From: Phallusia mammillata
Lineage: Eukaryota
Direction of reading: 5' to 3'
DNA: 64,000 bases
Assembly: GCA_965637545.1 (NCBI GenBank)
Contig: OZ281496.1
Span: forward strand, 24,366,001-24,430,000
Position numbers and translations under genes: made by a program. The notes beneath the pieces were generated by a model, which was given only the letters and a program-made list of their open reading frames with translations, searched no databases and was not told the DNA's origin. Below, one piece after another: positions 1 through 64,000 of the stretch (position 1 is the stretch's first letter; the number at the start of each line of letters is the position of its first letter).

Positions 1-193
1 CTGGATTAGTTGAAACCAATGTCAATTAGTTCAATTCTTACCGTATTACTAACCATTTATATCTAGAGTTTGTAAGAATTAGGTGAAGATCCTGATTAAC
101 CGAATCCTGTTTAATCTAGGTTTTCTCTAGTTTCTTTACAATCACTGCAAAGTATGTATTTGATAAAACATTTCTGTTTCCAAACCATTTCAG

Positions 194-2144
194 CCCACCC
201 CCACCCCAGCAATAGAAGACTTACAACTGGATGAACCCCCAAAAGTTGTTGAGCAACCAAAAGAAGAGGAAGCTATTGTGGAAACTAAACCAACTGCTCC
301 TAAAATCTTGTCATGGGCAGATCGTGCATCAAAAAATACACCAGCTCAATCCAAAACACAGCAAGGAACAGTTGTTAAAGTTCACCAGGTAAGGATGCTT
401 TTTCTTTTCAACACATTAACTTCTGCTCGATGTTAGTTCGCCAACGAGTAGACCAGGTAACAAATATATAAGTTAGTTCAGTTTATTAACCGGTGCTCCG
501 TGGAACACTAGTGTTTCATGAAAGATCGCCAGGTGTTCAATACCGGTCTATAATCACTGGTTCAACACAGTGGATGTAATTAGCTTTTCTTTTATGAAAG
601 TAATTATCCACTATTACCCGTTTGAATGTTCCATCGATATTTGCTTTATTTATTGTTCTTAAGTAGTATGAATGTAAAGTACAACACAATGCATGAGCTT
701 TTTTGCATTATGAAAGTTTGTTTGGTGTTCCACAAGAGTATTTTTGTCCCTAAAGTGTTTGTGGCTCAACAAAGGGTTGAAAAACATTAATGCTGCACCC
801 TCAAAAGTTCGGTTATTTTATAGTTGCACTTCGGGTCAAAAACTTCGTAGGCTGGTGCATTGTGCTTAAAGGTTATTCATTGCATTGCCATGAAAGTCAT
901 TTATGCCTGACTGCATCTAATTACAATGTTTACAATTTATTCAGCAACCAGAACCAACAGAGCCAACTGAAGCACCGCCAAGGGCCCAACGTCCACAAAG
1001 ACCAAACCAGAGGAATTACCAGCGGGATGATGATCGTGATCGTGGTTTTGGTGACAGGTCAGATCAACCAAGACGTTCTGGGCCTATTGGAGCTGGTACC
1101 ACTGGCCCACCCGGGGGTCGCGACCAGATGCCAATCAGATATCCTGACCAGCAACAAATCTTTGTTGGAAATTTGCCTTATGACATTTCTGAAAGTGATT
1201 TAAAAGACCATTTTGCAGGTGTGTAAAACGAACTGCTGCTTTGATTGCATTTTGTATCAGTTTTTTAAGTGAAAATATTCTGCAGATTTTGGAAAAGTTA
1301 TTGAGGTTCGAATCAACCATTCACACTCCAACAATCCAAGCTTTGGTTTTGTCATTTTCGAGGAATGTCAAGCTGTTGACCGTGTTCTGGAAGTCATGGT
1401 AAGAATCCAAAACACGTATTTGCAATCAAGCAGTTCTTTGTGTTAAGTGGTTCTCAACCTTTTATAGGATAGCGTACCACCTGGTAACGTTTTGTTTCGC
1501 TTTCGCCAGTTTAAATAGGTACACAAAGCAGTATATTTTTCTCGATCAGACTATAATATTTCTAAAACGAGCAAGGTTAGCAATTTCTGAGGAATGTCCA
1601 AAACCAGAGTTTGTCCCAAACCAGGTCCAATTAGTTGGGTATGATAAATTGAAGTTCTTGATCTGACTTCAATTGAGTATAACAGAAAGCTGCTCACACC
1701 ACCTGAAAAGTTCCGGGCACCACTAGTGGTCTGCAGACCACAGGTTGAGAACCACTGCTCTAATGGATAAATAAGAAGCAATTACACTTTAAGTTACTAA
1801 CAACAGCAAACTAGAAGCTGGTTGGGTAAAAAAAAGTGTGTAACATTACAAAATATTGGCAGTTGAACATTAGTAGGTTTTAAACTTGCTATTTTTTACA
1901 GCCGACGCATTACAAAGACAAGCACCGTATCAACATAGAGGAAAAGAAGCAGCGTAGCGCAAGGGACAACAATAGACGGATTGGTGGCGACCAGAGACGT
2001 GGCCCAGGCATGATGGGCGATGGTCGTGGTGCCAGACGCGGCGGCGGTGGCGGCCCAATGGGAATAAGACGTGATCGGCAAGGTTCCAGAGAAGCTCGGG
2101 ATGGCCAACCTCGGCCAAGTCATAACACAGGCCAGCGTCGGTGA
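194..2144 (+). CDS. G3BP: G3BP/Rasputin stress-granule protein, 3' part (5' end outside window); exons 194-388, 945-1218, 1286-1398, 1902-2144
   Basis: GT-AG exons join in frame. Product: acidic/Pro-rich region with SWADRASKN, RRM (QQIFVGNLPYD...FGFVIFEE...INIEEKK), Arg/Gly-rich tail ending at TGA 2142-2144. The NTF2 domain would lie upstream. Confidence 0.85.
1445..1757. mobile_element. hAT-like MITE remnant in a G3BP intron
   Basis: Inverted ends AGTGGTTCTCAACCT / AGGTTGAGAACCACT. Same terminus type as elements at 7317-7487 and 17988-18391. No clear TSD. Confidence 0.45.
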
Positions 2145-5100
2145 CCAAGTCGAAATCCAAAGTGAAAAAAAAGAATTCGTTTCTGATGCTACTGTTGATG
2201 TTATTCTTTCTCCTTAACCTGGCAGCTTTTGACGACTGTTGTTTTTTCTCACATTCTGGGCGCCCCCGGATTTTCTAGGCCAATCTTTTCCTTAATCTCG
2301 GCGTACGCTGCTTCGATAGCTTCGCAACATGGCTGTGAGTTCGCGCATGCGCAGTGCGTGGCAGTGACGTCCAGTCGCATTTGTGGATTTTAAGTTTTAT
2401 TTATTGCCCCGGCGCTTTTTACGAAGATCCGCCGGGGTCGCCAAGCCTTCACTTTTCACAGGTGTTTGAACTGAAGTATCGCGCCAGTTACACCGAATTT
2501 TTCCTGTTATTGGTCCGACCTGACCCCCCATTTACCCCTTTTTACTCCCTACACCCTAATTACTACGCTAAACCGGCAAAAAAATGGATTTCATATTGAT
2601 CATTTGCAGGGACGCATGCATTACATTAAAACATCAGCACGTGTTAGTCATTAGCAAGTGTGACCGCTACAAGTATTGAAACCGCGAGCAAAATTATTTT
2701 TTTCTGTACAACCGTTTATATTTTATACACGTCTGGCAGTTATGAATTTCAAAGACAATTACTCCAGCTAAGTCACAAAAAGGTAAAATTTGCCCATTTT
2801 CCATCTCGAATGTTCAATCAAGTTCGACCCCCTTCGTAGTTCATCTTATACACATATACATTTTCTCGTATTTGGTGCAAACTGTGTTACAATTACCCAA
2901 GTGCTTCGAGATTTTCAAATACGACCCTTTGCAGGCAGTAGACTTTGAACAGCTAAACCCTATTTCGGACTACCTGTAGCACTGTAGCGTATTTATTACG
3001 ACTTCGGCCCAAATCATTATAACACGGAAAAATGTGTATTAAACGCATTGAAGCAACGGTGTAAACAATAAACATGCGAATTTTTAAATATCTTTGCGCC
3101 AAATTCGCCTACCTAATTAAACCCGATAAAGTGTTTAAAGCATTCACCTAATTTCCAGCAATCCATATCTATAAAATGTAACTTTGCGAAAATCATTTCT
3201 GCCTACCAAATTCTGATGCTAAAATATTCTTTTCCCCAAAGCTGCTATTCTACAGAAACCATTGGCTTGTAAATTTTGTACTTTAGCTCCATCTAGTGTT
3301 CAAAGCTCCTTTTCTGAATTGGGCTTTTGTACAGCAGCTGGTCGTGCCGCGCAAATTCCCTGTGAAAATTTCTTCGCCTGCGTAAACCCACCGGTGATAC
3401 GCGCTCCTGAATGCACAGTTTTTGTTGTCGTTCGTGTGTAAAACGCAAAAACGTCGGAATTACATTTCTTTGGTAATAATCTGATGCCTTTCTATACACA
3501 GCCATATAGAATTTAACCTCTTTTACAAATGTTTAAGGATGATACTTGAATGAAAAGATAGCAGTCAGTTGAAACAAAAGTTGCAAGAGATATCCCGGGA
3601 CAAAAATCGATTGCTTTTTTAAGTTGCGCACTTTAACCAGAGGTGCGACACCCACCGGGTTTCTGTGAATCTGAGGGTTCCACGAGGTTTCTTGTAAGAT
3701 TTCGAACAGGATTGATAAATAGTTCTGTTGTTGCAAACAATACAACAGTGTTGGAACTCTCATTATAGCTCTCCAGTTGGTAAAAATCTGGCAATCTGTA
3801 AAATGCCGAGACGGCCGAGTGGGTTCTACACCTATCTCGGTAGCTTGTTTCCCTAAGTAACGAACTTGAGCGGCTTTGCCCCAACCCAGTGGAACCTGAT
3901 GAGTTGAAATAAATTGAACTCACCAGCCGCCTGAATCGAAAACTGATTTCAATTTTAAAAAATGTTTTAATTTAAAAAAAGATTTAACAAAAAACGATTC
4001 AATTATAACAGGCAGCTTGACGGCAGACTCGTGAACATAATGCATTAACGCTTTGCCGACCCAATAAAAATGAAACAAACAAACAAACAAATGTTACAAA
4101 TTTAACAAAAATTGAATAAAATTCCAGAATTGGGTTGTTTTTGTCCCGGAATCCCGGGATAGGTCAACGTGGCAAATTTGAGAAACCCTAGTTCTGAACT
4201 TAATCAGCACTGAGTTTTGGAAGTTGAGAGATATATAGGCCACATATGCTTTGGCTCCACTAAATGTATGCTGTACTTTTTCCAAAACAAGATCGTTTTG
4301 GTCCTCTATGTCAGGGGTCCGCAAATAGTGGGTCGCGACCCAAATGTGGGTCGCGAGACCTTCCGGTCTGGGTCGCGAAACATTTTAAAATTCCATGAAT
4401 ATACGCATTGTATCTATAGTATTAATGAAATGTCAGCTTTTTTTAACCTAATTATTATTGCATTGTTACATATGACTACGTACAGTCTATGTAACAATAC
4501 AATAAGTTAAGCGCACCTGTGCAAGCAGTCTTGCGTTTTCTGCACTATCTTATTAAAAGCAAATTCGCAAAATATAAAACAGACAGCATTTTTTACTGGT
4601 TCGGTTCCGGTTCGGGTCCAACGCCAAACAAAATATGAGGTTCAGATCCGGTTCGGGTTTCTAGAAAATCGTAATTAGCGGTTCGGGTTCGGTTCGGGTT
4701 TAATGAAATTAACCGCTCAAACCGGTTCGACTCCCTGGTTGTGACATTTAATAACAAAAGTTACACCTCTCAATCTTGTGACTGCTAGTCATATACCTAG
4801 AGTATATTTGTGCCCAAGGATTCAAGAGACTTAATATGGCTCTCGACCCAAGAACGGTTTTCCAAAGTGGTAACTAATTCATTCGGTCCTTTTTTGTTTG
4901 CAACGCTTTGACTTGTTCTGTTTACTGTGAATTATTACGAATACGAAAACAAAATAAAATTATATGATTGATTGATTGGTAAACGTTTAATCTGATTCGT
5001 GCTATTGACATGTATTTGATTCCACCCAACGAGCGAACATTACTTTCAATTGTTCTGTCTGTGTACACAGTAATAGTCTGGATCTCGTGGCGTGGGTCAA

Positions 5101-6259
5101 TTTAGATCAGTAGTTCTCTGGGAGAAGGTAGAGCAGTGAAAACGAAATAAAACTAATGAGTCATTTTTGTCATCCAGCTACTGGTAAAAGTAATATAATC
5201 TGTATTTACTGTATTGGTACTTTATTTTGCTTCGTGATTTCAATGATGATGTCACAATGCATTTTGCGCAATTTAGCAATGCCTCATTTATCGGGGCTTG
5301 TCTGCGCCTTAAAAAAAATTGACTGGTAGCAATAGATTTGTGCTTGGCCGAACCGAGTCAGAACCCAAGTGCTCGGTACATCGGCGCTTGGTCGCATTAA
5401 CTTAGCCGAGCGTTAGACTTGAAAACGCGAAACCCTACTACGAATTAATTACTTGCTTATTACACAATAATTTAACGGGCAAGTCACAAAGTGTGATTTG
5501 TCCACTACTCACGTACGGAAATAGGGTCTCCAAGACAAATAGTGACTGTTTTCAAAAACGTCAAATAGTGGGAACATGCGCACCCGAATGTGTTTTCAAT
5601 TAGTGATGTTGTTATTTGAAAAACGTTGGTTTTACCTAGCTTGCTTCACATGTTACGCAGAAGGTACCTCTACAACTTTGATGCGGCCCTGGGATCTGAA
5701 AAGGGGGCATTAAAATCAGTAAAACACGTTATGTGAATGAAAGCGGTGCGTGACCGTCACTATACAATATACACTGAGCGTGATCGACCATGTGTACTGT
5801 CTGCAGTCAGTGGTATCATGTTGTATTAACTAGCCTTTTTTACTTAAAGCGAATTATCACATAGATATTGTAAATAATTTAAAATTATTTTTAAATTTTT
5901 GTTATTTTGCGGGACATTTATATATTACGTAGACCTAAAAGAGGCGGTACCAGAAAATAGGTTGAGCAACACTGGTTTAAATGCATGAGCGTCTCTAATC
6001 ACAAGGTATGCTACAGCACAAAAAAATGCGAGTTTCAACGAAAGTATTCATACGGAATGGTAGATTTTTTTTTTTTTAATTTTTTTTTTGATTGGTTTAA
6101 TCTTGTCAGGCGAAAAACTATTAAAGTTATAGCTAAAAGTTATGATAAAAACAACACTAGTAGACAAATTCCTTGATTATTTTCTGTGCTTGCAGATTAA
6201 TAGGAAAAGTATTTACTTGGGCAGTTTTGGCTTCTACAATAAATCTTTGTGTTTCCTAA

Positions 6260-9200
6260 ATGGGAAAACTGCTTCGAAAGCGGACATGGCTGTACACGTT
6301 CCTAATAATAGGCCTTTGGATGGTATTTTTACCATATTTTCTGACATACCATATAGTAAAGCATTCAACACTTCCGAAAGACTATGAAAATGAGTGTTTG
6401 ACCCGTAACATAAAGGATTTAGTGCAAGTCAGTCACAAGCAAGGGTTTGTCGATGTGGCACCGTTGGAAGATATTGTAATAGAATGCCTTGGTGTGGCTA
6501 CGAAGCGTGACAAAGTCAAAGGAACGCCTTCTGAAAATGTTAAAAAAATGGAAAAGATAGATGTAAAGAAGAAACAAGAAATGTGTCCCAGCATTTCGCC
6601 GCTTCTAAAAGGTCCAATTTCAATCCTGATAAACCGTAAGTTTAAAGTAAGCTTGCAAGATGTAAATGACCAGACAGTAGGACATCTGCTATGTACTGTA
6701 AGAACTATACAGTTAAAGCTATAAGAATGTTTCCAAACGAGATTTTTTTATCTTTTGTCACAAACTTTGACTTTTTGATTTTATAAAGACACTTTAACTT
6801 CGCCAAGCCACGACAGAGTTTGTATTTTTTTAATTTGTATTAGACATTGATGTATAAACTTGAAGAGTAGTTTTTGACAAGTGAAATGCACTTTAATAAA
6901 TACCGGAGTGGGTCTAAAACAATCTCTCACACTTTCTCAAGGCGGCTGTGTGTTCAGAGAACCCGAATTTCACATGATCGTCACAATGGGCAAAGCCTTA
7001 ACTAAATATTTGCTATACCATCGTGCGTTTCAACACCAAGAATTTTTCTCGCAATTTTTGTCGTTCGGTATTTGTGATGACTAACACCCAAAAATGAATT
7101 GATTGTTTCACAAGTTTCACAACCCAACACAAGTTCTGATATTGTTTCATTCCATCTGCCCCTCTGTCGCATTTGAAGATGATATTACCCACCTCGTTGT
7201 TTTAACAAGCTATTCGCACAAAAATATTGAAAAAACTTATGCATTCGTTTGTTAGCGACCTTATCAAGAGTATGATGCTATTATAACGTGCGTTTGCAAC
7301 CTTGTCAAAACCAAATCAGCGGTTCTTAAGCTGGGGTCCGCTGTCCCTTCGGAGTCCGCCACGCTTTTTCGGAGGGACCGCGGAAGTTTGTATTTCTACA
7401 ATATTATGTAATATAAGATTTAGCTTGGACCGCGAGTGCTTACAAAGGGACCGTTATGACAAAAATTAAAAAGTTTGAGAACCCCTGAAATTTAAACCAA
7501 TTTAGAACTTTTTTTACTACTTAGGTACAAAAACCTTTATTTAACAGCTTGTCTATTTTGTGACAGCCGATTTGGATTACATTGTGAGGGTGACCAATAC
7601 AAGTAAACAACCGCTGCAGAACTGGCCACCAACGTTGGAAGAAGTAGCGGTCCATTACAAAGACTTAGAACTCGGTGGTTCTTATGCTGGTCCACGTGAC
7701 TGCGTATGTAGGACTTCTATTGCCGTTATCGTTCCAATCCGAGATCGAGAAATGCATTTGAGGTATAAGTCGAATTAAATTCTCGTTCTGCTGTAAAAAA
7801 ATCACTTAATCGTTGAAGTGTACACCCAGACCCGTTTAACATGTTGAATCAATATTAACTTAATTTTATTCAGGATATACGAATAAACGGTTTCTGTGCT
7901 TAGTTTGGGTTTTGTCTTGTACTAAATTGATATACCTTTAGGCTCCCGTCGATAATTCATTACGGATAGTTTAGTGAATTTAATTGAAATCCGCCTACTT
8001 TTGAATGTCTACATATATTTTAAATGACACATGTTAACAACAGCTCAATTTTACTTCTAACCGGGTCAAAGTTTTAGTTTCGTTTTAGATTGATTCGTGT
8101 GCTATAATGGGTCAAATGTCATGTTACGTTAAGATAGGGTTGACAGTAGTAGGATTTATAATATATATGGCAAGTAATTTTCCTTATCTGCTTCAGTCAG
8201 GGCGGCATATGGTGTAAAAAATACTTTGGTGACATACAGGTATTTTCTCCACTACATTCATCAGCTTCTGCAAAGGCAACAGCTCTGTTACGTTGTAATC
8301 GTCGCTGAACAGGATGACAAGGAGACCTTCAACAAAGGCCAGTGCATTTTTTTGAATTTGCCAGTCCCTATAAGTATTTATAGTCAAATGAGTGAACCCA
8401 CAAAGTAAGACCGCAAGATTTGCTTGTGGAATAAAGCCTTGTCGTATAATTGCAGGTCAACTTATGAACTCGGCTTTCGTTTACGCAAACCGGTTGATGA
8501 ATTTTGATTGCTTTATTTTTCACGATGTCGACATTATTGCTCAAGACGATCGAATCCCTTATACTTGCAGCAGTAAGTTCAGTTCCTTGCATTGCTGTTC
8601 GTATACCGTGTAAAATCATAGTTTTAAACCAATAACTTTAGTGCAGTAAACTTAAATAATAATATATGTATTCATACTTGTAATTATAACTGCACAACTG
8701 CCTGATTTAGGCGGTGTGATTATTACTGTACGAGTCCCTAGAACTCAGGCGTTCTATGAATTAAGTGACTCCTCGAAGCGGCCGAGCGGGTTGTTGCTGT
8801 CCGATGGTACAGGAGCAAGGGTAAAGAATATTTTGTCCTTTGAGGCCGAGTTTAGGCTTGATTCATTTTTATAGCATCGATTTTAAAAACCGCACAGACA
8901 ACAGGAAACGTAAATCAACGACTGTTTATGGCTTCTTTCTTGTTTCGGCGAACAAGAATGCTAAACTTGTGCTATACCAATCGGTAGAATCTATACCAAA
9001 GCCATCAGATATGCAGAAGCTGCTTATGCCGCCCTGCGTACCTTACCTACTAGATCTGACCATACCTTAAATGTTTCATCCAAATTCTTCATAGAGCAGT
9101 AGTACTTTTTATATTATTTGTAGGTGAACATGTATATCATCTCGCCCCTTACATCGACAAATTTAATTACGAGTTAGATGAGCATTTGACTGTCGGCGGG

Positions 9201-12200
9201 GCTTTGGCTTTTACCAAGGAACAGTTCACGGCGGTCAATGGCTACTCCAATGAGTTTGTGGTAAGTGCTTTCAACCAACGTTCTAAAATCGCACCGGAAT
9301 ACATCAATTATAAAGTTGAGGGTTAATGTACCACACTCGATATTAGTCCCATTACCTCCAGTCAAACCTATATATCGTTCAAAAAAAGATTTGGCCCATA
9401 ACTCACATTGACATTAGACATGCACATAAATTGTCATCAAATAAAAAGTACCTAATGTATATAAAGTATACATTTTTCTTATTTGCGAACTATCTGTTTA
9501 AAACCACCATTCTATGCGTTTTACGTATCACACGCCGTGTTTATAATTTCGTGGCGCAATAAACTTCTTGTCGTTTACAAACTTAATTTTATTAACTTAA
9601 TTATCTACCAGGGATGGGGTGGTGAGGACGATGACATGGCAGTTAGAATTGAAAACATGAAATTCAACATTTCGCGTTTGAACGCAACTTACGCCAGGTA
9701 CACTGCAAACCAAATTGGGTAGAGACAGTATGAAAAAGTTGGGTTTGCAAAAATACACCCAAGTGTTTTGGGTTTACACTGTAAAGTAAGTCAAATAAAT
9801 GCCCAAATTTTGATTGCTACCCAAACTTTTATGTGTACCCAACCGCATTTACCCAAATAATTTGGGTTCAAGTGATAAAGTAATGCAAGAATGTACCTAA
9901 ATTATATTGTTACCCAAATTTTGAAGTGTACAAAACTGAATGTACCCAAATGATTAGGGTAAAAATGATAAAGTGCCAAAACTATTTTCAAAAAAAGTCA
10001 GTTGTTGCAAGTAAATTTGCATATTTTATCAAACGAATACTTTCTATAAGCGTGTCTCTTCAATGCTTACAGATTATTGCAACCGCAAACTATAAAAAAG
10101 CCACTTTGATAACTGCTTTGGCATGGTTCTCTTACTGATGCTTACCCATTTGCAATCAATATGCGAAAAAAAAACACTCGCTACGGCGTTAATGCGTATA
10201 CGACGAACTACACGATTTTAAACAAGCCGTCAGTAATGTCCTGAACGTTCTCTGCTTTCATTGCAGGACATAATAATTTGGTCCAAAAGGATAAACACAA
10301 ATTTAAATGTGAATATTAAGGGATTATCCAATCAAACGTTGTTTCAAAAAACACATGAAAAAGGTGATCCGTTAAATTGTCTTCTGAAGCTTCGGACAAA
10401 GTGCCACGTTTAGGGCGTGGCTGGTGGCAAAAGCCCGCGAACGGGATCACGTGTGTTTGTTGCAAGCGACTATGGTGTTTGTCGTGTTTAGTCGGTTTTT
10501 GTACTGAATGTTTTAGCTTAATTTAGGTTAGAATAAAACAATTTAAAAATGGATTCATCGAATAGCGATGTTATCATAATTGTCAAGGAAGCGTTACAAG
10601 GTGTTTCTGAGGAAAAGACACAAAAGATATGCGACATTTTTACAGGTAAATATTTTTTGTTAGAATAACTTTGTAATTGGTCCTTAAACTATAATACTTT
10701 ATAGAAAGCCTGGTTGATGGAAAATCCTTAGCAGTGGCTAATTTCAGTTTGCTAGTTCAAACATTTGCGGAGGTTCCAAGAGGGCTCCTGTTGAGAATTT
10801 TTAACAAGTTTTCTGAAAAACGTGAAAGGGAAAAGATAGAAAGGGCATTGCATATGGACACATCAGTAGATTCTGACTCTGACACAGTACCACTAACAGA
10901 CAGTGACATCACAGAAGATAGCAGTCTGACTTTAAACACATCTGATGAGTTTTCCAACAGTAGTAGTGATGAAGTGCCATCCTCATCCCACCATATTTTT
11001 ACACCAAATTTGTGCAAACCAGTGCCAAAAGTGTTTCCAATTGAATTGTGTCGATTCGGATTTTATGCCAAAGAAGTTTTAAGAACTGGAAAAATTACAG
11101 AATGTGGTACCAGTGAAATAACAACAGAATTAATCACAGTAATGAAAAGATATAAAAGGCAAGTTAAGTGTTTTCCAAATTTATCATGCCTAAAAATGGC
11201 CTAACAGTATTGTATTATGCAGATACCCAACTGCAGAAATAAGAAGAAAGGTTATTCAAGAATTTGTCAAGATTGGTAAAGCAACAGTTGGTTTAGATGA
11301 AGATGCAGCAAAGGTAAAACCAACAGCAGTGATTGTCACTAATTTTATTTTTATGTAACTTCCACCATTGTTTACAGAAATTCTGGCTCCGAAAAGTTAG
11401 TTCCAAAATAAATTCCCAAATGAAACAGATGAGAAAGTTATCTAGTCCACCCAAGTGTTTTTCAAAAAGAAAATACAACAACATTTCTGGGACAGCAGAC
11501 ACAACATGTGTTAAGCGTAGAAAATCATCAGTGGGACTTCTAGAAACAGAATCCAATGAGGAACAATTTAAAGAAGACAAAGAAGTCAGTATCAGTTGTT
11601 GTAAGCTTTGGGTCAACTACCAGTTTGCTAATGTTGATGTTAATATGGTTAACTGACAGAATTAAAACAATCACATTTTTGTATCAATTGACATTTTACT
11701 TTTGTTAGATTTTACAAGATGAATTTAAAAAACCATCTGTCTGTCGCAATAAGCGAACAATTTGTGAAAAAATGGAGGCAACATTTTTGTATCGGTGCAA
11801 CTACATACTAAACACTAAACCATCACCAAATGAGCTCATGGAACAATGGCCTGCACTTTTTACTTATGATGAAGTGAGTGTTATCTAGATTCTTTAAAAT
11901 GCTATAAAACAGTGCCAGAATTTGTTGGATTACAGGCATACGGTAGTGCTAAACTTTTTTGAACTTAAGTTCTAACTTGCTAAAATTCCAAATGTTTTTT
12001 TCTTTTCAATAGAAACAAACCATAATTAACAATGTGTTTTTTAGTTGATCCGTGACTTCAAAAGACTGCAGCCCACTCTACCTTCAGAGACAGAAATAAG
12101 GAATGTTGGAGATGTATTATTTACAAAAGTAATTAAATTTGCATCTGAAAAACCTTACAAATCAGCAAATCTTAAGCGAATTCTCCAAATGCTTCCTGAT

Positions 12201-13953
12201 GAAATGGACAAGTTTAATGGTAAGTGGAAATATATTGTGATTGAACTTTCCATAACAAATGATCATTTCTATACATTTGTTTTGTGAACAGATCTGAGTT
12301 TTGCTGTTGGAATTCTGTTGGTGTGTTGTCTACTAACAGGAAATACAAAACGAGAGTTTAGCCAGGACCGTTACCTATTGGATATATGCCCAGTATGTAA
12401 ACATTTTCACACCATTTAATGTATGTACACAGCATAACATTTCATATGTTGCAGATTAACACATCGTTTGAAGACACAAAAAATGCATTTGGTGATCGCC
12501 AGCAGCCAATTCTTGTCATATATGGAGATGCTGCTGATCCACAAAAGATACTGCTTTTTGCTGAAAACCAGGTTATTCTGCAAACCACCAATGTTGTAGA
12601 AGGGCTACTATCCTTGTTTGCATGTTACTTTGTCTTTAATTACGAATATTGCCCTCATGTTGTGAAAGCACTCTATTTTCTTCAAACATATCTTCTAAAA
12701 ATTGGCAACAACTCTCCATATCATTCTGTTAAAGAACTCAAACTAAGTTTGGAAACATCTCAGTAATTTTCATGCATTTTGCCCATTGTGACGTGTACAG
12801 TATTTGATTTTCTAACTTTTTTGGTGGAAATGTAGGGTTACACTTCGTTTCTGTTCATTATTTAAAAAAATTGTGATGTGACCATGTGAAATAAAACGGA
12901 AATGGTCGTTCAGCTTATATGTTTGTGTGGGTTCAGTGAGCAAATATTTGCTTGGGTTTATACGTTTTTACCAAAAAAAAGCAAAACCTTAATTAACGCA
13001 AAAAATAGTAAACTGGGAGTTCACCCAAAAACATTTGGGGTTTACTTTGCCCAATGTTTTTAGTTGGGTTTCTCAACCAATTTACCCAATTAAATTGGGT
13101 GATGACAACCCATTTTTTTGGGTTGTGTTAGCCCACTTTGGTTTACAGTGTATGATTTATTGACCTAACCCTACCGGTATTATAAATCACGATTTAAGTC
13201 TTCAGAATGTTTTTGCAAAGCAATTTTTGATTTATGTCGTACGCCTACACTTGGCTCGAACCTGAAAGTATAAGCCAAAAACCCGATTTAAAAAATAAAA
13301 TAATGTCCGTTTTGGACCAGCAGATTTGATTTACAGTGGAAAAGTACGTCTATGGTGGCCTATGAGTGCCACCTAAAAACATGACATTAAAATAAAAAAA
13401 TAAACTTAAAATTAATTTGCAAACTTAAATAAAAATTGATTTGTGAATTCAAAATGATTCGAAAACAAAAAGTAAATTGAAATGTTATGTGGTCTGCAAC
13501 CAGTTGGTATCAACCCGGTTTCATTTAAACAAAAGCCCGAGTCTATAAACCAGACAATATAAACTCAACGTTAAAATGCATCCCTGTTGGAATGTGTTAA
13601 CCTGCAGTATTCACAGGTTTAAAATGATTAAACACAAACCTGACAAGGGAAACCCGATCAACCCCCATCGAATGGACCGTGGAGGTGTGTCACGTGATCG
13701 TATAAAAGAAGACGGCCTGAGCTCTTTGAACACATTGTCTGTTGACGTCATCAAGTACATGACGCACACACGGTTGAAGTTAAAGACCTTTAGGCCAAAA
13801 TATGTCGAAGAAGTTCTTAACCGTCCTCAATCGATTTTCTTCGGAAACAACAAATTTGTTTTCAAGTCATTTGATCTCACGGGTCTTGGTGCCAGGATTG
13901 CAGAAAGACGTAAGATGGAAAAGGACGCCAAACGACGGAAGAAAATGTTTTAG
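6260..13953 (+). CDS. B4GALT: Beta-1,4-galactosyltransferase family (GT7) type II membrane glycosyltransferase, ~458 aa; exons 6260-6646, 7548-7762, 8240-8337, 8456-8572, 9124-9260, 9612-9697, 13617-13953
   Basis: N-terminal TM, CPSISPLLKGP, VIVPIRDREMHL, FNKGQLMN, FHDVD (DxD), GWGGEDDD and KMIKHKPDKGNPINP motifs. Exon phases are consistent if intron 3 is GC-AG. Subfamily not assignable by eye. Confidence 0.9.
9701..13150. mobile_element. CACTA/EnSpm (CMC)-type DNA transposon, 3450 bp, no transposase seen
   Basis: Termini CACTGCAAACCAAATTGGG ... CCCACTTTGGTTTACAGTG; TA duplicated on both sides (9699-9700, 13151-13152); dense ACCCAA/TTGGGT subterminal repeats in both orientations at both ends. 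Confidence 0.85.
10549..12766 (+). CDS. Transposon-borne SAM-domain (SAMD3-like) accessory protein, ~533 aa; exons 10549-10645, 10705-11158, 11223-11313, 11378-11584, 11709-11873, 12045-12219, 12292-12392, 12455-12766
   Basis: Eight exons sum to 1602 nt with no internal stop. SAM-like N-terminus (VDGKSLAV...VPRGLLLRIFNKF), then YPT, W...K..N..K, TF.YR....WP.LF and C-terminal LLSLFACYFVFNYEY...YFLQ motifs that I recognise from SAMD3-like proteins (from memory, not searched). Confidence 0.7.
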
Positions 13954-14751
13954 CAGTTGAACGTGCTCTTGTTAGTTTCGTTTTCCATTTTATTTTCTCT
14001 ATCATTTTACCTAAACATAAACTCTGTATTCAGCGCAAAGACCGAAGGAGAACTTATGATTGTCAGATACACGTTTCGACGTGAATTACTTTACATCAAC
14101 AGTACCCGCTGTGCATAACGCTTACGATATCTAAGCTATAAAGCATTTTTGAAAGTCTCTTAAATAGATTCGTTATTTCAATACACTCTCAAAACTTTCG
14201 GTTTATCGCGTATATGAATTTGAATATATACCAACGACAACGTTAAATATACTAATAGTTCTTTTCGTCCCTGTTTACAAAACTTTTCGAAATTGCGAGG
14301 CGTGTGGGTGATTTCTGTTATTTCCACTTTTGAGTATTTCCGCGCTGGTAAATTGTAATTTAATTCAACTTTGTAATGATGTATGTTCACCCTATGTAAA
14401 ATGAGCATGCAAATTTGTTGATTACAAAAATTCTTGCCAATTGCTTAAATTAGCCATATTTATGTTTTACTCTCATTTAATAGCTGGTAACTTTTTTCAC
14501 ACATTTTGACTTTTCCATTTGGGATTTTCGGGACAGGCCTTCATGTACGTGTAAACAATTTTAGTGCTATTTAGTGAAAACATGTGATGCCATTAGCCAG
14601 TTGCTGGACCTGACCTAATGTCGAACAGCCCTAAAACGCCTTGTTCAAGACCATTTGTCTATTATTGTCTACGTCTACGGTATTGTATTTGTTGTCTTGG
14701 TCTTTTCCTAAAACGTATGGACCTGCTGATCAAACTTTCGGGCCTAAACGG

Positions 14752-15132
14752 TAGGCCTACCATACGTCCTCTTTTTGGAGGACAGGTCCTCCTTTTTAAC
14801 AAAAACCAAGTTGTCCTCCGCGAACAAGAAAAAGTGCCCAAATGTCTCCCTTTTTAAGGAATTTCTGATTTATCAAATACGTATGTGACAATTATGCCTT
14901 TGAAAACAGCCAAATATAGATCTTCAGCTTATTTTTTAAAGAATACAGGTTTTCTTTTTTAAAAATACAAGCTTACTTAATGTTGTGATGCGATAAATGT
15001 TAAACTTTATCCAAACACTTGTATATTGTTTAATTTGTGAAGCTTTTATTTTTGGGGGGGCCCTAAATTATTTTTTTATGTTCTTTTCAACAATGTGTCC
15101 TCCTTTTGGGGGATGGAAATATGGTAGGCCTA
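14752..15132. mobile_element. hAT-like MITE
   Basis: TIR TAGGCCTACCATA / TATGGTAGGCCTA. 8-mer CTAAACGG on both flanks (right copy offset by 2 nt). Confidence 0.6.
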
Positions 15133-15416
15133 TACTAAACGGGCTTTCTAAAAATGATTCGGGTATGTACTTTCGGGTTCGGGCTCCAATTTAGGCCCAT
15201 TTACGCTCGTACAACTCTGAAACGACTAGACCTCGCGGTAGGGATCAATTCAGACGAGCGTTTCCATTCACAAGATATGGTACTGAAGAAACCTTAGACC
15301 AGGGGGTTTGCAACAGGCGCTACGCTTTTCGGAGGGCCTTTGTTATAATGTAATTATTTTTCATCGTATCCCGCTGTTCTGGCGCCTTTTCGCTTGTTGC
15401 TCGCAATCTTCATTCA

Positions 15417-15467
15417 TTGCTCTGATGAAGCCCTACCGATCTGTCTGGTGGGCGAAACGTCAGCCAA
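15417..15467 (+). ncRNA. Minimal type I hammerhead ribozyme motif (Penelope-like-element type)
   Basis: CTGATGA (15422-28), extra A, stem II GCCC.ACC/GGT.GGGC, GAAAC-GTC (predicted cleavage after 15461), short stem I TTGCT/AGCCAA. Confidence 0.6.
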
Positions 15468-17089
15468 AAATACAAGTTATGGACAAATACAACTAAGCTT
15501 ATAGTATTTTTGCTTAACATTACACCATCAGTTGAACGACATATTTGTTAAATATGCAACCTGGTGGACGAAAACGCCTGTTCAGCAGATATTGGACATG
15601 CCATTGATACACCAGTTATTGATGACAGGAAGCGATTGGATTGAAGCGATTATGCTAACCAGCATTTAGTTGATATTGTGAGTTTAGTAGACACAACAGG
15701 TGCTAACAGAGAGGTCTATACAGTCTAAAAACGATCCTAGATACGCCACTGATTGTGATAGCGGATATTCAATTGTTGAACAATGAATGATTGCTCATTG
15801 TTGCATACAATGCGAATGAGACACGAAGCAGCAGCGATGCTAACAACAATGTGTTCCGAAATGGGATATGTAACGTATGACGACTGTATATTTCAGATAG
15901 GCAGTTTGTCTTTTGTTCTTAGGTTTGAATTGAGCGATTGTTGGTGTTGAATGCATTAGTGACGTCTCAATAAATTTAGTTTCGCCACGTTGCATTTTTG
16001 TAAAACTCGACGCCTATTGCAATACATAGTCGTGCGTATTGAGCAACAGTTAGAAACAAAAAAGTTAATTTGATTTCAAAAACGCAGATAACGCTGTTGA
16101 AGTAAATATTCTTTGGGTATAAAGTTGTACTAGTTCTGTGTTGTTTTACTATTGTATTGGTTTGTTCTAACTCATAAAACAGTGAACAAAACTGTATTAA
16201 AATACAACATTTTATTCGCTGCACAAACCTATTGTATTGTTAGCTCCGACAATTTAGTATGTAGCTAAATTTGCACCTGAAAGGATTACATAGGATTTTC
16301 TAATACTATATTTCCACGAAGTCGTTGCAAAACTGAATTAGGAAAACAGCGATAGATTTGCATCGTGAATATTCATTGAAATTCTAAAAAAGATAATAAA
16401 AGTGCAAAAGAAAACAAAAAGCCCTAGTATAAAGTTTGACTGGAATATGTTATAAATCTAATACTGTACGATACGAAGCAGGCTAACAAATACAGGATTT
16501 TGATTTTCTTTTTAAAAACCCGTTTGAACTCAAACCACTGGACTGTGAATGTCTTAGCAAGCCCAAAACTGTTTGAAAAGTTTCAGAAAATGATAAGATC
16601 TTGAGTCTTGTGTAATGTAACCCACAAACCCTTGAGGCGCTGCTGCATTTTATTGTAACGCCATACTATCGCATAAGCCATATTATTTAGACATGACATT
16701 TTACTGTCTTGCATTCTTTGTACCTGTTTCAAAGTGTTTTCCTTCCGCGATTAGTTCATAATTTCATGCAAAAAATTAAAGTGAATTTTGATTATCTTCT
16801 TGCGGTGTTGGTTTAAATAATTTATTCTTTAATTTAAAAAAGAAATAAACTTATAATTTGTTCATATGCTTGAAAACAAGTTTGGAAAACTTGGTTTGCA
16901 GATGCAGATGCAAAGCGAAATCAATTTGTTTGTTTTTTTGAACGAACGTTAACTGATTTTAGCCTAACGTTTCCAACCTTGTCATTTGATATGAATGGTA
17001 AAAATCGTTACAATGATAACAGAATAGACTGATTCCCAAAATCTATTTGCTAGGGTTTATATATGTTTGCAAATTTTTGTTTAGGACTT

Positions 17090-20000
17090 ATGTATCGTAA
17101 GAAGTGTTCTCCTTATGCAATGCATCAAAACAGGCGAATACGTATTCTCCTGTGCTGTTCGCTTGTCACCGTGCTGGCTCTGCACAGATTTTCGAAGATA
17201 TTTGATTCTATTTCGCCGAATCATAAAACTGTGAAATCTACAAGGATTGTCGACGAACGATTGCACAGCAGCCCTCGAAAGGACGAATCCAAACTTGTAT
17301 GCGCATGTTTTTATATTTATATTTATTTCGGCAAATGAAATTTAAGTCAACTGACAGTACACACACATTTGCAAATGTGATGTCGGTTTTTCGGGTTGAC
17401 TTCCGGGTTGATTTTGAGTAAAATGTGCTTGAATTGGGCCTTTACCCTCGGCCTCATTTGATGCGCAATTTTACCAATTTTCGGTTTTGTTTTTGAAAAA
17501 AAAAACTGGTAACGTTTTATCACCCGATTTATTTTCATTTTTGGGGCTCGCACCGGCTACAACTCAGGTGTGCAATCGGTCTACAAGAGACATTTTAACA
17601 AATTACGCTGATCTACACATTGTGAAAAATCTAAGGTGCTGTGAGATTGGGTTCATCTTAAAGTTTGGTAAAGTTCCCAAGCAACCCTATATACAACCAT
17701 TGTATTTCTAAAACTTGTATATTGCACGGTAAATACCGCATGCACTTTTGGTAAACCATTGGAGGAGTTTCCGACTATTATTTCTTTTGTTAGGTTACGC
17801 ACATGTATGAATCAGAGAAGGAGTTTATGATACGTATGTCACTGCTAATGAAGCAGAGGAAAGATCTGCTACAGAAGACCTGCAAACAGCTTGGTAAGTG
17901 CTAAAAATGCTGAATCAATAAATTGATTTCCCCGCTTTGTGTAACTGTTTTACTTGAACAAAAAACCATAACTTTATCTGCATAAATCAGTGGTTCTCAA
18001 ACTCTATCCTTATTTTTTCAAAACGGTCCCTTTGCCATGATTTCGAGGGCTCGCGGTCCTTGAATCTGAATGTGTATTTCAGAAAAACGAAAGTTGATTG
18101 CAGGATTTTAGCTAGTTGTGCAAAACTGCGCATAACAATGATCCAAAAACAGCATCTGACATCACAGACAAGACAAAAAAACATTACGATTGTGCGCGAA
18201 CAATTGCATTTTTGTTAGTTGCTACGCAATAAAGGCTGTTGTTTATAGTAATGGAGACAATCGATTCTCAATTCTACTTTGATTTAACCTTTTGCCAAAT
18301 AAGATTATAGAATTACTTTAACCTTTTCGCGGTCCCCCAAAGTTGCCTCACGGACCCCTAAGGACCGCGGACCCCAGTTTGAGAACCGCTGGTATAAATG
18401 ATTCCTTTTGTGACAAAAATGACTATCAAACCTTGTCACAGAAAACAAGCGATATATGCATCAAAATAATTTCCCCTTATGCAAAGATAAGCTTACTGCT
18501 AGTGGTGTTGGTTTGGCGAAGATGTTTTCAGGTCATTTATGATTTTTTTTAACTGGATGCAAAGTAAACATATTGGCCGTATGTACGAATTTTGTAGACT
18601 TAATCCATATTGTATGGTGCTAATTTTCGTTCCGTGCAGGCTTACACAAGTCATCTTTTCAACAGCAACTGCTGATGGTTATCAAAGAATATAAACTACT
18701 GCACTGCAGAGTACCCAAAGCTGGCTCGACCAGTATGGATGTGGTACTTACACAGATTCTCGACAAAGTGAAAACGGTAAATTTTGTTAACCCTGACAAC
18801 ATTCATAGGCAACCATTTAAAAGGGTTTAATAGCATATGTAAAGACACACGGCCAAGAAAGCCTAAGAGTTCTTAAATTTCTCTTAAAAATGCCCTTGGA
18901 TTAATCGGTGGACCAAATTATCCTACCTACGTTTTAATGTTTGCACAAATAAACTTGTTTCTTTACTGATGCATTTTTTAGACTAACGATCCCCATGGAA
19001 TCGAACGCAGAACCGAGCAGTATTTCCAGACAGCTAAAAATACCACTGGCTTCTTAAGGTCCATTATTGTGCGAGAGCCGTACGATCGATTAGTATCCGC
19101 TTACAAACGAAAGATTCGTGGCAGAAGTATGTAATTCATGTTGTATTTTTTGTGCAAAACGAATAGGTGTCCCTGACAATTAAGGACAAGATACTTCAAA
19201 ATGAAATTTGTTTTAGTTGTATAATAAGTCAACTGTGCATTCACAGTTATGTTTTTAATTATTTTTTTAACTTCAAATGCTTTTATTTATTTATTATTTG
19301 TTTACCCGTTAAACCTGCCTCTTGGGGTTTGCGAATCCAAAGTTGGAAACCTCTGTATAGAAAGTTGTTTTGTGGTTTACTGAAACATTATAGGCAACTA
19401 CTCAGCACTGCTGCTGCTTATTTAGATGCCAACGGTCGAATAAACACTTCGTGGGATAAACGGTCTCTGGTCCCCTACAACGTCACCTTTGACCAGTTTA
19501 TTGAACACGTCACCTATCCGGGGCGCAGGCAAACGCAATTTGAGCGACATTGGAGCACATTTATACAACTCTGTCAGCCTTGTCATATTAATTATGACGT
19601 AATTGGTCGTTTGGAGACCATAGAAGAAGACTCGAGGTTTGTATTTGTTGAACTTTGGATTTGGCGTTGAACTATATAGAAATGTTAGGTTCTTCCCCAA
19701 GAATTTACTGACTCAGTAAAGTAGAAGAACACGGTTATTAAAAAAATGGGTTTCACTACATTTAAAAAAAACGCCTTTGACACTTCACTTAATAATTTTG
19801 TACATGCTAATCCGGTTGGTCTGTCGTGGGCATAGTTTACTGTACAAAAAAATACTAAACCATCAATTAACTTATTGATAGTTATCGCTAAAACCATAGT
19901 CGTTTAAATTTTGGCCCAATATACATAACCAGAAAAAAGTATTTTCATTAGTGCTCGTGAGCTTTCTGAGTTAAAAAACGTTTTAATAAGTCAATAAAAC

Positions 20001-20217
20001 ATCCAAAAATGTCTTTTTCAGATACCTATTAAACCTTATTGGTGCGCCAAGAAACATAACGTTTCCGAACATGAACAGCTACGAAGACCCTGACTACAAG
20101 TTGACGTTTGCAAACGTAACTAGACGAAACTTGGAATCGCTGCGTAAAATGTTTTTGAACGACTACAAATTGTTTAACTACAGTTTTCCAAGTGATCTGG
20201 GACAAAGCACAGAGTGA
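17090..20217 (+). CDS. Carbohydrate sulfotransferase (HNK-1ST/CHST8-14 family) copy 1, ~331 aa; exons 17090-17296, 17794-17893, 18640-18776, 18982-19126, 19426-19636, 20022-20217
   Basis: Type II TM; 5'-PSB motif CRVPKAGST; 3'-PB motif VREPYDRLVSAY; HW....LCQPCHINYDVIGRLET; DYKLFNY C-terminus. Phases are consistent. Confidence 0.88.
17988..18391. mobile_element. hAT-like MITE in intron 2 of sulfotransferase copy 1
   Basis: TIR CAGTGGTTCTCAAACT / AGTTTGAGAACCGCTG; TSD GCATAAAT/GTATAAAT. The paralogous site in copy 2 (~23955) is empty, with a single GTATAAAT. Confidence 0.85.
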
Positions 20218-23035
20218 ATATTATTATGTTTTTTTCTCGGCAAGTCCCATCATGCGCGATTACAGCCGAACAAATGTGTATTCGTTAAGGAATTTGAAAA
20301 GCCCGGTATAACACTTTGCCTGCTTGCTTTTATCCTGCTTCATTCAAATCTTTCATTGCACTACTACTGTCTATATGATTTATCTTCAATTTTTTAACAC
20401 AAACATTTTCTTCATTTACAGCGTTGGATTTTTGCGCATGTAGGCCTATCATGTCATGTTTTAATTCATGTATTTGGAGTTTTTAACTTAACTGTGTTGC
20501 GTGTTCAACAATAAATCCATTGGGTCAACAGCAATAAAACTTGGTTTGTTGTGATTTACAACGCACAGACAAAAAAATATCTGATGTTTACAATTTCTAT
20601 ATTTTCAAACCCAGCGCTCATACGAAAAGTTGATCATCTAATTTGGGACTTCCCAAAATTTTGCCGTTGTTATTGTTTAATGTGGCTAATAATACAATAC
20701 CATATGACCAGACTTGGACAACTAGATAATTCTAGTTGTCTAATTCGGCAAATTAGAGCAAAATGGCGGTAATTATAGTTCTAATCTAATTTAGAATTAT
20801 CGAGTAAGCTCTAATTCTAATTCTAATCTAATTCACAGTTTTCTCAAAATCGCTAGTTTGTCCAACGGCACTTCTAGGCACGTGATCTGAGCATGCATTT
20901 TGTAACCAAAGCGCACAAAAGCATGCAATTAACAAGACCAAACTAAATCACTGAAACACGTTTTTTAGAGAAATTTGGCACTCAGCTCCGTCCGAACACG
21001 TTTTAGATGCACCGAATCGTATTTTATTAAACTTGCAAATCTACACGTTCAAATTTGAAACAAACTAGAGTTGGTTGGCTTAAATCTAATTCTAGTTTAG
21101 TTTCTGGCAGAAACTACAAGTTGACGTTTGCATACGGTATGACGACTGTATATTTCATATAGGTAGTTTGTCTTTTGGTCTTGGGTTTGAATTGAGCGAT
21201 TGTTGGTGTTGAACGCATTAGTGACGTCTCAATAAATTTAGTTTCGCCACCTTGCATTTTTGTAAAACTCGACGCCTAAGTATACAATTTTCGTCAAGTT
21301 AGAGAAGAAAGATTTCAGTACCTCACCAGACACGAATCTCACCAAACGTTACTGGTAGAAAGTGAAAAAAAATACTTTAATTTATATGTTTTTGTTTGTG
21401 GGATTCGTTGAAATTAAAGTTTGTGTGTGTTAGACAGTACAAACCAAATTTTGTCATTATTGTGTTTGTGCGCGACATTTAGAATAAATCTGGCTAAGCA
21501 CACGTCTATATGTTTGTGAGGAAGGGACGAAGCAATGAACATCAGAACATGTGTGCCCATGTGTAATGTGGCTCTTTGTGGTAACACAGTAACAAATGTG
21601 GCTCTTAGGCTTTGACCGATTGGCCACCCCTGCCTTAGCCCGTGAGTTCAACTATGAAGTATATGTACGGGATAATAGATTTTAAATATAGTTTTTAAAA
21701 TTTGCTAAGCCAAGTATATAGTATATAATTTGTAGCAAGTAGTTACGTGTTCCATCCATATATATGGTTCCCTATTTCTAACTCATAATCATAGTTCCTG
21801 AAAGTTAAACATATAATTAAACGCAAACCTCACGTCAAATGCACCTTTGCTTTGTGGCTGCTTAGCCCGGGGCAAAATCGAACACACACGTTATAAATTT
21901 GCCAGACTTTATTTTCCTAATCTTCCGAATTCCTATGTTGACAGCAGATTGGAGTGGTTGATTGCAATAGTCGTGCGTTTTGAGCAACAGTCAGAAACAA
22001 AAAAGTTAATTTGATTTTTAAAACGCAGATAACGCTGCTGCAGTAAATATTCTTTGGGTATAAAGTTGTACTAATTATGTGTTGTTTTACTATAATATTG
22101 GTTTGTTCTAACTCATAAAACAGTGAACAAAACTGTATTTAAATACAACATTTTATTCGCTGCACAAACCTATATTGTATTGTCAGCTCCGACAATTTAG
22201 TATGTAGCTAAATTTGCACCTGAAAGGATTAGGATTTTCTAATACTTATTCAAAGGTATTTCTACGAAGTCGTTGCAAAACTGAATTAGGAAAACAGCGA
22301 TATATTTCCATCGTGAATATTCATTGAAATTCTAAAAATATAATAAAAGTGCAAAAGAATACAAAAAGCCCTGGTAAAAAGTTTGACTGGAATATGTTAT
22401 AAATCTAATACTGTACGATACGAAGCAGGCTAACAAATACAGGATTTTGATTTTCTTTTTAAAAACTCGTTTGAACTCAAACCACTGGACTGTGAATGTC
22501 TTAGCAAGCCCAAAACTGTATGAAAAGTTTCAGAAAATGATAAGATCTTGAGTCTTGTGTAATGTAACCCACAAACCCTTGAGGCGCTGCTGCATTTTAA
22601 TGTAACGCCATACTGTCGCATAAGCCATTTTATTTAGACATGACATTTTGCTGTCTTGCATTCTTTGTACCTGTTTCAAAGTGTTTTCCTTCCGCGATTA
22701 GTTTATAACTTTATGCAAAGAATTGAAGTGAATTTTGATTATCTTCTTGAAGTGTTAGTTCAAATAATTTATTCTTTAATTTTTAAAACGAAATAAACTT
22801 ATAATTTGTTCATGTATGCTTGAAAACAAGTTTGAAAAACTTGGTTTGCAGATGCAGATGCTAAGCGAAATCAATTTGTTTTGTTTTGAACAAAAGTTAA
22901 CTGATTTTAGCCTAACGTTTCCAACCTTGTCATTTAATATGAATGGTGGAAATCGTTACAAGAATGATAGAATAGACAGATTCCCAAAATCAATTTGCTA
23001 GGGTTTATATATGTTTGCAATTTTTTTTAGGACTT

Positions 23036-25784
23036 ATGTATTGTAAGAAGTGTTCTCCTTATGTAATGCATCAAAACAGGCGAATATGTATTCTCTTGTG
23101 CGTTTCGCTTGTCACCATGCTGGCTCTGCACTTCAGATTTTCGAAGATATTTGATTCTATTTCGCCGAATCATAAAACTGTGAAATCTACAAGGATTGTC
23201 GACGAGCGATTGCACAGCAGCCCTCGGAAGGACGAATCCAAACTTGTATGCTCTTATTTTTGGATTTATATTTTTTTCGCCAAATTTGATTAAAGTTAAC
23301 TGACAGTACACATTTACACAGTTGTAAATGTGATGTCGGGTTTACGGGTTGACTTCCGCGTTTTGAGTAAAATGGACTTGATTTCAGCCTCATTTGGTGC
23401 CGCAATTTCAACAATTTTCTAGTTTTGTTTTTGAAAAAAATCGGGCAATTTTTTATAACTCAAAATGTGTGGCCTTGCATGTTTTGGGTTCGGGCTTTCG
23501 GCTTGTTGGGTGTAGACCGGTTACAAGTTTACAAATCCGGTGTGCTATCGGCCTACAAGAGACGTTTGACCGAATTATGCTGATCCCTGCATGCTAAAAA
23601 TCTATGTTGCAATGTGATATTGAACTCATCTTAAATTTAGCTAAAGGTCTTAAACCACCCAACAGCAACATTGCATTTTTAAAGCTTAGTGTGTTGTTAA
23701 TTGCACGGTAAAGACCGCGTGCACTTTTGGTAAACCAGTGGAGGAGTTTCTGACTGTTGTTTCTTTTGTTAGGTTACGCACATGTATGAATCAGAGAAGG
23801 AGTTTATGATACGTATGTCACTGCGAATGAAACAGAGAAAAGATCTGCTACAGAAGACCTGCAAACAGCTTGGTAAGTGCTAAAAAATAAAAAAATGGTT
23901 TTCCCGCTGTGTGTAACTGTTTTACTTAAACAAGAAACCATAAATTTAGCAGTATAAATGAATTCCTTTTATGACAAAAATGACTATCAAACCTTGTCAC
24001 AGAAAACGAGTTATATATGCATCGGAATAATTTCCCCTTAAACAAAAATAAACTAATTACTGTTAGTGGTGTTGGTTTGGCGAAGATGTTTTCAGGTCAT
24101 TTATGATTTTTTTTAACTGGATGCAAAGTAAACATATTGGCCACATATGTACGACATATGTACGAATTTTGTAGACTTAATCCATATTGTATGGTGCTAA
24201 TTTTCGTTCCGTGCAGGCTTACACAAGTCATCTTTTCAACAGCAACTGCTGATGGTTATCAAAGAATATAAACTACTGCACTGCAGAGTACCCAAAGCTG
24301 GCTCGACCAGTATGGATGTGGTACTTACACAGATTCTCGACAAGGTGAAAAAGGTAAATTTTGTTAACCCTGACAACATTCATCCATTTAAAAGGGTTTA
24401 ATAGCATATGTAAAGACACACGGCCAAGAAAGCCTAAGCGTTCTCAAAATTCTCTTAAAAACGCCCTTGGATTAATCGGTGGACCAAATTATCCTACCTA
24501 CGTTTTAATGTTTGCACAAATAAACTTGTTTCTTTACTGATGCATTTTTTAGACTAACGATCCCCATGGAATCGAAGGCAGAACCGAGCAGCATTTCCAG
24601 ACAGCTAAAAATACCACTGGCTTCTTAAGGTCCATTATTGTGCGAGAGCCGTACGATCGATTAGTATCCGCTTACAAACGAAAGATTCATGGCAAAAGTA
24701 AATGATTTATTATGTATTTTTTGTGCAAAAACGAATAGATGTTTCCAGACAATTAAGATGAGATATTTCAAATTGGAATTTGATTTATCATAAATCAACT
24801 TTGCATTAATTGTTATTGTGTTTTTTTCAATATTTTTTTAACTTCAAATGCTTTTATTTATTTATTATTTGTTTACCTGTTATACCTGTCTCTTGGGGTT
24901 TGCGAATCCAAAGTTGGAAACCTCTGTATAGAAAGTTGTTTTGTGGTTTACTGAAACATTATAGGCAACTACTCAGCACTGCTGCTGCTTATTTAGATGC
25001 CACCGGTCGAATAAACACTTCGTGGGATAAACCGTCTCTGGTCCCCTACAATGTCACCTTTGACCAGTTTATTGAACACGTCACCTATCCGGGGCGCAGG
25101 CAAACGCAATTTGAGCGACATTGGAGCACATTTATACAACTCTGTCAGCCTTGTCATATTAATTATGACGTAATTGGTCGTTTGGAGACCATAGAAGAAG
25201 ACTCGAGGTTTGTATTTGTTGAACTGTGGATTTGGCGTTGAACTATATAGAAATGTTAGGTTCTTCCCCAAGAATTTACTGACTCAGTAGAGTCAAAGAA
25301 CACGGCTTTTTAATAAAGGGGTTTCACTACATTTTTTCAACGCACCTTTATACACTTCACTTAATAATTTTGTACATGCAAATCCGATTGGTCTGTCGTG
25401 GGCATAGTTTACTGTAAAAAAACACGATCAGTATAGTTATTGATAGTTGTCGTTAAAACCATAGTCGTGTAAATTTTGGCCCAAATATACATAACCAGAA
25501 AAAAGTATTTTAATTAGTGTTGGTGAGCTTTCTGAGTTCAAAAACGTTTTAATAAAGCAATAAAACATCCAAAAATGTATTTTTTCAGATATCTATTAAA
25601 CCTTATTGGCGCGCCAAGAAACATAACGTTTCCGAACATGAACAGCCATCAAGACCCTGACTACAAGTTGACGTTTGCAAACGTAACTAGACGAAACTTG
25701 GAATCGTTGCGCAAAATGTTTCTAAACGACTACAGATTGTTTAACTACAGTTTTCCAACTGATCTCAGACAAAGCACAAAATGA
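23036..25784 (+). CDS. Carbohydrate sulfotransferase (HNK-1ST/CHST8-14 family) copy 2, ~332 aa; exons 23036-23245, 23773-23872, 24217-24353, 24553-24697, 24997-25207, 25589-25784
   Basis: Same motifs and exon structure as copy 1; frame intact. Confidence 0.88.
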
Positions 25785-26474
25785 ACACTATGATTTTTCT
25801 GGGCCAGTTCAAGACCTTGTGATAACAGCCGCGACCAAATACGTACATTTGTTAATGAATTTTAAAAGCTTTCATTTTGCCTGATTGTTTTCAGCATGCT
25901 ACTTTCAAATATTTTATTGCACTAATGCTGTCTAAGCTTATATGATTTATCTTCAATTTTTTAATACAAACATTTTCAATTTATTTACAGCATTGGATTT
26001 TTGCGCATGTAGGCCTATCATGTCATGTTTTATGTATTTGTAGTTTTAAACTTAACTGTGTTGTGTGTTCAACAATAAATCCATTGGGTCAACAGCAATA
26101 AAACTTGGTTTGTTGTGATTTACAACGCACAGACAAAAAAATATCTGATGTTTACAATTTCTATATTTTTAAACCCAGCGCTCATACGAAAAGTTGTTCA
26201 TCTAATTTGGGACTTCCCAAAATTTTGCCGTTGTTATTGTTTTGTGTGGCTAATGATACGATACGTGTGTAAAATACAGTTTTGTGAAACTATTTAAGGA
26301 ATCAAGCAGGTCATTTGAAAAAAAAGATTTGTTTTCGAATGCCTTGATCTCCTTGTTTTTATGTTTTCTTTTATTTGCAAATCTTGTTAATCAATGACCG
26401 TTAATGCTAAAGTTGTGTTAACAATTGACATTCTGAAATATAAAACTTCATTAAATTTTGTGTATGTTCAGAAC

Positions 26475-27844
26475 ATGGATTTAATAGGAGCTTGTGGAGT
26501 TTTTTGTATAGTTGGAAGTTTGTTGTTGGCATTTATTTCTCTTATAACCACCAGTTGGTTTACTTTTTCACTGAATGGTTCTCCAACACATTATTATGGA
26601 TTGTATCAATCATGCACTGTGTATGGCTGCAAAACAGACTGGTGTAAGTAATGCTGTGTTTTATTCTGTTTTTACTACTCACGTTTTGCCATCATATTTA
26701 GTTATCTTAGCAATAAATGAAATTTTGAGTGATTTTGATTTTAAACAAAAAAGCTGTTTTTGGACATTTGGACAAAATTTGTTTTTGGTACATGGTATAT
26801 GAAAATGTATATTCAACAAATGATTGTTACTGTTTCATCTGCAAGCACAATTGATCGAAATTTCGTTGCAATACATCCTAATGTCATCTTGGTCTGATAT
26901 TAAAGAAGTTTATAATGTCTGAACATTGCGCAGCTATTTCCGGCTCGGTGAATATTTTAGCGGAATTGTGCTGCTACGATTTTGCCCAGTGCAATAAACT
27001 CAACTCAAACGTACTTTCAAACATAAAATGATTTTCTACTTCTTTTTGTAAACCAGATGAAGTATTAAAAGACTCATCTTTACCCTTTTTTTAGATGAGC
27101 GAACATTTCATGGTCAAGTTGTTTTGTTTCTAACGATTGGATCAACTGCAATGTTGCTGGTTGCAGCTATTTTAACTTTAACTGCACAAATTAAATCCAG
27201 GAAATTTTTTCTCCTCATTGCTGCACCATTTTCTACCGCAGGAGGTATGTGTTGGATTTGTTTTAAATTGTATAAATGTTTCAATTGACAAACAAATCTG
27301 TGTAACCTTTTACTATTACTTCTGCTTTTAAAATTACATTTTGTTGAAATATGGTGGGAAAAATTTCAACTGAGGTCTAAAAAACAGTGGAGTGTCGTGT
27401 AGGTTATTTTTCTCCTCAAAAAATCCTGTACCCCATTATTCAATCAAAACTCTAAGGTTCTGTTAGTTTAAGCTCTTTGGTACACTATTGTGCAACAATT
27501 TAGTTCATATTGAATTTAAGAAATTATGTTTTGTGAGAGTTTTTGTTATCAATTTGGTTCTATTTTTTTGTTTTGCAACGTTTAGGCTGTTTGCTTTTGG
27601 CTGGTGCAACGCTCTACACAATCCAAGTAATGGCTGAACTGAACCAAGGCGATTTGGTTGGTACTCCAGCTTTCTATTATGGCTATGGACTGGCATGGGC
27701 AGCATGTGGTCTTTCTCTTATTGGAGCAATCTTAATGTTTGTCAATGGTTGTAGAGGTACAAGTACAAATATTATGAAAAGTTTAACTCAGACTGATAGC
27801 TGTTTTTTTGTTTAGATTCCAAGACCATGGTTGAACATTTGTGA
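26475..27844 (+). CDS. Claudin/PMP22/EMP-like tetraspan membrane protein, ~172 aa; exons 26475-26643, 27095-27244, 27586-27756, 27816-27844
   Basis: Four hydrophobic segments, first-loop W...GLYQSC...C signature, YGYGLAWAACGLSLIGAIL fourth helix. Confidence 0.8.
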
Positions 27845-28402
27845 CATGACCATGGACTTGTATGCTGTGAAGAACATTCCTTATGCTTACCTCTTAGTGT
27901 AATGCAGAGTATCTCCTACTGCATTTGTTTATGTACTTGCTTTGTTTTGAGTTGTTAATACGCATTTCTTATGACCTATTAGATTAAACTTGTGGAGTAT
28001 ATGTTGTATTTTATAAAACAAATGTTTTTCATATGCATGACAACGGTTAGCAAATATACAAAACAATAAATATTCTATGCACTGAAATAATCATATATTT
28101 CCATCCGTAAGACGGTGCTATTGAAACAAACTATTGCTTTTTGTATGTTTTTATTCATCTTTTTCGCTTAACTTTGTATCTTTTAGTATGAGCTAGCCAG
28201 CTAAAACAATTTTCTTCATTTCTATTCATTTACTGTACATGTGTTATGTTCTCTTTTGCATCTTTGTTACAATCCAGTTCCAGCTTGAACACTACCATAT
28301 TGCTCACCAATAAACTTCACTTTTATACAACCATATGTTTTGTTCACAACAAAAATAGGAGTTTATTTTAATACTGTACAAAAACATAACATAAAAGCAT
28401 TT

Positions 28403-30682
28403 TCAGTCTTCTTCCACTACTACTGGGCCCTTCACACTGGGTTTATTAGGGTTGTTGTCAATTAACCAGTCTGCAAGCCAGGTCTACAAAACAACAATAT
28501 TTGTGTTGCTTAGGCTTGGTACCAGTGTTTTTTAAGGTGTTTTGGGGGACCGAAATGGTCCAAATTTCTCCAGCGGTTTCCCAAAATGGCTATTTTTTAG
28601 GATTTAAATTAAACACTAGCGGTCTCTTAAAACTACTTAGCGGTCACCCAAACCAAACCTTAAAAAAACCTGCTTGGTACAACAGTGTTTGGCATAACAT
28701 AGATCCTAAACAAACTATATAACACATTGCACATACCATTTAGTACTCTCATTTTGGCCGTTTTGACAATATAGAAGTGACAGTTGTTTCAAAAGTTAAT
28801 TTTTCTAGATATGATACAAGTTTGATCTATAATTGAACAATAGTTTTACGTTTTGTGGAAGTTTAATGATTTAAAAATAAAGATGAACTCATCTTATTAA
28901 CAAGCACTCATTTCAATATTCCATTTAAATTTAGTTAACAAAATCATTAGTTAAAAAGACAATAATGGATTGAAGAGCAGATTAAAAACTTACCACTGGA
29001 TCGCCAGGCTTCTTTTTGCACAATTCTGTAAGTCCTTTTAACAAGGTAGCGTTCACTTCACCTGAAAGATAGTCTTTGCATTCCTGACCAGCCGCAATAG
29101 GTTCAATAACATCTAAAAACAATCACATTTCAAGAAATGAGTTTTGTTAAGTGTTTGTCCTCACGTCAACCACATAACACACAATCCTTGCGTAAATCCT
29201 AGTAATAACCTCTTGGGCAAAACATCAGTTTTTAAAGCAGCCATTGTGCTTTAGCTAACACACAAAGTGATTATAACAAAATTACATGCATGAACAAACA
29301 CTAACATACAACATGTTTAATGCCATCTTGATCTTGTTTCTTTCTGCTTTGCCTGAAAGAACTTAGTCGATAAAATACATTCTTTAAAGTTAGTCGATAA
29401 TGTCCTCTCTTTTGTAATGCTTAGTCAGTAAACCAGGTAGCATCAATTTAAATAGGAGCACAAATGTGAAAGATAGAAGTAAATTGCCAAACAGCAAGAT
29501 ACACTACTTTAAGCACAGCTTGATAAATCTTGTTGAAGATACATGTTTGCAACTATTGGGGCTTGACTGAAGCAAAATTTGGAACAAATGGTTCATGTAC
29601 CTTTGAGATTCAGGTCATACTGGTGTAAAGGTTATGTGCCAGTTACTTACTGTCATGAAACATAAAGCGTATTTCCCTCTGTGCTGATATAAAGCTGTCA
29701 CTGCCATGCACAGCATTGCGGGTCTGATCTTTGCCATATGTGTCTCTCAAACAGCCGGGATGTGTTTCCCTGGCCTGCAATAAAAACAAAGCTTTTACAG
29801 ACAAATCTTTATTTTGCAATTTGCAAGCACACAGAGTGTAGAGTGAAAATTTGCAAGCATTGTTTTACCTATTTTGTTTTTAAAAACTAACAGTGCTTTA
29901 TTATTGAGACCAATCAGATAAATATTGTGAGAACAAGGTTAGTATACATGCAAAATTGTGATCAACCCTGGAGCATTTACACAGACCTAAAATTACCCCA
30001 TTTTAATATATGCAAGGTAAAATTAAATGTGTCTTTGATAAAGCTAAACCTACCTTAAATGGGTTGGTTGGGCCAATGAGCTCCCTCCATGCACTGATGG
30101 CCTTGTCTTTGGCAAGGACATAAACGGTAATTGGGGAACTACTCATGTATGCCACAAGACTTGGAAAGAACATTTTACCATAATGCTCCACATAAAAGTC
30201 ACTTGCTTGTTCAGGAGATAGATGAACTTTTCTTTTCTGCACAACATTATTCACATCACAATATATCCGGATACAGAGTTGCAACTTGCAGGTTTCAAAT
30301 TAGAAAACAATAGAGTCCTAATCAAATTAGTGAAAGAATTTACCACATACAGATATTGCATGATTAAACTAGACTAAATTGGGAAACCATTTAAAAGAGT
30401 ATGTTGTTGAATTTATTTATGGTTGCAACGTTTCATCAATCAATAAATACATAACCATTTTTTACAAACAGTAATTTCTTTTTAAAAAAGATTATTTACA
30501 AATTGTACTACTAATAGACATACAGTTTTATTGCCTGATTTTTGCACACTTACTTGTAAAATTGTGAAGCCGTTTCGTAAAATAATGTCCTCGATTTCTG
30601 CCGCTTTGTTCATTGCATCTGGTTTGATTATTGCCAGCGTCCTCTCCACATAAATTTGTGGGGGTTTCATTTTAATTTCCAT
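28403..30682 (-). CDS. NME5: Nucleoside diphosphate kinase homolog 5 (axonemal radial-spoke NDK with Dpy-30 domain), 211 aa; exons 30682-30554, 30236-30054, 29774-29651, 29112-28994, 28483-28403
   Basis: MEIKMKPPQIYVERTLAIIKPD, FYVEHYGKMFFPSL, RNAVHGSD, and a Dpy-30 region TLLKGLTELCKKKPGDPVTWLADWL closely follow NME5. Confidence 0.93.
28523..28672. mobile_element. 150-bp hAT MITE in an NME5 intron
   Basis: TIR CAGTGTTTTTTAAGGT / ACCTTAAAAAAACCTG; perfect 8-bp TSD CTTGGTAC. Confidence 0.85.
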
Positions 30683-30799
30683 TCTTTCTTTGTTGTCCTC
30701 GTCCGATATTGATGAACTTCCGCCGCTAATACTGTATTTACGACAATAAAAAGTAAATTCAGTAGCCCAATGAAAGTTAATTTTTGTCTTTATACCTCG

Positions 30800-30815
30800 G
30801 TTGCTAAGAGACAAC
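30800..30815. promoter_or_regulatory. Possible RFX X-box upstream of NME5
   Basis: GTTGCTAAGAGACAAC about 120 bp upstream of the ATG of a motile-cilia gene; imperfect match to the X-box consensus. Confidence 0.35.
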
Positions 30816-30966
30816 ATATCCGCAACAGTACAATATTTTTTTAATGTTTTATTACATTATTAAATATGCAGCGGTTGTAGGGACATGTGACAGTTGATAT
30901 TACACAAAAAATATTTATATTGCTGTGAATATTTTGTTCTGCAAATTAATCATTTACTGTCAATCT

Positions 30967-31441
30967 TTATGTTTTTCGTGTTTGGAGTGTACGTGACATA
31001 GAGACAATATTCAAAATATATTTTTTTTGTCTTGCAATATCTACAATTTTACCTAAACAGTGTTGGAGTGTTGTGTAAAACTAACATATCTAATCGATTT
31101 TTTTTAAATAATATTTTTTTACTGATCCCGGTGAGCATCAATCGGAGCCCTTGGCGGTTCACATTTACAAATCCAGGGCTGGGAACCAATGAAACAAACA
31201 AAATGTTATTTTGGGGACAAACGTGCTACAATGGACGCTACCTGCTTAATCCACTAGGAGGTCTTTCCGTGTCTTGCCCATCGTGCGCCATAATATCGTC
31301 TTCATCTCCGTCCGTAAACATGTTGCTTTGACAAAATTTATCCTTTGCTACCGACAGGTCTAAGAAAGAAACGATTAGGTAGCCTGCGATCACGGCAGTT
31401 AATCCTCCACATAACGCAACCGCTAAATTTACGCGAACCAT
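30967..31441 (-). CDS. Putative small single-TM protein of unknown family (model: exons 31441-31242, 31178-31123, 31052-30967; ~113 aa)
   Basis: ATG followed by a hydrophobic helix (LAVALCGGLTAVIAGYLIVSFL) and an acidic stretch; two short GT-AG introns (63 and 70 nt) keep frame. No homology recognised; 3' exons uncertain. Confidence 0.4.
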
Positions 31442-32273
31442 TGCCTAAAATTTTACTGAGCAACTGTGTTTTACACACGACTGCGCTGGGGTAAGTGTGT
31501 GACTTCCTCTGGCGTTTGTTCGACCATAACTGACACATAATATTACCAGTAACTCATTCCCGTTCCTAGTCAAATCTACATTTCTCGTAGAATTAGCTAA
31601 TTGTCATTTTCCCTTGCATAATTACATCTGGTACAATGGACTATCTCGTCTAATGATTCGTTAACGGTGGCTTACGTATAACTGTATCCACAGGTTGTCA
31701 GGGAAATGTAACTCAATCTGACATCGGATAGCGTAACGGTGAACACTTCAAAGCCTAAATGATAAGAACAATCAGTATAAGATTACATTCATTTCTTTCT
31801 TCGCATCCGACAGGGTTTTTGCCTTGATAGTAAAACCAAAATGGCTTATTTTACCAACAAAAGATTCTGCAATGTCGTAAATATTCACTTTGCCTTATAT
31901 TGGTATAATATCAATGTAGTGTTGCCTATTTTTTTGTTTAGGCAATTTTACAAATTCATTGTATTATAAGCTGATTGGAGACAGTGTAGGTGCTATCAGG
32001 TGACATACCATGTGCCAAAACCTGTCCCATAAGGTAAAAAGCCACTGAAAATGCACTTAACGTATGGTTGAATTGATTCTAAATTATTTTAAATTTTAAT
32101 TTGTGAACAGGGTAAAATATCGGCAATTATTATTTTTTCATGTTTTTTAGCAACGTTTAAAGTTTTACTGAGCCTTCTACCTTGAAACGAAACGTTTTTA
32201 ACGAGATACGTATTAGTTTTAACGGAGGGCGCTAGTGCGCAACAACATCTCGATTCCAAAATCGCATCGGGTT

Positions 32274-32300
32274 CTTTTTTTGGACGCGGGAGGTGCACTG
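32274..32300 (+). promoter_or_regulatory. Probable TCT/5'-TOP start and non-coding first exon of RPS15A
   Basis: Pyrimidine run CTTTTTTT followed by donor CTG|GTATGT at 32301; acceptor at 32662-63 just before the ATG. Confidence 0.55.
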
Positions 32301-32502
32301 GTATGTTACCATATGATAAACTTTTTGTATCCTTTTAAATCCTTTTAAAATATAATTTTAAGCTAACTTTCATTGTTAGTATCCATCAAAACGTATACAA
32401 ATAATCCATTCGCACAAGTTTGACACAAAAAAACTTAAAAGACCCACAGTGGTGTAAGCCAAAACAGAACATTTTAAGCCGATTTGATTTTTGCCATTTG
32501 TT

Positions 32503-32588
32503 GGTATTGCTTATAAGGATGTCAATGCGTGGAATCTCTCTGATTTACAAGTGAGAAGAAAATCTAAGCTTTCTGATTGAGCAATACC
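32503..32588 (+). ncRNA. Intronic C/D box snoRNA, SNORD79-like, copy 1 (degenerate C box)
   Basis: Terminal stem GGTATTGCT/AGCAATACC, C-like AGGATGT, guide GCGTGGAATCTCT + D' CTGA, C'-like GTGAGAA, D CTGA. Confidence 0.6.
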
Positions 32589-32641
32589 ATCTGTTTTATA
32601 TTAAGCAAACCTCAATTAATATTTATTTGTTTCAAAGTTGA

Positions 32642-35949
<3,308 letters not shown>

Positions 35950-37251
35950 TGGCAAAATAAAAATATAGCAAAGCTGCAGTACCCTTTGTCTTTTGTGATC
36001 TCCTCAGGTGAATAAGAATTTCAAGCATAAAGATTCAAGACAATGCGAATAGGAAGTCAAGCATAGCTGCATAACAAGTTGTATGAAAGCTCATGTATGC
36101 AATGCAAATGCAAGCATGATTAAGGTTAGAAAGTTTTGTGCAGAAAAAGGGGTGTTTTGGCGCCACATAGCAACTGAATGGTCGTTGAAAAAACGTTCAC
36201 TAAATGGCGCTATGTACCTTTCCAAGCACAATATCGAAGTTGCTTTCATGTCAAACTGTTTACTTCTGGGGTATGAATTATGTCCCTAAATATTGAAAGT
36301 ACCGAAGCAATTTTGGTTTAACAGACCTAGTAAGCAGTATGAAAAGGCAATGTTTAACAAAATTTAAATTGTGGTGCTAACACATGCAAAAAGGTACCCA
36401 TTTTAACGTACCTATTTTGGCGGAACATGAAAATGCCAGGCAAACAGTTTTACAAAACAACAAAGATGCAATTCTGGTTTGGATGCATTGACCTTGTTTA
36501 TCTTCTAAATTAAGAATACGCAACTACAGTGGGGTTACCATGTCTTGGTTAGCGGAATTCCTGACAGTTTCGATAAATCTTTGGAGACGCCAAAATAGTT
36601 ACATAAGATGTTGCTACATGTTACACGAGCTCAAACGGTTCCATTATTGTCAAAGGCAAGATAGTATTGGGGCGGACCGGTCCCTTTAACAGGGTTTTGT
36701 TTGCTTTTGAGAAAGCAAAAAATCGCCTTATTCATGCTCGTGAGTTTCACATGCAGACTATATCGTGCATCAAAATCCTCACAGAAGACAATGTGAACCT
36801 ATTAAAGATCTTAAAATTTCAAGAGATAGTAATTACATTTAGTATATTAGGAAACCTTTCTTAAAAGAAAGTTGCTACACAGTACCAAGTGCAAAGATAG
36901 GGTTACGGACACCAAATAATTTATTTTCCTAGCACACGCATTGGTTGACAAGTAACACAATCCACCCGTTTCAACGTTAAATATTCATTGCTCACGAGAG
37001 CACGGTGCTGTAATTAGCGCAGCAATTTACACGACAGGTTTTGCCGAGCGCTTTCCTCGTGGCAAATTAGTTAAACCACTGACCCTAAATAATGCTTGTC
37101 GTAGTTGCAGATTTGAGTTGGTTCAAAGGTGTAGGTTACGGAATATCTAGGCTACACTTGGTATATACTGAGGTGTATATTGCGATTTTGATGGAAGCAG
37201 TGGTTTTGTTTAAATCTTGTAGATGCTATTTTTGTTTGCAATAACGTAAAG

Positions 37252-37487
37252 CAGGGGTCGGCAACCTTTTTTGCACTGCGGACCGCTTTTGAAATGAAAA
37301 TTTTACCGCGGACCGGTCATAAAAAAAACTACAAATATTTAGCAATAAAAAACGCTTAAATTAGTTTATCATCCCCGAAATACATGGGCAAAATGTTCAT
37401 AGCATTTAACCTGAAAAATTATACGGCCCGGTAACGAACTCCTCGCGGACCGGTACCGGGCCGCGGACCGGCGGTTGCCGACCACTG
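37252..37487. mobile_element. hAT MITE; diverged relative at ~60990-61181
   Basis: TIR CAGGGGTCGGCAACC / GGTTGCCGACCACTG; TSD ACGTAAAG/ACGCAAAG. Confidence 0.85.
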
Positions 37488-40400
37488 ACGCAAAGCATAA
37501 ATTATAGGCGAAATTGTGATTAAGAAATGTTTATGGAGTTGTTAATTGATTGGCTTTGTAAAGTATTGGGCCAGAAGGTCCTTGAATTAAGGTTTACCAA
37601 ATATACGTTTCCATTTCTTTTACGTGTTTCGGTACAACAGATTTGGAATATAACCAAATTTGAATGACATAAATAGTACAACAATATTAGTGTTAACAAT
37701 GTGTCTTGTTGGAGCTGAAATACATTTGCTGGGTTAATTACTTTCTCGTAATAATTGTTGTTTGGATTTATAGTACAATTTCAGGTAGTAAAACGCCAAC
37801 ACACAACAAATGTGTCATTTATAACTTCTAGCCGATTGGTTTACTGCTTTTTAAGGCACCTTTTGTTAAACAGCATTATACGTACAGTAATCGGTGTATT
37901 ACACCTATTTTAAAAGCGTAATCTTCCGCATTATTTATCATAAGGTTAAAAAAGGACACTTTCATAAACCGGTTATGATCTCAACAGCAGTTCGCATGGA
38001 AGCCATTGTGTCACGGATTAAGTCCTGGACGACGGTTTCTTTGATGAATTACAACAACCTTTTGCGTGTATGCTGAAATAAAATGTCAATGCGCGTTACC
38101 AAGTAATTCGCTACGGTTCTGTTAACCTAAACAATAGTACAATTTCGAAAGAAAGGTCCGCAAATCACCAGTTCGGAAACCCTAATTGCCTTTGCGATGT
38201 TGGGTAACGATAAAGAACGCCATTCCCATGTTATATTAGCATTCAGTCTGACGAAGGTGTAAGGAATAGAGATAAAGTCCGTTAGTGAATGACTTGTCTG
38301 CATAGCAAGTAGTAGCAATATGTTCCGGCTTAAAATTAAGGTTTTCGTAAAATTAGGTAAAAATAAAACAGTTACATGTCATTTAAGAAGTTTACATTTC
38401 TGTACGTTTACGTTTTTTAACACGTAGATTTGGATTTAGACTTTTTAGGTTGCGCGTTTGTATGCCGCGTATTTGTTGTTTGTTAGTTTGATGTTGTCAA
38501 AGCCATTCAAACAGTGTATGCGCCTGTAAAATGATAAAGTTCATTTACGAACAAATAAACTTAGTAAAAGCCACTTGTGGCCCAGTGGTTATTTTGCCCA
38601 CGCAAACAAATAGCCTGATATTTTCCCCTGAGATGCTCGTCCTAAACTCGTCTAGTAACCGATGACGTAGACAGTATGATTTCGCATGAGTGTTTTCGCA
38701 ACGTAGGTCCAACGTCAGATACTATGTGAAGCCATACAACAAAATACATGTACTGCAGTAACCTGGTCTTGATGTATTACTTTTGACAGTTATGCATCAG
38801 AAAATTGGTGCAAATTTTGCGATAAAGTTGTTGTGTTTAGTGTTGTTGCAGTTTTGGTGAGGTGTGCAATAGTTTTTATTCCTGTCCGACATTTCAAATT
38901 TTGATTCAGTGTTTTTACATGACATTTTACACATTTACATGCGACATTTTACATGATTTTCTACAAAGAGAAAATTGCTCTGGATAAGTTAGTCTAGCCT
39001 GATGTGTTTATTTCTGGTAACTGTATTGATTACAACTTTATAATTAGTTATAAATTTGAAACCAATCGGTTTTTGCGGGCTTTGACCACAAAAACTTTTC
39101 TTGTTAATGTTTATGCCTTAGCTAAGAAGCAATGTGTCGTTCCGATTTCTAAGCCGTGTAGTGTTCCGTTATTTAGCCGAGTTGACAAAAAAGTCGTACT
39201 CGTGTTGACCTCTTATACTTATAGGGTCCATTTGGTTCAGTCATAGGGGCACGACGTTTATCTATTGCCGCCTTGTTGAACGATGATCGTGTCCACTTTA
39301 AACTAAACCGCTTAGCACAGGTCTTTTAGTCATGCATTGAAACTGCAAGTCATTGCATGTTACAAGGGGTCGTCTTTGTCCGAAATGGTAAAGTTAAAGC
39401 ATCGCATAGGTAAAATTGCCGCTTGCAGATTTTCATTGTATGTCGGCTTTGCACAAGGCGCGCGTTTCTATTGTAAGTGTTTGTGACCCGAGAGTTGATT
39501 TATTGTGGTAAGGCGTCTAAACTCAAACAAAAAAAAACTTTTGTGTCCTTTATTTACTTTATGGTCTTTGCAAACGCACAGTTTGGGTGCGCTTCATTTC
39601 CTAGTTATTTACAAAAATTGCATATCCCTATATTTAATGTGATATATTCACATATCACTGATGATGGAATGAGCATTTGCCACAACCATTGAATAAAATA
39701 ACATGTCGCTTTTTACGTCTATTTAGGCCGTGGCTTCCCTCTTTAAACGTTTACATAGTTGGTTGATACTGGGGACACGAAATATACTTCACATTATTCT
39801 GTTTTGGCTTTATAGTGCGGAAGAATATAGGAATTGCTATGACAAAGCCGTACCAGGGCAATAAATTTGAACTTTCAAAGCATTACATAAGTATGGTATA
39901 ATTTGTACCACAAGTTAATGCGCGTTACATGATTTTTTTTCCACGCCAGTAAAAGTATGGGTCAGAGGTGTAAACAGGCCTGAAACTTGGAACCAATCTT
40001 AAAACCCGGCTCGAATCCTATTTTTTCGAAAAAACGAAGACCGAATTGATTAGATTGGAGATCTGGTAAAAAAGCGGAAAGAATGATGAAAAAAAATGAA
40101 GTGTAAAGTCACGCCCGAACAAGGCCCATTATATTGAAACACAAGGCCGAATTTGGCCTCAAATCGAACTTAAAGCATGGCCTGGCCCTGGCATGAGTTC
40201 GCCTACTACGGAATTGGCTTATCCGTTAACAGCGCACGTGCAACGTTGTGGCAGATAATGACATAAGGCTAGGAAGCAGAATTCAGTCTGCGATTGTAGT
40301 AAAACGCCGATCGGTTTCAAAAAACGTGTAATGTCGCCCCACAACCATTCTTGTCCCTCATTTGCATATTTTTTTTGCAGCAAGGTTTTTCCTCCGTTCG

Positions 40401-40495
40401 GCAATTGTTTGCATGCGCTTGGTTACCTTTTGAACCGATTGTATCATTTCGCGATTTCGGGAACGGGGTTTTTAGCTGTGGCTGTATTTCACATA

Positions 40496-40679
40496 CAGTA
40501 AATCTCGGTTAATCCGGACCCGTTTGGACCAAAAAATTGTCTGAAGTAGGCGAAGATCTGGATTAATGGTTGTCGAATAGTTCAAGTCTAACCACATTAA
40601 AAATTATTTATACCTCGAGTTTGGTCCAAATTAGGCGAAGATACGGATTAACCCAATCAGGTTTAACCGAGAGTTACTG
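40496..40679. mobile_element. Tc1/mariner (Tigger/pogo-like) MITE family; other copies at ~43659-43785, 45614-45788, 49610-49733 and a fragment at ~1-120
   Basis: TIR CAGTAAATCTCGGTTAA / TTAACCGAGAGTTACTG flanked by TA; shared internal GGACC/GGATTAACC blocks in all copies. Confidence 0.8.
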
Positions 40680-41958
40680 TATTTGGTTTTATTTAGAAAA
40701 CAAATCGTCGCAATAAAATGTCTTCGTTGTTTTCCCACATCTTTGGCCATTTTTAGGAACATTATACACGGACTTTGATTTAGTAAACAATTTTTTTATG
40801 TGTATGCATATTTTTGGCATATCTTGAAATGTCAGCAATTTAAGTTCGTTTTACGTAAGGAACTGAAGATGCCAAGTAGGTCTGTAGCCACGCATAAATG
40901 CTAAAAAAACATTTAGGCCATCAGCAGAGCGCAAATGATAAAAACGGGCGTTGTACCATGTTCCGGGTAAAGTCTTTTTGTAAAGTTTGTTTGCTGATTT
41001 TTTGGCGACATAACCTAGCATTTGTTAACTGCTCTCGTGGCAAATACTAAATATCTTTAGAGATTTATTTTGAGAGCGACTGCCGTTCTGCTATTGTGCA
41101 ATGTTTGCTTTTCTTAATTAATAGCTTGCCTGGATTTGGGCGTGTTTATGGACGCATACCTCCACGACAATGAAATTTTTATTTGTTGATGGCAACCAGA
41201 AATATTACAAAGTCTTTGAAATATTGACATTGGACTGAGAATGACGACGTGTTTATCTTGTCATCAGAAATGACGACGTGTTTATCTTGTCATAGCTGAT
41301 TGTTTAGTATTGTTCTGGATCTATGGTTTAGTCTCATTTTTTTCATGTTAATTCATTAAATAGCCAGGGCCTAACGTAAAGGGCCAAATTGATTTTAGAG
41401 GGTTTTAGTTTAGTGCTGAAATATAACGTATACTAAGGTGTGAAAAGCGTTTATGGGTGATTAAAAAACGTTTCGTAAGTTACTACTTTTTTAGGTAGAC
41501 AACTACAAGTTATGTTAAAGAAGTGGTATTCAATAGTTCCTAATTCCCTAATTATGAAAAAATGTGATTCTTAAAATGCAAGGTTTAGTTTTTCTATTGA
41601 CTGACAGGCGTCATTTGTTTTCGTGTATTATTACATTTAAGTTTTTTGGTCCCTATGGTTGCCACTTGTAACTATAGTGGTAATAAGACCTGCGCCGAAT
41701 GTATCGAATTTGATAGTCTTGCTGCAGTATTAGCTGTAATAAAAAATTCATTACTTGAATTTGAGAAGGTTTTCAATCATTGATGCCGTAAAATGCATCT
41801 GGTTTTGAATATCTTTTTTCGTTTAGTTAGAAAGGCATTTGCAGTGGTTCTTAACCGATGGGAAATTTCCCACCAGTTGGAGATTATGTACATATGCACA
41901 GGGAAAGTGTACCTTAAGTGTTGTTGATGTTTTACTCGTATATCTAAAATCGTGTTAG

Positions 41959-42019
41959 TGTACTTTACCCTGATGAAGGCCACCTGTTTAGGACGTCGAA
42001 ACGTCGGTATGAAAATACA
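41959..42019 (+). ncRNA. Minimal type I hammerhead ribozyme motif
   Basis: TACC-CTGATGA-A-GGC..CCT gttt AGG..GTC-GAAAC-GTC-GGTA; stem I TACC/GGTA extendable; stem II imperfect. Confidence 0.5.
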
Positions 42020-45000
42020 GTTGCCAGAAGAGCTTGATAAATTTAAAACAAATCTAATTATTTCTTCACAAAAAAATATATTTTTAAGAACCATTGGTTT
42101 AGTGCTTGTGAGCTTGCGAAAATTAGCAAGGATATTAATTGTAGTACAAAATTGACATCGTGGTGATATATGTGACTCAGTGTGCCTAATTATTCTTTTT
42201 CTTCGAAAACAAAGAAGCAACAATTGCAATGAATCGAGAAAAATACGTGTTTTGTTAAATTTAAATCGAAAACTCCAATTTTACGATACATAACCTGTAA
42301 AAACTACCAATAATAAACAAAAATAATTACTAATACAATTATAAAAAACATTTACATGTTTCTCACATTATTATGCTTAATTACTGAATTCCCGTAAAAT
42401 AACTCTAATGTCTCGTTTGTTATAAGTTTTGCATATATGCCGAAAAATTGCCTTTCGCAGACTCTCTTTTTTTCTGTGATTAATGTCGCTTTTCCAGTTG
42501 CAAGCCCAAATACATTCCAGACCGAATACTTCTTCCTAGCAAGACGATTAAGAAAACGCTCCTAAAATTCACAGTAAGGACTCCTAGTTAATTAATTCAT
42601 GTGTCTGCGCTAATTATAGAGGCGCGAATCAAGCCATCTCGCCCTATACAAGTCATATGTCACATACTTAGGCAGTGGAATTTAATGCTTGTGATACGAA
42701 TGCCCATCAAAGGGCCTAAGTAGTCATCCCATGTTTAGATGATCAATACTTGGATGGTGTCTTGCTTGAAGTTGATTCTGATTTGCTAAACTAACCACGT
42801 GCTATGGGTTGTAGTTTGTTTGAATTTTGGCTGCCAACTAAGTTACATATATTTTCTTGCTGATACAATATTTTGTCCCTATAGTTCATTGAGTACAATC
42901 ATATAAATAGCATGATGCAAATAAAATTAAAAAAAATATTCTTAAAAACATGATATATTTGCAAACTTTTAGACATGTGCAATATTTATTGTTTCCATCT
43001 TATCCTATGCTTGAATGACATTGTTTGTTGGTTTTGTTTGATGGTGTTGATTATCGCAGTTTTTAAAGCCGTTGAAGTATGATACCAAACTTTCGTTCCA
43101 AAAACCTTGCTTTAAAAATTGCATCAAAAACGAAATTTTCCAATTTTACTGCAGCACGTCAAAACACCTAATTGGTTGCTATAAACAGTTTCGAAACAAT
43201 TTATCGAAACTAAACCAACTAGTAACCACATCCCCGGATGCGTCTAGCACGTTGAACCAATCAACACTAGCAACTATTTGAAACCACCAGCACTAGTAAT
43301 TTCGCGTTGAGTCATGACGCTTAAACCCATTTCATGTCTTGAGTTCGGAAACGAATTGAAGAGATGAAAAGTGGAGCCTCAATTAGCTTACAAGGGCGTC
43401 GGCTGAATGTTAACAAGTCCCATCAGGTCGAAATCTGCAAAGTCATCTCCTCGTTCTGGCAGGAAGGCCTAATGACGATTATAATTGGACGGAATACGGA
43501 TTTCGTACCGTCTGGGAATTCCCCTAAAACCAAATTATTGGAAACGCTAAAAAATGGGTCTGTCAAAGTTTGAGCCTTGGTTGTGGTGCCTTAACACTAC
43601 AATTGCAGTATTTATGGCTCCTAAAACATTTTTATTACTTATTTAAAGGCACATTACACAGTAAACCTCGGTCAATCTGGACCCGTTCGGACCAAAAAAT
43701 TATGCGAAGATCCGGATTAACCGATGTCGATTAGTTAACCACATTACAAATCATTAGTAACTCAAGTTTTGTCCGATCATTAGATGATTTAACTATGCTT
43801 TTTAGAATGTTTAAATCACCGAGTAAAATCAAATTCAAAATGTTCCTCAATAGCTTTTAGACACAGAAAAAATCTGATTGTTAATCATTAAATATAAAAG
43901 AAAAGCAAGTCGTAAAAAAAAATTTTTATTTCAATTTCAGGCAAATCAGTTCTGCAGTTTTTAAATAAGTGTTGTTCGTGATACAGTCGTACACGTTGTC
44001 GTATTACTTAACACGGTAGGTTATGTAACAGGTTACGCTTGGGTTGTCTTTCGCAAAACCTCGTGTCCACCACTTGGAACCCATTGTAATCATTGTACCC
44101 CACGCGTCAGAACATGCAAAAATATAAAAAATGTCTTAAGCGTTTTTCGGATTTCCAAAGTTATTTAAAATGAGGATATTGAGTCAAAAAAGTTACCACG
44201 CAAATATATAAGTTATGAATATAGGTAATTTGTAACTGATTTTTCATTTTTAATTGAAATGCTTTTTGTATCACCTTTTTTTGTGTTACAAGGCGTTGTA
44301 TTTCATTTAGCTTTGTATGATGTGTGTTAGTGGCAGCACAGTGCGCGCCTACAATGCAAATTAAAAAACTATGGATTTTGCGCTTTAGCGGTAGGATTCT
44401 GCTACTCTCGTCCAAAGTATATTTTAACTCATATGCCACTTTGGTTAAATAATTAGCAATGCGTGATAAACGTAATTCCACTTTTACGCAGCACGATTTC
44501 CCAAATTAACTGGCCACGCCATTTATTACATATACATTACATAGTACCGCACCTTGTCAGTCATAGCAATACAAAACGCGTGGCAAAACAGCTCCAGGGC
44601 GTTTTAACGTCCATCATGACAACGTGACTTGCACCCGTTTCCGTATAAAGCGCCAGCACTAATCCAATACCGGCTCCACGCTACTTCGTGATTGTATGGC
44701 ATCGCCGAATTATGACATAGCATAACTGTGTCAACGTATCTAGACTATTTTTATTTGTTTTTTCGCCTTTTTCCCCCGGAAATTGCCACAGTTTGTTTGA
44801 GGCGTCGCGCCTGCTGTGTTATGGTTGCTTGTTACGGGGGATGTATTTTGGCGTTTTGCTCATTTCCCGAAACCACTGTTGGTTACGTGATCGAGGAAAA
44901 GGGTTAAACCATATTTGTACACGTTTCCAAAACAACCCACACGTGAACCTGAAAAATATACAATTTAAAAGATATCACCTAACACCCTTAGTCTTTCCGA

Positions 45001-48000
45001 CCCAACTAACTTTAACGTGTCGTACCCCCTAAAAAATGTTTGTTACCTATAAAATATGTTGAGATGAACATAAATTCAAGTGGAATCAGCCATGAAGCGT
45101 TCATGCAAACCGGCGATCACGACACACTCATTTCTAAATCATGTACGCCAGGCCTATTAAAGGCGTTGTATAATCAGCCGGTCACCAAGCATTCCCATAA
45201 GGCATCTCCAATATGAGTTGCATATGATTTTTTGTTAATTTTTACCCGCTGTTAAACACGCTTATTAACTCCATCAGTCTTTTATTCACCAGTTAAACGC
45301 CAAATACGCACATAGTTACGAAGGTAGGATGAGTTAACTTTAGTACCTCTGTTGTCCCCATTTGCACTTAGATTAACTCCCATACAGTTACGTCAATGCA
45401 TGAAGCTTTTGTATTTTTAACAAGTTTACCAGGTGTAGGCGGGTTTCCTGACATCGCTACGTATTAGTGTCGATTCCATAAAGTATATACCGTCATGGCA
45501 TTTTACTCACTGTACAAATAGAGGTTGTCAATGCCGTTTGTGCAGTTGCTTGTTTCCTAATTACGAAGTATCATGCGGCACTGTCAGGCCAATGCTTTTT
45601 TACACGGAATGTACAGTAGGCTAAACCTTGGTCAATCTGGACACGTTTGGACAAAAATTGTACTGATTGGGCGAAGGTCAAAATTAACCAACGTCGGTTA
45701 GTTGAAGCCTTAACACATTCCATATCATTTGTACCTCAAGTTTTGTCCGAATAAGACGAACGGAATCCGGTTTCACCGAGGTTTGCTGCATTTTGGGCCA
45801 AATCGAAATAGTAGCAAGGCCATAAGGAAACAAATGTATTGAACATGATAAATAGCAGGGGGTATTTTAAAACTTGCTGTTGAAAATGAGATTTGGAGGT
45901 CACAAGTGGAATAAAGCTATGAGTAGCGCTGGGGCTAAGGTGTATAACCTTTGCAGTCGTGATCCGACCTATAGGTGATTAGCGCTGGTTCCCTCACGCT
46001 CTGCAACAGAATCTGTTGATTTGTGCCAGATACATAAGATCGTGCAGATATTTACTTGTCGGCATGTGGCAGAAGTAACTGAGAAATTGCTGAAATTTTC
46101 TTGCATTTGAATTGTAAATCAGCAGCCTTTTGTTGAAACCGTTCTTCACAGGGGTATATTAACAAAATCTTGTCATGCCTTGTTCTTACTAAATCGTCTC
46201 ATATGCTTGTTGTATGATATAACCGTTTATGAAAGTGAACCGCATGCCGAAATGAATAACTTTTTTTTCGTAAAAAATCTACATCACGTGTCAAAAAATT
46301 AGAGCTCTAAAAAGTGTAGTCGTATTTTTAATGATCATTCACATATTTTGCAAGATCACAATGTGTGAAATGCCCCCCTTCAACGCTAGTTCGATAAGCT
46401 GTGAAAAGGATATTGCAAATAATCGGCTTTCAAGGTATGCTTCAGTTAAATACCGGAAAATTGAAATATTTTAAAATACTTCACAAGCTTTTGGAAAAAA
46501 CTACACGCTACATTGGTTGCTAAGCGTAAGTTCATACGTTTAACATTTGGCACACTTGCTTAGGAACATTGCAAAATTTGGTTACAAAGAAAAGTAATCA
46601 TAAAAAATGTCCAGTTTTCGTTGGTGCTGCATCTTATACCATGGGTCAGTACTGGACATACCACAACCACAAAAACTACGTCACTTGTTGCTCACACTGC
46701 GTCATAATTGTAGGACGCGCTCCGCGTTAGAAGAAGGGCGACGAGAAGCACTGCCACCATGACAACGTGTTTTATGCCGCCCAATGCCTCGGGCCCCACG
46801 CATCAGCCCTTCCACTACTTCTGCGCCTTCATAGGTGGTGGGTGGTGATAGGTTTGGCAGATATAACGATCAGGCATTGTGGAATATTTTGCTGTGCCAA
46901 GTAGTTATGGCAAGGTAATGGTAAAGGTGCTTTAATTCCTGCCATTGGTTGTTAGTAGCAAGGTGCAGGTTTTTGTGTAAGTGACTTTAAGCTTGTTCGG
47001 GTGTGATTGAAAAAATACCCTTGTGCGTCTTGAGTTGAGAGATATCTTTTAACGGAATTTGAATGCATGTTGGTAAAACGCTTTTAACTTAAAGTGCATT
47101 TTGATGGTAATGGCGCATTTTTTGTCTTGTAAATAATATTGTTTCAGCAATTCTTGCGTAAAAAAAGATGGATGTACATAAAACTTACTGAACTTTTTTT
47201 TTACAAAATTCGCGATATATGGATGATTGTGCCTAAGTTGCCTTACGTTGGAGCAACAAAAGAAGTGATTTGTCTAAAATTCAGAAAACATAATAAGATT
47301 GTAAAAAAATAAGTCTACTTTAAAAATTCTATAAAAAGGAATCGTTTCCATACATGAAATTGCGGCTTCGTTCTAATTGGTTATATAATTGCACGAAGAT
47401 TAAGCCCTGAGCGGTAAATTACGAGATTTGAAAATAAATTGCGGCCTATTTGACTTCTTATGGACCTTGTTTCACCTTGATACTTTTGGTTTTAATTTTT
47501 ACAGCGGACTTTTGGCAAGATGTTCGATTCGTATTCACGACAAGGCAAGCCTTTAGTTTGTTTGTTTGTTTAAGTTCCAAAACCGGTCTATCCAATTCGA
47601 ACTCGTTTATTAATGACATTTTCGTGCGTTATGTATGCAACAGTTGAAAGGAAGCAAGCTTGTCTTCTAATTACCGCTTCGTGCTTCAATATTTATTTTC
47701 AAACCAAGTAATTTTGTCGTGTTTTATAGTTATTTCCGAAACGTTATTATATTATGATTTATACGTTACACGAACATAGGTCAAACGATTCGGCCGTAGT
47801 TTATATACTTATTACCTAATTGTACACACCTAACAAGCAAAATAAAAGTTCCCAAAAACGGCGGCATAAGGATCGTTAATTAGACGTGTAGTGTATACTT
47901 TTATGGCAAGTTTATAGCTTGACACAGTAAGCGGTTTCCGCAACATTGCAATTATAAACATTGTTTGAATTTACATGCACCCAGTAACTCTGTTTGAATA

Positions 48001-48968
48001 AGAAAAACTTGATGTCATATAGGCAAATATATATATTTTCAAGTTTGCATTGACCGTTCCCATAGTTATCAGCGTATATATAGAGTTTTAGGCGTAGCAA
48101 TGTATGGAAGTCAGGACAAGATCTCAGTGTTTAAAGCGTTTTGTACCTAACGTACATGCTGTAACATAGGAGCACGTCAGGACACATCGGTTCAGCTTGG
48201 GTCCATCGGTGTTCAACGAACACCCAGGAGACATACGTGCACCACGCTTCGTAGTAATATTATCACATGTTCCGGTTTTCGTTTTGATCATACATTTCCG
48301 TGCGTTTGTTGACCGTTCAATAGATTATGGTATGATTCTTCTGCAATGAGCATAAACATCGGCGTGCTAAAATATATGGGCGGTAGTGGTTATCCTGTAG
48401 AGTTTATGGCGATGCCCTTGTATAAACAAACGCAATAATTACAAAATTAATGACTTGATTATATTGCGGGCCCGTGTTTGTACGAGAATAGAATGATTTA
48501 AATTGTAATTGGTTTCATTCTTGGAAATACAGTTCGTCGAACATTATGCGTTTAAACGTCATGCCAAATGAAACTTTGACGTCGAGATAACCAGTAAGCC
48601 ATTTTTCACGGTCTTGTAAGTTTTTTTTTCTACGAACTTTATGCTTTCCACTCAACCAATCAAGCAATAAAACCGTAAAAACATCCGTATATGATTTGTC
48701 TGGGACATTGCATCAGGCAAAAAGAGTTCAAACGAAAGCCTGAAGCTATTTGGTTTGATATAGCGCCCAGACTTAAAACAACAAACCAGGAAGGTGGGTG
48801 GAACCGCAGTTAGAATCTCGCGTCTCCCACGAGGAAATACACACGCAACTGGTCTTCAAGTTTTTGTATATCAACAGCATATGGTTTCCTTACCACGTTC
48901 ATTTTCCTTATGTTCCAGAACGTACTGTTTTTTGTCGCCAGTAATCGCCACACTTAGTAACTAAAACC

Positions 48969-51900
48969 ATGTGGGCGTCGCGCATCTTTCTGCTGCTCGT
49001 CGCGGTGATGACGTCACAGCCGGTATGGGGTCACGTGAGGTTGACCTTTCCGCCGGCTCGAACATACCAGCTTGATTTCATGGACAACGTACGGACAACA
49101 GGCCCTTGCGGTTTTCCGGCATATGCAGGTACATAACTGATGAGAGTTGCAAATGGCCTAAAATTTGGGTCCGAACTGTATTGTAGAAACACAAGCCCGA
49201 TTTCATGGAAAAAATAACGCGCGAATCAGACCCGAAACTTGGTGAAAACGGCGTAAAAATGGTGACAAGTGTAAGGGCCCAAATCAAGCCAGTTTTGTTA
49301 AAACTTATGCCCCGACTCGACCCAAAAACCCCGGCCCGACTTACAATTTTGACTTGATGTTAAAACACCTTGCCAAATTTCCAGAACAAACTGATACAAA
49401 TGTAAAAGCTTTAAGGCAATATATGATAAGCAAGCTGTAGACAGTGCACACTGTTTCAACCCATACGATCTCATCAATGCACAAAAAATAGGCCGTATAA
49501 CTTTAAAAATCTGTTCGCAATGATCTTATCCGGTTTCATCGCTCATGCCAGAGATAAAAATTAGAAAATACGATAAGGGGCTAAATGAACGCTTTTTGGC
49601 ACTAATATGCAGTAAACCTCGGTTCATACGGACTCGTTTGGACCCAAAAACTTGTCCGGATTAGTACCTCAGGTTTTGTCCCAATTAGGCACAGGTCCGG
49701 ATTAACCGAATCCGATTTAACCGAGATTTACTGTATTTCAAACCTATTTCATAAATGTATTTTTCTATTCAAATTAGCTCTTACAGTCTACGGTTTCGTT
49801 TGTCAGCATAACGTAGGATGTAGGCTACTGAACGTGGGTCAGAATTCAATTATCCTCAGGATCTCAGCCTCCTCATTTTTGCCAAATCACGACGCCAGGC
49901 CTAATTCCGCGTATTGTGTCAGAACCAGCGTCTCACCAAAGCCCGCTGCGAGCGTGACATCTTGTTTTCTCCATGTTTTAAGCAGTAATATTTGCAACAC
50001 AATGACAATCCTAAGCGCTTGCAAACAAGTGTTCTTACATGACCCGATAGACATAACGTTTGCATGGTGAAATATCTACCGCTTTCTCAGGAATTCAAAA
50101 ACACAATGCGATGATTTGCATGTTTTTGTTGCAAATTAGTCAGTTCAAAGATCAAATTTGCAGACAAAAAGAGCCCTCACTTGACACAATGCCACGATTG
50201 GTTGTTTTTTAGCCTGTGTTCAGTCCATGGTTATACCGAGCGTTTAGTGACATTTTATATGTTTTTAGGAGCACCAAGGACCACTTTGGTTGAAGGAACG
50301 TCTTTGCGAATTGAATGGCATCTGGCTTATTCACACAGAGTAAGTCATAGTGGTGTGCAATTGAAATAAGCTTCTGCATCTTTTTGATTTTTTACGCCTA
50401 CTTTATGCCTAGTAAAATGCACAGTTCCCATGATTGTTTTTATTAGTTGATATTACGGAGAGGCAATAATGGCATCTTTTCATGTAAAAACTATAATCTT
50501 CTAAAGAGCAACTATTTTCCATTTAGGGAGGCGCGGAGCTTCAAATTATCCAGGAAAATCCCACTCGAGTATTGGCAAGTCTTACCCACGGACGGTTTCT
50601 TTTCCAAAACGACTCTACGTAAGTAAAACTCAAGGCATGCAAAAGACACAAATCCACAAAATCAACATTTGTCAATTTTACAGTCGCCAATACGCCGATG
50701 TTGTTTTACCTGTCGGTTTGACGTGCAACAATTGTTCGATTCGATTGTTACGTCAGGCTTCGGAATGGTCTGCTGCCTACCGATTCTGGAGCTGCGCTGA
50801 CGTCACTATCCTATCTCACCCCGATTCAAGCAATGTGACATGTGCCACCCCTCCACCACCGGTTACCAGCCCAGCAGGACCAGCCGGTGAACCGGAGCCA
50901 ACCAACGAACCAGAGCCAGCCAACGAACCGGAACCAACTAACGAACCGGAGCCAACACACGAGCCGGAACCAACCAACGAACCGGAACCAACTCACGAGC
51001 CGGAGCCAACCCATGAGCCGGAGCCAACACAGGAACCCGAACCTACACACGAACCGGAGCCAACAAATGAACCAGAACCAACCAATGAACCGGAGCCAAA
51101 CAACGAGCCTGAACCTTCTCCTGAAACAGGCACTTCCGGTAGTGGCAACAACGTCTGCTTTCCAACTACAGCATTGCAGCCAGCGCTGTGTTATGCAGGA
51201 AAATGTCTTAACGGAGGCACCTGCGATTCCGGCACTGGAAAATGCAGTTGCGTGAAGCTGTTCTCTGGAGATCGGTGTGAAAATTATGGTAAGTGCGTTT
51301 CTCTTGGATGACTTTGGCCACATGTACCACAATTTGCGCTCTTGTATGGTTTCGACCAAGACTGATAACAGATCAAACTAGGTTTTCACCGTAAAATTGG
51401 ACAATAAGATGGCATATCTACTTGCGATCATGATATTGATCTGACATACTGCACCACATAGTTCACTTGTGGCTAACGGGTGTTGTGTAAAACTCCACAG
51501 TTATGTACCATTTGTGGGAAACAGGAATGTGGGAATTTGCTTTTGTCTTCAGCAACAATAGTGTTTTGTAAAACATTTGCAGCAAAATCATGCACATTTA
51601 ATCCCCATCAACTTAACTTTAACATTTAAAACTTTTTTTTTTTAAAACCATTCGTATTTAGGCATCTCTGGATTCCAAATTTAAGTTAGGTTTAAGTCTC
51701 TTTGCTCATTGTTGTTTCATTTTTTCCTACACAGACCAATGTTGGAATGATGCGGATTGTGGCAATGGAAAGTGCATTGACACCAGGTCCACCACCTTCC
51801 CCAAGCTGCTCTGTTACTGCAATCCCGGTTACCATGGTGACAAGTGTAATAAAAGTAAGAACATTTTCTTGTATGTTTAGTAGGTAAGACTAGTTTTTTA

Positions 51901-54900
51901 TTGACTAGTACAATATTGGCCTAAATACGCTTTGGTGTAACCGTTAAGCCAAAACCCTGTATTTCCAAACCATCTAAGAATTAGGTACTGTGTTCTAACC
52001 CAGTTTCTCGGCGGTGCGCCTAGGTAGCTAGCCTGATGCGCCCCAAAATGAGTTAATTAATATGATAAGATCCTTTAAGTGAAATGACTTTTCCCTGGGG
52101 TAAAAAAATTAAGAAACACTGCTTTAACCAAATAAATTGCCAAATGACAAATACAAGGCTCGTAAAATAAATCGTATCTTTTTCCAGCCTCTCAGGTCGA
52201 GATCCAAAGCAACTATTCGAGCAACAGCGAGTACTGGAGCCGCGAACTTCTCCCTGGCAGAGTCTATCTCCACTGGAAGCTTCTCAGCAACAACCAAGAG
52301 ATTGAAATTGCCATAAGAGCCCAGACACTCAGCTGGGTGGGAATTGGCTGGAGACCCCGTAGTTTGACCAATCAATGTCGAGGCCAGTTCCCGACTTTGG
52401 AGAGCAGACCAAGTATCGATGCTTCAAGAGCTACATGGGTTGACAGTTTGAAGAATGAGCCAATCACAGCCGTAAGTTGTTTGTCGGACTCCCAAGTGTA
52501 AGTATCAACATAATTGTCTATAAAGCAGTTGTGTTTTAGAAAAGTCCATCTGAGGATCCGGAAATTTCTATCGAACAAGGCCTTGAAAGCCAGATTGAAG
52601 CCAATTGCAACGGTGGGCCCAATCCCTCACCTGGGGGACCAGCAGGCTCTCCGGAACCAACGCACGAACCAGAGCCGGAACCAACCAATGAACCCGAACC
52701 AACACACGAGCCGGAACCAACCCACGAACCAGAGCCAACTCATCAACCAGAACCGGAACCAACCCATGAACCAGAGCCAACTCACGAGCCAGAACCGGAG
52801 CCAACCCATGAGCCAGAACCAACCCACGAACCGGAGCCGACCAACGAACCGGAACCAACACACGAGCCGGAGCCGACCAACGAACCGGAACCAACTCATG
52901 AACCAGAACCAACCCACGAACCGGAGCCGACCAACGAACCGGAACCAACACACGAGCCGGAGCCGACCAACGAACCGGAACCAACTCATGAACCAGAGCC
53001 AACCCATGAACCAGAGCCAGGTCCAACCAACGAACCAGAACCGGGACCAAGCGGGGAACCAGCACCGGAACCACAACCGGGTGCTGAACCAGGACCAGGC
53101 AGCAACAGCGGAGGAGAATTTCACGGCATGGACTGCGTTGACGTTGTTATTGGTTCAGTCAAAGGTAACCATAATTCAGTATGCTCTGGTCCACGCTGAG
53201 CAAATTTAATGACCTGGTTTTATTTTCAGATTCCCTACATCGTGTGCAGGATATGTACACACGTGATCGCTCAACCCCTCGCGCAGATAATTTCTACGGC
53301 GGCTCAGATGACATCACAGGTTCTGCTGGTTCGCAAGTAGATGGTTTCACCACGATTGCCTTCAGGAAAAGGCTTCAAGGTAATGACTAAGTTCGGCTTT
53401 TCAAGCACCTAAACCCTACCCTAAAGCGAAATGTCACATCTTCTAGCCTATGCGCAGTCCCGTTAGATTGTTATTTCAAGCATTTCACTCGAAAAGAAAA
53501 ATAAACATGGTTGCCTTCCTAGATTACGAGTGGTTCTAAATGGTTTCCAACACATATATGAAAGTTTTTCACCGTTTTAGCCATTACAATGCTGAATACC
53601 CGAGTAACTAACAATTGATTTTACGTAGCTACACACGGAAGCGATCATCCAATTGAAAACCTTCTCACCCACGTGATTTGGGCAATGGGACAAAGTATCG
53701 ACCAATATTTCCACTCTCCTCGCTCGGGTCTTGAGTCTTGCACGGCCAGCGATTACAGGTGATTTCTTGGCCATTGATTTGTTCATTTTTGTCGTCACTC
53801 ATAAAAACTATGTTTAAGATGCGAGTATAAATGGCTTTGTGCATACAGATTATAACATTATAACATAACCAGGAAATAAAAATGTCGCTTATATGACTTT
53901 TTACTAAAAGCTATAGTGGAAATGCTGTATGTAACTCTGAAATCTTACTTGAGTAACTTTACTAGTTTTTTGTAAAACTTGAAAAAAACAAAGCACCGTT
54001 TTATGCCACCTGAAATGTGCTGGGACATTTACATCTAATGTATATCTCATTGCACAACACCGTTCCATTAAATTGCCCCCGGGCAAGTGGCTGCATTTTC
54101 GTCATGTTTTTCTGGGGGATTTGCTTTGAAGTTACCTGGCCAATTTGTAACTGAACCTACATTTATTTTAATTTAAAACTCTGTGACATTTTGCCTGTTA
54201 GCAAATTTCCATTCGTTTGTCAGTAGCAAACAAGCGTATAATACCACTTATGATGGCATCCGCATTTGGAAAAACGTTTAAGAGTGAAACATGTTGCCGT
54301 TTACTTCTATTTAGGCTAATATATTTCGCATAACACTTGTGGACACTTTCATGTACTGTTTCAATAGCAATTCAAACATACCCGAGTTTTATTGACATGT
54401 AATAATCATGTATTTGTTGTTATTGTACGTGTCCCATTTGGGTTAAATGTGTGCGAGAACTAGGTACGACTTTTCGCCAATTTCTATCTCTCCTTGTGTT
54501 GCTGTACAGATTTTATCGCCACGACGAGATCAAGTATCACGGTTCTGGTAGCCAAAGAAGGGGAGTGGTCAACATGAATTTCTACGGTGGGTTACATACT
54601 GAAATTTACAGATCTTAAGCCTAATCGCAGGTTGCGAGTCAGGGCATTTTTTCAACTTTATATTTTCGTTACACAAAAACAATAAACCTAATTGAATGGT
54701 GTGTCTGCAAACAATTTGTAAGTGAAAAAAGTTTCAGATTATTATCAATTTATACGCTTTTTGCCCATTGGTCTGAGTGCGATTCAGCTTTGCCTGCGCC
54801 GGGTTTTAAACTTAGTCGGTGCTTTTTAACCATTTTAGTGGCACGAAACCCTTAAGATATTTTGTCAAAAATGTCCGAACCCCCATAAAATAACTTTGAT

Positions 54901-57900
54901 ACATGTAATACAAGTAGACTACATTGATGTTTGAATTGCTGCAACAAACCTCGGGGAACCCCTAAAGTTCACGGAGCCTCTGGGGGTATTGCACGAATCC
55001 CTCGCGTTCCGCGAAACCCCGGTTAAAGAGCTCTGGTCTAACGCCTATCACTTGTAAAAACTTTTAGAAAATGACGTTTGCGATTGGCCTTACCTTTGTA
55101 TTTGCTTATCATTAACGTTTTAAATTTACAGAAAACCCCAACCCGGCACCAACTGGTCAATGCACCAGCGTTTCACACGAGTACAAACAACCTTCTACAT
55201 GTACTAGCGAAGGTGACAACTTCGATTGCGACTATTACGCATCGTGGACCCTGAATACTGAAACCGATGTTATTGACTTCGTCCTTAAGGTAATTTATGT
55301 GTTTTAGACTCTAAGATAAGTGTTGATCAACTTTAACTATTGATACTTTTGTCTTTGCATATACTGTACTAGGTTACTTATGACAGCGCTTTTTAACCTA
55401 AGTACAAAATAAACCCAATGGCTGCATAGGGATTTAGCAAAAACGCGTTAGGTGTGATTAATGTGCAGGGTGTGTATGATAATGACACCACTGCTAAACA
55501 GTTTTGATCCTTTTAAACATATTAGTTCATAATCATGTTTTTATGGGGTTAACATTTTCATTTTACATCTGTAACCCGACCAAAAAGCCCATGTTTGTTA
55601 CTTTAATAACAAGCGTACATGGTATCACATCATACAAAGCGGGAAAATAAAGGTTAAAGTGACCTATGGAATATTGGACCATATCATATTTGATACATAT
55701 TCAAACATTCAAAACAAAATTAAAATTGATCATCTAATTTGGCCACTTGATAATGTAATGTTTTTCACACATGTATTTCTGATTTCTTAATTAAAGCAGT
55801 TCCCATGTACATGATTTGCATATATCGGCTTTAAATATCAATGCCATTTTATGTAAATTTCTTCCTACGTTGGAAATGTTTCGTTACTACGTACACACGT
55901 TAAGTGTTAACTAGCAACAGAAACAGCAACCTATCTTAAGTGCACTGGACCGAGTCCCTGCCAATTGTGTTAGGTGGATTCTTGCGTTGTGATTACGTCA
56001 GAAATGAAGTAAATATAACTATGTGGTCTGGCCTTGCAATTGTCTTTTATAATTATTGAGCAGTGGAAGCCCAATTTCGTAAGGCCCCTGTGGTAAACAA
56101 GTGCGGTTTTTCTTAGACGAAATAACAATCGTTTAAAGTTAATGTTGTTTTAACTTGAATGTATGTGCTATGACGTTTTTCCGAGTAGGTGGGTTCTTTG
56201 ATTACGTCACATAATTGCAAAATATTTATTGTAAATATACGAAAGAACCATTATATCAAGAATAACGAAAACGTAGCACAAAAATAGATTATAAATATTG
56301 TTTTGTTTTTAAGACGTGACATGGCCTTTAGTGTGTTAAAAGTGCCACTATACCGTAATGTTGAATTTCCAAATGATGTGTCAAAATGCGAATTTAAACA
56401 GTTAAAAGGGGAGGAAAAATTACTACAAACATTATTGAAAGATTTACGAAACATTTATCGTTGTGGCTCAGTCAGCCTCTTCTATGCCTTTGCTAGGCTT
56501 TTATGTGCTAGTGTTACCACAAACACTTAATCAACCACTATTTTTTATAGTCCAAACAAACCAGAGACAGGTGGATCGCTTTGGGAATCAGCGACGACAG
56601 ACTAATGCCGAATTCTGATGCAATAGTCGGTTTTATTGATAACCAGGAGCGAGCCGTTATTTCAGACAGGTAAGAAATGAACGTTTTCCCTTGGATTTAT
56701 CCAGTGTACAGACTACAGAAGCAAACAAAATTGGCAGAGGCCTATTTTCGTACTGTGTCAACAAAATTGCCTGTAGTAGATCATAAGAGAGCTTTACATC
56801 AAATAAAACCTCTACACGCCTTGGTAATCTGGAAATCGATCCGCTTGATCTTAGTTCCCTTGTCAGTGCAAGTCATGGTCCTTTTGTCGTAGCGTTGTGT
56901 CACTATCAACATTATAGCAGGACTGTTATGTTATAGTTTGCCACGTCACTTTACCTCAAAGTTGGCAGAATTTCTCTACCGTCATGAAGTGACAAGGACA
57001 CTTAAGTATCCCCTTAAGGTCTACTCCCAGGTCATCGAAGTTGCCACTTCAGTCAAATGCAGTAGCAACAGTTTATATAACACTGATGGACACGTTAGCA
57101 CCTTGGTATGCGCTCTTTATGTGCAAAAACAAAGCAGCGGTTCTTGTTTAACTGGTCAGTAGTGGAAAAGACAAACGCCCCTGGCCAGCGTTGCGTTTGC
57201 TTTTCTCCATAGTAGGGGATATGTGATCTTTACACTGTTATCAACCTTTTTATCGTCGGTTTGGAGACAACAACCAACTTTGAATTTCTTCTGACACGCT
57301 TAAAAAAATTATTCTCAGATGAAATGCGTTAAAACTGCACTATTATACCTCTTCAACAAATGCTGAACTGCACATAAAAATACACTTCCCCTTTAGACTG
57401 TGTAAATAAAGACAGCTAAAACCAAGGTCTATTTAATTTTCTTTGTTTGCAGTTTTTAGAGACTGACGATACCTGTATGTATGAAATATCTCTCTCGATT
57501 TTAACAACTTCGTGTCCACTGATTTTAAGTCATAAGCTTTTGCTTTCGAATTCTCATTTACTTCTCGTTCAAAGTGCATCTTGTTTGCACAATTTTGAAA
57601 CAAAAACTTTTTCTTATCCGTAAGGTTAATGCCGATTATGAAACATTAACGACTGGTCACAAATGCAAGCCTGTCTAATCGCAGTGGACCTTTTGATTAA
57701 TTGTTATTTGCTTTTTTAGATGGATTACAATGAGATCAAATCCACCTTTGGACGATACAGCAGACAACCTTTCTAACAAGCGTGGAAGTTACCAGAACGG
57801 CGTACTTACCATAGAGGTAGTCCACTCTTCTTAACTTACCTTTTTCATATACTTAAGCATTATATCATCAAACTATACGAGATATACTATGTGTTATGGT

Positions 57901-60900
57901 TTACTAATTTTTGTGTATTATTTTAACAGTTTTCCCGAGCCAGAGACACCCAAGACACACGTGATATTCCATTTACTGACACTTCTTGTCCATTCATGTT
58001 TTACGCCAACGGACCAACAAGCAACAACAACAATAACATCAATTACCACGATTCCAAAATCGTCAGCACCAACGGGGTAAGAACTAAGAACACAAAAATA
58101 AACGTATTTGTACTATAAACCCCATGAACTTTAAGTTGCTTAAATTGATTAACTATGGCCTTGTTTGGGGATCAAATGCATCAACAGATCTCTGAAATAA
58201 CGGAACATGCCTAAATAGGTCTTCAAATAATTGCAGCTATGGTCTTTTGTACATCGCTTAAGTACAATCATTTATCACACAATATTTCCTACGGCAATGT
58301 ATATAAAAGTTTGAAACGCATGTCTTGTGTTGCATTTCAATGGACTGGAGGCCCAAAAATTGGAAAGGCTGGAGGTGAACAAAATTGTCCAAGTCGTATG
58401 TTCAGCACCCTGGCAAAAGCCCATAAAAATTTGGTCTAAAATGTGACAAACAAATACCAATTTTTAGCTGATTTATATAGTTGCGTACGCTTGCGCCAAA
58501 AGTATTTATTTCACGTTATCACAGGTATGTATCCGCGCATGCGCAGTACAAACGGTGGTGGAAAACACTTTGGCCGGTCAAGTTCGTCTCACGGCAAGAA
58601 CCTTTGCAGACGAACTTGCCGACTCGTCGACACAGGAATATCGGAATCTCAAAACTGAAATGGAAACTACAGTAAGTTTATGTAAAATTTATTTGTTAAT
58701 AAAAAAAAAACGATAACTGAGCTCCAGAAAGTCAATTTCGATCTGTAAGGTCTTGTCTGTGCAGCTGCATGGTTACAAAACCTTGTCCTTACAGGGTAGT
58801 ATAGCCAGGTATTTGTTACAATGCAAAACTGTAGCAAATCGAATGATTTAATTACCCCAAACTGGGATACCACAAATAAGGTCCTAGAATCATATTTAAA
58901 AAGTCGCTAAAGAAATATTTAAAATTGCTTTTTATTATCATGAGATACGTTTTGGCTGTTGGATGCATTCAGATTTTCTAACTTGGTTTATTGACTTATT
59001 ACTTCACCGATCCAATATTACTTGTTAAACACTATTTTTGGTCATTTTGCTAATCCCTTTTCTTGTTGTATAGATTGCTACAGCCTACCGGAAAGCGAAC
59101 TTCGTTAAAGAATCGGTTTCAGATGTGTTGGTCACTGTTACCGGGTTTAGTGCTGGAAGTGTAGTGGTCAATTACAACTTGACTGTCACTCATAGCGACG
59201 AAAGCATCTCAGAAGATCAACTGGCGGTAAGATACAGTGTTGTAAACATGTACCTTGTTTAAATAAGCTATAACTGTACTGTCAGACATAATATATAACC
59301 AAGCAAAAACTGCTGAATGAGCAATACTAGGTTATATACAGTGATGGGATTCAATTTTTTGTCGGCCGGTTCTATCACAAAAGTCATATTTTTCAGCCGG
59401 TTCTGTTGCAAAAAGTACATTAACAGTAACCAGTAATGCTAACCGGTTCGCTGACCTCATAAAATTTCGTGAGATTTCCGGCTAAATCCCACCACTGGTT
59501 ATATAACTTGTTTGTACATTATAAAATAACTGATATAATATCCTGCGCTGCAACCAGTTTTCAATTGTAAGGAGGGTCACATATTTTGTAACCCACATGG
59601 TTTAGTTGATTTTATTTCGCTTGGTGAAAGAACACATAGCGACACAATTGCATTGAACAATCACTTAGCTAGAAATAGCTGAATACCGTTAAAACGTTAT
59701 GGGGCACAGAATAGGGCACATCTTGTGGATCATGACTAAACGCGTTGCAACTACCCTCAAGATTCATGAACTTCTTGGAGTTTTTTGTCTAAAAATCATG
59801 TGTAAATAACCTATTGGTTTGGGAAGTCCAAAAATCACATATTTGTGTGACTTCTGTAGATGGCATTGGAACAAGCCTTGAAGGAAGTGATTGCCGAAAA
59901 TAACGGAACCCTTGGAGGAGCGTCTGATACCAGTGTCGACTCCGTCAGTATTTCTTCCGGTACGTACATGTTTAGAACTAGATTTTTTAAAATAAGAGTT
60001 GGAGGCCCGAAATTATAGGAGTTTGACTGGGCACATGTTATAGTTGACTTTGGACATGTATATTACGGTACGCCAGGCTCATTGAAGGCGTCATTCCGAA
60101 TTCGACGGGTTCACCGCTGAGCCTGCGTAGCTCGATTGGATGAGCGCGAGTCACGGAAAGACTCCCGTCGGGGGTCAAATCCCACCGCAGGCTAGATTTT
60201 TCTAGCCCACGCTTTGTCATATGGTGAATGCGTGGTGACCGGCTGATTCGTTATGACACCTTCAATGGGCCTGGTGTTCTGTGATTTACATAAGAGTGTG
60301 CCGTGATCGCTGGCTTCAGGGCTGATCCCAGTCGTGAATTGGCTGTTTTTAATTTTAACTTTAAAAGTGGTTTAGGCTACATCTGCAAAACGAATATTGA
60401 CCATTACAGTTATTATGTTTTACGAACAGCTTGCAATATATTGGCCTACTGAATTTGACGCGAAAAATAACAATAGATAACAAATGCTGGCTCATTGCTA
60501 ATCGAAAAGCGTAGCCACAGACGTTTCAGATTTTAGACCATATCACATCCTGGATAATTGCAAAAACTGTTTTTTTCATCCTGTAATCCTATTTAGTATA
60601 GAAGGCTACTCAACAATAAATTCCCTTTTAAAAGTATATTCCGGGTGTTCGAAAAAAGCTTACAAACAAGACTGCTTTCAAACAGGATTCTCAGATAACG
60701 TTAATTTGTTTTTAGCTATATCCGATGACGCTGCTACGACTATCGCCCCAACGACAAGCGCACCAACAACAAGTGCACCAACAGGACTTAAGGATTGGGA
60801 GATTGCAGTTATATGTGTTTGTGTTATGGGGGCCGTGACAATTGCTGCTGCGGCCGCGGCTGCTTGTATAAGAAAGAAAAATGCCCAGAGTAAGTACCTA

Positions 60901-62001
60901 CAAAGAGTTACGTCTTTTTGTACTCAATTTATGACGCTTCACATCTTTCTTTTCGCAAATGAAATAAACTTATAGAAGCCATGATGAGCTAAAGGAAGTC
61001 GGCAATCTTTGTTGCACTGCGGACCGTTTTTGAAACCGAAATTTTATCGCCAACCGGCACTCAAAAAACTAGCAATAAAAACACATAGTTTAATTTATAA
61101 TCCCTGGAAAGCACAGGCAAAATGTTGGAAAAAAACGTACAACGGCCCGGTAACAAACATTTCCAGCAATTGCCGACCATTGAGCTAACGAACCAACAAA
61201 AATCTGGTCATAATTAATTCGCCAGTTTAATAAGACCTTAAAAATTGGCTTAACATACAATGCTATGTGTAAGTGTAAAAATTTACCTCTCAAGTCTAAT
61301 TGGTTGAAGATTAACTTATACTTAAAAAGTTGCTCACATTTTCTTCCGCTGTTGGTCTTTGGGCAGATTACTTTGTTTGGTGTTGTTTTTTCCTGTACCA
61401 TTGCAAGCCTAAAAAATAACATTGTCTCAAAACAATTTTGCCGTTGTTTCTTACTTTGACTATTTTTCGTTTCAGAAAACTTCCAAGCTATCCCGATGAA
61501 AACAGATAACTCGAACAGTGAAGGCCACCACAATCCTATAGTGAATGAATATGAAAACTTTAAAGAGGTTGGTAAAAATGTTACACACTTGTAACGGATA
61601 TTGTTAAACGTTTTAGGCAGCGCTGCGCACAGTGTTAGTGCTATGGTAAAAGGACGGTTAGGTTAGAGGCCTGGTATATGGGGAGAATTTAGAGACAGTG
61701 TATAAAACTGATTGGGTAAATGGTAATAGTGTGAAGCTAGGAATCTAAATTGACACTACAACCGTGTTAGATTAAAATTCTGCTATTAAACATCATGGTG
61801 TTTACATTGTACAGCAAAGGGTTAATTAATCAGTCCATTGCAGGGCAAAGTATTTTGTTGAGTTTACTGTATGACATATACGCATTATATGATTTCCTAA
61901 ATACGCATTTGTTGTTGTTGCAGAGACCAAGTCCATCTAGTTCAGTTCATGACACCGACTCCGAAAAGGAAAAGAGTTTGAAACCAGAACAAGTTGTCTA
62001 A
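48969..62001 (+). CDS. ~1192-aa type I membrane protein: signal peptide, N-terminal-His LPMO-like domain, EPEPT linker, 2 EGF, DOMON (split by second linker), DOMON, SEA, TM, cytosolic tail; exons 48969-49128, 50269-50339, 50527-50618, 50684-51288, 51735-51854, 52188-52471, 52540-53164, 53230-53379, 53629-53758, 54510-54586, 55132-55289, 56551-56669, 57720-57816, 57930-58076, 58525-58671, 59074-59226, 59860-59959, 60716-60889, 61476-61567, 61924-62001
   Basis: All 20 GT-AG exons join in phase (3579 nt). Motifs: VWG|[35 protein letters not shown], two 6-Cys EGF repeats, WVGIGWRP...FHGMDC...YTRDRSTP...[22 protein letters not shown]...[41 protein letters not shown]. Confidence 0.88.
50889..51116 (+). 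repeat. Coding minisatellite, 18-bp unit, (EPEPT[H/N/Q])n linker 1
   Basis: About 12 units visible in the translation. Confidence 0.9.
52652..53040 (+). repeat. Coding minisatellite, 18/24-bp units, (EPEPT[H/N])n linker 2, with a 90-bp higher-order duplication
   Basis: About 20 units (14 with His). Block at 52825 recurs at 52915. Confidence 0.9.
59339..59497. mobile_element. 159-bp hAT MITE
   Basis: TIR CAGTGATGGGATT / AATCCCACCACTG; perfect TSD GTTATATA. Confidence 0.85.
60056..60291. mobile_element. Inverted-repeat element enclosing a tRNA-like core; partial second copy of one arm at 45135-45203
   Basis: Arms CCAGGCTCATTGAAGGCGTCAT... / ...ATGACACCTTCAATGGGCCTGG, extendable to ~60 bp with mismatches. 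No clear TSD. Confidence 0.6.
60121..60193 (+). pseudogene. tRNA-like 73-nt cloverleaf (tRNA pseudogene or SINE head)
   Basis: Acceptor GCCTGCG/CGCAGGC, D stem GCTC/GAGC, anticodon stem GAGTC/GACTC with non-canonical loop ACGGAAA, degenerate T arm GGGGTCAAATCCC, T5 run 4 nt downstream. Confidence 0.7.
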
Positions 62002-62563
62002 ATCACGTTTGCAACACTGATATTTTTCACAAAGCCTATTGTTTTAGCATCATAAGCAACCTCCTTTACTGGCTTCATGTTCCAGCTTTTTAAAAGTCAA
62101 ATCTCGTTTTCAATGTAACTTTTTGCGTATTTGTTGGAAAATGTAGGTATATCCGCATCAAGATATTTTACTTTTAACTGTATGTTGCGTATTTATACAC
62201 ACAGCCTTTATTGCATTCTGTTCATTCGATTTGCATGCAAGACTTTTTCTGTTTTACTCCAATGCTATTTTAATTACGTAGTTGTTTTATCTTGTGTGTG
62301 TTTTTTTTATTTTTTGCGTTGAAGAGAGCTTGTGTGTGGAACGAGCGTTTTAAAAAGGTCGTGGAAAGAATAAAATAGCTATTTTATGTGAATGAACATT
62401 TGATAAATAAAGATTCTTGCGTCAAAGTGAACGTACAGATAAACAGGCAGGTTTAAATAGCAGATGATTTTAGGATTTGAGTCTATTCTTGGTTATTTTT
62501 AAAAACTTTATGTATACTTTGCAACAAACAAAAATAACTCGAAAAATACCCCTGACAGAACTA

Positions 62564-62641
62564 CCCGTAATTTTCCGTGTATAATGCGCAAAATTTAATT
62601 AATTTATTGTCCTAAAATCTAGGGTGCGCATTATGCATGGG
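62564..62641 (+). mobile_element. Probable left terminus of a Tc1/mariner (pogo-type) element
   Basis: TA followed by CCCGTAATTTTCCGTGTATAATGCGCA, with internal inverse GTGCGCATTAT; resembles CCGTATTTTCC..TATAA..CGCAC termini. Right end not in window. Confidence 0.45.
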
Positions 62642-62889
62642 TACAACAATTTTTGAAGAAAATCTGCCTCGAAATAAAACTTGAAATCAGACCTTTCTTC
62701 TTGTTTGTTGTCAATCGCGCATCACATTTAGCCATCCTGCCCAACACACTTAGTCAGTAAAATTCATAATTGACGACACATCGTTTGATGCGATGGTGCA
62801 ATCCTTGACCATTGTCATTCTGCCAGAATAAAATCGAAAAAAGGAATGCGATACGAGAGAACGTCACGAATGGATGCGCAACGAACGTT

Positions 62890-64000
62890 TTGGCCAAATC
62901 GAAATATTGACAAAATACGCTAATTTTAATACAATTTTTGAAATCTTTTCGGGCCCAATATTTTTTTTAAATTCGCAACATTGCCTCATCTTTTAGTCTA
63001 TTTTAATAATCCGTTTTGAAAAAAGTGAACCCGACTCGATAATTACAGCAAAATGCAATTAACTGTCACCCACTTTGGACCATCTGCCAATAGTGACGAA
63101 ATACGCTAAGTTCAATACAATTTTTGAAATCTTTTCGGGCCCATTATTTTTTTTAAATTCGCAACATTGCCTCATCTTTTAGTCTATTTTATTAATCCGT
63201 TTTCAAAAAAGTGAACCCGACTCGATAATTACAGCAAAATGCAATTAACTAACACCCACTTTGGACCAAATGCTTACAGTGACGAAATACGCTAAGTTCA
63301 ATACAATTTTTGAAATCTTTTCGGGCCCATTATTTTTTTTAAATTCGCAACATTGCCTCATCTTTTAGTCTATTTTAATAATCCGTTTTCAAAAAAGTGA
63401 ACCCGACTCGATAATTACAGAAAAATGCAATTAACTAACACCAACTTTGGACCAAATGCCTATAGTGACGAAATACGCTAACTTCAATGCAATTTTTGAA
63501 ATCTTTTCGGGCCCATTATATTTTTTAAATTCGCAACATTGCCTCATCTTTTAGTCTATTTTAATAATCCGTTTTCAAAAAAGTGAACCCGACTCGATAA
63601 TTACAGCAAAATGCAATTAACTAACACCCACTTTGGACCAAATACCTATAGTGACGAAATACGCTAACTTCAATGCAATTTTTGAAATCTTTTCGAGCCC
63701 ATTATATTTTTTAAATTCGCAACATTGCCTCATCTTTTAGTCTATTTTAATAATCCATTTTCAAAAAAGTGAACCCGACTCGATAATTACAGAAAAATGC
63801 AATTAACTAACACCCACTTTGGGCCAAATGCCGAAACTGACAAAATACGCTAAGTTCAATACAATTTTTGAAATCTTTTCGGGCCCATTATTTTTTATAA
63901 ATTCGCAACATTGCCTCATCTTTTAGTCTATTTTATTAATCCGTTTTCAAAAAAGTGAACCCGACTCGATAATTACAGCAAAATGCAATTAACTAACACC
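62890..64000 (+). repeat. 186-bp tandem repeat array, at least 6 units, continuing past the window end
   Basis: The (A/G)CAATTTTTGAAATC marker recurs at 62931, 63117, 63303, 63489, 63675 and 63861. Confidence 0.95.

What the first reader, a model, noticed from the sequence alone, without database searches (positions are those of the whole stretch)
48969..62001. Surface-anchored LPMO-like copper domain fused to two putative heme DOMON domains: a possibly self-reducing oxygenase
Seen: after a 21-aa signal peptide the mature chain would start with His (VWG|HVRLTFPP). A second His cluster (WHLAYSH) and a terminal strand YRFWSCADV follow. Downstream are two DOMON domains that each keep a Met and a His at heme-ligand-like positions (FHGMDC/IKYHG and [13 protein letters not shown]), then SEA, TM and tail. 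Established: LPMOs (AA9/10/11/15) and X325/Bim1 proteins bind Cu through an N-terminal His brace and end in a similar (E/Q)x(F/Y)xxC(A)D strand. LPMOs need an external electron donor, and in fungi that is the Met/His-heme cytochrome domain of cellobiose dehydrogenase, which has a DOMON-type fold. Inference: one polypeptide joins the copper site and its electron relay on the cell surface, tethered by long flexible linkers. If the host is a tunicate, cellulose tunic remodelling is an obvious candidate role; chitin, or copper uptake as in Bim1, are alternatives. I recall similar uncharacterised EGF/DOMON proteins from other invertebrates, so the novelty is the functional reading rather than the gene's existence.
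Basis: partly seen in the sequence, partly recalled or inferred. Interest (0 to 1): 0.85.

Follow-up and report, generated by a model that had tools for sequence, protein, structure and literature searches.

The report
Animal LPMO-like copper domain fused to cytochromes
This expressed 20-exon gene is the orthologue of the uncharacterised fly gene nahoda, a cell-surface protein found across invertebrates that joins a small copper-binding domain of the polysaccharide-oxidising (LPMO) type to two heme-type DOMON domains, so it may carry its own electron relay, though no enzyme activity has been shown.

Summary
Window 48969-62001 (+) holds a 20-exon gene for a 1192-aa protein. Every intron is GT-AG. 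Spliced contigs from four public runs that look like RNA confirm the first ten junctions.

The protein order is: signal peptide, His-first domain of about 130 aa, acidic Pro/Thr repeat linker, two EGF, DOMON1 split by a repeat of about 200 aa, DOMON2, SEA (GSVVV), TM, tail.

It belongs to the 'DOMON-like domain-containing protein nahoda' family. That family runs from sponges and Trichoplax to arthropods, molluscs, echinoderms and hemichordates.

- **N-terminal domain:** it has an LPMO fold, closest to the insect AA15 structure 5msz (Z 13.3; profile E 1.6e-6). His22, His76 (aligned with AA15 His91) and Phe142 (aligned with axial Tyr184) are conserved. The domain lacks about 60 residues that AA15 has, about 37 of them before AA15 residue 60.
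- **DOMON domains:** both keep the Met/His pair. It is invariant in DOMON1. Dopamine beta-hydroxylase, which binds no heme, lacks the Met.

The reading 'copper domain plus heme relay' is therefore supported. 'Self-reducing oxygenase' is not, because the protein has no electron-source domain and no activity is known. The tunicate-cellulose idea has no support.

A 2019 paper mentioned the DOMON/EGF/LPMO_10 grouping in passing.

The parts
48969..62001 (+). Whole coding region. 20 exons: 48969-49128, 50269-50339, 50527-50618, 50684-51288, 51735-51854, 52188-52471, 52540-53164, 53230-53379, 53629-53758, 54510-54586, 55132-55289, 56551-56669, 57720-57816, 57930-58076, 58525-58671, 59074-59226, 59860-59959, 60716-60889, 61476-61567, 61924-62001. 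Product 1192 aa.
   Evidence: Hand-built model with all introns GT-AG and phases consistent. Junctions of exons 1-11 are seen in spliced contigs of 4 runs. Exons 11-20 rest on homology.
48969..49031 (+). Signal peptide, aa 1-21. Predicted cleavage is VWG|H.
   Evidence: Hydrophobic leader. The -3/-1 rule holds in 102 of 102 orthologues. SignalP was not run.
49032..50816 (+). LPMO-fold histidine-brace domain, aa 22-152, spread over exons 1-4. His22 codon 49032-49034. His76 codon 50334-50336. Phe142 codon 50784-50786. The C145-A-D147 strand ends the domain.
   Evidence: Family profile against PDB: 5msz_A (AA15), E 1.6e-6, with H76 aligned to His91 and F142 to Tyr184 (PMC5823890). Model of a 54%-identical orthologue has pLDDT 94. 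VIA gives Z 13.3 to 5msz, and the top 22 chains are all LPMO or LPMO-like. The Foldseek top 50 are all LPMOs. Pfam LPMO_10 matches 32 of 35 members and BIM1-like 27 of 35.
50817..51188 (+). Acidic Pro/Thr-rich linker 1 (PEPT(N/H)E units). The 18-bp tandem repeat lies at 50889-51106.
   Evidence: (compositional match to Trypan_PARP).
51189..51854 (+). Two EGF modules: the end of exon 4 (51189-51275) and exon 5 (51735-51854).
   Evidence: Pfam EGF / EGF_2 / EGF_Teneurin on the exon pieces. EGF_TEN hits in orthologues.
52188..54586 (+). DOMON1, aa about 350-772. The N-half is exon 6. A PEPTHE repeat insertion of about 200 aa lies in exon 7 (tandem repeats 52651-53073). The C-half is the end of exon 7 plus exons 8-10. 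Met641 codon 53128-53130. His756 codon 54538-54540.
   Evidence: Pfam DOMON on exons 6 and 8. M641 and H756 are invariant in 103 orthologues. The orthologue model (pLDDT 84) matches the DBH DOMON at Z 14.1, heme-b EbdC at 12.1, the AA8 cytochrome 6jt6 at 11.2 and the CDH cytochrome 1d7c at 10.9.
55132..58076 (+). DOMON2, aa about 785-945, exons 11-14. Met843 codon 56605-56607. His936 codon 58047-58049.
   Evidence: Pfam DOMON on exons 12 and 13. M843 is kept in 100 of 100. A His stands at the H936 column in 65 of 100 and in the adjacent column in a further 19. In the profile-PDB alignment DBH has Leu at the Met column, and Met65 of 6jt6 aligns with the family Met.
58525..59959 (+). SEA domain, exons 15-17. 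The GSVVV autoproteolysis-type motif is at 59155-59169 (aa 1022-1026).
   Evidence: Weak Pfam SEA hit on exon 15 (E 0.013). SEA is found in orthologues. The motif is read directly from the sequence.
60802..60870 (+). Single transmembrane helix, aa about 1108-1130, followed by RKK.
   Evidence: Read directly from the sequence.
60871..62001 (+). Cytoplasmic tail of about 62 aa (end of exon 18, exons 19 and 20) and the stop codon. It contains a YENF (YxxPhi-like) motif.
   Evidence: The tails listed for the few orthologues my crude TM filter picked out (6 of 104) look unalike.

Best explanation
The gene is the orthologue of Drosophila nahoda. It encodes a type I cell-surface glycoprotein. Its outermost module is a compact LPMO-fold domain related to AA15. 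That domain most likely binds one copper ion through the amino terminus and side chain of His22 plus His76, with Phe142 at the axial position. Behind it, on acidic Pro/Thr-rich linkers, two EGF modules and a SEA stalk, sit two DOMON domains that most likely each hold a b-type heme through a Met/His pair, as the AA8/CDH cytochromes do. The most likely working model is an extracellular electron-transfer chain. The hemes take electrons from an outside donor, such as ascorbate or a transmembrane cytochrome b561/CYBDOM partner. They pass them to the tethered copper site, which then does redox chemistry at the cell surface. The first candidate for that chemistry is O2/H2O2-dependent oxidation of a matrix glycan, chitin-like by kinship with AA15. 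Shown here: the gene model and its transcription, the domain order, the fold class, and conservation of the ligand residues. Inferred: metal and heme binding, electron transfer between domains, and the terminal reaction.
For: The gene is expressed and spliced as modelled for exons 1-11. The His-first domain plus DOMON architecture is conserved in more than 100 proteins. The LPMO relationship rests on three lines. First, the family profile hits the AA15 structure 5msz at E 1.6e-6, with the brace His and the axial residue aligned (residue roles from PMC5823890). Second, a high-confidence model (pLDDT 94.1) matches 5msz at Z 13.3, rmsd 3.0 A over 132 of 133 residues, followed only by other LPMO families and LaX325. 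Third, Pfam LPMO_10 and BIM1-like match most members. His is found at position 1 after a canonical signal-peptidase site in every orthologue. H76 is 99% conserved, E135/W136 100% and F142 95%. For the DOMONs, Met641/His756 are invariant and Met843 is kept in all 100 best hits. A His stands at the H936 column in 65 of 100 and one column away in 19 more. The fold matches heme-b DOMONs. DBH, which binds no heme, has Leu at the Met column, while Met65 of an AA8 cytochrome aligns with it. A published analysis says this Met/His pair marks heme DOMONs and is absent from DBH and from sugar-binding DOMONs (PMC10691727). AA8 cytochromes are established electron donors to LPMOs (PMC5960967, PMC13575373).
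Against: There are no biochemical data for any family member, and I found no functional paper on nahoda. The chain has no electron-generating module, so the relay needs an unknown partner. The copper domain is about 60 residues shorter than AA15, with about 37 of the missing residues before AA15 residue 60. From general knowledge of AA10/AA15 structures this is the L2 region that forms much of the substrate-binding face. X325/Bim1, another compact LPMO-like family, shows no polysaccharide cleavage (PMC7924993). At -2 from the axial residue the family has Tyr140 rather than the Glu/Gln seen in AA15, AA9 and some AA10. The family occurs in echinoderms, hemichordates and Trichoplax, where chitin is not a prominent matrix (my own knowledge, not tested). 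The structure models are of orthologues (about 54% identical for the N-domain), not of the window protein itself. I could not get model coordinates, so brace geometry and Met-His distances were not measured.
Confidence: 0.5

Rival explanations
1. Copper acquisition or cupric-reductase receptor, working like Bim1/X325. The histidine-brace domain captures Cu(II) at the cell surface. The heme DOMONs reduce it to Cu(I) for hand-over to a Ctr1-type importer. No glycan is oxidised.
For: The domain has the compact size of X325. It matches Pfam BIM1-like over nearly its whole length (profile 2-138 of 140 in P0078; 27 of 35 members). LaX325 is a strong structural match (Z 11.1). The protein is membrane-tethered, as Bim1 is. 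Bim1 works in copper uptake with Ctr1 and shows no polysaccharide activity (PMC7924993, PMC7529816). The scan notes a GPI-anchored paralogue in this genome (s1-388474, unchecked).
Against: By sequence profile and by structure the nearest solved relative is the active chitin/cellulose LPMO TdAA15A, not X325. No X325 chain came up in the profile search even at E 10. The Asp ligand on a Gly-rich loop that fills the fourth copper site in X325 (PMC7529816) could not be located or excluded here. Cu(II)-Bim1 is hardly reduced (PMC7529816), so a fused reductase is not part of the known Bim1 mechanism.
Confidence: 0.2
2. A general extracellular heme redox protein, for example a ferric reductase or a matrix cross-linking helper. 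The DOMON cytochromes are the working parts and the LPMO-like domain only binds a ligand or the matrix.
For: The number of DOMONs varies from about 2 up to 7 matched stretches across the family, which suggests they are the expandable functional unit. DOMON-bearing CYBDOM proteins are ferric reductases in plants (PMC10784552, PMC10784544) and are proposed as such in insects (PMC10691727). The same genome is said to encode a secreted 5-DOMON array (s1-380852, unchecked).
Against: The brace residues His1 and H76, and the F142 and CAD strand, are as strictly conserved as the heme ligands. That is hard to explain for a mere binding module.
Confidence: 0.15
3. A non-redox adhesion or signalling glycoprotein whose LPMO-like and DOMON domains have lost their cofactors.
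For: EGF, SEA, mucin-like linkers and a single TM are typical of adhesion or sensor proteins. DBH shows that a DOMON can exist without heme (PMC10691727).
Against: All putative metal and heme ligands are conserved from sponges to arthropods.
Confidence: 0.08

Closest known systems
Drosophila nahoda and its orthologues ('DOMON-like domain-containing protein nahoda', also annotated as uncharacterized, EGF-like domain-containing or 'cell surface glycoprotein 1')
   Same: Same architecture: His-first domain, two EGF, a DOMON split by an acidic repeat, further DOMON(s), often SEA and TM. Identity is 45-54% in the N-domain and 36-45% in the DOMON region.
   Different: This copy has long PEPT(H/N)E linkers. 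Orthologues vary in DOMON number and C-terminal end. No family member has a described function.
AA15 lytic polysaccharide monooxygenases (TdAA15A, PDB 5msz)
   Same: N-terminal His after the signal peptide. The second brace His aligns (H76 with His91). The axial aromatic residue aligns (F142 with Tyr184). The C-A-D strand is shared. Same beta-sandwich, Z 13.3, 24% identity (PMC5823890).
   Different: About 130 aa against 195. About 37 of the missing residues lie before AA15 residue 60, and two later insertions of about 12 residues each are also absent. Tyr stands where AA15 has Glu at -2 from the axial residue. Fused to EGF, DOMON, SEA and TM instead of being a free or CBM-linked enzyme. Activity unknown.
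X325 / Bim1 LPMO-like copper proteins of fungi (LaX325, PDB 6ibh/6ibj; Pfam BIM1-like_dom)
   Same: Compact LPMO-like fold with a histidine brace. Tethered to the cell surface. Pfam BIM1-like matches near its threshold over the full domain. Z 11.1.
   Different: No sequence-profile hit to the solved X325 chain. TM anchor rather than GPI. The Asp ligand was not identified. X325 carries no DOMON or cytochrome.
AA8 / cellobiose dehydrogenase-type cytochrome b domains, and the heme DOMONs of CYBDOM proteins
   Same: DOMON fold (Z 10.4-11.2 to 6jt6, 1d7c, 4qi3). Met/His pair conserved. The family Met aligns with Met65 of 6jt6. These domains are known electron donors to LPMOs (PMC5960967, PMC13575373).
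   Different: Here they share a chain with the LPMO-like domain and have no dehydrogenase or cytochrome b561 partner domain. Sequence similarity to AA8 is marginal (E 0.58). The nearest solved DOMON by score is the heme-free one of DBH.

Membership tests
LPMO superfamily (AA10/AA15-type, Pfam LPMO_10) | Mature chain starts with His after signal-peptide cleavage | tested here: met
   VWG|H22. The -3/-1 rule holds in 102 of 102 orthologues and His fills this column in 107 of 107. This is a prediction only: SignalP was not run and there is no proteomics.
LPMO superfamily (AA10/AA15-type, Pfam LPMO_10) | Second histidine of the brace at the homologous position | tested here: met
   H76 aligns with TdAA15A His91 in the profile alignment (role of His91 from PMC5823890). 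99% conserved.
LPMO superfamily (AA10/AA15-type, Pfam LPMO_10) | Axial Phe/Tyr on the last strand | tested here: met
   F142 aligns with Tyr184 of TdAA15A. 95% Phe in the family.
LPMO superfamily (AA10/AA15-type, Pfam LPMO_10) | LPMO beta-sandwich fold | tested here: met
   Orthologue model has pLDDT 94. The top 22 VIA chains and the top 50 Foldseek hits are all LPMO or LPMO-like. The window protein itself could not be folded, because a spliced protein has no reference.
LPMO superfamily (AA10/AA15-type, Pfam LPMO_10) | Pfam gathering score for LPMO_10 (23 bits) | tested here: inconclusive
   P0091 scores 27.2 bits and P0125 scores 23.4 bits, both passing. Most full-length orthologues score 18-20 bits. 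The window's exon pieces alone give no hit.
LPMO superfamily (AA10/AA15-type, Pfam LPMO_10) | Extended flat substrate-binding face (L2 region) | tested here: inconclusive
   About 37 residues of AA15 before its residue 60 have no counterpart. That this is the L2 binding face is from my own knowledge. The surface could not be inspected, because no coordinates were available.
LPMO superfamily (AA10/AA15-type, Pfam LPMO_10) | Copper-dependent oxidative cleavage of a polysaccharide | not testable with these tools
   Needs protein expression and product analysis.
X325 / BIM1-like copper proteins | Histidine brace plus an Asp on a Gly-rich loop as fourth ligand | tested here: inconclusive
   The brace residues are present. 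Invariant Asp residues exist (D36, D39 beside the GPCG loop; D147), but none could be mapped onto the X325 Asp without coordinates or a sequence alignment (PMC7529816).
X325 / BIM1-like copper proteins | Pfam BIM1-like_dom gathering score (27 bits) | tested here: inconclusive
   P0078 scores 26.6 bits, just below the cut-off. The best E-value among isolated domains is 1.1e-6. The database lists PF20238 among precomputed hits for three orthologues. Most are below the cut-off.
X325 / BIM1-like copper proteins | GPI anchor | tested here: not met
   This protein ends in a TM helix plus a tail of about 62 aa.
Heme-b DOMON (AA8 / CDH cytochrome / CYBDOM type) | DOMON fold | tested here: met
   Pfam DOMON on the exon pieces. 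The orthologue model matches DBH, EbdC, 6jt6 and 1d7c at Z 10.9-14.1.
Heme-b DOMON (AA8 / CDH cytochrome / CYBDOM type) | Met and His axial ligands conserved | tested here: met
   M641/H756 are kept in 103 of 103. M843 is kept in 100 of 100. A His stands at the H936 column in 65 of 100 and one column away in 19 more. The Met column holds Leu in heme-free DBH and Met65 in 6jt6. The criterion comes from PMC10691727. Equivalence of the His to the CDH His rests on its position near the C-terminus only.
Heme-b DOMON (AA8 / CDH cytochrome / CYBDOM type) | Bound heme b with a cytochrome spectrum | not testable with these tools
   Needs protein.
nahoda family | Colinear architecture and significant similarity over the N-domain, EGF and DOMONs | tested here: met
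   BLAST of the model against family members: the N-domain reaches E 3.5e-45, and colinear HSPs cover the EGF and DOMON regions.

The most novel reading that the evidence does not exclude
nahoda-family proteins are natural single-chain fusions of a working LPMO and its cytochrome electron relay. They would be conserved from sponges to hemichordates and arthropods. As membrane-tethered enzymes they would oxidise a cell-surface or matrix polysaccharide, drawing electrons through their own heme DOMONs from ascorbate or a cytochrome b561 partner. That would be a previously unrecognised animal LPMO class with a built-in redox wire.
Probability: 0.22. Interest if true: 0.85.

Novelty: new variant of a known kind. 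Interest (0 to 1): 0.62.

Why it matters
LPMOs need outside electron donors, and AA8 cytochrome domains are the best-known protein donors. In the fungal systems I read about they sit on a separate protein (CDH, PDH or AA8-CBM). I found no described natural protein in which an LPMO-fold copper domain and heme-type DOMONs share one chain, though my literature search was limited.

Here that fusion is ancient and widespread in invertebrates, including model and pest insects. The fly orthologue, nahoda, has no known function. If the copper site is catalytic, this would be a second animal LPMO lineage beside AA15, with its own wiring. It would bear on cuticle and matrix biology and on pest control. 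If it handles copper instead, it would be an animal counterpart of fungal Bim1, with a reductase attached. Both options can be tested directly in Drosophila and with recombinant domains.

Tried and rejected
1. **Retrieving the window's own spliced protein from the protein collection.** Three searches did not return it. Whole-protein Pfam, folding and exact look-ups therefore had to use orthologues and exon pieces.
2. **Pfam on the four N-domain exons separately.** No hits, because the pieces are too short.
3. **phmmer of exon 1 against PDB.** Nothing.
4. **DOMON1 profile against PDB.** Only low-complexity matches caused by the PEPT insertion. The DOMON2 profile was informative instead.
5. **Tandem paralogue in the window.** None found.
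6. **Conserved cytoplasmic sorting motif.** My crude TM filter picked out only 6 of 104 orthologues, and their tails look unalike, so nothing can be concluded.
7. **Tunicate-cellulose reading.** Rejected as unsupported, given the taxonomic spread. The organism's name is coded by the tools. The N-domain is nearest to Gordionus and Saccoglossus, and the DOMON region is nearest to Saccoglossus.
8. **H71 as the brace histidine.** Rejected in favour of H76 on the AA15 alignment.
9. **Literature on nahoda / CG12781 function.** Only gene-list mentions.

Full report
**Observation**

The window has no N runs. I read the + strand between 48969 and 62001 and built a 20-exon model. Every intron is GT-AG and the phases are consistent. 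It gives a 3579-nt ORF and a 1192-aa product.

I laid Logan contigs from four runs of three studies on 48900-54800. The runs carry a guessed RNA label or none. They held about a third of the stretch's sampled words, which fits exons making up about 39% of it. Depth sits on the exons. Nine joints coincide exactly with my exon 1-10 boundaries. A loose end after 54586 reads straight into exon 11. The gene is therefore transcribed and spliced as modelled up to exon 11. Exons 11-20 rest on splice consensus, colinear similarity to orthologues and an orthologous locus in a related species.

**Anatomy**

| Region | Residues (aa) |
|---|---|
| Signal peptide | 1-21 |
| His-first domain | 22-152 |
| PEPT(N/H)E linker | about 153-268 |
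| Two EGF modules | about 270-349 |
| DOMON1, with a PEPTHE repeat insertion of about 200 aa in one loop | about 350-772 |
| DOMON2 | about 785-945 |
| SEA (GSVVV at 1022-1026) | 946-1079 |
| TM | about 1108-1130 |
| Cytoplasmic tail | about 62 residues |

Pfam run on single exons recovers EGF twice, DOMON for both domains and a weak SEA hit. The linkers are 18-bp tandem repeats at the DNA level.

**Family**

A phmmer search with exon 6 against 1.84 billion representatives mostly returned exon-sized fragments. It also returned about 14 full-length proteins in which the DOMON lies about 240 residues from the N-terminus. BLAST and phmmer of my N-terminal 155 residues against them gave E values down to 3.5e-45.

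Two word-index searches restricted to the N-domain then returned more than 100 proteins with the same architecture. NCBI calls several of them 'DOMON-like domain-containing protein nahoda', which makes them orthologues of Drosophila nahoda. Others carry the names uncharacterized, EGF-like domain-containing or cell surface glycoprotein 1.

The taxa seen are insects, crustaceans, chelicerates, myriapods, collembolans, molluscs, annelids, a nematomorph, Patiria, Holothuria, Antedon, Saccoglossus, Glandiceps, Trichoplax, the sponge Sycon and one green-alga record, Bryopsis. No vertebrate protein appeared. The lists were capped and length-filtered, so that is not proof of absence.

The window's own protein could not be retrieved. 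A relative's locus on a 1.05-Mb eukaryotic contig in an ENA metagenome assembly (L001) has the same exon order. It keeps VQG|[36 protein letters not shown] and ELKYHG.

**N-terminal domain**

- **Signal-peptide cleavage.** Across orthologues the residue aligned to window His22 is His in 107 of 107 BLAST alignments. The residues at -1 and -3 obey the signal-peptidase rule in 102 of 102.
- **Conserved residues.** H76 is 99% conserved, H71 93%, C47 and C145 100%, C122 and C125 97%, E135/W136 100%, Y140 97%, F142 95% and D147 98%.
- **Pfam.** On full-length orthologues Pfam gives near-threshold LPMO_10 and BIM1-like hits. On 35 isolated domains, 32 match LPMO_10 (best E 6.4e-9) and 27 match BIM1-like (best E 1.1e-6) at E no higher than 0.01.
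- **Profile against solved structures.** A profile of alignment A1, which includes the four window exon pieces, hits one solved structure significantly. This is the AA15 LPMO of Thermobia, 5msz, at E 1.6e-6. Family 'hlayaH' lies on 'HIQAPH' and the final strand lies on 'EEYRNCADIAI'.
- **Residue equivalences.** The AA15 paper states that His1 and His91 hold the copper and that Tyr184 is the axial residue (PMC5823890). So window H76 corresponds to His91 and F142 to Tyr184. H71 corresponds to AA15 His86, which is not a ligand.
- **Fold.** An AlphaFold2 model of the closest orthologue domain (P0125:34-166, about 54% identical to the window domain) has mean pLDDT 94.1. VIA-align against 48,161 chains ranks 5msz first, at Z 13.3, rmsd 3.0 A, 132 of 133 residues and 24% identity. 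AA16, AA11, AA10, AA13 and LaX325 (Z 11.1) follow, and the top 22 are all LPMO or LPMO-like. The Foldseek top 50 are all LPMOs. ESM-Atlas neighbours are BIM1-like and LPMO_10 clusters.
- **What is missing.** The domain is about 60 residues shorter than AA15. About 37 of the missing residues lie before AA15 residue 60. From general knowledge of AA10/AA15 structures this is the L2 region that builds much of the substrate face.
At -2 from the axial residue the family has Tyr140, where AA15 has Glu.

**DOMON domains**

Met641 and His756 (DOMON1) are invariant in 103 orthologues. Met843 (DOMON2) is kept in 100 of 100. A His stands at the H936 column in 65 of 100 and in the adjacent column in a further 19.

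A model of an orthologue's DOMON1 (pLDDT 84.2) matches five structures:

| Structure | Z |
|---|---|
| DBH DOMON (4zel) | 14.1 |
| Heme-b subunit of ethylbenzene dehydrogenase (2ivf_C) | 12.1 |
| AA8 cytochrome of Coprinopsis PDH (6jt6) | 11.2 |
| Nxr gamma subunit (7b04_C) | 11.2 |
| CDH cytochrome (1d7c) | 10.9 |

These values come, and Foldseek agrees.

The DOMON2 profile hits DBH at E 5e-8. At the family's Met column DBH has Leu. A weak alignment to 6jt6 puts the family Met on Met65.

A published comparison states that the CDH Met/His heme ligands are conserved in animal CYBDOM DOMONs. It also states that they are missing from DBH and from sugar-binding DOMONs (PMC10691727). The window's DOMON2 also fits that paper's SxDxxM motif. 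Heme binding is therefore a well-founded inference, not a result.

**Mechanism**

The evidence supports a surface-tethered histidine-brace copper domain on the same chain as two heme-type DOMONs. AA8 cytochromes reduce LPMOs in fungi (PMC5960967, PMC13575373). An intramolecular or neighbour-to-neighbour relay is therefore the most economical reading.

The chain has no flavin, PQQ or cytochrome b561 module, so it cannot be 'self-reducing'. It needs ascorbate or a partner such as a CYBDOM protein.

What the copper does is open. Kinship with AA15 favours glycan oxidation. The truncated domain, the BIM1-like resemblance and the membrane tether keep a Bim1-type copper-handling role alive. X325 and Bim1 show no polysaccharide activity (PMC7924993, PMC7529816). 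I could not inspect coordinates, so the brace geometry and a possible X325-type Asp ligand remain untested.

**What is already known**

The gene family is annotated but uncharacterised. Searches for nahoda and CG12781 returned only gene-list mentions.

Voshol et al. [quoted passage not shown] A 2026 preprint lists BIM1-like and DOMON signatures among unassigned LPMO candidates. I found no paper proposing or testing the copper-plus-cytochrome reading. The library does not cover subscription journals.

One is a GPI-anchored LPMO-like protein with two DOMONs (s1-388474). The other is a 5-DOMON array (s1-380852). I did not check either.

**Verdict**

This is a known but unstudied family, read here as a new variant: an LPMO-like copper domain naturally fused to heme DOMONs on an animal membrane protein.

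Noticed in passing
window 50889-51106 and 52651-73: The second coordinate range should read 52651-53073. Both linkers are 18-bp tandem repeats encoding PEPT(N/H)E. A similar acidic repeat splits DOMON1 in most orthologues (Trypan_PARP-like compositional hits), so the insertion site is a conserved family feature although its sequence is not.
   Followed up: partly
window 50829, 51124, 52243, 52399, 52433: Single-base differences between the window and transcript contigs of some runs (A>G, C>T, G>T). These are probably allelic variation between individuals. Two of them fall in the coding linker.
   Followed up: no
window 51391-51562 (intron 4): One run (X7) has a 172-nt contig on the minus strand inside intron 4, with 5 mismatches. 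It may be a repeat or a transposon-derived transcript from elsewhere in the genome.
   Followed up: no
L001:8700-13900: A 1.05-Mb contig in an ENA metagenome assembly (ERZ21736675) carries an orthologue with the same exon order but shorter introns. Exon identities range from about 37% to 63% in tblastn. This is a eukaryotic animal contig inside a metagenome.
   Followed up: partly
P0055 (Bryopsis sp. record, 1293 aa): A green-alga record holds a divergent family member: His1 is kept, the H71 column holds N, and CALVD replaces CADV. It could be contamination, horizontal transfer or a wider distribution of the family.
   Followed up: no
window 61476-61567 (exon 19): The cytoplasmic tail contains [12 protein letters not shown], with a YxxPhi-like YENF motif. 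My crude TM filter picked out only 6 of 104 orthologues, and their tails look unalike.
   Followed up: partly
window 9701-13150: The scan's index carries a first-reader note of a CACTA-type transposon with a SAM-domain gene in this window (s1-411019). It is unrelated to this gene and I did not examine it.
   Followed up: no
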